Shown: positions 1 to 64,000, counted from the stretch's first letter. The stretch is DNA of 64,000 bases from a virus (IMGVR_UViG_3300013947_000021:64001-128000); one strand, 5' to 3'. Notes: generated from the sequence alone by a model not told the origin. Program-made: numbers and translations.

Positions 1-853
1 TTTGTGCTGAATTAAGCATCATAAATCCTTTTGATAAATCTTGCATATTTAATTTATTAACTATAAAAATCAAATCATTAAAATTTATAGAATCTACTTC
101 TTTAGTTATAGACTCATAATAATCTTTTTTATTAAAGTTATCTGCCATCTTTTGCACAGCATTCATATCATTTTCATTGTAATCTTTATCTAAAGCCTTT
201 AAATCATTAAGATCATGAAATTTTTCTGCAATAAATGCATGCACATCATCTTTATCTTTAATATTATTCATCTTCATATAATCATTGTATGAAAACTTTT
301 TATCATCTATTATTCTTTTATTTACTATTACATTATTTTTATCTGTAAAAACATAGTCACATGCTTTTTTGATATTATCATTAGTAATTATATCTTTATT
401 ATCTATAAATTTTCTTTTAAGATCATAATCTATCTTCTTTATATTTGCAATAAAATTAAAATAGAGCTCCTGAAGTTTTCTATAGATATTTGCAAAAAAT
501 TTCTTGAATCCTTCAATAAGAGTTTTAATCTTTTCACCAAATGATTTAACCTGTTTCTCCTCATTATCAGTAGTAGTCTTTTTATCATCTTTTTCATCAG
601 ACTTATCTGTAAAATCATTTACATCAATAATAGTATCTTCAATAAATGCTATTTTATTATCTGCAGTTTCAGCAAATTCAGACAAACCAATTTGCTTATA
701 AACTATATTCATATTATAATCTGATTCATACATAAGATCATAAAATGCTTCATCAAAATTGATATCTTCAATAGATTCATCACCAGATATTTCATCAATA
801 TCAGGAATATCGTTTATCAAATCTGTATCTTCTAAAAATTTTTCAATATACAT
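1..853 (-). CDS. Head/inner-body-like virion protein, 3' end runs off the window; paralog of 2019..3011
   Basis: Not in ORF track. ATG at 853 follows a GGAGG RBS and reads MYIEKFLEDTDLINDIPDIDE...MYESDYNMNIVYKQIGLSE, matching MYFEKFYE...VYEAEYNFNMICKSIGLSE of 2019..3011. Confidence 0.7.
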   Translation of the reverse strand, partial: MYIEKFLEDTDLINDIPDIDEISGDESIEDINFDEAFYDLMYESDYNMNIVYKQIGLSEFAETADNKIAFIEDTIIDVNDFTDKSDEKDDKKTTTDNEEKQVKSFGEKIKTLIEGFKKFFANIYRKLQELYFNFIANIKKIDYDLKRKFIDNKDIITNDNIKKACDYVFTDKNNVIVNKRIIDDKKFSYNDYMKMNNIKDKDDVHAFIAEKFHDLNDLKALDKDYNENDMNAVQKMADNFNKKDYYESITKEVDSINFNDLIFIVNKLNMQDLSKGFMMLNSAQ

Positions 854-880
854 TTTTATTTCCTCCAAATATTTAATTAT

Positions 881-892
881 TATATAATTGTT
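881..892 (-). promoter_or_regulatory. Late-type promoter AACA-N6-TA (representative copy)
   Basis: AACAATTATATA; same motif on - at 7626, 15923, 24813, 26266, 32649, 35090, 39361, 48665, 61753, 62691 and on + at 7706, 11534, 48735, 49809. Confidence 0.7.
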
Positions 893-942
893 TTTTTTTG
901 AGCAATAATCACTAGGCATAGGTTACCTAGTGATATATAATA

Positions 943-1944
943 TTATATGAAATTTATTTCATTGAAATAGACTCCATTAATCTGATTATTATAAATTTCT
1001 TTTATTCCATTCTTATCACTATTTTCATTTTTAATAGCAAAGCTTTCAGGAACAAGTAAATTTAATATTCTAATATATGTAGCTCTCTTTTCTTTTTCAA
1101 TAGAAATAATAGTTTTATATGTAGCCCATATTATATTTATTTCTTGATTAATTATATTTATATAGTGCTGGATAAGCGATAATCTAGCATTATCTTTCTT
1201 AAATATTTTACTATTTAAGAATTTATTTATCTTATCAAATTCAAGTGTAGATTTAAAATATTTACACTTATTATTTACAGTTTCATATGCCAATCTTATA
1301 CTCTTAATACTATTTCCAGATTCAAAATATTTTATAATATCTCTAAGTTTATCCTCAGGAAAATTTATATTATTTTCAAATTCTATCATAGCATTGGATT
1401 TCAGAGCATAAGATATGAGTTTCTTATATTCATCCATATTAGAAATATTATTAATTCCAGTAATATCTTTAAATAAAGATTCATCGTCTAAATATTTACT
1501 AGTAAACTCAGTAATATTATCATCAGTAACATTCTTAATATTTGATTTAATATTACTATTCATTTTATCTATATTTTTATTTAAATCATTAAATATATTA
1601 TGATATATAGTATCTTCAAGATTAGTATATGAATAAGCTCTAAATCTAATTTTTTTAGTTTTAAAATTAGTAAAATAAATATTTTTATATTTCTTAATTA
1701 CTTCACGATACTTCTTATCGTTTCCAAGCATAATATCTTTATTATAATTCATATATTCAATAATTTTATCAATAAGAGTCATAAGCTTTTGTATTGCTAA
1801 AATTATTTTATTATCAGAATTATTATTGGATTTATTAAAGAATTTAAACTCATTAATATACTTTAATGTATCTACCAAATCATTATCTATATGAGTTTCA
1901 TTATATACAAAATTTTCATTAACTACCATAACTATTTTCATCAC
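943..1944 (-). CDS. Hypothetical protein, possibly virion
   Basis: 333-aa ORF co-oriented with neighbours and bounded by hairpins. Confidence 0.6.
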   Translation of the reverse strand: MMKIVMVVNENFVYNETHIDNDLVDTLKYINEFKFFNKSNNNSDNKIILAIQKLMTLIDKIIEYMNYNKDIMLGNDKKYREVIKKYKNIYFTNFKTKKIRFRAYSYTNLEDTIYHNIFNDLNKNIDKMNSNIKSNIKNVTDDNITEFTSKYLDDESLFKDITGINNISNMDEYKKLISYALKSNAMIEFENNINFPEDKLRDIIKYFESGNSIKSIRLAYETVNNKCKYFKSTLEFDKINKFLNSKIFKKDNARLSLIQHYINIINQEINIIWATYKTIISIEKEKRATYIRILNLLVPESFAIKNENSDKNGIKEIYNNQINGVYFNEINFI

Positions 1945-2018
1945 CTTTATTTAGTTATTTTATATATAAGTTGAAAAGAAATGGCGATGGGAAATTTCCC
2001 ATCGCCATTAATTTAAAA

Positions 2019-3011
2019 TTACATGAACTTGATATCAAATGCAGATTCTGTCTTAGGAGTCTCCTCAGCAGTCTGTTTCTTAGACTCCTTAGTATCCTTT
2101 TTATCCTTAGTTGCAGCAATCATAGCCTTATGATATATAGCTTCAGTATATTTTATAAGAGAGATAACATAATTAAATTTTCTAATTACAAGCATTTCAT
2201 TTTCTTTTGTAGATTTAATATCATTCTCTAACTCTTCCTTAGAAAATGGTGTATCCTTATTTATCATTCCCTTATACTTCTTGATATTTTCATCAAGTCT
2301 CTTCATTACAGGCTTATACATAGACTGAAGACTGTTTAACATATTATCTCTATCAAGCATAGCCTTCAGGCTTGCTGCATCAAGTTTATCTGTCTCAATT
2401 GTAATTGTCTTAATAAAATCGTCATAGCTTGTATCTTTAGCATTAGAAGAGATATTATCATATGCATAGCTCCACTGCTTAAAATCAAAGAGCTTTACTT
2501 TTTCTTTAAGTGTATTATTAGAAATATAAGTGTCAATTTCATTCTTATATTTCTTATATGTTTCCTTAGCATCACTGGTAGCAAAAATATCTTTAGCATT
2601 TTTATTAAAGATATTTGCACGTGCTTTATTATAAAAAGCTACTATCTTATCCTTCAGGCTAATGAGCCAGCGAACAAAAGCCTTTACAATCTCAACAACC
2701 TTATTCTTAGCCTTGCCCATTGCATCAGTGAACTTATTCTCATTAAGGCTACCTCTAGCAGCCTCATTGAGCTCGCTAAGTCCAATAGACTTGCAGATCA
2801 TGTTGAAATTATACTCAGCTTCATAGACAATCTCAGTAGACTCTTCAAAAGGATCGCAATCCTCTCCCGGAAGACCACAAAGAGCATCGTCTACCTCTTC
2901 ATCATGGGAATCTTCAACTGCATCCTCAATTTCTTCAAGATCATTTCCAACATTATCAGGATCCTGAATACCAGTAATTGCAGCTCCCTCATAGAACTTC
3001 TCAAAATACAT
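2019..3011 (-). CDS. Head/inner-body-like virion protein with acidic N-terminal propeptide
   Basis: AGGAGG RBS; acidic N-terminus with several xxE sites, then an amphipathic helix, as in protease-processed head proteins of phiKZ-related phages. Confidence 0.6.
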   Translation of the reverse strand: MYFEKFYEGAAITGIQDPDNVGNDLEEIEDAVEDSHDEEVDDALCGLPGEDCDPFEESTEIVYEAEYNFNMICKSIGLSELNEAARGSLNENKFTDAMGKAKNKVVEIVKAFVRWLISLKDKIVAFYNKARANIFNKNAKDIFATSDAKETYKKYKNEIDTYISNNTLKEKVKLFDFKQWSYAYDNISSNAKDTSYDDFIKTITIETDKLDAASLKAMLDRDNMLNSLQSMYKPVMKRLDENIKKYKGMINKDTPFSKEELENDIKSTKENEMLVIRKFNYVISLIKYTEAIYHKAMIAATKDKKDTKESKKQTAEETPKTESAFDIKFM

Positions 3012-3028
3012 ATTATTTTACCTCCTTA

Positions 3029-4180
3029 TTAAAGTGCGGCAGCTTCAACAAAGCTTCTGATAGCAGAAGTATTGAGATCAGCAGCCGGAGTAGCAAATGC
3101 TTCATTAATCTCATAGATACCATTTGCGATATCCATACGAGCTTCCTGAGCAACAGTCTCCTGAGTCTCAGGATTCGAGGTAGGAGTCTTGCAAGCGGCA
3201 AGAATCTTAGCAAGGCCAGCTCTTGCATACTTAAGGCTCTTCTTCGTAATCGAGATTCTAACAGCCGAATACTTAGCAACAACTACCTGATATGCAGCAG
3301 TAAGAACTACAAGATTCGAGATAACATCCGGAGCCTCTTCTGCAGTCGGAGCATCAGCCTCGGTCTCATCGACAGCAGCCTCTGCAACTGCACCCTTCTT
3401 ATTAGCAGCCTTAAGCTCAGTGAATGCACCAAGAAGTGCCTTCTTAGTATCAGCTTCAGCAGCCTTAAGCGACTTAATAAGAGCACTACCACCCTTAATA
3501 GTAGCAAGAAGCGACTTAGCCATCGAATCAACATTGCTATCATTGATTTCGACAGTCTCGAATGCATTCTCCATGCAAAGCTCAGTAAACTGCTTAGGAG
3601 TTACAGGCTCAGTAGCATACTTCGGAATGCATCCCTGAAGACCAGTCTGAATAAGAGCAGTCTTGCCAAGACCAGTCTCGTTCATTCTAGAAGAAAGTGC
3701 CTTAGAGAAATCGTTCTTAAAAGACGGAAGCTTGAAAGATCCCATAAACTGCTTAGAAATAACCTTCACATCCTGAATAACCTTTCCATCAAAGTTAGCT
3801 CTATTCTGAGCAAACTTCTTCTCAAAGATATTAGCATAAGCCTTACCATCTCTCATAACGTATGCAGCAACTGCATTACTAGCATTCTTAAGAACACCAG
3901 AAATCTTCATGCCAGTCTTCGAGAGGCTAATCTTAAGAGAATCAATAAGATGCTTCTTAGAAGCCTCATTGAGAGCAGCAAGCTCCGACTCAAGAATAGT
4001 ACCCTCGCGAATACCCCTAATCTCCATGAAGTCATTCTTAAGAACAGCCTCAAAGATCATCTGATCATTGCATTCAGACTCATACATAATACGAGCCATA
4101 TCATTCGGTCCATACGACATATCTGCTTCGAGAGCAAGAAATTCTGCAGAACCAGTTCTATTTCCAGAATAAATAGGCAT
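3029..4180 (-). CDS. Abundant head-like virion protein of the same family
   Basis: AGGAGG RBS; MYESECNDQMIFEAV...LNEA motif; strongly biased codon usage. Confidence 0.6.
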   Translation of the reverse strand: MPIYSGNRTGSAEFLALEADMSYGPNDMARIMYESECNDQMIFEAVLKNDFMEIRGIREGTILESELAALNEASKKHLIDSLKISLSKTGMKISGVLKNASNAVAAYVMRDGKAYANIFEKKFAQNRANFDGKVIQDVKVISKQFMGSFKLPSFKNDFSKALSSRMNETGLGKTALIQTGLQGCIPKYATEPVTPKQFTELCMENAFETVEINDSNVDSMAKSLLATIKGGSALIKSLKAAEADTKKALLGAFTELKAANKKGAVAEAAVDETEADAPTAEEAPDVISNLVVLTAAYQVVVAKYSAVRISITKKSLKYARAGLAKILAACKTPTSNPETQETVAQEARMDIANGIYEINEAFATPAADLNTSAIRSFVEAAAL

Positions 4181-4278
4181 AATTATATCCTCCTTATTAA
4201 ATTATATCATAATATGTTTAATTGATATCATATTCTATATGATTTATTATATTGTTTGTGACTAATAGATTTTATTTA

Positions 4279-6180
4279 TTAAAATAAAGCCGAATTAGTT
4301 GCAGTATCGGGGTTAGCAAGCTCAGGAGAATTATCTACAGTATTCTTGGTTTTAGCATCTTCAGCTATTTCTTTATTAGTATCAACTTCAGCTTTCTTAA
4401 ATTTAATACTAAAGAAATTAGCAATCTTTCTAAGAGCTCCAACCTTTTTAGTCTGTTTTTCAACAATTCTATTCTTCTTTTCCTGATCCATCTCAGTATT
4501 ATTAGCAACTCTATATGCATTCATTTCAAGAAGATCTGCCTGAGTATTGAAATAATCAGATGCACGAACTCTAAGATGATAGAATACAAATACAATTTCC
4601 TTAAGAAGATTAGGAATAAGAAGGAGAAGACCAACACTACCAGCAGCAATACCAAGTCCAATTGCAATCTTACCACCAAGTCCAATTCCAGCAATTGCAG
4701 CAGCTTCATGCTTGGTTCTGACATCAATAACACTATTTATGCTCTTATCAAGATCACCATTCTTGCAAGCTTTATTAAACTTCTTAAGATTGCTAAAGAA
4801 TATATAATTCTTATTCTTAGTATAAGCCATTTTATCAAGAACAAAATCAAAAGATTCCTTATTAGGAGTTTTAATAAATTCAATAGAGGTAGAAATAAGA
4901 AGAGAAACAGAAGCAACTATTGCAAGTACATAGTTATTGTACATAAGAATTGCAACTTCAGAATCAGTTCTAAATCCTCTTTCAAAGAGATCTTTTCTAG
5001 CACTAATATTAGCAATTGCTTCAGTAAGAATATCAATAGGAGCAGTATCCTGCTTCATAGCAACCACAAGTTCTCTAATAATATCAATACATTCAATAAG
5101 TCCTTTATAATTAGAGAGCTTAGTAATATCTCCCTTAGTATTAGGAATCTCACCATAATCAATATCATCAGTCTTAGCTACTATCTTATCATAGAGCTTC
5201 GAAGTAATGCTAGTAAGAATAGCATTCTGTTCTGCTTCAGTAAGAGAAAGAATCTTTCTTCTAGTAGCTCTATTAGTAATATCATAATACTCAGTAAAGA
5301 ACTGCATTACTTCAGGATTACCTCTAAATTCTGCAATATCTTCATCCTTAGTATCATCACAATCGGTAAGATGATCATCAAAACAATAAAGATTTTCAGG
5401 AGTCATTCTTTCCTTTTCAATGCATTCATCAGTATCTTTACAGTTAAAATCATCTTCATCATTAGAAGAGAGATTAACTGCAGATTCAGATAATCCAAAT
5501 TTATCTATAGTATATTCATTATTCTTTAAGAAATTATAAGTACATTCAAAAACAACATTTGGTGACCCAGGAGTACCTATATTTACCATAGATCCACCAA
5601 AAAGTAATACATTGCCGCCATATACTTTATATACTAATTCTGCAAATTTTGCTTTTGGTATTAACTTATTACTTGTAGATTTAAATCCATCGGCTTTCAA
5701 AATCTTAGAAATTATCATATATGCTTCTTTTGCATCATCCACATCAGAATCAGTTACATCTGGAATAATAAATGCATTTTTAGGAAATGTACCTTTATTA
5801 GTTGATTCAATTATATTATTGATATAATTAGAAATTCTATAATAAATATTAGATTTATCATCAGACTTATCATTTTTGCAAATTACATTATCAATTTTCT
5901 TAAAAAGACTAATCATTTCAGATCTAAATGAAGCATTTTGGCAATCTGCTTTAGATGCATGATCAAGAATATTAAATAATTTCTTAAATCCATATTTTTC
6001 TGTCAGTATTGTAGATTCAACAAGATCAACCTCATCTGAATTTATTTCAGGAGCATTATTCTCTTCATCATTACTATCAATAAGAATATTTTCATCTCTC
6101 TCATCAGTAGTAATATCATTCATTGAATCTATATCTTCAGTAGCAGATTCAAGAATATTTTTTCTCATATTAAAAATCAT
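4279..6180 (-). CDS. Putative virion structural protein
   Basis: 633-aa ORF, AGGAGG RBS, acidic N-terminus, hydrophobic Gly/Ala segment near the C-terminus. Confidence 0.55.
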   Translation of the reverse strand: MIFNMRKNILESATEDIDSMNDITTDERDENILIDSNDEENNAPEINSDEVDLVESTILTEKYGFKKLFNILDHASKADCQNASFRSEMISLFKKIDNVICKNDKSDDKSNIYYRISNYINNIIESTNKGTFPKNAFIIPDVTDSDVDDAKEAYMIISKILKADGFKSTSNKLIPKAKFAELVYKVYGGNVLLFGGSMVNIGTPGSPNVVFECTYNFLKNNEYTIDKFGLSESAVNLSSNDEDDFNCKDTDECIEKERMTPENLYCFDDHLTDCDDTKDEDIAEFRGNPEVMQFFTEYYDITNRATRRKILSLTEAEQNAILTSITSKLYDKIVAKTDDIDYGEIPNTKGDITKLSNYKGLIECIDIIRELVVAMKQDTAPIDILTEAIANISARKDLFERGFRTDSEVAILMYNNYVLAIVASVSLLISTSIEFIKTPNKESFDFVLDKMAYTKNKNYIFFSNLKKFNKACKNGDLDKSINSVIDVRTKHEAAAIAGIGLGGKIAIGLGIAAGSVGLLLLIPNLLKEIVFVFYHLRVRASDYFNTQADLLEMNAYRVANNTEMDQEKKNRIVEKQTKKVGALRKIANFFSIKFKKAEVDTNKEIAEDAKTKNTVDNSPELANPDTATNSALF

Positions 6181-6196
6181 AGTTCAATTAACCTCC

Positions 6197-7594
6197 TTAT
6201 TTAGCTACCTTAGTCATAAGGTTAATTACTTTTTTATAAGTACTGTCAGAAGACTCTCTTTCAAGATGATTGAAAGAAATAACTTCCCAAGAAGGTTCAT
6301 CTTCATCAAAGATGAACTTTGCAACTTCCAGATTCTCATCAACTATGCATACACTGATAAGATTATATGCATTAAAGAGATTAGTAACCACAGAAGTTCT
6401 CTCAAGATCAATATTATAATACTTCTTCATATACTCAACTTCATCCTGAGATATAAGAAGAGAAGTAATTGCTGCAACAGAACCTGCAGCACCAGATCTC
6501 ATAAACTTATGAGATTTAGAAAGAGCTGCTCTTCTTTCAAGAACCTTCCACATCTTATCAGAAGTCTTATTCTTATCAGAGAAAGAAAGAGCATCAATCT
6601 TGGCTTTATCAATTCCAAGAAGGAAATCCTTAACAAACGAAATTTCTCTTGTAGTAGCTCTAATAAGATTAACGAACCAGTTAGTCTCAGAATTCTTATC
6701 TACAAGATGCTTAATAATATCATCAGATGCAATAGGATACAGCTTAGCCTTCACTGCAGCAAGTGCACTAGTATAAGGAACTGTACCATTGATATTGCCA
6801 TTATCATCTCTAGTAGCAATAGAGAAATTGACTACCATAGTTGTAGGCATAAGTTCATTAGCCTTTTTATATTCACTATTAAGAACAGTATCAGATACTG
6901 TAGCCATAGAATCTTTTCTTATCAGATTACTGCCTTTTGCAGTTGGTATATCAGATCCATCGGTATTCTTAAATATACCGCCTTCTTTATTATCATTAGT
7001 ACTATTCTTATCAACTGCAGCAGCTTCAGTAATAGCATCTATTCTTACATTATAATCTGTAAGTGCAGTTTCATTAATATCACTAGGAAGATAATAATTA
7101 ATATTTCTCATATCATTCTTAATAAGATTAGCTTCATTAAGAGTAAGTCTCTCAGTATCATTATCAAGTGTAGAATTAAGCATAGCAAATATATCATCAA
7201 GGTTTGCACTCTTAGAAGATATATTACCATGAAGAGCAGCAAGATAATCTTTAAAGTTTCCTACATCATTTCCATCAACAATCTGCCAGCTAGCAAATAA
7301 TCTCTGAAGCATTGAAACAAAATTCTTTTCAAGTGCTTTACAGACAAGAGAAGCATTAGCAACAGATACAGATTTAGAAGCAATTACAGGAAAAACAAGA
7401 GTAAGATTTGAAGAAGCTTTTGCTATGGAAGAACTATTAGCCATAGGTGATGCAAGCTTCTTACCATTAGACTTATATCGATCAATGATATTCTTGTTTT
7501 TTACATCACTAGCAAAATCTTTTGTTGCGTTCCAGATATTAAATATATCTGAAAGCATTGTTTCATGAATAAATTTAGGATCATTATTATTCAT
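6197..7594 (-). CDS. Putative virion structural protein
   Basis: 465-aa ORF with GGAGG RBS and upstream AACA-N6-TA motif. Confidence 0.55.
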   Translation of the reverse strand: MNNNDPKFIHETMLSDIFNIWNATKDFASDVKNKNIIDRYKSNGKKLASPMANSSSIAKASSNLTLVFPVIASKSVSVANASLVCKALEKNFVSMLQRLFASWQIVDGNDVGNFKDYLAALHGNISSKSANLDDIFAMLNSTLDNDTERLTLNEANLIKNDMRNINYYLPSDINETALTDYNVRIDAITEAAAVDKNSTNDNKEGGIFKNTDGSDIPTAKGSNLIRKDSMATVSDTVLNSEYKKANELMPTTMVVNFSIATRDDNGNINGTVPYTSALAAVKAKLYPIASDDIIKHLVDKNSETNWFVNLIRATTREISFVKDFLLGIDKAKIDALSFSDKNKTSDKMWKVLERRAALSKSHKFMRSGAAGSVAAITSLLISQDEVEYMKKYYNIDLERTSVVTNLFNAYNLISVCIVDENLEVAKFIFDEDEPSWEVISFNHLERESSDSTYKKVINLMTKVAK

Positions 7595-7748
7595 ATCACA
7601 AAATAACCTCCATTCGAAAATTTTTTATATCTATGTTCACGTAAATGAAAAGAATAGGAATTATTCTTATTATTATAATGTAATTTGGATAGAATTAACC
7701 CTCGCAACATTAAGTTAATAAAAGAGTATATAAAAGGGAGGTAATAAT

Positions 7749-8861
7749 ATGCCAACCGGTAGAACACATAGTGGTGGCGGTGGAAATTTTGGTAATAATA
7801 TTACCAAATCTAGTAAATCAATCAGATCAGATATATTTAATCAAAAATCTAGTCTTGCTGAAAATTTTAATCAAACAAATGGAAATACTGGAATAGCTAG
7901 TGCATTATATGCAAATGGAATATATGATAGACTCAGAATGGGTTTATTTGATAAATTTACTCGTATTCCTGCATTAGATCCATATAATGCTGTATTAGGA
8001 ACCAAAGAATATATATTTATAACTAAGCCAGATCTTTGTTTACTTAGTGGAACAAGTCTTAATCCTGCTATAGGATATAATGTTTTTCTTAGTGAAGCCA
8101 CTAAGAATTATTTACCTGTAATGAGACAACTTCAAAGTTCATCTCAACCTTATTCTACACCTTTTATGACTATACTTTCTAATTCTCTTACATCATCTAT
8201 GGATCTCTCTTCTATAAGTGCAGATTCTGTAGAAACACCATCTAATATTATGGGAACTAAAATATCTTATAGAGGAAGTTCTTATAAGTCAGATGATGAC
8301 CATGATTTTAGCTTGGAATTTGAAGATAATAAATATCTTGATATCTATATGCTCTTTAAAATTTATGATGAGTATGAAAGACTTAAATGGAATGGTAGTA
8401 TTGATTTATCAAGTCAAGAGCATTGGTTAAATTACATCACTAATAGAGTACTTCATGATCAAATGAGTATATATAAATTTATTGTAGATGCTACTGGAAC
8501 TAGAATTATATATTGGGCTAGAATAACTGGTTGTTATCCTATTTCTGTTCCACGTGATAATTTCTCAGATGCTCCTAAAGATGGATTAAAATACACTATT
8601 CAATGGAAAGGTAATTTCATTAGAGATATGGATCCTATTATATTAGAGCATTTTAATTTCCTTGTATTTAATAATAGAAATTCTTTATATAATAAGAAAG
8701 ATCTTCCTTTGTATGATTCAACTAACAGTCATTTTGAAGGACATTGGGCTAGTACTCCATATATAAAAAGAGTTACTAATGCTAATAATGGATATCATAG
8801 ATCTTTTAATAGTGATTATAATACTACTAGAACTGAATATCATCTTATGTGGAAAGAATAA
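7749..8861 (+). CDS. Putative tail tube/baseplate-like protein
   Basis: 370 aa; FSLEFED...YWARITGCYPISVP pattern recalls tube-fold proteins; lies just before the baseplate wedge gene. Confidence 0.45.
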   Translation: MPTGRTHSGGGGNFGNNITKSSKSIRSDIFNQKSSLAENFNQTNGNTGIASALYANGIYDRLRMGLFDKFTRIPALDPYNAVLGTKEYIFITKPDLCLLSGTSLNPAIGYNVFLSEATKNYLPVMRQLQSSSQPYSTPFMTILSNSLTSSMDLSSISADSVETPSNIMGTKISYRGSSYKSDDDHDFSLEFEDNKYLDIYMLFKIYDEYERLKWNGSIDLSSQEHWLNYITNRVLHDQMSIYKFIVDATGTRIIYWARITGCYPISVPRDNFSDAPKDGLKYTIQWKGNFIRDMDPIILEHFNFLVFNNRNSLYNKKDLPLYDSTNSHFEGHWASTPYIKRVTNANNGYHRSFNSDYNTTRTEYHLMWKE

Positions 8862-8877
8862 GGAGGTTATGATATAA

Positions 8878-11520
8878 ATGGCACAGAATATTGATAAGTC
8901 AACAGATCTTACCTCTGATGTATATGGAATAAATTCCTATATAAATGAAATAAAAAAGAAATTTACTCCAGATGTATCAGATGATACACTTATGCTTGGA
9001 ATATATGGATATATGGGAGAAATGTTTTCTAATACCATACAGAATAGTATAGTTATGGCATCAGAATTCTCCAATGAATCTATTCCATATAAAGCAAAGT
9101 TTGAGAAGAATATAATTGCTCATGCATTAGGCCTTGGTATCACAGATATTAATGCAGTACCTGCACAGTTTGATGTAATACTTGCTTTTGTAGAAGATGA
9201 TATTATAGATTGGGCAAATGCCAGAACCGCTGATGGAAAAGATCTTCCTTGGGAATTTGTATTTGATAAGGATACCAATATTTATATTGGTGATTATTGT
9301 TTCCATACAGACTATGATATTAGTATTAAGAAAGTAAAACTTGAAGACTCAGGCAAGCTTAATAAGTTTGCATATACAGCAAAATATCTTATTGATGTAG
9401 ATAATCCTGTATCAAATATAACTAATCCTTATCTTACATCCCCAGTTATTCTTAGAGTAAATAATACAAATCTTCTTTATGTACACTGTACTCTTAGACA
9501 GGTAGAAAAGACTACTATATATAAAAAGATTCTTGCTGATAATAGTATTAACTCTAAAACTATTACATTTGATTTTGAAGGACAGCTTGCTGCTTTTACT
9601 ATAGATGTAACTGAGGGAAATACTACTACTCATTTAGTTCCTGTATATGAAGGATTATATAGTGAAACAAAGAAGTATCCTCATTTCTATTATACTTATC
9701 TTGCTTCTAATACTATTAGAATTAAATTTGATAGGTCATCATATCAGCCTAGAATAAACTCTGATGTAAGAATTAATATTCAGACTACATCTGGCGAATC
9801 TGGAAACTTCACATATAATCCTGATGTATACCCCGGATTTGCATTTGAATCTGAGAAATATGGATATTCTAATATAGCATGTGAAGTTATGCCAGTAAAT
9901 GGTGAGTCTTTATATGGTACAGATAAGAAGTCTATTAAAGATCTTAAGAAACTTATTCCTAAAGAATCATTATCTAGAGGAAGTATTACCAACCTTGCAG
10001 ATCTTCAGAATTTCTTTAATATGATTAATACTGATAATTCTATCTTATATTTCTATAAGAAGAGAGATAATGCATTAGAAAGATTATACTATTCATTTAT
10101 TCTTATGAGAGATGAATATAATGTAATCGTACCTACGAATACAATAGATCTTATAGTATATGCTGATGAATTACAGACTGAAGAAGGATCTGGTAAATTG
10201 GTATTTACTAAAGGACAAATGGTAAAACTCGATGATGATGGAATAGGAAGAATTTATAATGGATCTGGAGATGATTATACTGATTCATTTAAGTATGTAA
10301 TTCCTTATAGCTTTATTATAAATATAGATCCTTTGTATGGAATGTTTTATTTATCTACTATAGATACTAAGAAGACTCTTGATTTTACTTATATAAATGA
10401 AAATTGTTTCTATCAGTATATTGCTACTAGTATATCTTGGAATAGAGGATATTTGAATAATCCTAATAATTATTATCTTACAGTAAATGCTGAACAGAAT
10501 ATAGCTACTGAAGATGGAAAGCAAATGATTAAGATTGATCCTGATACTGGAGATATTCTTGAATGCAATGTACGTTGTATAGCAGTATTCTATGATAAAG
10601 AAGATAATCCTCTTAGATGGGCAGAAGGATCTGTTATAAAGTATGATCCAAATGGTAATATTTATTCATTTAGATTTACATTTACAACTAAAGATTATAT
10701 AGATACAGATAATAGAATTAGAATAGATACTGGAGTATATGATCTTGGAACTAATAATGAATCATATGCTCACTTTAATGCTAATACTAAGTGCATAATT
10801 CATTTCCTTTCCAAACAGGGAGAAGAATATGGATTAAATAAGATAAATGAAATTATTCCAGATACTGCAGGCTATACATTATCTAACAGCTATACGGTTC
10901 TCGAAGGAATAGATTTCTTCTATGATTATTCTAATATCATAAATTCTACTATAGTTTATGATAATGATGATAAAGAATATTTTAGAATTAAGGATGTACC
11001 TGTAGTTAAGTATGACTATTTTGAGAATGAAGATAAGGCTATATACTTCTGTAATGAATTATCTAGAAGAAAAATTTATATAGATTATGCTATTGAAGTT
11101 CTTGAAGATGCATTTGGCATGGACTTTAAATTCTTTAATACTTATGGACCTTCTAGATTGTTTACAACTGATAATGAAGGTACTTATGTAAATAGAACTT
11201 GCCTGTCTCTTACATTCAGACTTAAACTTAAGCCTAATTATGATACAAATATCATAAATGATATGATAAATGATGTAAAGGATTATATAGAGAATATTAA
11301 TGAAATAGATTCACTCCATATTCCTAATCTTATTACAGAGATTACCAATAAATATAGAGAGTCTATAGTATTCTTTGAATTTATCGATATGAATGGATAT
11401 GGTCCATCAGTGCAGCATATTTATAGTATGGATATGCCGGAGAATGTAATTACTCCTGAATTCTTAAATGTAGCTGCATTACCTGATGGAACTCCTGATA
11501 TTAATATAATTCTCGCATAA
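8878..11520 (+). CDS. Putative baseplate wedge protein (T4 gp6-like)
   Basis: 880 aa; N-terminal IIAHALGLG..AVPA and central TTSGESGNF...GTDKKSIKDLK motifs typical of wedge proteins. Confidence 0.55.
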   Translation: MAQNIDKSTDLTSDVYGINSYINEIKKKFTPDVSDDTLMLGIYGYMGEMFSNTIQNSIVMASEFSNESIPYKAKFEKNIIAHALGLGITDINAVPAQFDVILAFVEDDIIDWANARTADGKDLPWEFVFDKDTNIYIGDYCFHTDYDISIKKVKLEDSGKLNKFAYTAKYLIDVDNPVSNITNPYLTSPVILRVNNTNLLYVHCTLRQVEKTTIYKKILADNSINSKTITFDFEGQLAAFTIDVTEGNTTTHLVPVYEGLYSETKKYPHFYYTYLASNTIRIKFDRSSYQPRINSDVRINIQTTSGESGNFTYNPDVYPGFAFESEKYGYSNIACEVMPVNGESLYGTDKKSIKDLKKLIPKESLSRGSITNLADLQNFFNMINTDNSILYFYKKRDNALERLYYSFILMRDEYNVIVPTNTIDLIVYADELQTEEGSGKLVFTKGQMVKLDDDGIGRIYNGSGDDYTDSFKYVIPYSFIINIDPLYGMFYLSTIDTKKTLDFTYINENCFYQYIATSISWNRGYLNNPNNYYLTVNAEQNIATEDGKQMIKIDPDTGDILECNVRCIAVFYDKEDNPLRWAEGSVIKYDPNGNIYSFRFTFTTKDYIDTDNRIRIDTGVYDLGTNNESYAHFNANTKCIIHFLSKQGEEYGLNKINEIIPDTAGYTLSNSYTVLEGIDFFYDYSNIINSTIVYDNDDKEYFRIKDVPVVKYDYFENEDKAIYFCNELSRRKIYIDYAIEVLEDAFGMDFKFFNTYGPSRLFTTDNEGTYVNRTCLSLTFRLKLKPNYDTNIINDMINDVKDYIENINEIDSLHIPNLITEITNKYRESIVFFEFIDMNGYGPSVQHIYSMDMPENVITPEFLNVAALPDGTPDINIILA

Positions 11521-11575
11521 TAGCTTATAGTACAACATATTAATAAAATTTTCATGAATAGACGGAGGTTTAATA

Positions 11576-12571
11576 ATGTATACTAATGATTTATATGATT
11601 CTGGATATAGTGCTAGAGTAAAAAAGATAAGACAGAATCAGCTTAGCGCATTGTATGAAAATGCTGATAAGTATGATATTGAAAAGCCTAGTATTCAGAA
11701 GACTAAGCTTGATAATCTTTTTATCGAATCTAGTAATACTCGTACTGTTAGAGACGATTCTATTACAAGATTCCGCTCTTTCTCTGAAACTGTTAGAAAT
11801 TGTCTTGTAGTGGAAGCACTCTATAAGATGTATTCTAATGCAATGGATCCTGTTCTTAAAGCAGATCAGACCAATAGATCTATTATGAGAAAGATTGTTA
11901 CAGAGTATGTAAATGAGAATGGATATAATATAATTCTTGCTAATATGAGAAAAGCATCCGTTCCTATGTGTGAGATGTATAATGTAATCAATAATTCTAT
12001 TAATTCCATTCTTGAGGATTGTGATCAGACTAATCCTGATACTTTTGTTATTAAGAATGAAGATAAAGATCAGTTCTTTAATGATCTTGATTGTACTAAT
12101 ACTGAAGATGTAGAAGAAGCTATATCTGATAGAGTATCTAATGCAATGGCTGACTTTATTAATACTAATAATAAAGATCATGAAGAGATTACTAATACTC
12201 TTAAGAATGCTCAGGAAAAGATTGATACGGTTACCTCTGCAGATGATGGTGAGGATAATGATGAAGAAGATAATACTACTCCAGATGGAAATGTTCAGGA
12301 ATCTTATCAGGGGCTTGCTAGAGCAAGAATAAATAAGATTAGAACTACTCCTAAGGGCGTATTCCATTCTATGGTTTCTGCTCTTTCTGAAAGTGTGCTT
12401 AAGCATGAAGATATGCATAATGAGTTTATGACTGAAGGACATCTTGATATGGATAAGATTGTTGATAGAACCCGTATTATGTATACCTTTATGGAAATGC
12501 TTAATACTTCTAGACTTGATAGAGTTGATGAAGCATTTATTTCTGAAGCAATCATGAATCTTTCTAAGTAA
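11576..12571 (+). CDS. Hypothetical, probably virion protein
   Basis: 331 aa, GGAGG RBS, AACA-N6-TA promoter at 11534. Confidence 0.6.
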   Translation: MYTNDLYDSGYSARVKKIRQNQLSALYENADKYDIEKPSIQKTKLDNLFIESSNTRTVRDDSITRFRSFSETVRNCLVVEALYKMYSNAMDPVLKADQTNRSIMRKIVTEYVNENGYNIILANMRKASVPMCEMYNVINNSINSILEDCDQTNPDTFVIKNEDKDQFFNDLDCTNTEDVEEAISDRVSNAMADFINTNNKDHEEITNTLKNAQEKIDTVTSADDGEDNDEEDNTTPDGNVQESYQGLARARINKIRTTPKGVFHSMVSALSESVLKHEDMHNEFMTEGHLDMDKIVDRTRIMYTFMEMLNTSRLDRVDEAFISEAIMNLSK

Positions 12572-12574
12572 AAA

Positions 12575-12612
12575 GAATATCCTAGTAGCATTTAGCTACT
12601 AGGATTATTTTT
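12575..12612. terminator. Bidirectional terminator
   Basis: atcctagtagc/gctactaggat stem with A and T runs, between convergent genes. Confidence 0.7.
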
Positions 12613-13054
12613 ATAATTTTATATAAATCATATTATCATTTATGCATACAATATTAAATATCATACTCATATAATTCTTATTACTTAATATAATATCAAT
12701 TATATCTGTAGATCCACCTTCATATTCAATCCAATGAGACAATACTCCAATATTTGCCTGAATAAAATCATAAAATGCATTTATAAGAATATTATAATAG
12801 AATTCAGGTTTATGAGCAAAGTCCTTTATCTTTTTCATAGAAGTCTTTTTAATTCTAAGACCAATTTCAAAAGTATCGGGATTATAGTCAATACTATTAC
12901 AATCTATATAAGAAGTTATATACTTCTGTAATTCAAATATACATGTAGTATCCTTATATAAGTGGTATAAAGCAACCCGCAAATACTTTATACTTTCAAT
13001 AATTCCAGACTGTTCATTATTTGCAAAATAAAATGTAGTATCAGTTTTATTCAT
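12611..13054 (-). CDS. Hypothetical protein
   Basis: 147-aa ORF with AGGAG RBS. Confidence 0.6.
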   Translation of the reverse strand: MNKTDTTFYFANNEQSGIIESIKYLRVALYHLYKDTTCIFELQKYITSYIDCNSIDYNPDTFEIGLRIKKTSMKKIKDFAHKPEFYYNILINAFYDFIQANIGVLSHWIEYEGGSTDIIDIILSNKNYMSMIFNIVCINDNMIYIKL

Positions 13055-13079
13055 ATATAATCTTACTCTCCTTTTTAAT

Positions 13080-13793
13080 TTAATGAAAATAATTTAAATC
13101 TATATTCTGATCATAATCTTTTCTATTTATTATAGAATTATATTGAGCTCTATTATACATCATATTTAAATATTGTATTCTAATTTCTACTCTAGGAAGT
13201 ATAGAGTAATATCTATGTACAGATCCATCTATTACCAATGTATCATCAAGCCATATATTAGCATTAAACATATCTGAATATTTTTTACCACAGTTATCCC
13301 AGTCAGGTTTTGTAATAGGTCTATGTAATCCTATTTCTGCTAATATTGTATCTTCTTTATTATAATAAGAAGGCGTTTTAAAATAAGCATATATATCTAA
13401 CTTACAAGGAGTATATATCATTTGATTAACAAATGTAAAATCTTCCTCAGTCATTAGTCTTCTCATATATGCTGAATCCTCTGCACCAGTAATAGAATAT
13501 ACATGAACAAAATTTGGATTAGCCATAGCCATATTAGCTAAATTTTTTCTATTTACTATTCTAAATCTAGGTCTAGGAGTTCCTTCTGGAACTTCAAATA
13601 ATATAATTTTTGTATCATAATATTGTAAAGCTTGAATCATTAGATCACGCTTATGTAATATAGAATATGCTTGTTCTTCTGATATAGATAATCTATCATA
13701 CATCCAATCAAGTCTTTCTCTAAAGTCAACTGGAATATCTCCAAATTTTTCTACATATTCATCATGTTTCTGAGATCTATTTTTTCTTTTCAT
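13080..13793 (-). CDS. rusA: RusA-like Holliday junction resolvase
   Basis: PRPR N-terminal motif, KPDWDNCGK and WLDDTLV acidic catalytic motifs, PRVEIRI end. Confidence 0.75.
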   Translation of the reverse strand: MKRKNRSQKHDEYVEKFGDIPVDFRERLDWMYDRLSISEEQAYSILHKRDLMIQALQYYDTKIILFEVPEGTPRPRFRIVNRKNLANMAMANPNFVHVYSITGAEDSAYMRRLMTEEDFTFVNQMIYTPCKLDIYAYFKTPSYYNKEDTILAEIGLHRPITKPDWDNCGKKYSDMFNANIWLDDTLVIDGSVHRYYSILPRVEIRIQYLNMMYNRAQYNSIINRKDYDQNIDLNYFH

Positions 13794-13886
13794 TTTTATT
13801 CTTCCTTAATAAAAAGAATAAGATGCAGCCTGCATTGCTGCATCTTAATAATTTGTTTAAAAATGTGTAAAACTTGACAAATATCG

Positions 13887-15893
13887 TTAATTAGCTCCGC
13901 GAAGCTTATTGTAGAAGTTCATAATAGCATTCTGAACTTTAACTTCTACTTTTCTAAATGTATTATTCTTAATATCAAGTATTTCTCCACCCTTATTAGC
14001 AATCCACATTTCTGCCAATCTACCAACTTCAGGTTTATAAATATTAATACCACAAAGATTTGCTATATAATCCATTAATGCAGTATTAGATATTGTATCA
14101 TAACTCCAGTCAGACATACTAGATGGTGTTATAGACATTGCTTGATACAAATCTTTAATATCTATAGATACATTTATAGCAGAAGGTAATCCTTCTCTAG
14201 TCCACTGACATTCATCACCTTTAGTAACAGACATATCTGTTATAATACCCATATCAATATTAAAGAATCCTTTATATATTGCACGAACAAGATAAGGATT
14301 TGTATATCCATTAGGATTAGAAACAACAGACTGAGGACAAGTTAAGCATATGAGATGGAATAAAGGTACCAATACATTCAAATATATAGAAAGAGGAGAT
14401 GGATCTGGAGATATGAATTTAAACTCACAAGAATAGGTTCTACTAAATGAAGAGTCAGACCATATTTCAGGGAATATAAGTTTACCACCAGCAGCAACAG
14501 TTGCTAAATGACTTCCTATATTACTAAGTACATTTCCATGACCTAATATCTTATTTACAAAATCATTAAGATTTTCTATATTACTAGATATATCTGCATC
14601 AGACAATACCTTATCTATTCCTGCCATTGAAGATGACTGACCGAGTAAGAATGATAACTCTCTTCCCATATCTGAAATAGAGTTTACAGATGAAGCGAGC
14701 ATAGATTGAGAAGTACTATTACTATAGCTCTCTCTAGTACTCGTTTCAGTATTTAAATAGAATGGAATAGAATTGAATGTACCCACATCAGAAATACTTC
14801 TTATTCCTGCATTAGTATATTCTTCCCAGTTCATATATTTAAGTACATTACTAGCACCAGGAAGTTTAATATCTCCTATACCAAGATATATAGATGCTAT
14901 TCTACACATAGGATTTAAGTATTTATAATAATCATCTGCATATTGGAATGTATAATACCTACCATTAGACTCTGTAAGATCAGAAAGAGTATTTTCATTA
15001 AAATCAAATCCATTTGCTACACTTGAAATGAATTGTGATACAAAGTTTTTCTTTTCTGTTTTACTATATTTAGTCATAAAACTAGCTCTACCAGGAGCTA
15101 TAAGAAGTAGTGGAATTCTTTCTACTATCTTTTCAGCATACTCATATCCTATAGAAGGAAGAAGAGTGCTAGAATTTTCAGCACTAAGTCTTACATCAGC
15201 TTCAGGAAGAAATTGATATGGCAATCCAAATACACCAGATATATTATTTATATTGGCAAAATCTTCAGTATCAAGATCGGTAATTCTACTAGTATATGCA
15301 GCATCACCAAACATACTTTCGTATGTAGGCCTATATCCAGTTCCTTCTGCATCACTTTCGCCAACAGAAGTTTCAGATTGAGTAGGCTCATCTGAATTTG
15401 ATGTAATAATACTTACATCATTAGAATCAGAAAAATAGCATGATAACTTGGTACTAAATTTAGTTTCACCACTTACATTTGTGATAAATAAATCATCTGA
15501 ATTCTTACATAAACAGATTATCATATCTGTATAATATGCCGTAGGAAGTGGATTTGAAACTACTATATATGATCCATTTCTAAATGGTATAGGAAGCAGA
15601 TTATCTCGTTGAGTAAATCCAATTTGATCAGATTCTATATCAAGAGTACTTTCTACACTACCATTAGTATTATAACCAACTGATTTTAATTTCACAGGTT
15701 CTTCTGAAAAATTATGATATGCTGCACCATCTATAGTCTTAAGTAATGTGTCTTTTGATATATTAGTACCTATTACGCTACCGCCAGCCATTACAGTTGC
15801 TACATATTTACCATCTTTATCTTTTTCACATTTATAGCCTATGCAAGGATTATCTTTATTTGCTTTTCCCATTGATTCCCATATGTACTGCAT
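13887..15893 (-). CDS. Putative tail/baseplate hub protein
   Basis: RBS-supported start at 15893 (MQYIWES); FPEIWSDSSFSRTYSCEFKF and IITDMSVTKG tube-like motifs; follows the giant tail gene. Confidence 0.5.
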   Translation of the reverse strand: MQYIWESMGKANKDNPCIGYKCEKDKDGKYVATVMAGGSVIGTNISKDTLLKTIDGAAYHNFSEEPVKLKSVGYNTNGSVESTLDIESDQIGFTQRDNLLPIPFRNGSYIVVSNPLPTAYYTDMIICLCKNSDDLFITNVSGETKFSTKLSCYFSDSNDVSIITSNSDEPTQSETSVGESDAEGTGYRPTYESMFGDAAYTSRITDLDTEDFANINNISGVFGLPYQFLPEADVRLSAENSSTLLPSIGYEYAEKIVERIPLLLIAPGRASFMTKYSKTEKKNFVSQFISSVANGFDFNENTLSDLTESNGRYYTFQYADDYYKYLNPMCRIASIYLGIGDIKLPGASNVLKYMNWEEYTNAGIRSISDVGTFNSIPFYLNTETSTRESYSNSTSQSMLASSVNSISDMGRELSFLLGQSSSMAGIDKVLSDADISSNIENLNDFVNKILGHGNVLSNIGSHLATVAAGGKLIFPEIWSDSSFSRTYSCEFKFISPDPSPLSIYLNVLVPLFHLICLTCPQSVVSNPNGYTNPYLVRAIYKGFFNIDMGIITDMSVTKGDECQWTREGLPSAINVSIDIKDLYQAMSITPSSMSDWSYDTISNTALMDYIANLCGINIYKPEVGRLAEMWIANKGGEILDIKNNTFRKVEVKVQNAIMNFYNKLRGAN

Positions 15894-15971
15894 AGATATC
15901 CTCCTTTTTAATTCAATATAATTATATAATTGTTGGAAGGGCATAAATATACCCTTCCAACCATAATTTTT

Positions 15972-18900
15972 TTACTCTCTTGCTAATTCAGACATTGCAC
16001 TGATAATATATTCATTACTCTGATTATTAAGAAGCTTTGAAATGTTTACAGTATTTCCAGAGTTACGTTTAACAAGTTCATTCAAAGCAGCCTTAGTCTG
16101 AAGCTTAGTCTTTCTTGATGCAGCATCTATATCAGATTCATCTATATCAATACCAAAATTCTTAGAAAGTATCTCAAGTACTTTATTAAGAAGAGCAGTA
16201 TTATCAGAGATCTTAAGAAGTATAGATACTATAGTATTCAAGAAGCTATCATAGCTAATAGATGTATTTGCATTAGATGTAGTATTAGCGGAGCCACTTC
16301 CGATAATATTTCTATTATCATCGGCATACATTCTATTTTGATCAATAGAACGTTGAGCTCGCCCACTACCAACTGCAAATGCATTATAAGCTTCTTTAGC
16401 ATAAGCCTTTCTCTCATTGTCATACAAATATTGCTTAACAGATTTCCAGTTAGGCATTTCATAACTATGAAGAACATCAATAGCTGCCTCACCAGGATCC
16501 TTAGCATTCTTAAGTCTATTGACAAGACCACCACAATATTTATTCCAAGATCCAGTAAGATAATCCAACTGGTTAGGAATAGAATCTATTTTCTTACCTT
16601 GTCCAACAGTAGCATCATAAAGCTGCTCTTTCCAAGTATTATAAGTAAACTGCGGTAATCCATAACCAAAATAAGTATTTACAAATGTATCCTTAGAAAT
16701 CTTACCATTCTGGAGATCATCTGTAAACTTACGCATTAGTGTATCTGAGTTACCACCAGTATATCCTAATTTCTTAAGTTCCGTAGCTTCCACTGCATAA
16801 GGTTTATAAGCTGACTCCATTCTGAAGTTACCCATAATACCAGCAGCTCCAGCCTTACTAAATCCTTTTGATCTAAGATAATTCCAAATCTTTTCAGCAT
16901 TACTATTTCCTTTCACATCCATTGATGTAATAGTATTAGATTTCTTATTGCTAACAAGAGATATTTTGCCACTACTATTACTTGATGTATTAGCTGTAGA
17001 ATCAGATGATGAAGAAGTATCATCCCCATCTCCATACATAGCATCATACAATCCACCATACATCTTTTTCATGATATTAGTTCCAAGATTACCTATTTGA
17101 CTAAATAATTTATTAGTTGTGCTAGTATCTTCGGCTGATGAAGAATCTGCAGATTCAGTACCTTTTCCTATATTCTTTCTGCCATTAATAATAACAGAAG
17201 ATTTCATAGAATTAGCTATCTTAGATTTATTATATTTAGTAGATCCACTAGGAAGATCAGGATCTTCTACTATAACATTTCCATTTCTATCATATCCAGT
17301 AGCAGTAATAAAGTGAGGAGTAGTTCCAAATGGCATTCCATTATTAGAATTATCCTTACCAAACATTATTACCTGCTTACCTTGCTTAATAGCTTGCAAT
17401 GCATCAGATGCACTATTAGTATTAGTTGTAGATATTCCATTATCAGCAAGATATGAATTGAAATAATTCATAGAAGTGCCATTCTTAGAAACCATACCAT
17501 TAGCTTCTGCATAGCTCATAGCATGATTAAGATCACCTCTACCAGTAAGACGTCTTAATGCATTAGTAACAGCCACAGGAGCACAACCAGATTCTCCTAA
17601 TGTACTATTACCATATCTCATATTCTTTATAGCAGGATCATGCTGATAAATATGTCCACGAGCTTTACCAGCATTTGTAGTTCTAGCACTACCTATACCA
17701 AGAGCAGATGACGTTCCAGAAGAAGTAGTTCTACTATTGCCATTAGATTTATTTATTACAGCTTCAACTTCTTTGTCTTTAACTCCAAAGATATTACCAA
17801 ACCAATTTCCTACACGTTTATACCAAGGAGCTTTCTTTCTCTTATTGAAATCTTCAAGATTATCATAAGTTTCTTCAGGATGCTCCTTATTCCAAGCATT
17901 AAGCACCTGATTATAATTACTTCTAGCATCCTTAAGCTCAGTCAAATCCATACCAAATGCAGGAAGAATACCATCAATAAATATATCCATAATTGTAGAT
18001 GCAGGAATAAGTCCAAGCAAGAATCTATTAGTAAGAAAATTAGTTAATCCGCAAATTACTCTAATACCAAAACTAATATTATATCCACCTTTTGCTACTC
18101 CCATAATAGTTTCAGCATTAGTCATACCCCATAAGAAGTCGACAACACCTAAAGCTATACCAAGAGGAGTTGCATTAGAAAGTACATTAGCAAGTTTTAA
18201 AGCAGATTTTCCAATTAATTTAGTACCTGCGTGTTTAGCAAGTTTTTCTCCAGATTTTATAAGTGCTTCTTGAAGAGCTTTTGTTCCAGCTCCTTTGGTA
18301 ACACCTGAAAGAAGTATTTTACCAATTTTACTATTAAAGATATTCTCAAAAAGTTTCCTAAATAATGAACCAAATGATTTCTTTGCAGTATTAACTCCAG
18401 TACTTTCAGCTATATTCTTTATAGTATTAGTAGCAAATCTACCAACAGCTTTACCAGTTTTAGTATTTGCAATACCAGTACCAATAGCTTTTCCAGCTTT
18501 GCCTACAAGATTAGTAGCTTTTCCAAGTTTAGTTGCATCAAATACAGTTTTTCCAACTTTACCTGCAAGTTTAACTGCTTTAACAGTAGTGCCTTTATTC
18601 ATTCCAGCAAGAACTTGTAATCCAAATCTTGTACCAGTTTTTATACCTTTTGATAATATGCCATCATTGCTATGATATTGTGTATAATCATTAAGTATAT
18701 TACCATTTTCGTCAGTTACAATCTGGTTTGTAGAATAAGTTCCACCTATAATATTACGTCTATTTGTACTTCCATCAAAATCATTTGCTTCCATTGCTTT
18801 ACCAGTCGTAATATTAAACACAGGATTTTCTATTCCGGTAACGTCTATATCATCAACAATAGATTTTAATTTAGCATTAGAAGAGCTAGTATTTCCACCA

Positions 18901-21900
18901 TTTATATTGAAAGTGCTTGTAGTTTTATAATTTGTAGATTTGCTACTATCAAAAGCTTTAATTACATTGCTATAATTATTAGAAGTTTTCTTAACTCCAG
19001 GTTCTGTAGATGTACTTTGAGTTAAAGCAGATTTAAGATTACTATTATTTTTATTTGCAGCATTAAGATATTTAGTTACATTGGTATCATAGTCAGTAAA
19101 TGTAACATTATCATTTGCAGGTTTTCTCTTAGTAATTACTGCAGTAAGACCTTTAACAATACCTTTTACAGTACCCCAAAGAATACCAGGAAGAGATTGT
19201 ATTATAAGACTTACAGCAGGTGCAACCAAGTTCTGAATAGCATAACCATGACCAATTATAATCTTCTCTAATGCACCAGCAAGAAGACCAGATAATCCAC
19301 CATTATTCAAATACCAATTCTTAACAGCATTGAATTTTTCTCCAAACCAGTTAAATACTGATCCAAGTATTCCAGATTTACCATCTTTACCAACAAATAT
19401 ATTCTTAAGACCACCAAGTAATCCGCCACTTCTTACTCCATCTTCATTCTGTTTACCAAATAAGAAAGTCTGTATTTTAGGCCAAATACTTGTTTTAACA
19501 AATTCAGAAGCATATCCAAACAGAGAAACAAGTAATGCACCACCAACAATTTTCTTTCCTATCTTAGCAACTGTTCCGAGAGGAGAAGAAACCTTCTCTT
19601 TAAATCCTACTATTCTACCGAGTATACCAGCTATACCAGATCTAGATTTCTTTCTCTCTTTTCTCTTACCTATAAGACTATCTATAAGATCATTAAAATT
19701 CTGGCTGTTCTCTTTGTTCTCTTTATCCTTCTTCTCTTTAATTTCAGTATGTTGTTCTTTATTTTCTTTATATTCACGAGAAGATGTATCTGAAGAAACT
19801 ACATTACCAGTATCCTGATCATAGAATTTTTCTTTATCTTCATCACTTCTATCATTAAGTGACTTTTCATTAGCTTTTTGAATAGTATTTATTACTTTAG
19901 AGCCACCATCTGCTACATTTTTTGCAGTTTCAGATGCATTATTTGTAGTAGATTCTGATTTAGGTCTAGCTTTAGGATTCATTGTATAAATAACTTCTTT
20001 AATAGCATTCAGCATACTATTATTAAAATTATCTATTTTACTAGAAATATTTTCAACTGTTTGCTGGGTTTTCTCTTCAGGAGTCTTAGGTTCTTCTTTA
20101 GAAGTTATAGATTCAACATTTTTTCCTCTAGCTTTAAGTTCAGCCTGAATAGCTTCACGTACACTTCTAATACCGCTTTTACCAGAGATCTTTCTACCTA
20201 ATGCTTGAGAAAGTTTATCTTCGATTTCTTTTTGATCACGTCTAGAACCGCCTAGAGTTAATCTAAGACGATATAATGTATTTACATCATTTTCTGAATC
20301 ACTTAGACCATTTCTAAGAGTATTAAGTATACTATTTTTTATACTATTCCTATCATCTTCTCCAAATTTATCAAGGCCAAACTTGCTATCAATATATTCA
20401 CTAAGTTCATCAATATTATTATATTCACCAGATAATGCTTGTTTAGTAAATTTATTAAGAGTCTTATACCCTAACTTGTCATAAAGAGTCTTACCATTAG
20501 CATCTCTCTTATTAAACAAATCTGAAAGCCTATTTTGCATACCACTACGAATAGACTTCATTTGGTTTCCAATATCACTATCAGAATTAAGCATAGCACT
20601 AGTATTGGATAAAAGCATATTTAATGCATTATCATCCAGTCCAGCTAAAACATTATCCTGTTCAAATGCATTATCTCTTCCTAAGATAGTATTAAGTAAA
20701 CTACCAGACTCAGAATATCTATTTTTCTCAAGAGTATTTGCTAATCCAGAATCTTTATTAAAATATCTAAGAAGACCTACTAATCCATTAGTGCCTTTCT
20801 TCTTATTACCATAAATAAATCTATTAAAGAGTTTATTATCTGAATACTGCTTTCTGAATACAAGTCTTTCTGCAGCACTCATATCATAAGCTTTGCCTTT
20901 TTCTATTTGATGCATTCTCATTCTATTACCAATAGAACCAAGCATTTTAAATGGAGCAGAAATTATGCCCTTAGCAAGATTAATAGGAGATTTAGCAACT
21001 GCACCTATAGCTTTTCCAAGAGGTTTGAATATCTTTTCCTGGAAAAAGTCCATAGCAGGTAATCCTATGAATTTAGAAAATGCATCATTAATAGAATCTG
21101 CTACACTATATCCAATATCATGAATAACATTCTTTATTCCTTGCTTAAAAGGATTCCAGAAATTCTTTAAAGGCTTAAGCATATTTTCTTTAGCATAGTC
21201 TTTAAATTCATCGAGCATGGAAAGAATCTTTTCTTTACCTGGAATAAGTATAGTTTTATTAAGGGCTTTCATAACAGAGTTCTTTTCAGGATTATCAGGA
21301 TCACCAAACATAACCTTATGGAAAGTATCCGTTGCAGTGAGCAATCCAAGACCAGAACCTATTATACTATTTCCTAAAATACCAAAAGGACCAGCTAATG
21401 CACCAATACCAGCTCCAATAAGAGCATGAGGAGCAGCCTTCTTTGCAAACTTCTTAAACTTTTCTACTCCCTCTTTTTCAAAAAGTCCATTTTCTCCAAA
21501 GAGGATATTCTGTACAGTTTCATTATTTTTAAGAAGACTAATACCAGCACCAACTGCAGCACCACCAAGAGGGCCAAATCCAGTAAGTAATCCAGCAACT
21601 CCACCAACAAGACTAAACTTACTCATATCAGGAGCAGCTTTTGTATATACATCAATTATTCTCTTAGGAATAATTCCTCCAGATCGTTCTTTAGTACCAT
21701 CTTCATTTGTAATCATATCTCCAAGAAGGAATTTCTTAGCAGTTTCAGAACTGTTTATAATGGATAATCCTGCACCAGCAACTGCGCCAAGAAGAGGATT
21801 TCCTACAAGTAATCCAGCTCCACCACCAACTATTCCTCCAGCGAGAACCTTGGAAGTATGATCATAAGAATCTCCAAGAATATTTGAAAAGAATCCTTTA

Positions 21901-24779
21901 AGCTGATTAAGTTTCTCTTCAGCACTTCCCTTAATATTTCCTTTAGCATTAAGAGCAATAGCATTAGCAATCCTATTTCTATCTCTCTTTTCAGCCTTTT
22001 CCATTTTACGCTGCTTATTTTTATCAAATGTAGCAGGTATAATAATCTCACCAGGAGATATCATGGTAAGGCCACGCTTAGTAGCTATTCTACCATAAGC
22101 AGAAGTCTTAATTCCACTATCAGCTTCAAAATCATCTGCAGAAGATACTCCACCATCTTCCATATTATCAGCCTGTCTAGAAAACTTAGACTTAATATCA
22201 GACCAGACATTAGAAGCAGTATTCTTTACACCTTTCCAACCTTTAGAGAGAATATCTTTTACATTGTCTATAACAGGCTTTATATATTTATCAATAATGG
22301 GTTTAACTTTGTTCTTTAAAGTATCAAGTATTTTATTAGTGACTTCATTAAAACTCTTTTCCATTCTGAAAGCCATATAATCAAAAACAGAATCGAGTTT
22401 TTCGCCCTTATCATTATAATACTCTTTATCTCCAAACAGGAACTTATAAATAGTATTATTTGCTTTATTGATAAATTTAGTTGCAGCATTAAGTGGAGCA
22501 CCGACTATTTTTGCAACATTATCAAATTTATTTCCGAATTTTTCTTTAATAAAACGGCCTACTCTAGTATCATAAAAACTATTTTCACTACTATTAGTAT
22601 CATCATTTTCAGCATCTCTATATCTCTTAATACTTTCCCAATCTAGATCCCCATCTGAGTCTGGGTCAGAGTCTCCTCCATCAGAATCAGAACTCTCTGA
22701 AGAATTAGATGAAGAACCAGAAGATGATCCTCCAGAAGGAGTAGGATTAACAGGCTTGTATCCTCTTCTTCCTTTGTGCCCACCTTTTCTATTATTACTA
22801 ATTACATTAAAAATATCTCTAAGATAATCAAAGACATTTTTACCATAACTATCTCTATTAGCATTAAGGAATCCGATAGAATTATTAGATGATTTCATTA
22901 TTTCAGGAGATTTATAATCATTAGATGGAATATATTCGCCTTTATTATTAAGAACTCCTAATTTTTTCATGCGCTCAAAATATTTTTTATCTTTTTTAGC
23001 TCGATTTTCAATGTTTCGTACAGCACCAGTACTAATATCATCCTCATCTTCAGATCCAAATGTATTATTAAAAAGAATAGAATACAAACCAGGCTCATTA
23101 GCTATATCTTTAAACCGTCTATTTACATCTGATCTTGCATTCATATTACTTGCTGCAATATTACGAATAGTATCTCTACTAAGAGAATTTTTTACCAATC
23201 TAAATTCTTCAGGAGATGAAAAACCATAATACTTCCAACCCTTATCAATAGATGATTCAAATCTACCATTATCTTTATAAATAGTATTAATCATATTATC
23301 TATTTTCTTCTCTAAAGATCTCTTCTGAAAAGCATTAAATGTTGTATTTTCATCACCGAATAATTTTTCAGCATCTCTTCTTATATCATAATTTGCATTA
23401 GTGATATAATCTCTTTCTTCTTTGCGATATCTCTTTTCTATAGAAGAAGCATATAACCATTTTCCTCTATCGGAATCAAAATATCTTTCAGATCTTCCTG
23501 TAAGAGCAGATTCAATTCTAGCAAGATATCCTGGTATTACTTCATTTATAGTTTTACGAGTAATTCCATCAAATGGAACAGGACCTTTTTCATATCTAGA
23601 AGTATCGATTCTAGCTTTACTATCTGAAGTAAATCCAAGTACTTTAGATATAAAATTAAATAATTTATTATCTGAATTTCTGTCAAACTTACTTAGCATA
23701 TTAGGAAAAAGTGATGCAATAGTAGAATTAAGATCTTTAAGACTCTTACCAAAAGCACTATTTTCCATCTTACTACCTATAAGCAAACCTAAAAGACCAG
23801 ATATTGGACTACCAGACGCCATCTTTATGAAGTCAGCAGGTTTGGTTGCACCAGTAAGAGCACCAGCCATTCCTAATACACTACCGACCATATTATCGCC
23901 CTTTATTTTTTGAATATTTTTCTTGATTAATTTAAAATATTCTCCAGGATCCATTATTCCATTATAGTCCATAATAGAAGATATGTCATCAGAATAGCTG
24001 TTATATTTACTATTCTTAGGCCTATATATAGATTTCTGAATATCAGTCATCTCTTCTATAGAAGAGCTCATTTTACGAAGCATTTCTATAGTAGTATCCT
24101 GATATTTTTTAGTATTTTCAAGATGAGCAAGAATATTAGTATTTAAGAATTTATTGGTAGTTTTGACCTCATTATATATCGTACCAATACCACTAAGTAT
24201 TCTTGTATTATTTGCAGCCATCTGATTCAAAACAAGGCCTGTATTTACTTTGTTATGCTTAGCAATAAATTCACCAGCAGCAGTAGTAGCCATACTCTGC
24301 TGATATCCAGTATTAATTATACTTTTAATAGTACTAGTATTAAAATCATCATTACTATTAGAAGAAGATGATTCACTATCGCTATTATTAGAAGATGAAC
24401 TAAAAGAATCTGAGAATGAAAAATCATTATCATTGAAAGAGAAATTAAAATCCATTTCATCTCCGAATATATTAGAATCCATTTCTTCTTTTCGATCTTT
24501 GTTATAAATATTACCAGTTTTCAAATCTGAGAGTGCATTTTTAAAGAGCTGATTAGTATTCTTATACAGATCTGAATTTTTAACAATACTAGTAAGAGAT
24601 CTTTTTGTTTCAGATTCTCTTTTCTTAGCAAATGTCTTGTAAATAGTTTTACATCCATTGTCTAATTTTTCGATATATGTTTTAATAGCATCAGCATTAC
24701 TGCCCAAGCTATCAATAGCTATATATCCAACAGACTTTCCTAAATTTCTTACATAGGAGCTTGCACTAATACTTGGCAT
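15972..24779 (-). CDS. Giant tail (tape-measure-like) protein with C39-like peptidase and phage tail lysozyme domains
   Basis: 2935 aa; Gly/Ala-rich hydrophobic repeats; YQHDP...SGCAP...HFITATG (C39-like); IWNYLRSKGFSKAGAAGIMGNFRMES...GYGLPQFT...QLDYL...YEMP (tail lysozyme). Confidence 0.75.
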   Translation of the reverse strand: MPSISASSYVRNLGKSVGYIAIDSLGSNADAIKTYIEKLDNGCKTIYKTFAKKRESETKRSLTSIVKNSDLYKNTNQLFKNALSDLKTGNIYNKDRKEEMDSNIFGDEMDFNFSFNDNDFSFSDSFSSSSNNSDSESSSSNSNDDFNTSTIKSIINTGYQQSMATTAAGEFIAKHNKVNTGLVLNQMAANNTRILSGIGTIYNEVKTTNKFLNTNILAHLENTKKYQDTTIEMLRKMSSSIEEMTDIQKSIYRPKNSKYNSYSDDISSIMDYNGIMDPGEYFKLIKKNIQKIKGDNMVGSVLGMAGALTGATKPADFIKMASGSPISGLLGLLIGSKMENSAFGKSLKDLNSTIASLFPNMLSKFDRNSDNKLFNFISKVLGFTSDSKARIDTSRYEKGPVPFDGITRKTINEVIPGYLARIESALTGRSERYFDSDRGKWLYASSIEKRYRKEERDYITNANYDIRRDAEKLFGDENTTFNAFQKRSLEKKIDNMINTIYKDNGRFESSIDKGWKYYGFSSPEEFRLVKNSLSRDTIRNIAASNMNARSDVNRRFKDIANEPGLYSILFNNTFGSEDEDDISTGAVRNIENRAKKDKKYFERMKKLGVLNNKGEYIPSNDYKSPEIMKSSNNSIGFLNANRDSYGKNVFDYLRDIFNVISNNRKGGHKGRRGYKPVNPTPSGGSSSGSSSNSSESSDSDGGDSDPDSDGDLDWESIKRYRDAENDDTNSSENSFYDTRVGRFIKEKFGNKFDNVAKIVGAPLNAATKFINKANNTIYKFLFGDKEYYNDKGEKLDSVFDYMAFRMEKSFNEVTNKILDTLKNKVKPIIDKYIKPVIDNVKDILSKGWKGVKNTASNVWSDIKSKFSRQADNMEDGGVSSADDFEADSGIKTSAYGRIATKRGLTMISPGEIIIPATFDKNKQRKMEKAEKRDRNRIANAIALNAKGNIKGSAEEKLNQLKGFFSNILGDSYDHTSKVLAGGIVGGGAGLLVGNPLLGAVAGAGLSIINSSETAKKFLLGDMITNEDGTKERSGGIIPKRIIDVYTKAAPDMSKFSLVGGVAGLLTGFGPLGGAAVGAGISLLKNNETVQNILFGENGLFEKEGVEKFKKFAKKAAPHALIGAGIGALAGPFGILGNSIIGSGLGLLTATDTFHKVMFGDPDNPEKNSVMKALNKTILIPGKEKILSMLDEFKDYAKENMLKPLKNFWNPFKQGIKNVIHDIGYSVADSINDAFSKFIGLPAMDFFQEKIFKPLGKAIGAVAKSPINLAKGIISAPFKMLGSIGNRMRMHQIEKGKAYDMSAAERLVFRKQYSDNKLFNRFIYGNKKKGTNGLVGLLRYFNKDSGLANTLEKNRYSESGSLLNTILGRDNAFEQDNVLAGLDDNALNMLLSNTSAMLNSDSDIGNQMKSIRSGMQNRLSDLFNKRDANGKTLYDKLGYKTLNKFTKQALSGEYNNIDELSEYIDSKFGLDKFGEDDRNSIKNSILNTLRNGLSDSENDVNTLYRLRLTLGGSRRDQKEIEDKLSQALGRKISGKSGIRSVREAIQAELKARGKNVESITSKEEPKTPEEKTQQTVENISSKIDNFNNSMLNAIKEVIYTMNPKARPKSESTTNNASETAKNVADGGSKVINTIQKANEKSLNDRSDEDKEKFYDQDTGNVVSSDTSSREYKENKEQHTEIKEKKDKENKENSQNFNDLIDSLIGKRKERKKSRSGIAGILGRIVGFKEKVSSPLGTVAKIGKKIVGGALLVSLFGYASEFVKTSIWPKIQTFLFGKQNEDGVRSGGLLGGLKNIFVGKDGKSGILGSVFNWFGEKFNAVKNWYLNNGGLSGLLAGALEKIIIGHGYAIQNLVAPAVSLIIQSLPGILWGTVKGIVKGLTAVITKRKPANDNVTFTDYDTNVTKYLNAANKNNSNLKSALTQSTSTEPGVKKTSNNYSNVIKAFDSSKSTNYKTTSTFNINGGNTSSSNAKLKSIVDDIDVTGIENPVFNITTGKAMEANDFDGSTNRRNIIGGTYSTNQIVTDENGNILNDYTQYHSNDGILSKGIKTGTRFGLQVLAGMNKGTTVKAVKLAGKVGKTVFDATKLGKATNLVGKAGKAIGTGIANTKTGKAVGRFATNTIKNIAESTGVNTAKKSFGSLFRKLFENIFNSKIGKILLSGVTKGAGTKALQEALIKSGEKLAKHAGTKLIGKSALKLANVLSNATPLGIALGVVDFLWGMTNAETIMGVAKGGYNISFGIRVICGLTNFLTNRFLLGLIPASTIMDIFIDGILPAFGMDLTELKDARSNYNQVLNAWNKEHPEETYDNLEDFNKRKKAPWYKRVGNWFGNIFGVKDKEVEAVINKSNGNSRTTSSGTSSALGIGSARTTNAGKARGHIYQHDPAIKNMRYGNSTLGESGCAPVAVTNALRRLTGRGDLNHAMSYAEANGMVSKNGTSMNYFNSYLADNGISTTNTNSASDALQAIKQGKQVIMFGKDNSNNGMPFGTTPHFITATGYDRNGNVIVEDPDLPSGSTKYNKSKIANSMKSSVIINGRKNIGKGTESADSSSAEDTSTTNKLFSQIGNLGTNIMKKMYGGLYDAMYGDGDDTSSSSDSTANTSSNSSGKISLVSNKKSNTITSMDVKGNSNAEKIWNYLRSKGFSKAGAAGIMGNFRMESAYKPYAVEATELKKLGYTGGNSDTLMRKFTDDLQNGKISKDTFVNTYFGYGLPQFTYNTWKEQLYDATVGQGKKIDSIPNQLDYLTGSWNKYCGGLVNRLKNAKDPGEAAIDVLHSYEMPNWKSVKQYLYDNERKAYAKEAYNAFAVGSGRAQRSIDQNRMYADDNRNIIGSGSANTTSNANTSISYDSFLNTIVSILLKISDNTALLNKVLEILSKNFGIDIDESDIDAASRKTKLQTKAALNELVKRNSGNTVNISKLLNNQSNEYIISAMSELARE

Positions 24780-24837
24780 AGTGTATCTTCCTCCTTTACC
24801 TAATCAAATTTTTATTATTATGTTTCGAATGCAAAAA

Positions 24838-24872
24838 GAATCATGGTAGAGTATATACTCTACCATGATTTA
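24838..24872 (-). terminator. Intrinsic terminator
   Basis: aatcatggtagagt/actctaccatgatt stem followed by a U run on -. Confidence 0.7.
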
Positions 24873-24881
24873 TTTTATATA

Positions 24882-25874
24882 TTATACCGGAATTTTAAGT
24901 TTATCACCAGGATGCAGTGTACTTGTACTGCTCTTATTGTTATAAGCAGCTAATTCAGAATACCTATACCCAGATCCCATTGTTTTGGCAGCTATAGACC
25001 ACCAACTATCTCCAGCTACAACAGTATAAAGGGTTTCTTTCATAGGAATCTTAATCTGCATGCCAGGATAAAGCTTAGCATTTGCAGAACTCATTCCATT
25101 AAATGCAAGAAGTTCTTTATATCTATTTCCATCACCGAGATTTACAGCAGCAATCTTCCACCAACTATCTCCAGACTTTACAGTATAAAGAATATAAGAT
25201 TTATCAGCAGCAAGATTATTACTCTTATCAGCAATAGCATTCTTAAGATAAAAAGCGACTACATTATCCACCTGTCTATTTTCAGTAGGATTACCAAATA
25301 CCTTACCCTTAATAAGAACTCTAGCACTTCCTCCACCATCAAGATTAACAGCAAACTTAGCACCAATATTATCAAGGAGTTCAGATAACTGAGCGAATCT
25401 CAGACCAGGTTTTCCTACATGAACTATAAATACTGTAGTATCATTATATCCAATACAAGAACGTACAGCACAATAATCTATTTCTTTAGCATAGTCAAAT
25501 TTAGTAATAGGACCAGTTCCATTAAGAAGAACAGGATAAGCAGAAAGAAAGTCCTTCCATCTAGTTCCATCGTTAAGATTACCAAATTTAAGTTCATTTA
25601 TAGCATCATAAGAAACACCAATACCGATTCTATAATTAGTATTATTAGATCTTACAATACCTTCATCAATAGTATTAAATACCGGATTTCCATTTGCCAT
25701 AGAGAAGAATCCACCATTGATAAGAATATCAGGTTTCTTCTGCTGTCTATTATAAAAAGAGCCTAAGGTTTCCCTAGGCTCTTTACATGCAGTAAAATCA
25801 ACATATGATATCTCGTCTCTAGGAACTTCTATTACATTGACAAACTTATAAGCGGAATGTACATATGTTTTCAT
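24882..25874 (-). CDS. Phosphodiester glycosidase (NAGPA-like) with two C-terminal LysM domains; candidate lysis or wall enzyme
   Basis: INGGFF, RSCIG, AVNLDGGGSA motifs; two YTVxxGDSWWxIA...PG..KIP LysM repeats. Confidence 0.8.
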   Translation of the reverse strand: MKTYVHSAYKFVNVIEVPRDEISYVDFTACKEPRETLGSFYNRQQKKPDILINGGFFSMANGNPVFNTIDEGIVRSNNTNYRIGIGVSYDAINELKFGNLNDGTRWKDFLSAYPVLLNGTGPITKFDYAKEIDYCAVRSCIGYNDTTVFIVHVGKPGLRFAQLSELLDNIGAKFAVNLDGGGSARVLIKGKVFGNPTENRQVDNVVAFYLKNAIADKSNNLAADKSYILYTVKSGDSWWKIAAVNLGDGNRYKELLAFNGMSSANAKLYPGMQIKIPMKETLYTVVAGDSWWSIAAKTMGSGYRYSELAAYNNKSSTSTLHPGDKLKIPV

Positions 25875-25876
25875 TC

Positions 25877-26236
25877 TTAAGCATCTCCATTAGTATCATT
25901 ATTAGAATTATCACTATAAGTAGTGGTATCATCTTCAGGCTCAAAAAGTTCAAGCTTAAATTTCTTAATCTGCTTATAGATCTGATTACAACCAGTAGCA
26001 GCTAGACCAGAGAACGCACCATTACCTATAGCTCCAATAGCATTATCTGCATACTGAACAATTCCCTGAGGATAAAATTTATAGATCAGGAAGCCCATTA
26101 CACCACCGAGAATTGCACAAATAATAGGAAGCCAATTTTTATAAGCAGTTTTCTTTGCAAAAACTCTCTTATATATCTCGGCGATTATGTAGATTACTAT
26201 TATGATAAATGGTGAAAGATATCCTACATCTACCAT
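25877..26236 (-). CDS. Holin
   Basis: About three hydrophobic segments, WLPIICAILGG and GAFSGLAATGCNQIYKQ motifs, charged tail, adjacent to the LysM enzyme. Confidence 0.75.
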   Translation of the reverse strand: MVDVGYLSPFIIIVIYIIAEIYKRVFAKKTAYKNWLPIICAILGGVMGFLIYKFYPQGIVQYADNAIGAIGNGAFSGLAATGCNQIYKQIKKFKLELFEPEDDTTTYSDNSNNDTNGDA

Positions 26237-26333
26237 AACCAAATCCCTCCTTTCTTAAATGTATTTAATTATATGTTTTTAGATAGAAAAAGTATTGAAG
26301 GACGCTATTTAACGTCCTTCAATATTGTTTTGA

Positions 26334-29300
26334 TTAGCACATATCTTCAAGTTTGGTATCAGCATCAATACCCATAATATTTTTAACAGCTCTATCAAGT
26401 TCTATCATGCATTTATTAATTGCTCCAGATACCCAAACAGATGTAACCATTCGAGCATTAAATGACCTAGCAGCAAATAATGCATGAATAGATTCTTCTG
26501 GACGGAATTCGGAGAAAGGTTCATATCCCTTAGGGAATATATTTTTGATAACTCCCTTATTTGCAGACTGAGCAACCACCTTATCTCCAACAGAGAGTTT
26601 ATCATTATACTTAATATAGAATACTATCTTAACTCCATCAGGATTATTCTTCATCTTTCCAGTAGCTTCCATCTTATAATCAGGATCAAGAAGATTTGCT
26701 CCAGGAGCTTTAAATTTCTCATAGAGTTTCTTCTGTGCTTTAATCTTATCCTCGTATTCAGTTACAATTTTCTTAAGAGAATCAGACATTTCTTCTATAT
26801 CACAAGTACGATATATTTTAATATCCTGAATAACTCCGGTATATTTACTCTTAACTCTAACTCTACCAAGATCAGATACAAAGCTCGGGTCAGTAATATT
26901 CTTAAGAAGCATATTTGCATCTTTCTCATCAAAAGAATTCTGCATAGTAATAAGAGGATCACCCTCCTGTACAGCATCGCCAATCTTTACAAGCTGATAA
27001 ATATTAGCATTCTTAGATACATCGGTTTCCTTTTCTACAACTACATCAGTAGCCATAGCTTCAGAAAGCCAAGTTGAAACAGAAGTTGAATCCTCAAATC
27101 CTTCATCAGTATTCATTATTGCAACTTTAGCAAGTACTCCTACATTATATGCAAGATTATCATCTTCACCAACTTTATCAGAGAATGAAGATCTATCATA
27201 TGCAATAATATCACCCTTCTTAAATATATCTCCAATTTTAAGATCAGTATCAAGTTTAAGAGTAATAAAGAATCCACCATCAGAGTTTTTCTTTACTTCA
27301 TTCTTAAGATCAATACATTCATTAAGATAAGATTTATTATCGTCAGTAATAACGGCTTTATCATATGCTACTACCATATAATCCTTAGTCAATTCAATAA
27401 CTTTGCCATTCTCTTTAGCCTTATAAGCAAATGTATCGGAAGATATGTAAGGCATAGCTTCATCTGCACCATTAGTAACAAGAAGAGGCATAGACTTACC
27501 AACTCTCATAGAATGCTTAGAAGTCTGAATAAATGTCATTGCAGAACGGAATGGGTCATCATGAGTAGTACCAAAAGGAGTAACTGCTTCAGTCATACTA
27601 AGAGATTTAGTAACAGATTTATCATCATTCTTAGAATCTTTAATATAACCACGCTTACCAGTGATATCCATATCAATAGTAGTCTGACGATTAATACCGA
27701 CATTTGCAGCAAAGCCAGTAGAAAGAGCAAGCTTATTATTCATAGAATCATCATAAGTACGTTTATCAAGAGAATAAGATCTACTATCATTCATACCAGA
27801 CAATCCTTTAAAAGATACTTCATTTGCAGCTTCAATTTCAAGAAGAGGGTTAAGTATAGAAAGATCAGAAGTCATTGGATCTTCAAATATCCAATCAATA
27901 ACTGCACTTCTTTTCATACTAATTCCAACTTTTCTACCACGTTTAACCTGAGCTTTATATTCTACATAAGCTCTAGAAATAGCTTTATAGAAGTAACCAG
28001 CAATAAGCTCATTAGTTCTATATCTATTACCGGATATATCAGTATGTCTATTATACTTATTATTAGAAAGCAGACTATTAGCATATAAGAGCATCCCTGC
28101 ATAATCGGAAGGAATACCAACATGCTTACAAACTTCTTTAGTTATAGGATCAAGGAAAAGATCAGCAAAGTTATCAAGACCATCAGAAAGTATACGTCCA
28201 CCAAAACTATCAAGAAAATCTAGCCATGTAGATCTGTTAGACATATCTTTCAAATTATACATTTCAGTATTACATGCATTTAATCCATTAAATAACATAG
28301 CTGCAGGATATGTGGTTTGATAATACAAAGTTGTATCTGCAAATTTAATTCTAGATGGATTACTAAACTTTTTATCATCCTCGTCTAGATCAATCTTCAT
28401 TCTATGAGCAATAACATCCAAACTACCAAGTGTATATCCAAGTATTACTATAAGTGGTATTTTATTTGAAAGAATACTAGCTTCAGAATAATTTAATGTA
28501 TTAGATACCTTTGTAACAGATAAAATTTCTCTAAATTTATCACTAGCATTTGATATTTCATTAGAGATAATATCAGATAATAGCATAGGAGCATTATTCA
28601 TTAAAATATTACCATCATCATCCATTTTTACGTAATAAACTTCACCAGTATTTCTATTTACACAATAAGGAATTCCAAGAGAAGAATCAGCTTTATATTT
28701 AGAATAGTATTCATCCTGATTAAAATAATAAATTTTATCAGAAGTTTCTATTCTTGTAATTTGACTACATATATCTATATAATCAACAGGAAGTTCATAC
28801 TTAGAGCAGATAGTTGTATTGTCTCCAACTATTACTTTAATATTCTTATCCTGATTTCCAAGTTTTTTAATTGCTTTAAGAAATCTATCAGATGATGGAT
28901 ATGATTTAGAAAGTGCGCCTTTACGTCTAATAAATATCTTGTTATAGTTTGATACGCACTGCACGGTATCTTCATCAGTCTTAATACAAGGAAGAAGAAG
29001 TAACTGACCAGACATAATCTTTTCATTACCCCTAAGTCTCATAAATCTATTATTCTTAAATTTAGGAATATCAAATGTAAGAGTAGATCTCTTACCAAAT
29101 CCATCTTCAGTCTCCACTCTATATGTATAAATATAATCCATATTTGTAGAAGTATCTTCAACCTCAATATTAATTATATCTATAGGATAGCTCATGTCAT
29201 GTAAGGACTTAAGAATATTGAGTATATCGAAATTTATATCATACTTCTTTTGGAAATTAATAAATTTAACATCTTTCCACTCATCATTAATGGAATTAAT

Positions 29301-30173
29301 TTTCATAGAAGTCGATTCAATTTCATCATCTTTATCATTAGAAATAATTTCTTCTATAGTTTTTCCATGAACTTCTTTCTTAAGAAGCTCTTTACTAAGA
29401 GTATTCATTCTATTTTGACGAGTAGCATTGAACTTGGGTTTACCATCATCTTCAGCATCAAGATCCATTAAAGCAGCTTTAAAATTATCATCATTTTCAA
29501 TATTTTCATAAGCTTCTTCTTCATTATCAGAATCTTCTACATTATTGACAATATTAGTAACTAATTCATCTTCTTTTTTATTCTTAGCTTCAGTTTTTTC
29601 GATATCAATATTCTTTTCTACTTTTACATCTTTTACAGGAGATTTATCATCTTCTGTAGATTTTCTCAATATTACAGGCTGTTGAGATGCTACCATATTA
29701 ATATTAGGCTTAGCACTCTCATTATTTTTTATTAAAGTAATTATAAGATTTTTAAACTGGTTATATTCAGTAGACTTATATTTATCTGTATAAACAGGGA
29801 GGGTTTCTTTAATTTCATTATAAAAAATAAAAACAGTGTTGGGAAATCTATTGCGAAAATCTACACTAGAGATTTTCATATATCGTATGATAGCACCGAC
29901 ATATCCTCTATCACCTTCAATATTATTAGAATCTAAATGTTTTATAGGGATATAAATAATTCTATTTCCAAATTCTTTTTCAGTATCCTGAAGTATTTTC
30001 TGTATAAATCTAATAAATGCTTCATCGGATTTAAATTTATTTGAGGAAATATCTACTATAGTATTTTTATTATCATTTGCTTTAAAATTATTTATAATTT
30101 CAATATTATTCTTTTTTAAAGTGTTTTTATCATTATCTGTAAGAACAGATTCATAAAGATAATTATTATTCAT
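26334..30173 (-). CDS. rpoB: Phage multisubunit RNA polymerase beta-like subunit, probably the virion RNAP
   Basis: EAVTPFGTTHDDPFRSAMTFIQTSKH, GFEDS, LSVGDKVVAQSANKGVI and SFNARM motifs. Confidence 0.85.
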   Translation of the reverse strand: MNNNYLYESVLTDNDKNTLKKNNIEIINNFKANDNKNTIVDISSNKFKSDEAFIRFIQKILQDTEKEFGNRIIYIPIKHLDSNNIEGDRGYVGAIIRYMKISSVDFRNRFPNTVFIFYNEIKETLPVYTDKYKSTEYNQFKNLIITLIKNNESAKPNINMVASQQPVILRKSTEDDKSPVKDVKVEKNIDIEKTEAKNKKEDELVTNIVNNVEDSDNEEEAYENIENDDNFKAALMDLDAEDDGKPKFNATRQNRMNTLSKELLKKEVHGKTIEEIISNDKDDEIESTSMKINSINDEWKDVKFINFQKKYDINFDILNILKSLHDMSYPIDIINIEVEDTSTNMDYIYTYRVETEDGFGKRSTLTFDIPKFKNNRFMRLRGNEKIMSGQLLLLPCIKTDEDTVQCVSNYNKIFIRRKGALSKSYPSSDRFLKAIKKLGNQDKNIKVIVGDNTTICSKYELPVDYIDICSQITRIETSDKIYYFNQDEYYSKYKADSSLGIPYCVNRNTGEVYYVKMDDDGNILMNNAPMLLSDIISNEISNASDKFREILSVTKVSNTLNYSEASILSNKIPLIVILGYTLGSLDVIAHRMKIDLDEDDKKFSNPSRIKFADTTLYYQTTYPAAMLFNGLNACNTEMYNLKDMSNRSTWLDFLDSFGGRILSDGLDNFADLFLDPITKEVCKHVGIPSDYAGMLLYANSLLSNNKYNRHTDISGNRYRTNELIAGYFYKAISRAYVEYKAQVKRGRKVGISMKRSAVIDWIFEDPMTSDLSILNPLLEIEAANEVSFKGLSGMNDSRSYSLDKRTYDDSMNNKLALSTGFAANVGINRQTTIDMDITGKRGYIKDSKNDDKSVTKSLSMTEAVTPFGTTHDDPFRSAMTFIQTSKHSMRVGKSMPLLVTNGADEAMPYISSDTFAYKAKENGKVIELTKDYMVVAYDKAVITDDNKSYLNECIDLKNEVKKNSDGGFFITLKLDTDLKIGDIFKKGDIIAYDRSSFSDKVGEDDNLAYNVGVLAKVAIMNTDEGFEDSTSVSTWLSEAMATDVVVEKETDVSKNANIYQLVKIGDAVQEGDPLITMQNSFDEKDANMLLKNITDPSFVSDLGRVRVKSKYTGVIQDIKIYRTCDIEEMSDSLKKIVTEYEDKIKAQKKLYEKFKAPGANLLDPDYKMEATGKMKNNPDGVKIVFYIKYNDKLSVGDKVVAQSANKGVIKNIFPKGYEPFSEFRPEESIHALFAARSFNARMVTSVWVSGAINKCMIELDRAVKNIMGIDADTKLEDMC

Positions 30174-30258
30174 AATTTACCTCCATACAGTTTTATATTT
30201 ATTATAAAGTTAAATGAACAAAAAATAATAGGCGGAGAGTTTTCTCCGCCTATAAATT

Positions 30259-31035
30259 TTATGCAAATACTATATCATTAAAATAATTGTAATATTTATC
30301 AAATATATTATTTGTATTTTCTTTAAATCCAATAGGAGTATTGGACTTATTAATCTTATCGGTGTCAGTAATTAAATCATTACTATTCCACCTTTGATTA
30401 AGATATTTATTTTTATAATAAATATCTTTATAAAATTCAATGTCCCCAAATTCAATCCGTCCTTCTTTTGTTCTAGCTTTAGCTTCATTTATTGTAAAAT
30501 GAAAAGCATAATCGGCTAAATTTTTAAAGACAATATTTAATGGAGATTTAGTATATGGGCCATACAAATTACTTGAAGTCTGTAAAGCACATATACTTCT
30601 AAAAGTATCCTGATAGATTTCAACAAAACTACGGATAATATTTAAATCCGTTTTATCATACTCACGTATTAATTCAGTATGATTTGTTTTATCAAATACA
30701 TATCCTTTATCAGGATATAAAAATATAGCCACCGCTTTTCTTGATTTTGGTAAAACCAGCCAAAATATGTGGCCATTTCTATTTTTGTATGTACCGTATT
30801 GAGGTCTAATGAAAAATTCATAAACCTCTTCTGGATTTAAATTATGTAAATTATTATCAGAATAAAATTCCTCTAAATCGTTCCATTTAGATTTTGGTTT
30901 TCTTTCTAATCTTGCCTCCAATCTAGGAATATAAATACTAAATCCTGATTCATTATTAACATAATTTAAATCTTCAGTTCTTAATCCGAAATATTCATTT
31001 AAAAAATGAATATTTAATGTAGTATTATAAATCAT
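30259..31035 (-). CDS. Hypothetical protein, early-type
   Basis: 258 aa, AGGAG RBS, TATATTAT motif upstream. Confidence 0.6.
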   Translation of the reverse strand: MIYNTTLNIHFLNEYFGLRTEDLNYVNNESGFSIYIPRLEARLERKPKSKWNDLEEFYSDNNLHNLNPEEVYEFFIRPQYGTYKNRNGHIFWLVLPKSRKAVAIFLYPDKGYVFDKTNHTELIREYDKTDLNIIRSFVEIYQDTFRSICALQTSSNLYGPYTKSPLNIVFKNLADYAFHFTINEAKARTKEGRIEFGDIEFYKDIYYKNKYLNQRWNSNDLITDTDKINKSNTPIGFKENTNNIFDKYYNYFNDIVFA

Positions 31036-31314
31036 TCTATTTATATCTCCTTTATATAAAATTTTTTGAAGGAATAATTATTTTCCTTCTACAATAATAA
31101 TATATAATCGAAAGGAGCTATAATACAAACAGTATAGAGCAGGAATCTAATCCTGCTCTATATATTTTTACCTATGATACTTCATTTATTATTTATATAA
31201 TATTCTCTGATTGTAAAAGTCCATTAAAATAGTTGTATATCATTAGCGTGAGAATAATGAGTAATTAATTAAATTACAATATTTTATTCTCAATACGTAC
31301 ATATGAGAGGATGA

Positions 31315-31653
31315 TTGAAAATGGAGAAAATTCAATCAATTAAGGTTAGGAATCCGCCCGAGAATTCGGATTCTATAACAAATCCCAAAGATCTTCTTGA
31401 TCGGGATATTCCAGTGGAGGTTGGAAGTTTTGCAACGCTTGATGATAACTTGCCGCTTAAGTTGTTTATTGTTGCAGCTATACAGGGTGACATAGCCACC
31501 CTCGGTGAGTTAGAATTAACGGATACCAAAGATGATGTATGCCTCAGATTAACTGATGTATCATTATCAAAAGTACTTGCAGTCGACGATAGCTTCGTTA
31601 ATATAAATGGAGTATTATGGAATATCCGCGAGAGGTTGAATAAGCGAATATAA
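31315..31653 (+). CDS. Hypothetical protein
   Basis: 112-aa ORF with GAGG RBS. Confidence 0.55.
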   Translation: MKMEKIQSIKVRNPPENSDSITNPKDLLDRDIPVEVGSFATLDDNLPLKLFIVAAIQGDIATLGELELTDTKDDVCLRLTDVSLSKVLAVDDSFVNINGVLWNIRERLNKRI

Positions 31654-31654
31654 T

Positions 31655-32220
31655 CCTAGCAAAGTAAAAAATAAAGAGCTATTTATATAGCTCTTTATTT
31701 CCCTATTATGCATTAAGAGGTTTAATAACTTCTAATGCATAATAGGACTTTGCGCCACTAATCCATCATCTTTCTCGATTTACGTAATAGTATACTATTT
31801 TTCTTATATATAATCAGTGTGAGAAATACATATACTATTTAAAATTACACTTATATTTATAAAATAATATAAGTGTAATTTCTTTTCTTACTTCGGTGAT
31901 TATTGACTGGACTGATGGATCAGTTGGCGATCTTCGAGTAAGTTGGGTAATTAGAAACTTTTTATTATTTTCTCTTTCTAATTATCTATAGGAAAACTTA
32001 CCCGCAGATTACACCAACGGTCTCATTGTCCATTATTTTTCTCCTTTCTTGATATATAGCTTGGAGGTGATATATACATATTGGCTTTCGTGTAGATATT
32101 ACATCTCCCTTATAAGGATATATCATATTTATAATATCTTGTTATAAATAGGAGAAATTCCAGTCTGGTCAATTTTCATACTAGAAGGGTGGAGCTTCAT
32201 AACCGCCACCCTTCTAGGTT
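31655..32220. ncRNA. Highly structured non-coding region (candidate large ncRNA or cis element)
   Basis: About 560 bp without a long ORF, with many nested and long-range inverted repeats. Confidence 0.35.
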
Positions 32221-32295
32221 TATTTTAAAATATATTTTATTTTTTTATATAAAAAAGAATGATCCATGGGAAATTCCCATGGATCATATTTATAC

Positions 32296-32442
32296 TTATA
32301 CGTTCGGATAATCGAGTCCAGTAATGGACTTGTACTCTTCCTCAGTAAGAGCACCCTTCTTGCAGAGAATCATAATATGACGGTTAGTATAATAACCCTT
32401 GTCATAATATCTCTTGATCTTAGCATAATACTTACTATTCAT
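32296..32442 (-). CDS. xkdX: XkdX-family small protein (48 aa)
   Basis: Not in track. GGAGG RBS; MNSKYYAKIKRYYDKGYY...GALTEEEYKSITGLDY. Confidence 0.8.
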   Translation of the reverse strand: MNSKYYAKIKRYYDKGYYTNRHIMILCKKGALTEEEYKSITGLDYPNV

Positions 32443-32467
32443 TATAAGTTCCTCCAATCATTAAAGA

Positions 32468-32623
32468 TTAATAATCTTCACCAGTCTGATTCTCAAAGAA
32501 GAGCTGAGCGTTCTCCTTCTCAATCTCATCAGACGTGTCCTTCTTAGCATCAAGGACCTTAGAAAGAACAAATACACCAATAATAAGATTAGCAACTCCA
32601 AGAATAGTATTTGCAACCTGCAT
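32468..32623 (-). CDS. 51-aa membrane-anchored peptide preceding XkdX
   Basis: Not in track. AGGAGG RBS; MQVANTILGVANLIIGVFVLSKV...ENAQLFFENQTGEDY. Confidence 0.7.
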   Translation of the reverse strand: MQVANTILGVANLIIGVFVLSKVLDAKKDTSDEIEKENAQLFFENQTGEDY

Positions 32624-32701
32624 AATAAATTCCTCCTTATATAAGTATTACTAAAATGTTTAGTAATAATAGTAAAAAAGATTTCTAAAATTATATATTT
32701 T

Positions 32702-33419
32702 TTAGTTCATCTTTTTATAATAAATGTATTGTGAATTTAAATTTAAAGCATCTTGTTTATAACTATCAGATCCAAGAGAAAATAAACTTTGACTAGAATT
32801 ATCTGTATATGCATTAGGATCAGTAGAACTAACATATTCTACTGTGCATTTATATAAATGAGTAATTCTACTAAATTTTCTTGTACTATATAAAGGATTT
32901 ACAAGAGAATATCTAAGTGGTGATGATATTGATGATATTTTACATGCTAATTCTTGTTGATCATTTTTAACTGTAATAGATGTTGAGGTAGGACTATACT
33001 TAATAACCCAATATCCACTTAATGCACTTATATTTCCATCTGATTCATAATATTTTTTTCCATTAAATGTTATACGACACATATCATCAAGGTTTACTGA
33101 TTTTGGTGATGACAAATATAAAGTTACTGATGATCCATTTGTTTGAGTATATGTACCAGATCCTACATATATGGCGCTATTACTACTTACAGAAATACCA
33201 TCACTGCCAGAACTCATATCTATAATATCATATGAATATTCAGAATTATCTTTAGTATAAGTATATTTAGCCCATTTATATAATTTACTAAATATTAATT
33301 TACTAGTACCATTTATATTTCCATAAGCAGATATTAATTCTTTATTACTTCCATTATTATTAATATAGAGGGAGGTTAATTGTTTTGACCCCCCCCCCAA
33401 TATTTGTATACATTGACAT
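32702..33419 (-). CDS. Poly-G cassette A1, fibre-tip-like, OFF (G10 at 33389-33398)
   Basis: AAGGAG RBS, then ATG TCA ATG TAT ACA AAT ATT and G10; body SKQLTSLYINNNG is in frame only with 3n G. Confidence 0.85.
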
Positions 33420-33451
33420 TTTAATAATCTCCTTTAACAAATATTAGGATT

Positions 33452-34238
33452 TTAATATGTAGTACCATTATATCTATAAACATATGCTGCAGCCATACTA
33501 GATGAATTATATGTACTACTAGAATATTTATAGTCAGCATTAAGTACAGAATCAGACGACGCAGTATAATCATTTTTATTTTGTGTTAGAATTGAACGTT
33601 GGAATCTATACCTCCATAGATAATATGGAGTATTGTAGTAACTTAATTCAAAATAATCATATCTATATTTTACATATAAATTTTCAGTTTGTGATGGGCT
33701 ATAGCGTAATAAATATAATAAATACCATGCGTAATGAGCATATGATGGAGCACTAGGAGCATATTGACTAGACCAGTCTATACATGTATTATCTCCTCTT
33801 TCACCAGCTAATATAGCATAATAACCACTATATCTACTATTTGTAGATCTATCTGTTAATTCAGTATATGATACTAATGATGGATTATTTAATGTAATCT
33901 TTTTTGTACTATGATTAAAATTATAAGATCTTGCTACATAAAATTTAGCATCTGTATTTTCATCACCACTATTAGATGTATATCTATAAATACGATAATC
34001 TTCAGTGGATAGTCCAGTACGCCTCATTTCCGTTTCTACAAGATCCCACATTTTATTTCCATCGGTTGTAAGTTTATATTCTCCATAATTATGATATGAA
34101 ATTCTTCCATATATTTCTTTCTTACTTCCATTTATATTAGCATAAGCATTATTTAATTGCTTATTTGTTCCATTTTTATTTATATAGAGGGAAGCAATTT
34201 GACGTTGCCCCCCCCCCAATATTACTGTACATTGACAT
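33452..34238 (-). CDS. Poly-G cassette A2, OFF (G10 at 34208-34217)
   Basis: RBS plus MSMYSNI-G10-QRQIASLYINKNG. Confidence 0.85.
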
Positions 34239-34328
34239 AATAATCTCCTTTAACACAACAAATATTGAGGTTATAAAAATATTTTTATAAAAAATAAATG
34301 GGATTACATATGTAATCCCATTAATCAT

Positions 34329-34475
34329 TTATGCCTGATAATCTTCGCCAGTGATCAACTTATACTCTTCTTCGGTAAGATTACCAGTTCTAACAAAGGC
34401 CTTAATATGAGCCTTCTTATAAATCTTCTTATCATAATACTTCTTAATAGTATTAAAATACTTAGACTGTGCCAT
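34329..34475 (-). CDS. xkdX: XkdX-family small protein (48 aa)
   Basis: Not in track. MAQSKYFNTIKKYYDKKIY...GNLTEEEYKLITGEDYQA, GGAGG RBS. Confidence 0.8.
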   Translation of the reverse strand: MAQSKYFNTIKKYYDKKIYKKAHIKAFVRTGNLTEEEYKLITGEDYQA

Positions 34476-34492
34476 AATTAATACCTCCAATA

Positions 34493-35056
34493 TTATTCAG
34501 TGGTAGTTCCAGAATCGGCAGATGGATCAGTCGTCGGATCCGTTTCAGAACCAGATTCATTACCTGTATCGGTTGTAGGATCAGTATTTTCATCTGTACC
34601 AGGATCAGGCATATCTGGATCAGTTTCACCAGTAAGATTCTCAAACAGAAGCTGTGCATTCTCTTCCTCAAGACGCTTAACCTCTTCTTCATGAGCAGTA
34701 AGCTTACCCATATAAACAGTAATCTTTCCATCCTTATGGCAGACAATGTCACCAAGAATAGAATAATCAGTCTTGGGATAATCTACATCTCCATAAACAT
34801 CGTTACCTTCAGTATCCTTACCAGTAACCTCATTCTGCCTAATAGAAAATTCTGCATCATCCTTAAAGTAAGTACAAACTTCTCCATAATTAGTATCAGC
34901 AAGGGTAATACGAAGCACATCTCTATACTGCTGATCAACCATAGCCTGTTTATCAAAAATGCAAGGCTCAGTCTCTACAGGATAAGCAGCAGTAGTAAAG
35001 AGCTTTTCATTACCATCTTTATCCTTAAATACTACTCTATTCATAATAGTACTCAT
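34493..35056 (-). CDS. Tail-fibre-associated protein (XkdW-like position, possible assembly chaperone)
   Basis: 187 aa, directly before XkdX; coiled segment ENAQLLFENLTGE shared with the 51-aa peptide. Confidence 0.55.
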   Translation of the reverse strand: MSTIMNRVVFKDKDGNEKLFTTAAYPVETEPCIFDKQAMVDQQYRDVLRITLADTNYGEVCTYFKDDAEFSIRQNEVTGKDTEGNDVYGDVDYPKTDYSILGDIVCHKDGKITVYMGKLTAHEEEVKRLEEENAQLLFENLTGETDPDMPDPGTDENTDPTTDTGNESGSETDPTTDPSADSGTTTE

Positions 35057-35154
35057 ATTTAATTTTATCCTCCTTAGAAAATAGATTTTTATCTAATTGT
35101 TTGATTAATATAATAATGTCTTTAGTAAGAAAAAATATTTATAATACCATTATT

Positions 35155-36001
35155 CTAGCCAATTAAATAATATGCAGAATTTATATTGTCTATAAGCGTT
35201 GTTGGTGATAATGATATAATTGGACGAATAAATATATTACTTATTGTAGCAATAATATCATGACCATTATAACTACTACCATTGTATGTTACTGTAAAAA
35301 CATAATTATCGCCATAATTACTACCAACATCACCACCAGGACTTCTCATCCAATAATAAGGTGCATAATCAGTTTTATCACTTTTTACTACTGATATTCT
35401 TGCTTCATCATCCATTGATGTTCTTCCAGCAGCTATTTTTAAAGCATCTAAATATGAAATACCTTCATCAGATAAATAACTATAAGAAGTAGAACTATAT
35501 CCAAGTTCAGAATATGATGGCAAGAATATATCTCTATTAATATTTATAATTTTTTTATTACTAAAAGAATAAGATTTTACACTAGTTTTAGTCAATCTGT
35601 TTCTAATAGATTCATCTAGTTTAGATCTATAATTATCTGTAGTTGAAACTTCTGCTGATAAATAATTATCTATAGTTGATGCATTATATTCTGAACTAGA
35701 TATGCTATTAAATGCTCTTAGTTCATACAAGTATCTTTGTAATAATAGTACAGTATCATTATTATAAGATGTACCTAATACTATAAAATCAGTAAGATTA
35801 TTAGAACCAGATAAAGTAGTATTAAACTTAATTATAGAACCAGCAGTTATACTACTTAAATATGCAAATTTCTTAAATATTTCTTTACTATTACCATTTA
35901 TATTTCCATATGCATTATTTAATGCTTTATTAGATCCATTATTATTTATATAGAGGGCGGCCAAAAGTTTCGACCCCCCCAATATTTATATGCATTGGCA
36001 T
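35155..36001 (-). CDS. Poly-G cassette A3 with DUF6273-like domain, OFF (G7 at 35974-35980)
   Basis: MPMHINI-G7 (track shows MPMHINIGGVETFGRPLYK then stop); body FIVLG...IFLPSYSELG...YWMRSP...IRPIISL. Confidence 0.85.
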
Positions 36002-36035
36002 AAGATAATGCCCTCCTTTACAAAATATTAGGGTT

Positions 36036-36853
36036 TTAAGCATAATATCCAAGATATTCATAATAATATCCATCACAATAATATGCTCGTGAACAAGTTT
36101 TAGGATAGTCATCACTATAATCAGAATCATCACTATACCAGCCTATTTTATATCCTGAATTACCACTAGTAAGATCAGTAACTACAGTACGGGAAGAACT
36201 ATATTTAGAAGCTCCAGTTGTAACTGTATTTAGACTAAGTTTACTATTATATTTAACTGTATTAAAATTAGTAGAATAGGATTTTGGTACTTTATAATAA
36301 ACACCATTTAACCTAAGTAATGCCCTATATTCAACATATGTATCATGATAAATGACTTCAAGTGATGAACCAGAAGATGAAACTTTAAATGCAATATTAT
36401 TATTAAATCCATAACCTGGAAAATAATATCCATCATATGAAGGATTAAGATAATAATAAATATCATTATCACTAGACTCAGTTCTATTGTAATCAAAATT
36501 TACACTATTATATCCAGAAAATTGTAATGATCCACTACTATTAGTATATGACATAGATGAATAAAGCGGTATAGTATCACTTGTACTAGAAAAACTTTTA
36601 GGACATAAATAATTTACAACTCCTTCATATGAATATCCAGTACTATCTTGCCAATATTGTATACTACATAATGTATATGAAGATACTGGATACTGTTTAT
36701 ACCAATAATATTTAGTAGCACTAAATATTACTTTACTGCTACCATTTATATTAGTATATATATTATTTAAAGCTTTAGAAGAGCCATCTTTATTTATATA
36801 GAGGGAGGCTAATTGTTTTTGCCCCCCCCCCCAATATTTGTATACATAGGCAT
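36036..36853 (-). CDS. Poly-G cassette A4, OFF (G11 at 36822-36832)
   Basis: MPMYTNI-G11; frame QKQLASLYINKDGSSKALNN is open from 36821 into the track ORF 36036..36554. Confidence 0.85.
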
Positions 36854-36900
36854 TTTTATTATACCTACCTTTCTTTACAAAATATTAGGGTTTAATATAT

Positions 36901-37348
36901 TTATGATAAAATTATATAAAATATGGTTAAGTTATCACAAAATGATGTAAATATATTTCCAGTCATAGTTCCAATATTACAAAATTCCCATTGACGAACA
37001 AATTCAGTAGATGAATTCCCTTTATTATGAAAATATGCACGTATATTTATATTTGTTGTACTAGCAGTTGAAGTTGATACAATTGGACTTGATAAGCAAA
37101 GTATTGTATTATTTTGTTTGTCATAAATAAAAGAATCATTTTCTGATATATAAGTATTTGTATACATTGTTGCAGATGATCCATAATAATCTTTTTCATA
37201 TTTATAATTAAAACCAAATAATACATTATTAGAAAAAGTTATAGACTCATTTTTTGAAAGAACTTTAGTTTGTATTTTTCCTATTAAGGAGCTACTGCCC
37301 CCCCCCCAAGGATTTGCATACGCCGTTAATATTAGCATAAAGACTCAT
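36901..37348 (-). CDS. Poly-G cassette B5, OFF (G10 at 37298-37307)
   Basis: RBS plus MSLYANINGVCKSL-GGG-Q-stop; G9 would join the SSSLIGKIQ body. Confidence 0.8.
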
Positions 37349-37379
37349 AATTAATAATCTCCTTTATAAATTTATTTTT

Positions 37380-37391
37380 TATATAAGTGTT
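37380..37391 (-). promoter_or_regulatory. AACA-N6-TA promoter of cassette B5
   Basis: AACACTTATATA. Confidence 0.65.
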
Positions 37392-37418
37392 ATAGATAAT
37401 GAAATTTATATAAAATTT

Positions 37419-37442
37419 CTCAGGTAGATTAATCTACCTGAG
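37419..37442. terminator. Terminator-like hairpin family CTC(A/G)GGTAGA...TCTACC(T/C)GAG
   Basis: Perfect inverted repeat; sister copies near 39399-39426 and 40087-40115. Confidence 0.65.
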
Positions 37443-37452
37443 ATTAAGTTAT

Positions 37453-38403
37453 TTAAGCATGATACCCATCATATATCCAATAATATCCATTAAATATATA
37501 AATACCATAACTTGAAGCGCTACCACCAGATGGCAAATAATCTTGTGCATAACTTGATGTATCCATTGTACCATAATAACCATTTGTATCATCGTAATAA
37601 TCTCGAGCATATGATATATTTATATTTTTACTAGAAAGTATAGAAGTTGTATCACTAGATGATACAGTAAATTTTATAAACCTCATAGAGTCAAAACCAA
37701 GACTACTAGAATTATAGGTAAGCACATTAATTTTTGATGATGATAATGAATTTGGTGCAAAGAATGATCTTGGTAAATAATGTGCAAAATTTAAATAATA
37801 TGATGAATTTAAATTAGGAGCATGAATTACTACTGTTGAATATGCATTTTTATTATAATCTCTAGGAATTACAAAGTATGCTTTTGTAATACTAATATTA
37901 AGCTGATCAAATGTATTTCCATTATCTGTTCCTGTATCAAAATACGCATTAGTAAATTTATATACAGTTTCGCGAGTATAATCTGTACCAGTGTTTGTTA
38001 ATGTAGGTGTAACCAAACCCCTATCAACAGTCATCAATCCAGTAGTACTATAATAACCAATACTAGATATTGATGGAGTAACACCGCCAAGAACTTTCAT
38101 ACGTCCATCTGATTCCGGTGTTGGAGATATAGAAGAATATACTTTCTTACTGTTCTGATATGCACTCTTTAAATATCTTATATCATAATGACATGTGCCA
38201 TCATCAACTTCATATTCACATAATTGCCATTTAGTAACTGGATAAGCTCTCCAATAGCAATATTTAGTAGCACTAAATATTTCTTTATTGGTTCCATTTA
38301 TATTAGCATATGCATTAGATAATGCAATATTACTACTATCTTTATTTATATAAAGGGAAGCAATTTGTTTCTGCCCCCCCCCAATATTTGTATATAATGA
38401 CAT
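37453..38403 (-). CDS. Poly-G cassette A6, ON (G9 at 38374-38382), 316-aa fibre-tip/receptor-binding-like protein
   Basis: AAGGAG RBS plus uninterrupted MSLYTNIGGGQKQIASLYINKDSSNIALSNAYANINGTNKEIF. Confidence 0.9.
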   Translation of the reverse strand: MSLYTNIGGGQKQIASLYINKDSSNIALSNAYANINGTNKEIFSATKYCYWRAYPVTKWQLCEYEVDDGTCHYDIRYLKSAYQNSKKVYSSISPTPESDGRMKVLGGVTPSISSIGYYSTTGLMTVDRGLVTPTLTNTGTDYTRETVYKFTNAYFDTGTDNGNTFDQLNISITKAYFVIPRDYNKNAYSTVVIHAPNLNSSYYLNFAHYLPRSFFAPNSLSSSKINVLTYNSSSLGFDSMRFIKFTVSSSDTTSILSSKNINISYARDYYDDTNGYYGTMDTSSYAQDYLPSGGSASSYGIYIFNGYYWIYDGYHA

Positions 38404-38487
38404 TTTAATAATCTCCTTTAACAAATAATGAGGTAAAATATAAGAAATATGAGATATGAAATTAATTTCATATCTCATTTAATATTT

Positions 38488-39330
38488 TTAACTGTATACT
38501 CCTAATATACTACCATTACCTGTAGGTGTACTAGCACTAGTATTTAATGCTATATTTCTTACTTGATAAGTAGTATAATTAGTATTAGCTTGTGCTACTA
38601 AAGCACCAGTTAATGTACCACCAGACTTAAGTAAATACTTATCTAATTCAGCAGCAACAGCTTTTCCACTTACTGGATTATCACTATTACTATTAAAAGT
38701 GCTATCTATTACAAGTCCACCATCTGGTATACTATCAATTTTGGTTCTATCAGAAACACTAATAAGCTTATCATCAGTAATATTATCAAGTTTCTTCTTA
38801 TCCTCTGCACTAATTAATCCTGGAGTTGTATCAGTAGCTTCAGGAGTATAATCTTTAGCAGCTTCAGCTAAATCACCAACAATCTCATATGCTCCACCAG
38901 TATAAAACATATGATATATCTTATTAATCTGAATATAATTTGCTTCTACATTAGTACCTCTATACTTAATATTCTTAGCTCCAGTAGCATTGATATTGAG
39001 TGTAGGAGATGCTGCAGTATTAGCATTAGTAAATTTTATATAAATATTATTTCCATCTTTTAATGCATAATTCTCACAGTCAACTGTTTTTGCAGCAGTA
39101 GCTCCAGCAGTAGTACATGTAAGAAGAGTATTTGTAGTATAATTAATAATAGTAGTATCTCCACCAGTAGAAGAACCACTACCAGAAATTTCTACTACAG
39201 CTCCAGCAGAATCTTTCATGTAAATTTTATGATTATCCCAGTCAGCTATAAGCTCTTTATTAGTAGCTAAACTAGCATTTGCATAAGATAAAGGCCTAAA
39301 TGGTATTCTAGCCGTAGCTTCATGACCCAT
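38488..39330 (-). CDS. Short tail fibre protein
   Basis: TCTTAGATAAKTV...KFTNANTAASPTLNINATGAKNI domain, GLISAEDKKKLD motif, C-terminal GGTLTG...VRNI...GSILGVYS. Confidence 0.75.
   Translation of the reverse strand: MGHEATARIPFRPLSYANASLATNKELIADWDNHKIYMKDSAGAVVEISGSGSSTGGDTTIINYTTNTLLTCTTAGATAAKTVDCENYALKDGNNIYIKFTNANTAASPTLNINATGAKNIKYRGTNVEANYIQINKIYHMFYTGGAYEIVGDLAEAAKDYTPEATDTTPGLISAEDKKKLDNITDDKLISVSDRTKIDSIPDGGLVIDSTFNSNSDNPVSGKAVAAELDKYLLKSGGTLTGALVAQANTNYTTYQVRNIALNTSASTPTGNGSILGVYS
38495..38629. repeat. 135-bp direct repeat, copy 1 (fibre C-terminus)
   Basis: Identical by eye to 43994..44128. Confidence 0.9.
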
Positions 39331-39476
39331 ACTATAACCTCCTTGATATAATTAAATTTTTATATAAATGTTATTAGAAGCAAATAATAGCCAAAAATAT
39401 CTCGGGTAGAAAAATCTACCCGAGATCTATCTATATGAATTCTAATTTATATAAATTAGAAAAATAATTTTATTTT

Positions 39477-40012
39477 TTACCAAGCTATATAATAATATTT
39501 TTCATTTGTATTATTATAAAGAGTAGCTTCTATATTATTATCACTATTATTACTATCATATGTACTATAAATATGCTGTAATGAAAAAAGTAATGTTCCA
39601 CCATCACTACAATCTGTAGTTGTTACTCTTGACGTATTTATTAATTGCAATTTATTATCTGAAATAGATACTGCGCTGTATTGAATTGGTCCGATAGTTT
39701 TATTACTACTTGATCCACTTCCATTACTCGACCATGAATCAACTCCGGATAAATAATAATATAGTGATGTAGAAGGTGTAACAACAAGAATAGATTGTGC
39801 AGAATCAGAAATTAATATTAATGTATTTATGTTAATGGGTAATATAATTTCTCTAGGAGTTGATGAAATACAACCTACGCTTCTATAACTTCTATTTCCA
39901 CTAACTTTTAAATCATAATATCCAGTTCCATCACCACTGTAATAACCGCTTACAATATTACTGCCCCCCCCAAGGATTTGCATACGCCATCAATATTAGC
40001 ATAAAGACTCAT
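39477..40012 (-). CDS. Poly-G cassette B7, OFF (G8 at 39964-39971)
   Basis: RBS plus MSLYANIDGVCKSL-G8; body SNIVSGYYSGDG...YYYIAW needs G9. Confidence 0.8.
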
Positions 40013-40045
40013 AATTAATAATCTCCTTTATAAATTTATTTTTTT

Positions 40046-40057
40046 TACATAATTGTT
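40046..40057 (-). promoter_or_regulatory. AACA-N6-TA promoter of cassette B7
   Basis: AACAATTATGTA. Confidence 0.65.
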
Positions 40058-40130
40058 ATAGATAAAGAAAATTATATAAAAATAATATCTCAGGTAGAAT
40101 TAATTCTACCTGAGAAAATATAAAATTTAA

Positions 40131-41040
40131 TTAACTATGATATCCATCATAAACCCACCAATATCCATTGAATATATAAATATACTCAAGTACAGAATTG
40201 GTAGCACTTGGCATATATCCATCAGTATAGTTAGATGTATCCATTATTCCATATCCACCTTCATAACTGCTAAATGTATCTCTGACATCTGCAACACCAT
40301 CGGAAACTAGTGTAACACTTTTTAATGAATGTAAGCCTTCTACGTTTTTAGAAGGATAATTATATACTTGCTGAAGTGAGTTTGGACTTGCTACATCATC
40401 TGGAAGATATACTCCAAATGTACTTCTTAAAGACCCATCATCATCTGGAACATAAAATCTTACTGTTGTATATGTATTTTTATTATATGATTTAGGAACT
40501 ACATAATATGCTTGTGTTATTTTTATATTAATTGTATCAAATATATTACCAGTACCATCATTTGCAGTAGATAAATACGCATTAGTAAATTTATATACAG
40601 TTTCGCGAGTATAATCTGTACCAGTGTTTGTTAATGTAGGTGTAACCCAACCCCTATCAACAGTCATCAATCCAGTAGTACTATAATAACCACCACTAGA
40701 TATTGATGGAGTAACACCGCCAAGAACTTTCATACGTCCATCTGATTCTACTGTTGAAGATATAGAAGAATATACTTTTTTACTGTTCTGATATGCACTC
40801 TTTAAATATCTTATATCATATTCATAATAACTACTTCCTGCACTACTGCAATGAACTAATTCCCATGCATTAACAGGATAAGCTTTCCAACAATAATATT
40901 TAGTAGCACTAAATATTTCTTTATTGGTTCCATTTATATTAGCATATGCATTAGATAATGCAATATTACTACTATCTTTATTTATATAAAGGGAAGCAAT
41001 TTGTTTCTGCCCCCCCCCCAATATTTGTATATATAGGCAT
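40131..41040 (-). CDS. Poly-G cassette A8, OFF (G10 at 41010-41019); mosaic paralog of A6
   Basis: MPIYTNI-G10-QKQIASLYINKDSSNIALSN. Confidence 0.85.
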
Positions 41041-41082
41041 AATATATAATCTCCTTTATTAAAATATTAGGATATATTTTAT

Positions 41083-41812
41083 CTAAATAGATTTATAAAA
41101 ATACTGTGTTCCAGACTCACTACTATACCAGTTTAAATAAAAATCTGATCCCAAATCAGTTCTATTACTTGATGAATATTCTGATTTATTAGTTGAATAT
41201 ACTTTTGTCTGACTTTGATATTGCATTAATCGCACAGTTCCGTTGCGTATTGTTCCATTACATCTTATTTCTATAGGATTGACCGTTATTTCTGAAATTC
41301 TATATCCATAAGCTCTCTGTGTATAACTTGTATCAGAATAATCTACACTAGAATCACTAAATTCAAAATTACTTTGTATTAAAGTCCACAATGGCACTGG
41401 TGCTATACTAGATAAGTATTGATAATGATATGTAGTGCCATTATAATATAATGAACTTGAGCCAACTGACTCTAGTAATTTATAATTATTAAGCGATATA
41501 GTTTTCTTAGATGTATTTATTGTGTATGATTGAGATACCCATAATCCTGCAGACTCATCTAATAGATATGCTAACTCTGATGTATAATCAGATCCTTCAC
41601 CAGACCATGTAGACACATCTGGTTGTGTTTCACTTGTACTAGAGCCATAATAAGTATATCTAATCCAGCCATAAAGTGGGGCAAATATTTGTTTACTTGC
41701 TCCATTTATATTAGCATAAGCACTATTTAGTACTTTTCTAGTACCATTATTATTCATATAAAGGGAGACAATTTGTCGTTGCCCCCCCCCCAATATTATT
41801 GTATATTGGCAT
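41083..41812 (-). CDS. Poly-G cassette A9, OFF (G10 at 41782-41791)
   Basis: AGGAGG RBS plus MPIYNNI-G10-QRQIVSLYMNNNG. Confidence 0.85.
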
Positions 41813-41847
41813 AACCATATACCTCCTATTAGGGATTTATAATATTT

Positions 41848-42535
41848 TTAATTAGCTCCAATATATTCATATTTATAATTACCATATTCTCCTTCAGAAT
41901 ATGCATTTCTATTTGTAGAAGTTAATGTAGTATCATATTCCCATCTATATCCATCAGATGTATTTTGTACATCCAATTGATAGGAATCAGAATAATTACA
42001 TTTAATATCACTATCTCCAATAATAGATTCAAAACTAGAAATTTCAAATAAATAGATATAGCTTGGAGCTGTATCTGATCTACTGCACTGATATTCTTTT
42101 ATTGGAGAAGGCTGATATTGAGATCGCGTACTAAATGGGTCTTCATATAAGAACAAATATCCAGAATATGTAGTTACTTTATAATATACAGTAGCAGCTC
42201 CCGATGTATGCTTTACTTCACTGTCAATACGTACATTATTATCATCACAACTTATACTATATACATAAGTGCTTGAGCTTAATGAATAATTACTAGCATA
42301 ATAAAGCGTGCCAAAATAATTTGTAAAAGAACCAGAACCCAAAGATTCTGATAATCCTTTTTTACTTACTTTTTTAATATATCTTTTCCATATATAAACT
42401 AATGCAGGGAAAATTTTCTTACTAGTGCCATTTATATTGCCATATAATGCATTAGTAGATCTTCTTGTACATTGTTATTTATATAGAGGGAAGCAATTTG
42501 TTTCTGCCCCCCCCAATATTACTGTACATTGGCAT
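41848..42535 (-). pseudogene. Poly-G cassette A10 (G8 at 42507-42514) with a second 1-nt frameshift near 42470
   Basis: MPMYSNI-G8-QKQIASLYINNN, then AAT GTA CAA where paralog A9 has AAT GGT ACT; all three tract phases meet a stop. Confidence 0.75.
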
Positions 42536-42588
42536 ATAAATGCCTCCTTTACAAAATATTAGGGTATTATTTTTTAATATAAAATTAA

Positions 42589-43417
42589 TTAAATTAATTG
42601 ATAATTTTTATCTATAACAGTAGATTTACTAAATGATAGTGCTGGACGAACATATATACCTGATACAATAGGATAAGCTTCAGCCCTATCGGCATCTTTA
42701 TTTTCTGAGTTACCATTATAATAGTTGGAATATGGAACATCTTTATTTGTACTATACTCATCTCTCAACCAATAATTTCTATAATATTCCTCTTCAGTTT
42801 TAAATTGCCTTGCTTTATATGGTACAGTTTTCCCAGTAGCTATCTTTAAAGCATCTAAATATGATTTACCCATTCCATATCCAAAACTGGCACCAAGACT
42901 CCAACCAACTTCTGCCATAGATAATAAAAATATATCTCTTAATTCTTTTATAACAGGATATGTACTATCTTCTATGCATTGTATCATTATTTCAGTCTTT
43001 ACCAATTTACTTCTAATAGATGAATCTAATTTAGATCTATAACTATCTGATGCTGAAGCATCTGCTGATAAATATTTATCTATATTAGAATCATAATAAT
43101 GAGGACTACCATTCGAATCAAATACTCTCGAATTACCATATGAATATCTTTGTAATAATAATATAGTATCATTATTATAAGATGTACCCAGAACTATAAA
43201 ATCTGTAAGTTTATTAGAACCAGATAAAGTAGTATTAAATTTAACTATAGAACCAATTGATATATCAGCTAATGGTGTTCCTAAATTAAATATTTCTTTA
43301 CTACTACCATTTATATTTCCATATGCATTAGATAATGCTTTAGATGAACCATCTTTATTAATATAGAGGGAGGTTAATTGTTTCGACCCCCCCCCCAATA
43401 TTTGTATATAATGACAT
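42589..43417 (-). CDS. Poly-G cassette A11 with DUF6273-like domain, OFF (G10 at 43387-43396)
   Basis: MSLYTNI-G10-SKQLTSLYINKDG; body paralogous to A3 (IFLLSMAEVG, YWLRD, VRPALSF). Confidence 0.85.
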
Positions 43418-43458
43418 TTTAATAATCTCCTTTAACAAATATTAGGGATATTAATTAT

Positions 43459-43873
43459 TTATGATAAAATCATATAGCTTAAATTCATAATTATACTTGA
43501 AAAGTTTGCATTTGGAGTAAATATTCCATTGTTAATATTACATATTGTTATATCATCAGATCCACTAGTAGATGTTGATGATGCAGCACTAATAGTTATA
43601 TTATTAGAAGAATCAACAGAAATTATTCCAATATAATTAGAGTTGTTGGTGCAATATGATCCTATAATTTTATTTGTATTTCTATTATAATAAATATTCA
43701 ATACATTACTTCCAATATAAGCAAATTGTAATATCAATATTATAGTAGTACCATTAAATGTAACACTATTATACCTATTAGTGACATTATATGTAGTTCC
43801 TATAATATAAGAACCATTATTACCCCCCCCCCAAATCTTTGGAGGCTCCATCAATATTAGCATAAATACTCAT
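43459..43873 (-). CDS. Poly-G cassette B12, OFF (G10 at 43823-43832)
   Basis: MSIYANIDGASKDL-GGG followed at once by TAA; G9 gives GGGNNGSYIIG. Confidence 0.8.
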
Positions 43874-43909
43874 TTTAATTAATCTCTTTTATAATAAATT
43901 TATTTTTTT

Positions 43910-43921
43910 TATTTAAATGTT
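43910..43921 (-). promoter_or_regulatory. AACA-N6-TA promoter of cassette B12
   Basis: AACATTTAAATA. Confidence 0.65.
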
Positions 43922-43986
43922 TTAAAGTTAAAATATATAGAGATATGGATGTTCTCCATATCTCTATATTCTTTATTATCTTTATA

Positions 43987-44643
43987 TTACGAATATACTC
44001 CTAATATACTACCATTACCTGTAGGTGTACTAGCACTAGTATTTAATGCTATATTTCTTACTTGATAAGTAGTATAATTAGTATTAGCTTGTGCTACTAA
44101 AGCACCAGTTAATGTACCACCAGACTTATCGAGTTTATTTGCTAATGCAGTTGTAGTAGCATAAGTACTATGAGTATGATTAGTATCAGACTTTCCTGCA
44201 AGTGCAGCAGCAATTACTTTATTCTGAACAGGATTCTCTGAAGTAGTAGACATTGCAGTATCACATTCTACTTTACCTCCTCCACCACCTTCATACCATG
44301 CAGACCAGCTAGTACCATTATACTCACGATATGCGATAAGTCTAGAATTAGTTCCATCTGCAGTAGTACCGAGTTTTTCAGCTTCCTGAATAATATACTT
44401 AGAATAATTTGTTGCCGAAGAACTATTATCAGGATCAGGAGCATATACTCTAAGAACCCATGCACAAGCACTGCTGCAAGTTAATGGCGTAGTAGTAGTA
44501 CCAATGAATATATACATACCTGTTTCAAGCACAGTATCAAGTAATGTAGAATTAGATGATAAACTGCCAAGTAACACAGATCCATCAAGATAACCATTTT
44601 GAGCAAGTTTTGATATACCTGCTATTATTTTAGGTTGTGCCAT
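43987..44643 (-). CDS. Short tail fibre protein with pyocin-knob-like domain
   Basis: LETGMY...LRVY...IIQEA...YREYNGTSWSAW; SENPVQNKVI; C-terminus identical to 38488..39330. Confidence 0.7.
   Translation of the reverse strand: MAQPKIIAGISKLAQNGYLDGSVLLGSLSSNSTLLDTVLETGMYIFIGTTTTPLTCSSACAWVLRVYAPDPDNSSSATNYSKYIIQEAEKLGTTADGTNSRLIAYREYNGTSWSAWYEGGGGGKVECDTAMSTTSENPVQNKVIAAALAGKSDTNHTHSTYATTTALANKLDKSGGTLTGALVAQANTNYTTYQVRNIALNTSASTPTGNGSILGVYS
43994..44128. repeat. 135-bp direct repeat, copy 2
   Basis: Identical by eye to 38495..38629. Confidence 0.9.
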
Positions 44644-44678
44644 ATATAAAATCTCCTTTCAAGAGGAATGATAAATTA

Positions 44679-46913
44679 TTAAGTAGTAATTTTAAATTTA
44701 AGAGAGTCATTATAATTATGCTGAGAAATATCCTTAAGATATTTAACATCAACCCATGATGTACCAGTAGGAACAGAAAGTGTAACAGTCTGCACACTAG
44801 AGGATGAACTGCCCTTAAATAATTTGGTATAAGTACTATCTGCAGAATTACTAGTCCCAAGAGCTGTACCGATTTTACCTATAATACCATAGTCATAATT
44901 TGCTTCAGCATAGTTTATACAATTAAATGTAACAGTATATGCAGCTCCAGTATTATTAGTAAAGTTTATACGGCAAACAGCAGCGGAACTATTTACTCCA
45001 GCATTACCAGATGTATAATAACCGTCAGATGTAAGACTAAATCCATAAGATGCTCCAGATACTTTGGAAGTAACTGTCCAAGTAGGAACAAGTGCTTCTG
45101 CAGTAAATGCTTTACATGAAATAGATCTTACATCACATAACTTTATTAAGCTATTCTTAAATTCAACAGCAGTAGTATCACCTGCGGTAAAATACCTGCT
45201 TGCAGTATCTATTTTAGTAATTGGTATATCAAATTTACAAGATACCGAGTTTCTAGATACTGTAATAGTTATTGTATAAGTTCCAGCAGCTGCAGATGCT
45301 AATGCGGTTGAAGTAATACTATAATGCATTCTATGATTATCATCAACAAACATTACTGGATAACTTGATGATATCTCTGTGCCAGATGAATTAGTAACTT
45401 TTATTGATACTAATGTACAATCTGATGACTTAAGATTCTTATGAGGTTCAGCATATCCATAATCATAATTATATTTAGCAAATTTATTTGCATCACTAGC
45501 ATCATGAGCTTCAAGTATTTCCGCTACTCCATTAAGTTCTCCATCTGAAGCCATAAATACTTTTGCATTAGCAGCATAATTACTAGTATTATTATACACC
45601 CATTTAGCATTAGTATTATGATCACTACTTGCATAAGTTGTTTTTATGCAAGACCTTTTAGAATAAGGAATCTTATCAGCAGTAGCAGAATCACTACAAT
45701 AGAATTTATTTTCTATTTTTTCATAAAGTCCAACCATTGAATCAATTCTTCGTATTACTGGAACATAATCTCGTATAGTAACTCCATTTTTAACCATTTT
45801 AAAACTGTAAAGTTTAAAACGTCCATTATAAGTTGTTTCTGTTCCAGCACCTCTAATACTTTCAACATCAGATGTTGTAAATATATAAATATTATTTGTA
45901 CTATTGGTTCCAGTAGGAGTAAATGTATAAGCTGTACCATTAACTGTAATACCACTCTTAGAACATGAAGCAGTAATACGTGTAGTAGCATCTATACTAA
46001 CATCTTTTTGTGCTCCACCATAATGCCATCTTATTCCTCCGCCAGATTTATATGCATTAAATAGATATCCATTAACTGTCCAGGAAGAACCAAATATACA
46101 ATTATCTGTAATTCCATCTGATAAGCATTGAAAGTCTACAGTAGTTACAAGATCATCAGATGGCTTAACTCCAGTATCTATCTTTTGTATACCATTAGAT
46201 TGAATATAGTCAAGAAGTGTATATTCTTCATTTTTAAATATATAAGATTCTATAATTGGCTTATATGATTCACTTATATTTATATATCCATTGGTAATAG
46301 ATTTATAATTACCACCGATATTTATATTTCCATTAATTGGCTTATTTATACTAAGGGTAGATGTTTGTGAACCATTAGCTCTATGAAATATATCTGTAGC
46401 TCTATCATATAATCCAATATGCCCAGAGCTCTCCTCAAGGCAAGGAACAAAATCTCTTACAAGAGTACCATTATCATATACTTGCATAGAAAATATTCTT
46501 ACTTTACAAGGATACTGAGGACTATTAGCATTATTTGTATCACCAATATGCATACTATATGAGTTAGTAAATGATGTAGTATCATTAATAGTAACCGCAG
46601 TACTATCTACTTTAAATTGAGATTTGTCCAAAGATACAGTATGCCTATCAGAAACAGATTGAGATGAGAATGAGATACTATATTCTTTTGTACCCCATCT
46701 TCCCATCCAAATATTTTTACTATTATCTACATAAAACCATACCTGTTGAGTAGAGCTATTTCTAGATCCACATATTGCACTATACTGTGAAGAAAGAGAA
46801 ACAACTTGACAATCAACAACTATTTTTGTATTACTATTAGGCTTGAATTTTGTACTTATATATTCTCCACCATAAAATTCAAAATAATCTGCCTGAATGA
46901 ATCCGTCACGCAT
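44679..46913 (-). CDS. Multi-domain receptor-binding/lectin-like tail protein
   Basis: Two repeats of a ConA-like domain (T.xKP...VD.Q...I.GS...RDxVP...GLY); internal NINIGGNYKSITNGYINI motif like the cassette N-terminus. Confidence 0.65.
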   Translation of the reverse strand: MRDGFIQADYFEFYGGEYISTKFKPNSNTKIVVDCQVVSLSSQYSAICGSRNSSTQQVWFYVDNSKNIWMGRWGTKEYSISFSSQSVSDRHTVSLDKSQFKVDSTAVTINDTTSFTNSYSMHIGDTNNANSPQYPCKVRIFSMQVYDNGTLVRDFVPCLEESSGHIGLYDRATDIFHRANGSQTSTLSINKPINGNINIGGNYKSITNGYINISESYKPIIESYIFKNEEYTLLDYIQSNGIQKIDTGVKPSDDLVTTVDFQCLSDGITDNCIFGSSWTVNGYLFNAYKSGGGIRWHYGGAQKDVSIDATTRITASCSKSGITVNGTAYTFTPTGTNSTNNIYIFTTSDVESIRGAGTETTYNGRFKLYSFKMVKNGVTIRDYVPVIRRIDSMVGLYEKIENKFYCSDSATADKIPYSKRSCIKTTYASSDHNTNAKWVYNNTSNYAANAKVFMASDGELNGVAEILEAHDASDANKFAKYNYDYGYAEPHKNLKSSDCTLVSIKVTNSSGTEISSSYPVMFVDDNHRMHYSITSTALASAAAGTYTITITVSRNSVSCKFDIPITKIDTASRYFTAGDTTAVEFKNSLIKLCDVRSISCKAFTAEALVPTWTVTSKVSGASYGFSLTSDGYYTSGNAGVNSSAAVCRINFTNNTGAAYTVTFNCINYAEANYDYGIIGKIGTALGTSNSADSTYTKLFKGSSSSSVQTVTLSVPTGTSWVDVKYLKDISQHNYNDSLKFKITT

Positions 46914-46938
46914 AAGTATAATTCAACTCCTATCTTTA

Positions 46939-48636
46939 TTAGGAATTACTATAAACAAGTACAATGTCTCCATCATTTCCACTAGTAGGAAGTGTAGCAT
47001 CACTTGCATATACAGAAATATTTCTTACATGATTACCAGTACTAGTAGCCTTAGCGATAAGATTGCCAGTCATAGTAGCACCAGTTGTCTTTACGACATT
47101 AGTAATATTTACTACACCACTTGTAGAAGGAGTAACAGTAGTACCATTAACCTGGATTGTAGGAGAAGCAACATCGACAACACCACTAGAATCGGGCGTA
47201 GCAATAGTTCCATTTACTCTAACTCCAGAAACAACTCCACCATTAAGCTTTGCACCAATCTTAGCAATTGCACTCTCAACATTATTTACCGAATCAAAAT
47301 ATCCAGCTGTATTAACAAGTGTAACATTAGCACCAGTAGCAGTAAGTGCAACATCAGTACCAGTACTCTTACTTACTACTGTAAAGATATCCCCGTCTTC
47401 AGCAGTATATCCATTAAGAGCAATATTTCCAGCAGCATTTATAGTATAATGAGTATTCTTTGTAAGAAGTATACCATTCTGATAAATTTGTGCAGCATCA
47501 GATATAGCTACAGAAAGAGGATTAGTGATAACAGAAGCACCAGCGGTAGCTGTAGTAGAACCAGAAACTATTGTTCCAGTATCAATAGTCTGCCAAGTAC
47601 CATCACCACGAAGAAACTTAGTATTTGCACCAGCAGCAGGAGCAGGAACAAGGCCCTTAGCACCTGCAGAAGATGCAGTAGCAGCGGTCATTATAGAATC
47701 AGAAGCTATACCAAGTCCAGTAATATCAGACTTAGTAATTGCTGTAGCTGCAGATATATGTCCAAGCGTATCTACAGTAATCTTATACATGCCGCTTGTC
47801 TTAGCAGTATGTGTAGGATGACTATATACAGTATCGCTAAACTTTGCATTTGCAGGAACAGATTTTGCAATAGTATATTCAAGTGCAGTAGGCTTACCAT
47901 CTACAAAATATACAGGAGTTGTAGCATCACCAGCGGTAGATGTACTTAGCTTAGTAGCTGTTTCTACACTAGTCTGAAGAGGATGAACATGATCTGCTCT
48001 TGCAGATCTAGTAAGTGTGCCTACTGCAGCAGTTCCATTTTCCTTAGGAATATCTGCAGTTCCAGCAAGGCCATATATAGTAGGCTTATTATCAAGATCA
48101 TTATAGCTATTACTAGTAGCCACAGTACCAAGTCCAGAGACTATACTAGCAGGAACACCAGTAACATTAATATTTACATCTTTACTTCCATCAAAAGTAG
48201 CAGCAGTAGCAGTTATACCACCACTAATTCCGATACTTCTTGCAGTTTTAAGTTTATCAGCAGTTCCTGCATTACCAGAAACACTAGTTTGAAGAGGATG
48301 AACATGATCCCCTCTTGCTACAGTAGTTTCAGTTCCTACAGAAGCATTTGCCGCTCCAGGCTTAGGAGCAGTGGTTGAAATCTTTACAAGTCCAGGAGCA
48401 GCAGTAGTTGCATCTGGAATAGTTACATCAGTACCAGAAACAGGATCTACAGTTCCTATTGTAGTTTTGGCACTATTTAAAAGTTTTACACTTTTATTAA
48501 CTCTAACACTTGTAGATCCATCGGAACTATATACATATAATTCGCCATCTTTTTCTACAAGCTCATCAGGATAATAAGTTTTACCTGTCTCAAGCTTTCG
48601 AGCTCTAACAGGTTGCTTTATATTATTAGAAGCCAT
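46939..48636 (-). CDS. Tail fibre protein
   Basis: Thr/Ala/Gly-rich; two ARxDHVHPLQTSV repeats, GLVPAPAAG...FLRGDGTW, C-terminal VRNI...PTSGNDGDIVLVY. Confidence 0.8.
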   Translation of the reverse strand: MASNNIKQPVRARKLETGKTYYPDELVEKDGELYVYSSDGSTSVRVNKSVKLLNSAKTTIGTVDPVSGTDVTIPDATTAAPGLVKISTTAPKPGAANASVGTETTVARGDHVHPLQTSVSGNAGTADKLKTARSIGISGGITATAATFDGSKDVNINVTGVPASIVSGLGTVATSNSYNDLDNKPTIYGLAGTADIPKENGTAAVGTLTRSARADHVHPLQTSVETATKLSTSTAGDATTPVYFVDGKPTALEYTIAKSVPANAKFSDTVYSHPTHTAKTSGMYKITVDTLGHISAATAITKSDITGLGIASDSIMTAATASSAGAKGLVPAPAAGANTKFLRGDGTWQTIDTGTIVSGSTTATAGASVITNPLSVAISDAAQIYQNGILLTKNTHYTINAAGNIALNGYTAEDGDIFTVVSKSTGTDVALTATGANVTLVNTAGYFDSVNNVESAIAKIGAKLNGGVVSGVRVNGTIATPDSSGVVDVASPTIQVNGTTVTPSTSGVVNITNVVKTTGATMTGNLIAKATSTGNHVRNISVYASDATLPTSGNDGDIVLVYSNS

Positions 48637-48775
48637 GATTATACCTCCATATTATATAAATTTTTATTATTATGTTTTGAGTTTATATATAGGCAATATT
48701 AAATTTAAATACCAGAAAAATGAGATTGCTGGTAAACATAATAATAAGTATTTTCATAGTAAAGGAGTATTAGAC

Positions 48776-49759
48776 ATGTGGATTCGGTCATTATATAGTA
48801 CCATCTCATCAGATGGAGTTACATCTCCTATAGGAACTCCATCTGAATCTGTTGATGCTGCCATAAAACTTACAGAAGCTTTAGAAAAATATGGGCCTTT
48901 TTTAGTTGGTATTGCAATAGCAATTACAATATTTATGATCATTGTGATTGCAGTCGTAGTTATATTTTTATATGATAAAATTTGTAATAGTAAAAAGGGT
49001 GAAAGAATATTTGGATTTAGTGAAAAAATTGTTGAAACTGCTATGGCAAATTATTTTGAAAAAAATAATAAGGCAGAAAATTCAGATCAACTTGTAGCAG
49101 TCAATGATAAAGAAACTAGATCATTCGTGGTTCAATGTATGGAAAAATTAGATTTTATTACAAATAAACTTGATATATTGAAACCACCTCAAAAAACCGA
49201 AGTTGTTAATAAAGATAGATTAAAAAACTATTGGAAAGCTAGAGATGAATTTACTAATGCATCCAAAGCATGCCTATCTGTATTGGAATGTAGTAGGGTA
49301 TCTATCTATGTTTTTCATAATGGAAACAAATCTCTTTACGGATTTCCGTTTTTTAAAATTACATGTGTATACGATTTAACTAGTAATGGTTCTAAGAGTT
49401 TTGCTAGTAAGAATCATGTAGATTGCCCATTGAATATGTGCGGATTTGTTGCTGATTTATATAGCCAAGGATTGTATATAAATTATAATATAGAAGAAAC
49501 AAAAAAAGAAAATGAAATAAACCATGTTGATGATAGAGGTATTTTAACATTTTTAGAATACTCTAAAACTAAATCAATATATATGGAAGCAATTAAAACA
49601 GACGATGATGCATTATGCGGATTTGCTGCAATAGAATTTGATACTGCACATGATCCTACTGATGATATGAATAATAGTTATATAATGAAAACTATAGAAA
49701 GTTATATAAAAGCAATTAAGCCAATTGTTTGTAATTATGGGGAATTTGATAAAGACTAA
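48776..49759 (+). CDS. Membrane protein with C-terminal GAF-like domain
   Basis: AAGGAG RBS before 48776; one long TM helix; RVSIYVFHNG...GFPF...GFAAIEF. Confidence 0.55.
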   Translation: MWIRSLYSTISSDGVTSPIGTPSESVDAAIKLTEALEKYGPFLVGIAIAITIFMIIVIAVVVIFLYDKICNSKKGERIFGFSEKIVETAMANYFEKNNKAENSDQLVAVNDKETRSFVVQCMEKLDFITNKLDILKPPQKTEVVNKDRLKNYWKARDEFTNASKACLSVLECSRVSIYVFHNGNKSLYGFPFFKITCVYDLTSNGSKSFASKNHVDCPLNMCGFVADLYSQGLYINYNIEETKKENEINHVDDRGILTFLEYSKTKSIYMEAIKTDDDALCGFAAIEFDTAHDPTDDMNNSYIMKTIESYIKAIKPIVCNYGEFDKD

Positions 49760-49849
49760 ATATACATAAGTAAGTAGGTTTTCCTACTTACTTATTTTTT
49801 ATAGCCTGAACAATTTTATAAATTATTATTTAAAGGAGCGTAGACTATT

Positions 49850-50323
49850 ATGGAAAATATTAACCTTATTGCAGCTATAGGAATAGTATGTCTTATTGTT
49901 GTTGCTATAGTTATAAATATTATCATTATAATTTCTAAAAAGAAGGATAAAGAAGCTACTGTAGAAGAAATTCTTGATTTTATTTCCTCTCGTACCTCTT
50001 CTATTATTATAGCACTTCAAGATGCTGTTATTATTCTTCAGAAAAATGAAGCTGATTATAGTAATAAAACAGAGTATGAAATTGATGTAATTAATACTAC
50101 TCTTGAAGTGATTAAAGAACGTGGTAAAGATTTTGGAATTCCTGAATCTATTATTAATATATGTGATACTGCTAAGCTTGCTGAATTTATTGAAAATATT
50201 TTTAACTCTCACAAAGAAGAAGTTTATTCAGTGCTTCCTGCAGAAGTTATCGATAAGAATAAAGATCTTTATGATGATGAAACTGCGAATGTACTTGCTG
50301 AAGCTAAGGATGAAGAAGAATAA
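49850..50323 (+). CDS. N-terminally anchored membrane protein
   Basis: Hydrophobic N-terminus, acidic helical body, AAGGAG RBS. Confidence 0.6.
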   Translation: MENINLIAAIGIVCLIVVAIVINIIIIISKKKDKEATVEEILDFISSRTSSIIIALQDAVIILQKNEADYSNKTEYEIDVINTTLEVIKERGKDFGIPESIINICDTAKLAEFIENIFNSHKEEVYSVLPAEVIDKNKDLYDDETANVLAEAKDEEE

Positions 50324-50367
50324 ATACATAATGAATACCCATGGAGAATTAATCTCCATGGGCCATT

Positions 50368-51747
50368 TTATTTGTCTTCTTTTTTAGATTCTTTCAATCT
50401 ATCTTTATATCCAGATTGAGCTAATGAATAATTTGCAAGATAATCTTTATCTATATAAATTCCTATATAAGTACCTATAGCAGTAACTATTTCATCTGAG
50501 CTAAATACCATAGTGTCCCAATTAATAGTTCCTTTAATATAATTTCCACCATTATAAAAAATAAACTCGCAGAAAATAGATGGGGATATTCCCTGATATA
50601 AACAATCAGCGATGCATTTTTTTATATCTCCTTCTAGCAATTCAGAAAGATTTATAGAGAATTTCTTATCCATTACATCATTTTCATCCATCTCATATGA
50701 AGTAGAAATATATAAAGGCCAGCCATATTTATTCTCTTCAGGAATAATAGTTTCTTTAAATGTATAACATGTACTAATAGGTCCATTAGGCTGATACCAT
50801 GCTGTATAAATCTTTTCAAGATTATGGGCATTGTTAGAATAATATGCATACATCTTAGGAGCAGGAAATCTAACTTCTGCAGATAATTCTATTCCAAATG
50901 CGTTAGTCATTTGGCCATTTTGATTTCCATCATCTGCAGATAAATCTGTAGGACGTACATGTACATACATATTTTGCATTCTTAAAAAGAATTCATTTCT
51001 TCCATTAAGAGTTCTAAATTTATATAAAAAAGGCAAAGAACTATGCATATTAAGATATCTTAAAAATTTAGGGATGTCTTTTATTATCTCAGTATTATAT
51101 GCTTCGGTTCCTTTCTTTTCTAATTTAATAACTTCAAATCCATTATCTCTAGCAATTTGTATCATTAATTCATAAGGAATATGAAAATCCAAATCTACAT
51201 CTTCTCCACAAGTAAATCCTACTCTACAAGCCATCTTTATATATTTATATAAATCAAGCTGATGTGATCTAGTTTCTACTTTAATTCTAAAAGTAAAGGG
51301 CATAAGCAAAGTTTCCATTCCTATACCTAAATAAGAAGATGTTTCGGGGCATGAGAAAAATGATTCTTTAAATTTTCCTAATGGAGTATATAACTGCATT
51401 CCATAAGGATAAGAATCTACATTTTCATTATTAAAATCCCAAGTTATAGAAGGAGTAATTGTAAGAGCAGGAGTAGGACGTTTTAATAGCTCAAGTTTGC
51501 TCATTGATCTAAAATCATCATATATATTTTTTCCATCTACATAAACAGATTTGAATATATTCTTATTAAATTTGGAAAGAAACCATTTCTTCATATATTC
51601 AACACAAAGAGAATATGCTTGTGTAGTAGATGGAACACAAATAGATCTATATAAAGACTTAGAATGATTATTTGATTTTTCAAATTCATTTGGTGTAATT
51701 TCAACTATATTAGATGAATTAAAGTCCATATATTCATTCACCTCCAT
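50368..51747 (-). CDS. Putative virion neck/tail-completion-type protein
   Basis: 459-aa ORF with GGAGG RBS; function guessed from context only. Confidence 0.4.
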   Translation of the reverse strand: MEVNEYMDFNSSNIVEITPNEFEKSNNHSKSLYRSICVPSTTQAYSLCVEYMKKWFLSKFNKNIFKSVYVDGKNIYDDFRSMSKLELLKRPTPALTITPSITWDFNNENVDSYPYGMQLYTPLGKFKESFFSCPETSSYLGIGMETLLMPFTFRIKVETRSHQLDLYKYIKMACRVGFTCGEDVDLDFHIPYELMIQIARDNGFEVIKLEKKGTEAYNTEIIKDIPKFLRYLNMHSSLPFLYKFRTLNGRNEFFLRMQNMYVHVRPTDLSADDGNQNGQMTNAFGIELSAEVRFPAPKMYAYYSNNAHNLEKIYTAWYQPNGPISTCYTFKETIIPEENKYGWPLYISTSYEMDENDVMDKKFSINLSELLEGDIKKCIADCLYQGISPSIFCEFIFYNGGNYIKGTINWDTMVFSSDEIVTAIGTYIGIYIDKDYLANYSLAQSGYKDRLKESKKEDK

Positions 51748-51947
51748 TTATTTTAAATGTTCAAGTGTATTATAAATACAAAAAAATAAAAGAGCAGAGA
51801 TTTTTATTCTCTGCTCTTTCTTTGGCTCTTAACTCTTTATTTTATTTTTCTTCTTTATGAGTATACACAGTATTATATATAATGCAAAAATTATTATATT
51901 TTCAGTTATAGTCATTTGTAAAAATCTCCTTTAAATAAAATAATAAA

Positions 51948-52658
51948 TTATATATCCTTAAGAGTTGCACGTGCTACTATATCTGCAAGAAAATTAATAG
52001 CAAATTCTTTTTTCTCTTTATTTCTTTCACCATTAAATTTCTTTATAAATATATCATAAAAAGATTTTCCTACTGACTGACGGCAATAATCATTCAAATC
52101 TATCAATCCAATATCAGAAATTCTATTCTCAGAATAATATTCATTAAATTTCATTTCATATCCCATTGCCTGAAATGCATTACAAGGAATCATACTATTT
52201 GGATCATCATATAAGATATCAGGATTATCAAATGCATCTGAATTGTATTCTTCTATAATAATTTTATTCCATAATATAACTACATTTCTATTGATATTGT
52301 ATGGAAATGCATATATTACAGGAATTTTACAATATCTAGAAGCTGCAATAAATTCTTCAAAGTTCATATAAAATGGCGATATTATAATCTTCCATTTACT
52401 AGCTGCTTTAGATATTGCAGATATAAATCTAGATTCTATATTATTTATATTCATATCAATAAACATATGAAGATTTCCAATGCATTTATCCGAATTATCT
52501 TTTCCTTTTAAATTAGGAAGGCAAGGAATATTTTTATATTTATATCTCTTAGATGGATCTGCATCAGGAATAACTATAATTACACTCTTATCAAGATCTC
52601 CATTAATAAGATCTTCTTTCACTTTATTAAATTCCTCATTAGTCATAAATTCTCTCAT
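51948..52658 (-). CDS. Hypothetical protein, paralog 1 of 3
   Basis: LPNL...IGNLHMFID motif. Confidence 0.65.
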   Translation of the reverse strand: MREFMTNEEFNKVKEDLINGDLDKSVIIVIPDADPSKRYKYKNIPCLPNLKGKDNSDKCIGNLHMFIDMNINNIESRFISAISKAASKWKIIISPFYMNFEEFIAASRYCKIPVIYAFPYNINRNVVILWNKIIIEEYNSDAFDNPDILYDDPNSMIPCNAFQAMGYEMKFNEYYSENRISDIGLIDLNDYCRQSVGKSFYDIFIKKFNGERNKEKKEFAINFLADIVARATLKDI

Positions 52659-52694
52659 TTTTATTTCTCCTTTTAAATTAATTTTATTTTTTTA

Positions 52695-53357
52695 TTATTT
52701 AAATAAATTCATATCCACGAAATATCCATCTTTTAAAGCTTTAGAAATTAATCTTATATAAGTAGGATACCTATCTGTGAAATTGAAATTATTATATAAA
52801 TAATCTGTATCTATCTTCTTATCTTCCTTATATACAGGAATATGAAGATCATTTTCATCGATAAATTTATAGAACTCATCAATATCATCTGGTCTGAAAT
52901 ATGGTAAATGACCCATGAGATCATATACCGCTTTTTCAGAATAATCCGATGAAATCAATATATTGTTTTCTATCCAATTTTTATAATAGTCATCATGTAT
53001 ATTACTAATATTTTCGGGTAAATAGTAAATTACAGGATAATTGAGACTAATACAAACATGTAAAAAGAGTTTGTAATTCTTATAAAATGGTGCTGTAAGT
53101 ATAATGTGATTCTGCGCTGCATTTCTTATAGCAGCTTCGATTCTATCCCATCTTTCTTCTATTAAGGATTTATTATAAAAATGAATATTTCCTACTACAG
53201 GGTAATTAGTCTGAGATCGTAATGCTGGAAATTTTGCTAAATTAACACCATGACAATGTTTCTTAGGATAGGGATCAAATGTTACAATAATAGGTCTCTT
53301 GTCAAATTCATTCTTATTAAGAAGATCGACAACTGTTTTGTAATTAAAATTTGCCAT
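52695..53357 (-). CDS. Hypothetical protein, paralog 2 of 3
   Basis: FPAL...VGNIHFYNK motif. Confidence 0.65.
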   Translation of the reverse strand: MANFNYKTVVDLLNKNEFDKRPIIVTFDPYPKKHCHGVNLAKFPALRSQTNYPVVGNIHFYNKSLIEERWDRIEAAIRNAAQNHIILTAPFYKNYKLFLHVCISLNYPVIYYLPENISNIHDDYYKNWIENNILISSDYSEKAVYDLMGHLPYFRPDDIDEFYKFIDENDLHIPVYKEDKKIDTDYLYNNFNFTDRYPTYIRLISKALKDGYFVDMNLFK

Positions 53358-53402
53358 TTTATTTCTCCTAAAATAAATATATTATGAAAATATTTTTTAT
53401 AT

Positions 53403-53420
53403 TTTCATATTTATAATATA
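53403..53420 (-). promoter_or_regulatory. Early-type promoter TATATTATAAATATGAAA
   Basis: Same 18-mer at 54244-54261 and 60379-60396; TATATTAT core also at 31097 and 58531. Confidence 0.6.
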
Positions 53421-53473
53421 TAAACAAAAAAAATAAAAGGGAGAATAACTCTCCCTTTTATTCGATATGAGTA

Positions 53474-54154
53474 TTAGTTATCGAAAACTCTCATATCGAT
53501 ATAGAAGCTATTATTTATAGCCTCACTGATGATATTGTATACTATTAATATATCGCTATCGTTCATACGAGCGAAATAGCCGATGAATTCATCGATAGTG
53601 ATGGTGATATCATAAACACTGGGTACAGGGACATTGTTCGCATATACAAACTGTTCGAACGCAGCAGATACGAACTTTATATCCTGAGGAATAAGGCTAT
53701 TCATTCTAGCCTTATCCTCAGATGAACCCATAAGCTTGGAGTAAAGCGTATAATCGGCATTATACGCTTCCACGCTCTTCTGCTGAAGAGTGGTAAATCC
53801 ATCTTCAGCATTCTGCCGATAGAGATTGTTCCAATAAACCACTGGGTGGTTATTCATTGCAAGTACTTTAAGCAATGGCTTAAAGACCTTGTACATCGGC
53901 ACAAGAACAATCTTGTGCATCGATACAGCCTTAGCAATTGCTACATCGAACTTCTCCTCGATATCTGCGATAGAATCGTCGAGATACATATCGAGATTTC
54001 CAATGGCAGGAATTCCATCCCGCTTAATGAAGTTCGGAAGTCCCTCAATGTTGATGGGCTTCCATCTCTTCATAGGGCATCCATCATTATAAATGATGAA
54101 TACCGTCGGAAGGCTTTCAGGCTCATTTAAGAGCCTTTTGAAAAGGTCATTCAT
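53474..54154 (-). CDS. Hypothetical protein, paralog 3 of 3
   Basis: LPNF...IGNLDMYLD motif. Confidence 0.65.
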   Translation of the reverse strand: MNDLFKRLLNEPESLPTVFIIYNDGCPMKRWKPINIEGLPNFIKRDGIPAIGNLDMYLDDSIADIEEKFDVAIAKAVSMHKIVLVPMYKVFKPLLKVLAMNNHPVVYWNNLYRQNAEDGFTTLQQKSVEAYNADYTLYSKLMGSSEDKARMNSLIPQDIKFVSAAFEQFVYANNVPVPSVYDITITIDEFIGYFARMNDSDILIVYNIISEAINNSFYIDMRVFDN

Positions 54155-54290
54155 TTTATTTTCTCCTTTGTTTTATTAGTCTTTAATTATAGGAAGAATC
54201 AAAGACTTATTTATGTATGAAATATAGAATATATCATTCTGTATTTCATATTTATAATATACAAGTAAAATTCAGTACTTTTACTTGTTA

Positions 54291-54533
54291 TTATTCATCT
54301 AATTCAATTTCTATTGAAGGTCTAAGATCAGTATATGTGACTAATACACCATTTACTTCATCATTATGTTTTTCTCTATTTGCAGAGTCTTCATCCATAA
54401 TATATATCCAATAAATATCATCATCATTTTCTCTTGGTTGTATTTCTATTGCTACTATATTTCCAAATAATTCACTATCCATTTCATCATAATAGCGAAC
54501 ATGTTTTCCTATAAGATTATTAATATTATTCAT
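54291..54533 (-). CDS. Hypothetical protein
   Basis: 80 aa, AGGAG RBS. Confidence 0.6.
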   Translation of the reverse strand: MNNINNLIGKHVRYYDEMDSELFGNIVAIEIQPRENDDDIYWIYIMDEDSANREKHNDEVNGVLVTYTDLRPSIEIELDE

Positions 54534-54555
54534 TTGTTTTATTCTCCTTAAAATC

Positions 54556-54894
54556 TTAATCTGATAAACCTATAACAATAGGTTTACTAGTATCATATAT
54601 TAACTCATCATACATATCATTGAGTCCATGTATAGATACATCTGTATAATAAATACGCTCTCCAGTATTTTTATCTATTACTATTTTATATAAAGATCTA
54701 TCTGCTATATGATCTATTGAATATAAACGTATTTTAAATCCATCTTCTGTATAGATTGCTTCTATAGCAACAGGTTCAAGTCCAGAATCTATTGATATTG
54801 AAGAATCAAATCGATCAAATCGCTTAGCATATACTGTAGGTTTAAGCATATTTTTATTTAATCGGCCAATATTATTAATTACTTCTGTATGCAT
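54556..54894 (-). CDS. Hypothetical protein
   Basis: 112 aa, AGGAG RBS. Confidence 0.6.
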   Translation of the reverse strand: MHTEVINNIGRLNKNMLKPTVYAKRFDRFDSSISIDSGLEPVAIEAIYTEDGFKIRLYSIDHIADRSLYKIVIDKNTGERIYYTDVSIHGLNDMYDELIYDTSKPIVIGLSD

Positions 54895-54956
54895 ATTATC
54901 ATCTCCTATAAAATATTATACAGGGATAATTACTATCCCTGTATAATACTTATTGT

Positions 54957-57900
54957 TTAAAACATACTTGCTTTTTCTTTAGCTGCTTTAAGTTTTTCAA
55001 GCTGAGCAGAAGAATAATTAGATCTACTAAGATATGCAAGTGTATTCATATTAATAATAGTATCGCGCTTATGATTATAAGCATTATTAAACATACCATC
55101 ATTCTTACTAATATACATTGCATTTCTAGGATTAAATACATTCTCTGCAGCAACCTGGAAATCTTTATTTATTATTGCTAATATATTGAGCGTATCTCCC
55201 GTATATTCACATTGCTTCGCAACAGCAATGCAGTTCTCTTATGAACTTCCTATACTTATGATTTTATATAGAACTAGACTATATCATTCTCTCTTAATGT
55301 ATACATTAAGAGAGCATGGCATTTCGATTTAATAGGACTTATATTCTTTCCAATAATGCCTAACCCCATTAGCTTGGGCTCTACGTTCTTACGAACTAGT
55401 CGTTGAACTTTGAAAGGTTTTATATTAATATATAAATTTTTTAGTTATATGATTTCTAGTTTTTCTATGATATAATTTATAAATAAAACTTCCCAATGTA
55501 GAAGAATTATTATCATATTTATTCACATAACTTTTATATACATCAATATATGGTATTCCTTTTTGAAATTTTTCACATATTTCAATAGCTAAATTATCAC
55601 TATAAACAGAGTTATATCTATCTTCACCATGCTGATATAATTCGTTTATAGATGCATGATACTTATTTTGATTATTATTACACCATTCTAGATTTAAATA
55701 ATTATTATTTTGTTTATTTCCATCTATATGATTTACATCAGTATAAGTATCTGGAAATGGATTTATTATAAAACTATTTGCCACTAATCTATGAACAGAA
55801 AAATTTCGTTTACCATTATTAGTAATTAAGCAAATTCTAAAATATCCAGATTTATTTATATCAAACTGTAAATATTTATTTTTTAATCTACTATATATTT
55901 CTCCAGTTGGATATATCATATAATATGGCATTATATTATCATATACTAATAGAATTGGTTCTAAATTTGGTGTTATATTTTTATAAAATATAACTGGATT
56001 TGTTGTATGATCAAACATGTTTTTTCCTTTCAAAAGTGCTGATTATCTATAATAAACGCTCAATATTATAGATTCCCAGCTTTTAACCACCTATGGCATA
56101 TAAGAATCACTTCTTATATGGACAATCATTCATCAAAGTCTGCAGCTAATCCTTCAAGTATTTCAAGTGGTATAAGCATAGTATATCCTGTAGATATACC
56201 AGTACAATACATTTGGACAATTCCGCCGAGATTTATGGTAGGATTACGATTTATTAATATCGGTATTCCTCGTCCACTTGCTCTTATTATTCCTTCTATA
56301 ATTTGTTTTATAGTAGGATTTTCATCGTGTAAATTTGCATATACAAATTTATATGCATCATTATATCTCATAGAATAACTTTTATGCAATATATTAATTA
56401 TTCTCTGTTGAAGCAATCCACAAAGACAAGGATAAGATAAATGAACTTCATCTATTCTTAATTCTGGTCCAGGTGCTATAACAGATCGTGCAGTGAAGTT
56501 ATCGTATATTCACATTGCTTCGCAACAGCAATGCAGTTCTCTTATGAACTTCCTATACTTATGATTTTGTATAGAACTAGACTATATCATTCTCTCTTAA
56601 TGTATACATTAAGAGAGCATGGCATTTCGATTTAATAGGACTTACAATGGACCTTTATACCTAACCCCATTAGCTTGGGCTCTACGTTCTTACGAACTAG
56701 TCGTTGAACCTTCTTAAGATTTCTCTTAAGCTTGGCCACTGATTAACATATCCAGATTTCACCATTCTAGATAAGCATCCCAGTAATTAACCAACTTTGC
56801 ATATAAGAATTACTTCTTATATGGCCACTTTTACACAGCGTCCGCCAAATAATTGTTGTATCAGAATACATTATTGATTCCCTGACTATATCTTCATCTT
56901 CAGCTTTACCTGTTAAGAGTCTCCCATTTCGCTTGCGCTACGTTACTCGGTTATTCACAGAAGTTTTTCATTCTGTTACCCTTTTACTAGTCGATGAACC
57001 TTCCTAAGATTTCTCTTAAGCTTGGCTGCTGATTATCTATTGTAACGATGGTTAAGATTTTCATCCATACATCATCTCATAACTTATTTCTAACTTTCGT
57101 CTCCATATATATTATATATGGCATATGAGCATTAAGAACTCCCAGCAATTAAAGAGATTGTTTACTGCACATTTCTGTACAGGGAACCATACAACCGATT
57201 TGGTCTAGTTCCTTTTTTACCAGATAATATCTTAACTAACTCTCCATATAGATCTTGATACTTTTTTTGCATATCTATAAGAAGCTGATTCTTAGGCTTA
57301 TTCTTTCTAGACATGATGGTTTTATCATTATTAATAACACCAGCAAGTCTTGCTAAAATATTATATAATGCATTAGTACCTTCAAAATGGAAAGCACCGC
57401 CATCAATCTTATAAGGTCTAAGATGAATTGTATATACAGGAATACTCTGTATAAACACTTTATTTCTATTAGCCATAATATCATCATAGTAGTCTTGTTT
57501 AGCAGGTCTCTTGATTCGATAATAATTCATTATATCATCAAATCTCTCATAGAAACCTATTAAACCTATACCTGTAAATTCATTGTCTCCTTTACGAGGT
57601 GTAGTTATATCATGTCCATCCTCATCTTTTCTATCATCAGGGGTGATGATAGACATGAATTCTTTTTCACCAATAAATGATGCAAGAGAATTATACAGAT
57701 TCGGATGAATAAGATGATAAGGATCTTTAAGAACGATATAACCAAACATTTGGAAATTATCATCCTTAAATTCTACTTTAGTTCCACAAACTTCACAAGT
57801 AAGTCCATGATAGAATCTAGATGTTGTGTGTCCACATTTACATCTATATCTATTGCCAAATGGATTTGCATCCTGAAGTCCTGGACCATACTTGGTTGAG

Positions 57901-58076
57901 AATATTCCATTGGGGTCTTTTACATCATCCTTAATAGCTTTAGGTGCACTCACTATAAAACCATTTCCAGATAATACATCGTGTTTACGCTCATCATCAA
58001 GATTGAGCCTAACAAGATGAGTTTCATATTCAAACTCAGAAGAGTTTGAATATCTCGTGTTTACATTAAGTTTCAT
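54957..58076 (-). CDS. rpoC: RNA polymerase beta'-like N-terminal subunit, four exons: 58076-57207, 56861-56837, 56502-56132, 55199-54957 (502 aa spliced)
   Basis: Zn finger CKCG/CEVC; splicing restores SGKKGT|IQQLFGGRY|NFTARSVIAP, NRNPTI and catalytic AADFD|GDTLN; exon lengths sum to an intact frame. Confidence 0.9.
55200..56131 (-). mobile_element. Group I intron 3 inside the DFDGD motif, carrying an HNH ORF
   Basis: Follows U, ends in G; core motifs AAGCUGGGAA, AAUCAGCA, GUUCAACGACUAG, GAUAUAGUCUAG. Confidence 0.9.
55425..56018 (-). CDS. Intron-encoded HNH homing endonuclease
   Basis: HRLVANSFIINP...VNHIDGNKQNNNYLNLEWC. Confidence 0.9.
   Translation of the reverse strand: MFDHTTNPVIFYKNITPNLEPILLVYDNIMPYYMIYPTGEIYSRLKNKYLQFDINKSGYFRICLITNNGKRNFSVHRLVANSFIINPFPDTYTDVNHIDGNKQNNNYLNLEWCNNNQNKYHASINELYQHGEDRYNSVYSDNLAIEICEKFQKGIPYIDVYKSYVNKYDNNSSTLGSFIYKLYHRKTRNHITKKFIY
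56503..56836 (-). mobile_element. Group I intron 2 (ORF-less)
   Basis: P/Q/R/S motifs; 3' about 200 nt nearly identical to intron 3. Confidence 0.9.
56862..57206 (-). mobile_element. Group I intron 1 (ORF-less)
   Basis: Guide GUUGUAUGGUUCC pairs exon 1 GGAACU (U-G) and exon 2 AUACAAC; core AAUUGCUGGGA, AAUCAGCAGC, GUUCAUCGACUAG, GAUAUAGUC. Confidence 0.92.
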
Positions 58077-58174
58077 ATGTTATTGTCCTCCTTCGAAATT
58101 ATAAAAATGTTGAAGCCTTGATAAAAACATACCTAGATAGCCATATTTCAGGCTATCTAGGTATATTAGGTAAA

Positions 58175-58477
58175 TTAAAGCATTTTCTCTATAATTACTG
58201 AAGCTGCTTTATCAGAAAACTTGCTCAATACTTTTGATACTGCTTCAGATCCATTGTCGAGCATATTCTCAATGGACTTCTTTACCTCTGCTCCTATCTT
58301 GTCTCCGCATACAATAACTCTTTCAGAGACTCTAATTGGTTCATAACAGGTAGAGTCTGCTTCAAGTTTTTCATTCAAATAATTCAATAGTGCATTATTG
58401 TTCTCACTATCGAAATTTGAATTGAGTTTAATAAGTGCTCGTCTCGAAAGGTCCTGATAAGATTTGTTGTTTTTCAT
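58175..58477 (-). CDS. Hypothetical protein
   Basis: 100 aa, AGGAG RBS, TATATTAT upstream. Confidence 0.6.
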   Translation of the reverse strand: MKNNKSYQDLSRRALIKLNSNFDSENNNALLNYLNEKLEADSTCYEPIRVSERVIVCGDKIGAEVKKSIENMLDNGSEAVSKVLSKFSDKAASVIIEKML

Positions 58478-58591
58478 TTTGTTTCTCCTAAATTAAAAAA
58501 ATATTTTTAACCAATCTCTTGGTCAATATTATAATATATGTTTTAGATGTCATTTACAAAAAATAAAGTAGATATATAAAATCTACTTTAT

Positions 58592-59047
58592 TTACCAGTG
58601 AATTACTGGTAAAGAATTATAATAATCAAATAGTGATATATCAAAATTAGTTTCTATTATTTCTATATCACTAATTGAAGTTATAATTCTAGGGATATAA
58701 ATAGTATCAAAATTGTTATCTACTTTTATATATTTAAATATCCCTAGCATAGAATTATCATATATAGAAACTTTATCTCTAGGAGTCTTAAATAATATAG
58801 ATGCTAAAGCAGATTTTTGATTTATATCTCTATCAAATAATATAATAGAATGCTTTGCTTCTTGTCTAATACAATTTCTTCTTATTTTAATAAAATAAAT
58901 AAGAAGATTTTTATTCATAAAATACTTATTAAATTTTACTAAAGACTTACTTAAATACTTTGATGAATTTATAATAGAATTAAAATAGGATTGTTCTATA
59001 ATTATATTATTTGGAACTGATGAATTATGTATAATTTCTTGTCGCAA
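58592..59047 (-). CDS. Hypothetical protein
   Basis: 151 aa, TTG start with AAGGAG RBS. Confidence 0.55.
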   Translation of the reverse strand: MRQEIIHNSSVPNNIIIEQSYFNSIINSSKYLSKSLVKFNKYFMNKNLLIYFIKIRRNCIRQEAKHSIILFDRDINQKSALASILFKTPRDKVSIYDNSMLGIFKYIKVDNNFDTIYIPRIITSISDIEIIETNFDISLFDYYNSLPVIHW

Positions 59048-59258
59048 TTTAATTATTCTCCTTAAATAATAAAAATAAAATCATTTATTAAAATAGCCCC
59101 AGTAGATTTTTCATCTACTGGGGTAAAAGAAAGGAAAAAAGGATGAATGAGGATGAAAGAAATTATATTACACTAAATAACACCATATATGTAATATAAA
59201 CCTCACTCACCCATTGGTATTAAAAGAGTAATTATAAATTACTCGTTTTAATCGATTG

Positions 59259-59396
59259 TTATCGATGCATTTCACCAATTGCACCGACAAGCGTTCCTAT
59301 GGCTTTACCCATGAAGAACGCTGCAGAAATTATTCCTACATATATTACAAGAATAACTCCGCAGATTTTTAACTCCGACTTTTTGTCGAGCTTCAT
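59259..59396 (-). CDS. 45-aa membrane peptide
   Basis: Not in track. GGAGG RBS, ATGA overlap with the upstream stop; MKLDKKSELKICGVILVIYVGIISAAFFMGKAIG. Confidence 0.6.
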   Translation of the reverse strand: MKLDKKSELKICGVILVIYVGIISAAFFMGKAIGTLVGAIGEMHR

Positions 59397-59710
59397 AATC
59401 TTATATCCTCCATTTTAATTTTCTTCATAAGACCCCATGCAGTAAATTTTTGCATAGAATCCATACTACAGATAGATTTATCTATATCTATCTTGCTAAG
59501 GCCATCGATATGATCTTCATTTTCGAAGATCATATCTCTAAAATTTTTGCAGAGCTCTAAAGCTCTTATAGCGAGCTTTAATTCATGAAGAGATATTGCT
59601 ATCTCTTCATCCGAAGATGCATTGTGCGCATTGAACGCAACATGAGATGATAATGCATAAGCATTATTTATAATCTCATTCATTCTATATGCCTTAATGA
59701 CATTAGTCAT
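59393..59710 (-). CDS. Hypothetical protein
   Basis: 105 aa, GGAGG RBS. Confidence 0.6.
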   Translation of the reverse strand: MTNVIKAYRMNEIINNAYALSSHVAFNAHNASSDEEIAISLHELKLAIRALELCKNFRDMIFENEDHIDGLSKIDIDKSICSMDSMQKFTAWGLMKKIKMEDIRL

Positions 59711-59711
59711 C

Positions 59712-60227
59712 TTACATGCCTCCTTGAAAGATATCTGTTGAATGAGGTGAAAACTGAACTGCTCCAGGAAATGGAGTAGAGTAGCATGGAGGTTGATGCA
59801 TATTATGCATTGCTATTTTAACTTCTTCGAATATAGATTTAAAATAATCTACATCGAATTTAGAAGTGTACTTTAGCACCTCATTATCTATTGCACTTAT
59901 AAAATTAAGTGCATAAAAATACTGCACCGGATTTCTAAACTTCATCAGTTCAGAAATTATTTTATGAGCTCTTCCAGACTCATTGAATATTCTCATTAGT
60001 GATGCTTTTGTTTTTACCCCATCACCAATTTGAGTGAAGTTGCTAACTTTACCTGCTTCCTCAAGCTCCTTATTAGAAGGGGTAAAGTTTATAACATCGA
60101 TACTTAAATCTTTAAGTATCGAGCTAAGCTCATCTTCGAGCTCTTTTCTTTCTTCATCGTTCTCTTCACCTGATAGCAATAAAAGAAAATCGGTATCGTA
60201 CATTTTTATTTCTCCTTTTCTTTTCAT
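59712..60227 (-). CDS. Hypothetical protein
   Basis: 171-aa ORF; the RBS favours the second Met (MYDTDF). Confidence 0.6.
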   Translation of the reverse strand: MKRKGEIKMYDTDFLLLLSGEENDEERKELEDELSSILKDLSIDVINFTPSNKELEEAGKVSNFTQIGDGVKTKASLMRIFNESGRAHKIISELMKFRNPVQYFYALNFISAIDNEVLKYTSKFDVDYFKSIFEEVKIAMHNMHQPPCYSTPFPGAVQFSPHSTDIFQGGM

Positions 60228-60461
60228 ATACCTAAAGTATATGCATATTAATATATCTCAGAATTTATATATCAATATGGAAATCCAGTATCGTAGGAAA
60301 ATGCTATGAAATAATTATCTAAATAAAGTAGTCAATTTTATTTAGATGAGTAATATTTTTATTATATTACTCTCTTTATTTCATATTTATAATATATTAT
60401 CATAATCAATAAGAATTACAAAAGAATATAGAAGGAGAATATTCTCCTTCTATATAATATT

Positions 60462-61724
60462 TTAATCATTAATACAAAAAGCCTTTATAGGATCCATCTC
60501 AGTAAAGTTAAGCTGATCATCATGGAAAAGTTTCATAGAAAGAACCTTGAGTCTGGATGGAATCTGAGGAGTAGACGCGCCTATATTTCTAATACCTAAT
60601 CTATAAAAAAGGTTTCCAGCACATTTATTACAGATACCATCTTTAGCTTCACACATAGATGAAAATCTAAGTTTTACTCGCTTTCCAATAAACTTATCTT
60701 TATTTTCAGATGTAATCTCAGTAAGAGATCCATCATCATTAATTACATAACAATACATAATAGATCCAATATTCTTATCAGTTACATCCATTGTAATATG
60801 TCTTGTAGTTCCACAATCAGAATCGGGTTCAAGAAGAACTACATGCTCAAATGCAGGAAGGAACAACTTTTCCCAATATCCACCAAGCTCAGTTTTCTTA
60901 GCACGAGAATAAGGACCTGCAGCAAGAGTATTAGCAATCTTAGAATATTCTTCTTTAGAAATTCCATCTACATAATTAGATGTAATAATATTATAAGACT
61001 TTCTAGGATCAGGATCCTGAACAGATCCTCTCATGATAAACATATTCTTGAAGTTATTTTCAAATGATCCACCAGCACCAGACATAAACATATCCATCGC
61101 AGGATCATCTTTCATAATACTTCTAGCATATTCAAGAAGTTCCTTAGAAATTTTATCAACAACCTTTACATCACCTTTATCAAAAGCTTCTTGATTTGCT
61201 TTAATTAATTCTTGTTTCTTTTTATCAATAAGCTTAGTACAAGTAAGCATATTATCAGAATAACTAGGAGCAAGAATACTTACATAAGGCATAAATTTCT
61301 GAGATTTCTTACAGAACTTTTTATAACAATCTACAGAAATTCTATTTTCAAGAACTGCATAGCCCAATGAATCAAATATCTTACCATATTTCTTTTTTCC
61401 AATATCATCATTCACATATCCTAAGAAATTAAGCAACTCAGGCTCACATTCAATAAAATATTTATTAAAAATGAATCTGCCTATAGTAGTAGTAAATTCA
61501 TTCTTATTTCTTTTTTCAGTTCCATCGGGAAGTTTTCCGCCATATCCTCCAGTAGGAATAGTAATTATATCATATGGATTAAACTTCTGATTTCCGTTTC
61601 CAAAATCTCCGAAAGTTTCCATTATAAAACTAGTAGTTATATCATCTTCGGTAAGAGCAATAAATTTATCTATAATATTTTTATCTGTTATAGTTTTAGA
61701 TTTTCTTATAGTCTTATCAGCCAT
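60462..61724 (-). CDS. rpoC: RNA polymerase beta'-like C-terminal subunit
   Basis: TTIGRFIFN, bridge-helix-like KTELGGYWEK, DCGT and C..ICNKCAG Zn site. Confidence 0.8.
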   Translation of the reverse strand: MADKTIRKSKTITDKNIIDKFIALTEDDITTSFIMETFGDFGNGNQKFNPYDIITIPTGGYGGKLPDGTEKRNKNEFTTTIGRFIFNKYFIECEPELLNFLGYVNDDIGKKKYGKIFDSLGYAVLENRISVDCYKKFCKKSQKFMPYVSILAPSYSDNMLTCTKLIDKKKQELIKANQEAFDKGDVKVVDKISKELLEYARSIMKDDPAMDMFMSGAGGSFENNFKNMFIMRGSVQDPDPRKSYNIITSNYVDGISKEEYSKIANTLAAGPYSRAKKTELGGYWEKLFLPAFEHVVLLEPDSDCGTTRHITMDVTDKNIGSIMYCYVINDDGSLTEITSENKDKFIGKRVKLRFSSMCEAKDGICNKCAGNLFYRLGIRNIGASTPQIPSRLKVLSMKLFHDDQLNFTEMDPIKAFCIND

Positions 61725-61817
61725 AATAGTATTACCTCCATAAGGTTTATATTATTCATTTGTTCAAGATATCAAATAAAAGACCAAGTAGGATTTCCTA
61801 CTTGGCCTAGTGATTTA

Positions 61818-62660
61818 TTACATGTAAATATGATAAATAATTTCAATTCCCTTAGTGACATCAATAAGAGATTCATTCGGAATATTAAGCTTTGTAATAG
61901 GACGAATTTCTTTAAAATAAACCTGTCCACTTTCTTCAACAGGATATCCAGTACAAAGAGAAATACTATTAATCTTCGCTTCATCAATACCAACAGTTGC
62001 TACAAAGTAATCTCTAATATCTTCCTTAGTAATCTTAAGACTAAGTTCAACAAATGTTTCTGCAGAAGTGGTCTTTACAGAATCATATACCGTAGCATCA
62101 ATAGGAGTACCATCAATATACTGCTGAACAATCTTAGGTTCAGTTTCAAATCTCTTAAAGTAATAAGCTATGTACTTTCCATCACTAGTAGTAGCACGAC
62201 CAAAATAAGTTTCCTTAAGAGCATCAGTAAGATCATTACTTGCAAGCTGATATCTAAAGGGAACAAGATCAGCAGGTTTAATCCACTTAGTATAATTTAC
62301 AGGATAAACCTGAGAAGATTCAGATCCGCATCCATCAGTACCGCAACAGAAGAGAACTACCTTCTGATTATTTTTGGTAGCAGTAGTACCAAGATCTTTA
62401 CTAGGAGCAGTCTCTCCAGTAGGAGTATAAATATTAAGAGCGGTATTATAAGATGGAGTAATCTCATCAGTAGTAAGATCAAAAAGCTTTTTAGCAACAA
62501 ATCCAGAGCCAGGAATAATTACCTTATTCTTAAGACCCTTAAAAATAACTTCTCCAGTTTCAAGATTCTTTATATCAATAGAAGTTTTAAATGTAGTATA
62601 TTCTCTACTATATTCTTCATGTGCATTAACACCATCGAAGGCGACTAATGTCTTATCCAT
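61818..62660 (-). CDS. Putative baseplate/tail structural protein
   Basis: 280 aa, strong RBS, late-type promoter; beta-rich. Confidence 0.5.
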   Translation of the reverse strand: MDKTLVAFDGVNAHEEYSREYTTFKTSIDIKNLETGEVIFKGLKNKVIIPGSGFVAKKLFDLTTDEITPSYNTALNIYTPTGETAPSKDLGTTATKNNQKVVLFCCGTDGCGSESSQVYPVNYTKWIKPADLVPFRYQLASNDLTDALKETYFGRATTSDGKYIAYYFKRFETEPKIVQQYIDGTPIDATVYDSVKTTSAETFVELSLKITKEDIRDYFVATVGIDEAKINSISLCTGYPVEESGQVYFKEIRPITKLNIPNESLIDVTKGIEIIYHIYM

Positions 62661-62711
62661 AATAGTCCTCCTTATAGATTTATTTTTAATTATTTATATG
62701 TTTTATATCCT

Positions 62712-64000
62712 TCAAATTTCATTAATCCAGAGAGAATCCTTAATTCCAAGTTCATCAGATGAAGTAAAAATTACATTATTAGCATTAATAAAATCTAAAG
62801 GTTTAATATATTCATTAGAACTCTTCTTTATTACCATTTTGATATCTTCTTTAAATCCAAGAATAGTATAAAGTATAATTCTAGTAATCTTTTCATAGAG
62901 TTCTTCATTTATAGTAATTCTATCATCATACTGTTTATTAACCCAAGTACGTATATCAAGATAAATTCTATCATGAAGTCTAATCTTTTCACTAGGACTA
63001 ATATCTATATTATTCTTAGCAAAATAATCATGAAGCTCTATATATTCCCTCTTATCAAATAAATGATTCAGCTCCATATCATCAATAATTTGAATTATAG
63101 AATCTAATTCATCATCCAAAGTATATATAGTATTCATTCCCAAAAAATCTACTTTATAAGATTTATAGAAATTAATTACAGTTGCTATATACTGTTTAAC
63201 AGATTCTGTACTCATAACAGGAAGATTGGAGAATAACCCCTGAAATTCCTTAGTATCTATAAATTCTTCCAATACATATATTATACTATCTATAAGATTT
63301 CCTATATACTGATTTCTAGATGCTTCATCTTCAAAATCTTGTATATTAAGTATAGTATAATATAATGAATTATCTCTATGCTTAAGAAATTCTGTATATG
63401 TAGCATCACCTTCAGCATCTCTATAAAAATCTCCAGTTTCAGGATTTTTATAGTAATCAAAGGTAAGCTCTAATGTCATAAGAGAATCATAAAGATTCTT
63501 ATATACATCATATACTCTCTTATTATCCGCTTCTCTCATTCCTTTAATAAGCTCATCTCTTACAGCCATATTATTTACATAAAGATCCATGAGCTCATTA
63601 AAACTAGGAATATTACTTTCAGGTACTTTAAATGCTTTTAATTGTTCCTGAGCATGAAGTGTACTACCAGTCTTCTTCATATCTTCAGCTAATGCTGCAA
63701 GATCAGCTTTAAAGTTAAATCCATTTACATAAAGCACTTTACTCTGAGTATCCATTATAGTATCTTTTACTCCATAATAGTAATAAGTGAGTACAGTAAG
63801 TAATGTAAATACATCAGATACTCTAAAGTTTTTACCTGCTTCTATATAAGGTATTTGAACCGTTATAGCATCTTCCAATTCTATATTATCAAATAGCATA
63901 TTAAAGAAATATGATTGCTGTGCAGACATTTTTGCTATTTCATAAATAGTATCTATAGAAATATACTTAGTTCTACTGAAATTAAATTCTTCTTTAAGAA
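62712..64000 (-). CDS. Large structural protein, 5' end outside the window
   Basis: Frame stays open upstream of 63929 to the window edge. Confidence 0.6.
   Translation of the reverse strand, partial: LKEEFNFSRTKYISIDTIYEIAKMSAQQSYFFNMLFDNIELEDAITVQIPYIEAGKNFRVSDVFTLLTVLTYYYYGVKDTIMDTQSKVLYVNGFNFKADLAALAEDMKKTGSTLHAQEQLKAFKVPESNIPSFNELMDLYVNNMAVRDELIKGMREADNKRVYDVYKNLYDSLMTLELTFDYYKNPETGDFYRDAEGDATYTEFLKHRDNSLYYTILNIQDFEDEASRNQYIGNLIDSIIYVLEEFIDTKEFQGLFSNLPVMSTESVKQYIATVINFYKSYKVDFLGMNTIYTLDDELDSIIQIIDDMELNHLFDKREYIELHDYFAKNNIDISPSEKIRLHDRIYLDIRTWVNKQYDDRITINEELYEKITRIILYTILGFKEDIKMVIKKSSNEYIKPLDFINANNVIFTSSDELGIKDSLWINEI

Follow-up and report, generated by a model that had tools for sequence, protein, structure and literature searches.

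Each of the nine switchable tail-fibre-tip genes of a human-gut jumbo phage, all of them with a slippery G run, carries an RNA element predicted to fold across the ribosome-binding site (RBS) and to end on the first G residues of that run. These genes are the type A members of a locus of twelve tandem poly-G cassettes (nine type A and three type B) in the window—the whole stretch of 64,000 nucleotides analysed here. We regard the stem, hereafter hairpin 1, as a well-supported sequence/structure feature that is confined to one lineage and has a predicted role. It appears to be a real cis element that looks selected in that lineage, being maintained beyond the neighbouring non-coding positions. 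The function that we favour, with a probability of about 0.4, would be that of a translation-initiation attenuator or coupler.

The 5′ arm, with the general form Y4-AAUA(UU), was found upstream of the Shine–Dalgarno sequence (SD) in all nine type A cassettes—at a distance of 3–5 nt, or directly abutting the SD in A9—and is absent from the three type B cassettes. Four cassettes (A3, A4, A10 and A11) share the arm CCCUAAUAUU, A1 and A8 share UCCUAAUAUU, and the others read CCUCAAUAUU (A2), CCUCAUUAUU (A6) and CCCUAAUA (A9). The 3′ arm, AAUAUU-GGGG, consists of codons 6–7 (AAU AUU) together with the first 3–4 G of the tract, such that G1 marks the exact end of the AAUAUU stem and G1-G4 are the partners of Y4—a slippery run with a stem at its 5′ edge. 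The initial annotation had described an upstream element complementary to the start of the tract in every type A cassette, which holds in 9/9, and the positions that it gave for A11 are exact, with CCCUAAUAUUUGU (43447-43435) facing ACAAAUAUUGGGG (43405-43393) across a 29-nt loop. The variants that it singled out do keep the pairing, A2 through CCUCAAUAUU and A9 through the truncated CCCUAAUA, which pairs over only 8 bp; the U-U mismatch reported for A6 is likewise borne out, in the arm CCUCAUUAUU of the sole in-frame cassette, with a tract of 9 G. The arms, tracts and adjacent features are distributed as follows:

43438..43447 (-): 5′ arm of A11, CCCUAAUAUU, extending to 43435 as UGU; minimum-energy partner at 43393-43402
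43393..43402 (-): 3′ arm of A11, AAUAUUGGGG, spanning the Asn-Ile codons and G1-G4 of the tract
43387-43396: tract of A11; ATG at 43417-43415
43365..43373 (-): downstream pyrimidine run of A11, CCUCCCUCU, rare codons ACC-UCC-CUC, pairing with G5-G10 (hairpin 2, see below)
42555..42564 (-): 5′ arm of A10, CCCUAAUAUU; 3′ arm 42511-42520, tract 42507-42514 (8 G), pyrimidine run 42485-42493
41827..41834 (-): truncated 5′ arm of A9, CCCUAAUA, abutting the SD; 3′ arm 41788-41795, tract 41782-41791
41063..41072 (-): 5′ arm of A8, UCCUAAUAUU; 3′ arm 41016-41025, tract 41010-41019; weakest stem (z 0.0)
38424..38433 (-): 5′ arm of A6, CCUCAUUAUU, one U-U mismatch; 3′ arm 38379-38388, tract 38374-38382 (9 G)
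37453-38403: CDS of A6, the only cassette in frame; terminator-like hairpin ahead of A6 at 38478-38449
36881..36890 (-): 5′ arm of A4, CCCUAAUAUU; 3′ arm 36829-36838, tract 36822-36832 (11 G); inner helix UAGGUAU/AUGCCUA over the AUG
36024..36033 (-): 5′ arm of A3, CCCUAAUAUU, 2 nt past the A4 stop; 3′ arm 35977-35986, tract 35974-35980 (7 G)
34261..34270 (-): 5′ arm of A2, CCUCAAUAUU; 3′ arm 34214-34223, tract 34208-34217; terminator-like hairpin ahead at 34322-34297
33440..33449 (-): 5′ arm of A1, UCCUAAUAUU, 2 nt past the A2 stop; 3′ arm 33395-33404, tract 33389-33398

In RNAfold predictions, the minimum-energy structure contained the claimed stem in 9/9 type A leaders (-10 to -23 kcal/mol)—as these cassettes are paralogs, they do not count as nine independent observations. 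Type A paralogs may also exchange sequence. Compared with dinucleotide shuffles, the nine leaders had z-scores of -3.7, -2.0, -3.0, -4.4, -3.5, 0.0 (A8), -2.5, -4.0 and -3.6, i.e., from -2 to -4.4 in 8/9 leaders, with the A8 stem no better than shuffles. Flank-to-flank pairing around the RBS amounted to -11.5 to -18.1 kcal/mol in the type A leaders versus a mean of -5.9 (sd 2.9) in 189 other genes of the same genome, which puts them within the top 0–6%; this stable stem across the ribosome-binding region, beyond background, places hairpin 1 among RBS-spanning stems. The outer stem is composed of 6–9 A-U pairs and 3–4 G-C or G-U pairs and closes a loop of 29–42 nt, where the SD and the AUG are located in the minimum-energy folds. 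Additionally, inner helices of the GGCAU/AUGCC type lie over the AUG in A3, A4, A9 and A10, and weak ones in A1, A6 and A11. G-U pairs can form on the sense strand only, and they make its fold more stable than that of the antisense strand, and the RNA fold more stable than the DNA fold. No Rfam match was obtained for the type A leaders, the one sub-threshold hit being the terminator-like hairpin upstream of A2.

The description of the hairpin as closed by the poly-G tract is correct for the first 3–4 G, which pair upstream, but not for the remainder of the tract, which pairs downstream once the flanks are folded in. The partner in this second stem (hairpin 2) is a C-rich run located ~13 nt downstream, (A/G)CCUCCCUC or GCUUCCC, made of rare codons and conserved across the whole family, outgroups included; the codons ACC/GCC-UCC-CUC represent 3–8% of their families genome-wide, yet they are near-universal at this position. 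One pair in hairpin 2 covaries (CG/UA/UG). For every cassette, the folds predict pairing of the entire G tract (P about 1)—in the outgroups, via hairpin 2—and G1-G4 pair with similar probability across tract lengths of 7–11 G. With G1-G4 engaged in hairpin 1 and the remaining G in hairpin 2, the whole tract would be double-stranded in the mRNA.

Gut metagenomes supplied 42 distinct related leaders for comparison; the 5′ arm is kept in 38, which served to count covariation, and has been lost by four cassettes inside the clade. Y4 occurs as eight variants, all pyrimidine-only (C<->U), for which we infer at least seven substitutions—every one a transition that keeps a G-C or G-U pair. Indeed, all one-sided changes in the 5′ arm preserve pairs (C<->U opposite G, and one A>G opposite U), and transversions are present in its neighbours, i.e., the SD, the SD-AUG spacer and the 5′ flank. 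Pairwise identity was 0.92 in AAUAUU, 0.78 in the SD, 0.41 in the SD-AUG spacer and 0.50 in the 5′ flank, and 94% of cells pair versus 47–63% with the partner slid. This pattern of conservation fits RNA pairing. In the covariation analysis suggested in the initial annotation, every one-sided change keeps pairing; two-sided changes in hairpin 1 were absent among the 38 leaders because the 3′ arm never varies, making the test powerless (shuffles matched the observed value in 249/500 cases). The codon ahead of AAU AUU (ACA, AGU, AAU, AUA or GUA) showed no compensation in the extension of the 5′ arm.

All carriers of the arm are close relatives within a single phage clade, with one lineage having the perfect complement CCCCAAUA as its 5′ arm. 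The phage GenBank collection contained no close relatives by DNA or protein, and IMG/VR contained one relative. The arm is absent from three more distant arrays (the IMG/VR UViG_3300013426_000015 type, L017 and L022), all of which still have length-variable poly-G tracts—so that hairpin 1 is lineage-specific and dispensable for phase variation or slippage. Of the 'second control layer' proposed at the outset, a real and maintained stem with the pattern of RNA pairing thus stands, but neither two-sided covariation nor a presence in distant arrays accompanies it.

The length of the G run sets the reading frame—only tracts of 3n G are in frame, as in phase-variable contingency genes. The same cassette differs between samples by 8 vs 11, 10 vs 11, 10 vs 12 and 9 vs 10 G, the first three of these differences being between L016 and the window. 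The modal tract in the hairpin clade has 10 G (49/77), one deletion away from an in-frame tract of 9 G. Arm strength showed no link to the ON/OFF state (Mann-Whitney p 0.72; Fisher p 0.16), and, as read from the sequences, hairpin 1 is not the cause of tract instability. An alternative UUG start at the beginning of the 10-G tract, in frame with the long ORF, was rejected, as no SD lies at a usable distance.

Late promoters of the AR9 type read AACA-N6-T[A/G], with the last base as the transcription start site (PMC5312081). A position-weight matrix for late promoters, AAC[A/T]-N6-TA(A), built from 48 sites of the genome (training median, 14.5 bits), scored 15.5–17.8 bits on the type B leaders and 4.1 bits or less anywhere upstream of type A, with values of -6 to -20 bits in the register of the arm. 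By this matrix, no type A cassette has its own promoter, and 7/9 sit inside operons headed by type B:

43910..43921 (-): late promoter of B3, AACA-N6-TA, heading the unit B3-A11-A10-A9-A8 and within the type B score range
40115-40088: terminator ending the unit B3-A11-A10-A9-A8
40057: start of the B2 promoter, equivalent to that of B3
37391: start of the B1 promoter, equivalent to that of B3

No terminators were detected between B3-A11-A10-A9-A8 or between B1-A4-A3. Seven of the nine type A cassettes begin 2–31 nt past the stop of the upstream ORF, and 30 of the 38 arms in the related leaders start 2–17 nt past the stop of a long upstream ORF. Since seven type A cassettes are internal to operons and promoterless, their 5′ arm is probably transcribed; A2 and A6 lie behind terminator-like hairpins, which leaves their transcription unexplained. 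The latter two would need a promoter, and the sequence AACC-N6-TT in A2, A3 and A4 is faintly reminiscent of AAC[A/T]-N6-TA—both observations could be taken to mean that the 5′ arm is a promoter or protein-binding site, with RNA starting within or after it and no hairpin forming. However, AAC is missing from 6/9 arms, and we deem this explanation extremely improbable. A late promoter is ruled out by arm scores below zero, far from those at the type B promoters, and by the absence of the element upstream of other genes; an early promoter is ruled out as well, the only other enriched upstream motif (TTTTGTAA ... TATATTATAAT, found after terminators) being unlike the arm.

In the reading that we favour, hairpin 1 would act on translation initiation. 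Relative to the AUG, its arms span roughly -31..-18 and +13..+25, such that a 30S subunit would have to open the stem, and synthesis of these minor virion proteins would be initiated less often as a result. Translation of the preceding ORF, whose stop usually lies 2–17 nt upstream of the arm, may in turn bring a terminating ribosome that melts the stem. The location of the SD and AUG in the loop, the loss of the arm in four cassettes of the clade and its absence in three outgroups speak against an attenuator, and the in-frame cassettes that sometimes follow out-of-frame ones in L019 argue against strict coupling. Hairpins that enclose the RBS serve as translational operators or coupling elements in phage polycistronic mRNAs, e.g., at the lysis and replicase starts of MS2. 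Like these, hairpin 1 joins an intercistronic leader to the early coding region of the gene itself, would have to open before initiation and can be reached by ribosomes that finish the upstream cistron. Unlike them, it uses the first G of a hypermutable homopolymer to close the stem, has the SD and AUG in the loop and not in a paired region, is repeated on nine paralogous cistrons and is known here from sequence alone.

Among the other explanations for the stem, it is unlikely that hairpin 1 has no function of its own and that the 5′ arm is a passenger of a duplicated leader, its copies held similar by gene conversion, recent duplication or templated mutation at a quasi-palindrome. Such an origin would suit the fact that AAUAUU is its own reverse complement, that any pyrimidine run pairs with G, that the 3′ arm spells the commonest Asn and Ile codons and that two-sided covariation is missing, as well as the restriction of the arm to one clade of close relatives, its patchy losses there and its absence in outgroups, and the shuffle-level stem of A8; furthermore, the perfect complement in one lineage is what template switching would give. 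However, the SD-AUG spacer has diverged, transversions included, between a conserved arm and a conserved coding start, both of which gene conversion would homogenise together with it, and the Y4 substitutions are all pair-preserving transitions. We consider it decidedly unlikely that the two hairpins mask the G run as a pseudo-Shine-Dalgarno sequence, or shield internal cistrons from nucleases, with initiation left unregulated. The SDs of this genome are strong and of the AAGGAG type, so a G run 22 nt past the AUG could bind the anti-SD, and both the predicted pairing of the whole tract in every array and the selected rare, C-rich codons downstream agree with masking. Nevertheless, a translating ribosome unwinds both stems anyway, and in the outgroups hairpin 2 suffices to pair the whole tract, rendering hairpin 1 unneeded for this purpose.

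Hairpin 1 could also stimulate transcriptional slippage—a nascent stem would first form flush against the upstream end of the rG:dC hybrid, then invade it and promote realignment with the phage RNA polymerase (RNAP) on the G run, and some transcripts of out-of-frame cassettes would become in-frame. The geometry is suitable, with an AAUAUU stem that stops at G1 and a Y4 that can extract G1-G4, and the modal tract is a single deletion short of an in-frame length. In the IS630 of Roseiflexus, a stem-loop with a GC-rich stem of 6 bp and a 4-nt loop stimulates transcriptional slippage with a 1-nt deletion (reviewed in PMC5009743); there, as here, the 3′ end of the nascent stem abuts the 5′ edge of the slippery run, and a 1-nt deletion would bring a 10-G cassette into frame. 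Unlike that compact, terminator-type case, the phage stem is AU-rich, overlaps the run and closes a loop of 29–42 nt, and the polymerase would be the non-virion RNAP of a jumbo phage, with slippage being a prediction. Moreover, arm-less relatives keep similar tracts, runs of 9–11 G may slip unaided and the 10-G mode can be a mutational equilibrium, which makes a role in slippage quite unlikely. The more specific proposal of a programmed stimulator for the multisubunit RNAP of the phage, producing a 1-nt deletion in part of the 10-G 'OFF' transcripts and hence a low, set expression, seems very improbable; if correct, DNA-silent cassettes would be expressed, and each virion population would, beyond the heritable switch in the DNA, contain several fibre tips in graded proportions. 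At the DNA level, a single-stranded hairpin or cruciform might raise or limit replication slippage, or mark a recombination boundary between cassettes, considering that the inverted repeat adjoins a tract of sample-variable length. This possibility is highly improbable, as the DNA fold is weak (-2 to -10 kcal/mol)—that of the antisense strand weaker still, because G-T pairs become A-C mismatches—every arm but one keeps at least one wobble instead of a perfect CCCC, and arm-less relatives have variable tracts too.

If the stem acts on initiation as proposed, hypermutable homopolymer switches of a phage would sit within an RNA structure of their own and would not be bare slippery runs. The mRNA would keep the G tract double-stranded at any length and tie the RBS of each tail-fibre-tip cassette to the tract. 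Stochastic switching of host range would thereby gain a further layer, translational (or based on transcriptional slippage), in jumbo phages of the human gut that form an abundant, uncultured group allied to AR9/PBS1. A 70-nt leader in a reporter would provide a simple test system. To our knowledge, no flanking RNA structure has been reported for the poly-G genes of Fletchervirus. In these Campylobacter phages, hypermutable poly-G tracts occur in receptor-binding protein genes (Sorensen et al. 2021, Cell Rep 35:109214; cited in PMC10877375), and, as in the window, an intragenic poly-G near the 5′ end of tail-fibre-type genes acts as an ON/OFF switch. The two systems differ in phage group and host, and in the arrangement of twelve tandem cassettes here versus a few scattered genes. 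A further precedent is the sRNA RepG of Helicobacter pylori, which acts in trans on a G-repeat in the 5′ UTR of tlpB with an outcome that depends on the length of the repeat (PMC8295292). Both cases involve a C/U-rich RNA that pairs with a length-variable G repeat near a translation start; the phage element differs from the RepG type in that its partner is in cis, its repeat lies within the coding region and its predicted pairing changes little between 7 and 11 G.

The virus record containing the window (221,227 bp, 29.6% G+C) has genes for a split multisubunit RNA polymerase, with beta-like proteins whose nearest relatives (~32% identity) lie in Listeria, Staphylococcus and Bacillus jumbo phages of the PBS1/AR9 group, and for a protein of 2,935 aa that contains a tail-lysozyme domain. 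In the entire genome, G/C runs reach seven or more nucleotides at just twelve places, all within a single minus-strand array (window 33389-43832). In the nine type A cassettes (A1-A4, A6 and A8-A11), the tract starts 21 nt past the ATG, following the pattern M-[SP]-x-Y-x-N-I-GGG, and in the three type B cassettes (B1-B3) ~50 nt past it. Type A proteins share a conserved segment of ~35 residues after the tract and continue into unrelated C-terminal domains, two of which are DUF6273. Since only tracts of 3n G are read in frame in type A, A6 (9 G; CDS 37453-38403) is the sole ON cassette. A10 (window 41848-42514) carries an extra 1-nt deletion directly past LYINNN, also present in the metagenome contig L016, such that no tract length can restore its full-length frame; it is probably a decaying cassette. 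Tracts of 10 G, the commonest length, start at window 33398, 34217, 41019, 41791 and 43396. At this 3n+1 length, a UUG drawn from AU-UG at the tract start lies in frame with the long ORF, but it is doubtful as a start codon because no SD sits at a usable distance. Two upstream genes of 280 aa and 218 aa, otherwise different, share the C-terminal sequence ...YQVRNIALNTSASTPTGNGSILGVY (window 38488-38625 and 43987-44125), which might serve the interchangeable type A and B proteins as a shared attachment module.

The initial annotation had proposed that a hairpin closed by the poly-G tract encloses the RBS and start codon as a second control layer, and the pairing it placed in A11 proved exact on re-check. 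All nine type A leaders indeed carry four pyrimidines (Y4) plus AAUA(UU), 3-5 nt 5' of the SD and complementary to AAUAUU-GGGG (codons 6-7 followed by the tract's first G), and the resulting stem—hereafter hairpin 1—is the minimum-energy structure in every one (RNAfold, -10.2 to -22.6 kcal/mol). The U-U mismatch of A6 and the truncated 8-bp form of A9 were likewise recovered. Eight of the nine leaders, A8 being the exception, surpass their dinucleotide shuffles in stability by 2-4.4 sd, and flank-to-flank pairing across the RBS reaches -11.5 to -18.1 kcal/mol, versus -5.9 ± 2.9 in 189 other genes of the genome. The element is absent from all three type B cassettes. Inner helices of the types GGCAU/AUGCC and UAGGUAU/AUGCCUA occur in the loop at window 35999-36015, 36851-36872, 42533-42548 and 41810-41830; in these, the AUG and codon 2 base-pair with the 3' end of the SD region. 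The leader variant AAAGAAAGGUAGGUAU was found together with AUG-CCU-AUG in many relatives.

The upstream pairing of the tract stood only for its first nucleotides (G1-G3/4, P 0.65-1.0): folding with 70 nt of flanking sequence added at either end revealed the half of the structure that had been missed, in which the remaining Gs pair (P about 1) with a pyrimidine run ~13 nt 3' of the tract—(A/G)CCUCCCUC, GCUUCCC or GUCUCCC—in what we term hairpin 2.

Window 33365-43373, minus strand: C-rich runs, one ~13 nt past each type A tract and paired with that tract's 3' part

The run is encoded by ACC/GCC-UCC-CUC, which is near-universal at this position across 46 distinct cassettes despite the genome-wide rarity of these codons (8%/3%, 3.8% and 6.1% of their codon families). 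In the alignment of these cassettes, 89% of cells pair, and one pair varies (CG 11, UA 7, UG 4) with a covariation score above that of 497 of 500 shuffles; linked protein haplotypes (S..T vs Q..A) could contribute to this signal.

RBS-enclosing hairpins are classical. What is new, on computational support, is the combination: a cis double hairpin with a hypermutable tract as the shared strand and the RBS enclosed, repeated on many cassettes. We found no description of this combination, and no Rfam family matches the type A leaders. Poly-G switches occur in receptor-binding genes of Campylobacter Fletchervirus phages (Sorensen et al. 2021, as cited in PMC10877375). A C/U-rich RNA pairs with a variable G repeat in the case of RepG and tlpB (PMC8295292), in trans, whereas the phage cassettes pair in cis.

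Transcriptional context was assessed through a motif, AAC[A/T]-N6-TA(A), located ~40 nt before the ATG of about 50 genes in the phage, which matches the AR9 late-promoter consensus AACA-N6-T[A/G], in which transcription starts at the last base (PMC5312081). With a matrix trained on 48 sites of the genome, the three type B leaders score 15.5-17.8 bits, and no site within 140 nt upstream of a type A tract exceeds 4.1 bits. The 5' arm of hairpin 1 does not read as a promoter, its register scoring -6 to -20 bits. A terminator and then a promoter stand ahead of each type B cassette, and the same holds for two non-variable genes, at 38488-39330 and 34493-35056. In seven type A cassettes of the nine, the start lies 2-31 nt past the stop codon of the ORF before it and no terminator intervenes, which defines units such as B3-A11-A10-A9-A8 and B1-A4-A3 and places the 5' arm of these seven within the mRNA. 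The other two lie behind terminator-like hairpins.

Window 34322-34297, minus strand: terminator-like hairpin directly upstream of A2
Window 38478-38449, minus strand: terminator-like hairpin just ahead of A6, the sole in-frame cassette

No recognisable promoter was found for A2 or A6, which points to leaky terminators or a promoter of a further type. Outside the array, TTTTGTAA follows terminator T-runs, with TATATTATAAT-like sequence ~20 nt on (minus strand, e.g., G000 27046, 35990, 122561, 124423 and 131003), possibly the promoters of an early class (virion RNAP) in this phage, on the lines of the AR9 early motif.

Relatives were collected from IMG/VR and ENA/Logan gut metagenomes, Hadza samples included, yielding 46 distinct type A leaders. 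The 2.5-kb contig L016 (1-2536) is near-identical to window 40980-43450 (A11-A8), with tracts of 10/11/11/12 G versus 10/8/10/10 G, such that A8 would be in frame in that sample (12 G); at other cassettes, samples are a single G apart. Natural polymorphism of the tracts is thus real. In the clade with AAUAUU before the tract, 38 of 42 leaders keep the arm and four have lost it; changes comprise one A>G giving a G-U pair, an A>U mismatch in one lineage (A6) and 8-bp truncation in two. Y4 reads CCCU, CCUC, UCCU, UUCU, CUCU, CCCC, CUUC or UCUC—never with a purine—and its columns show transitions only, with transversions in variable neighbouring columns. Mean pairwise identity is 0.92 in the AAUAUU arm, 0.78 in the SD, 0.51 in the linker, 0.41 in the SD-AUG spacer and 0.50 in the 5' flank, a pattern better explained by selection on the arm than by mere homogenisation of the leader. 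Across the hairpin 1 alignment, 94% of cells pair, versus 47-63% with the partner slid; no pair showed a meaningful two-sided change and shuffles equalled the observed values, in a formal test left powerless by the invariant 3' arm. Three outgroup lineages (UViG_3300013426_000015 type, i.e., L001/L018; L017; L022) have AACAUU, AAUCUU, AAUAUC or similar before the tract. They lack any upstream complement to it, and all of the tract is paired on its downstream side. Hairpin 2 is thus family-wide and hairpin 1 an addition in one clade, dispensable for the variable tract.

Translation attenuation or coupling ranks first as the putative role of hairpin 1, with a probability of roughly 0.4. Relative to the AUG, its arms span about -31..-18 and +13..+25, so the 30S subunit would have to open them and the stem would lower initiation, as is plausible for fibre-tip proteins that are low in copy and translated from late polycistronic mRNAs. 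The -45..+40 windows of type A have folding energies of -10 to -23 kcal/mol, whereas the genome averages -9.5. A long upstream ORF ends 2-17 nt before 30 of the 38 arms, where ribosomes terminating on it could melt the stem; against strict coupling, L019 has in-frame cassettes after out-of-frame ones, and A6 sits 55 nt behind its upstream stop. Arm strength bears no relation to ON/OFF state.

A non-functional passenger, ranked second, appears unlikely. Stimulation of transcriptional slippage, which comes third and is less likely again, fits the geometry of the stem-loop-stimulated slippage described for Roseiflexus IS630 (PMC5009743) and the modal tract of 10 G (49/77), one deletion from an in-frame length; however, the stem is AU-rich, the loop is large and relatives manage without hairpin 1. 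Masking or stabilisation stands just below it in our ranking. At least one G-U pair is kept in every arm but one, and the fold is much weaker as single-stranded DNA (-2 to -10 kcal/mol), with antisense weaker than sense, which favours an RNA-level role and renders a DNA-level one improbable. Least credible is a promoter or protein-binding site.

Related arrays of 1-14 poly-G cassettes were also observed in human-gut metagenome contigs (L019, L022, L024, L025, L031, L032, L033, L036 and L037), where small XkdX-family genes (PF09693) are interspersed and cassette order and content vary between phages. The cassette at L024:12865 is type B-like in its leader and N-terminus but has a type A body, with the junction at the tract, suggestive of recombination at the G run.
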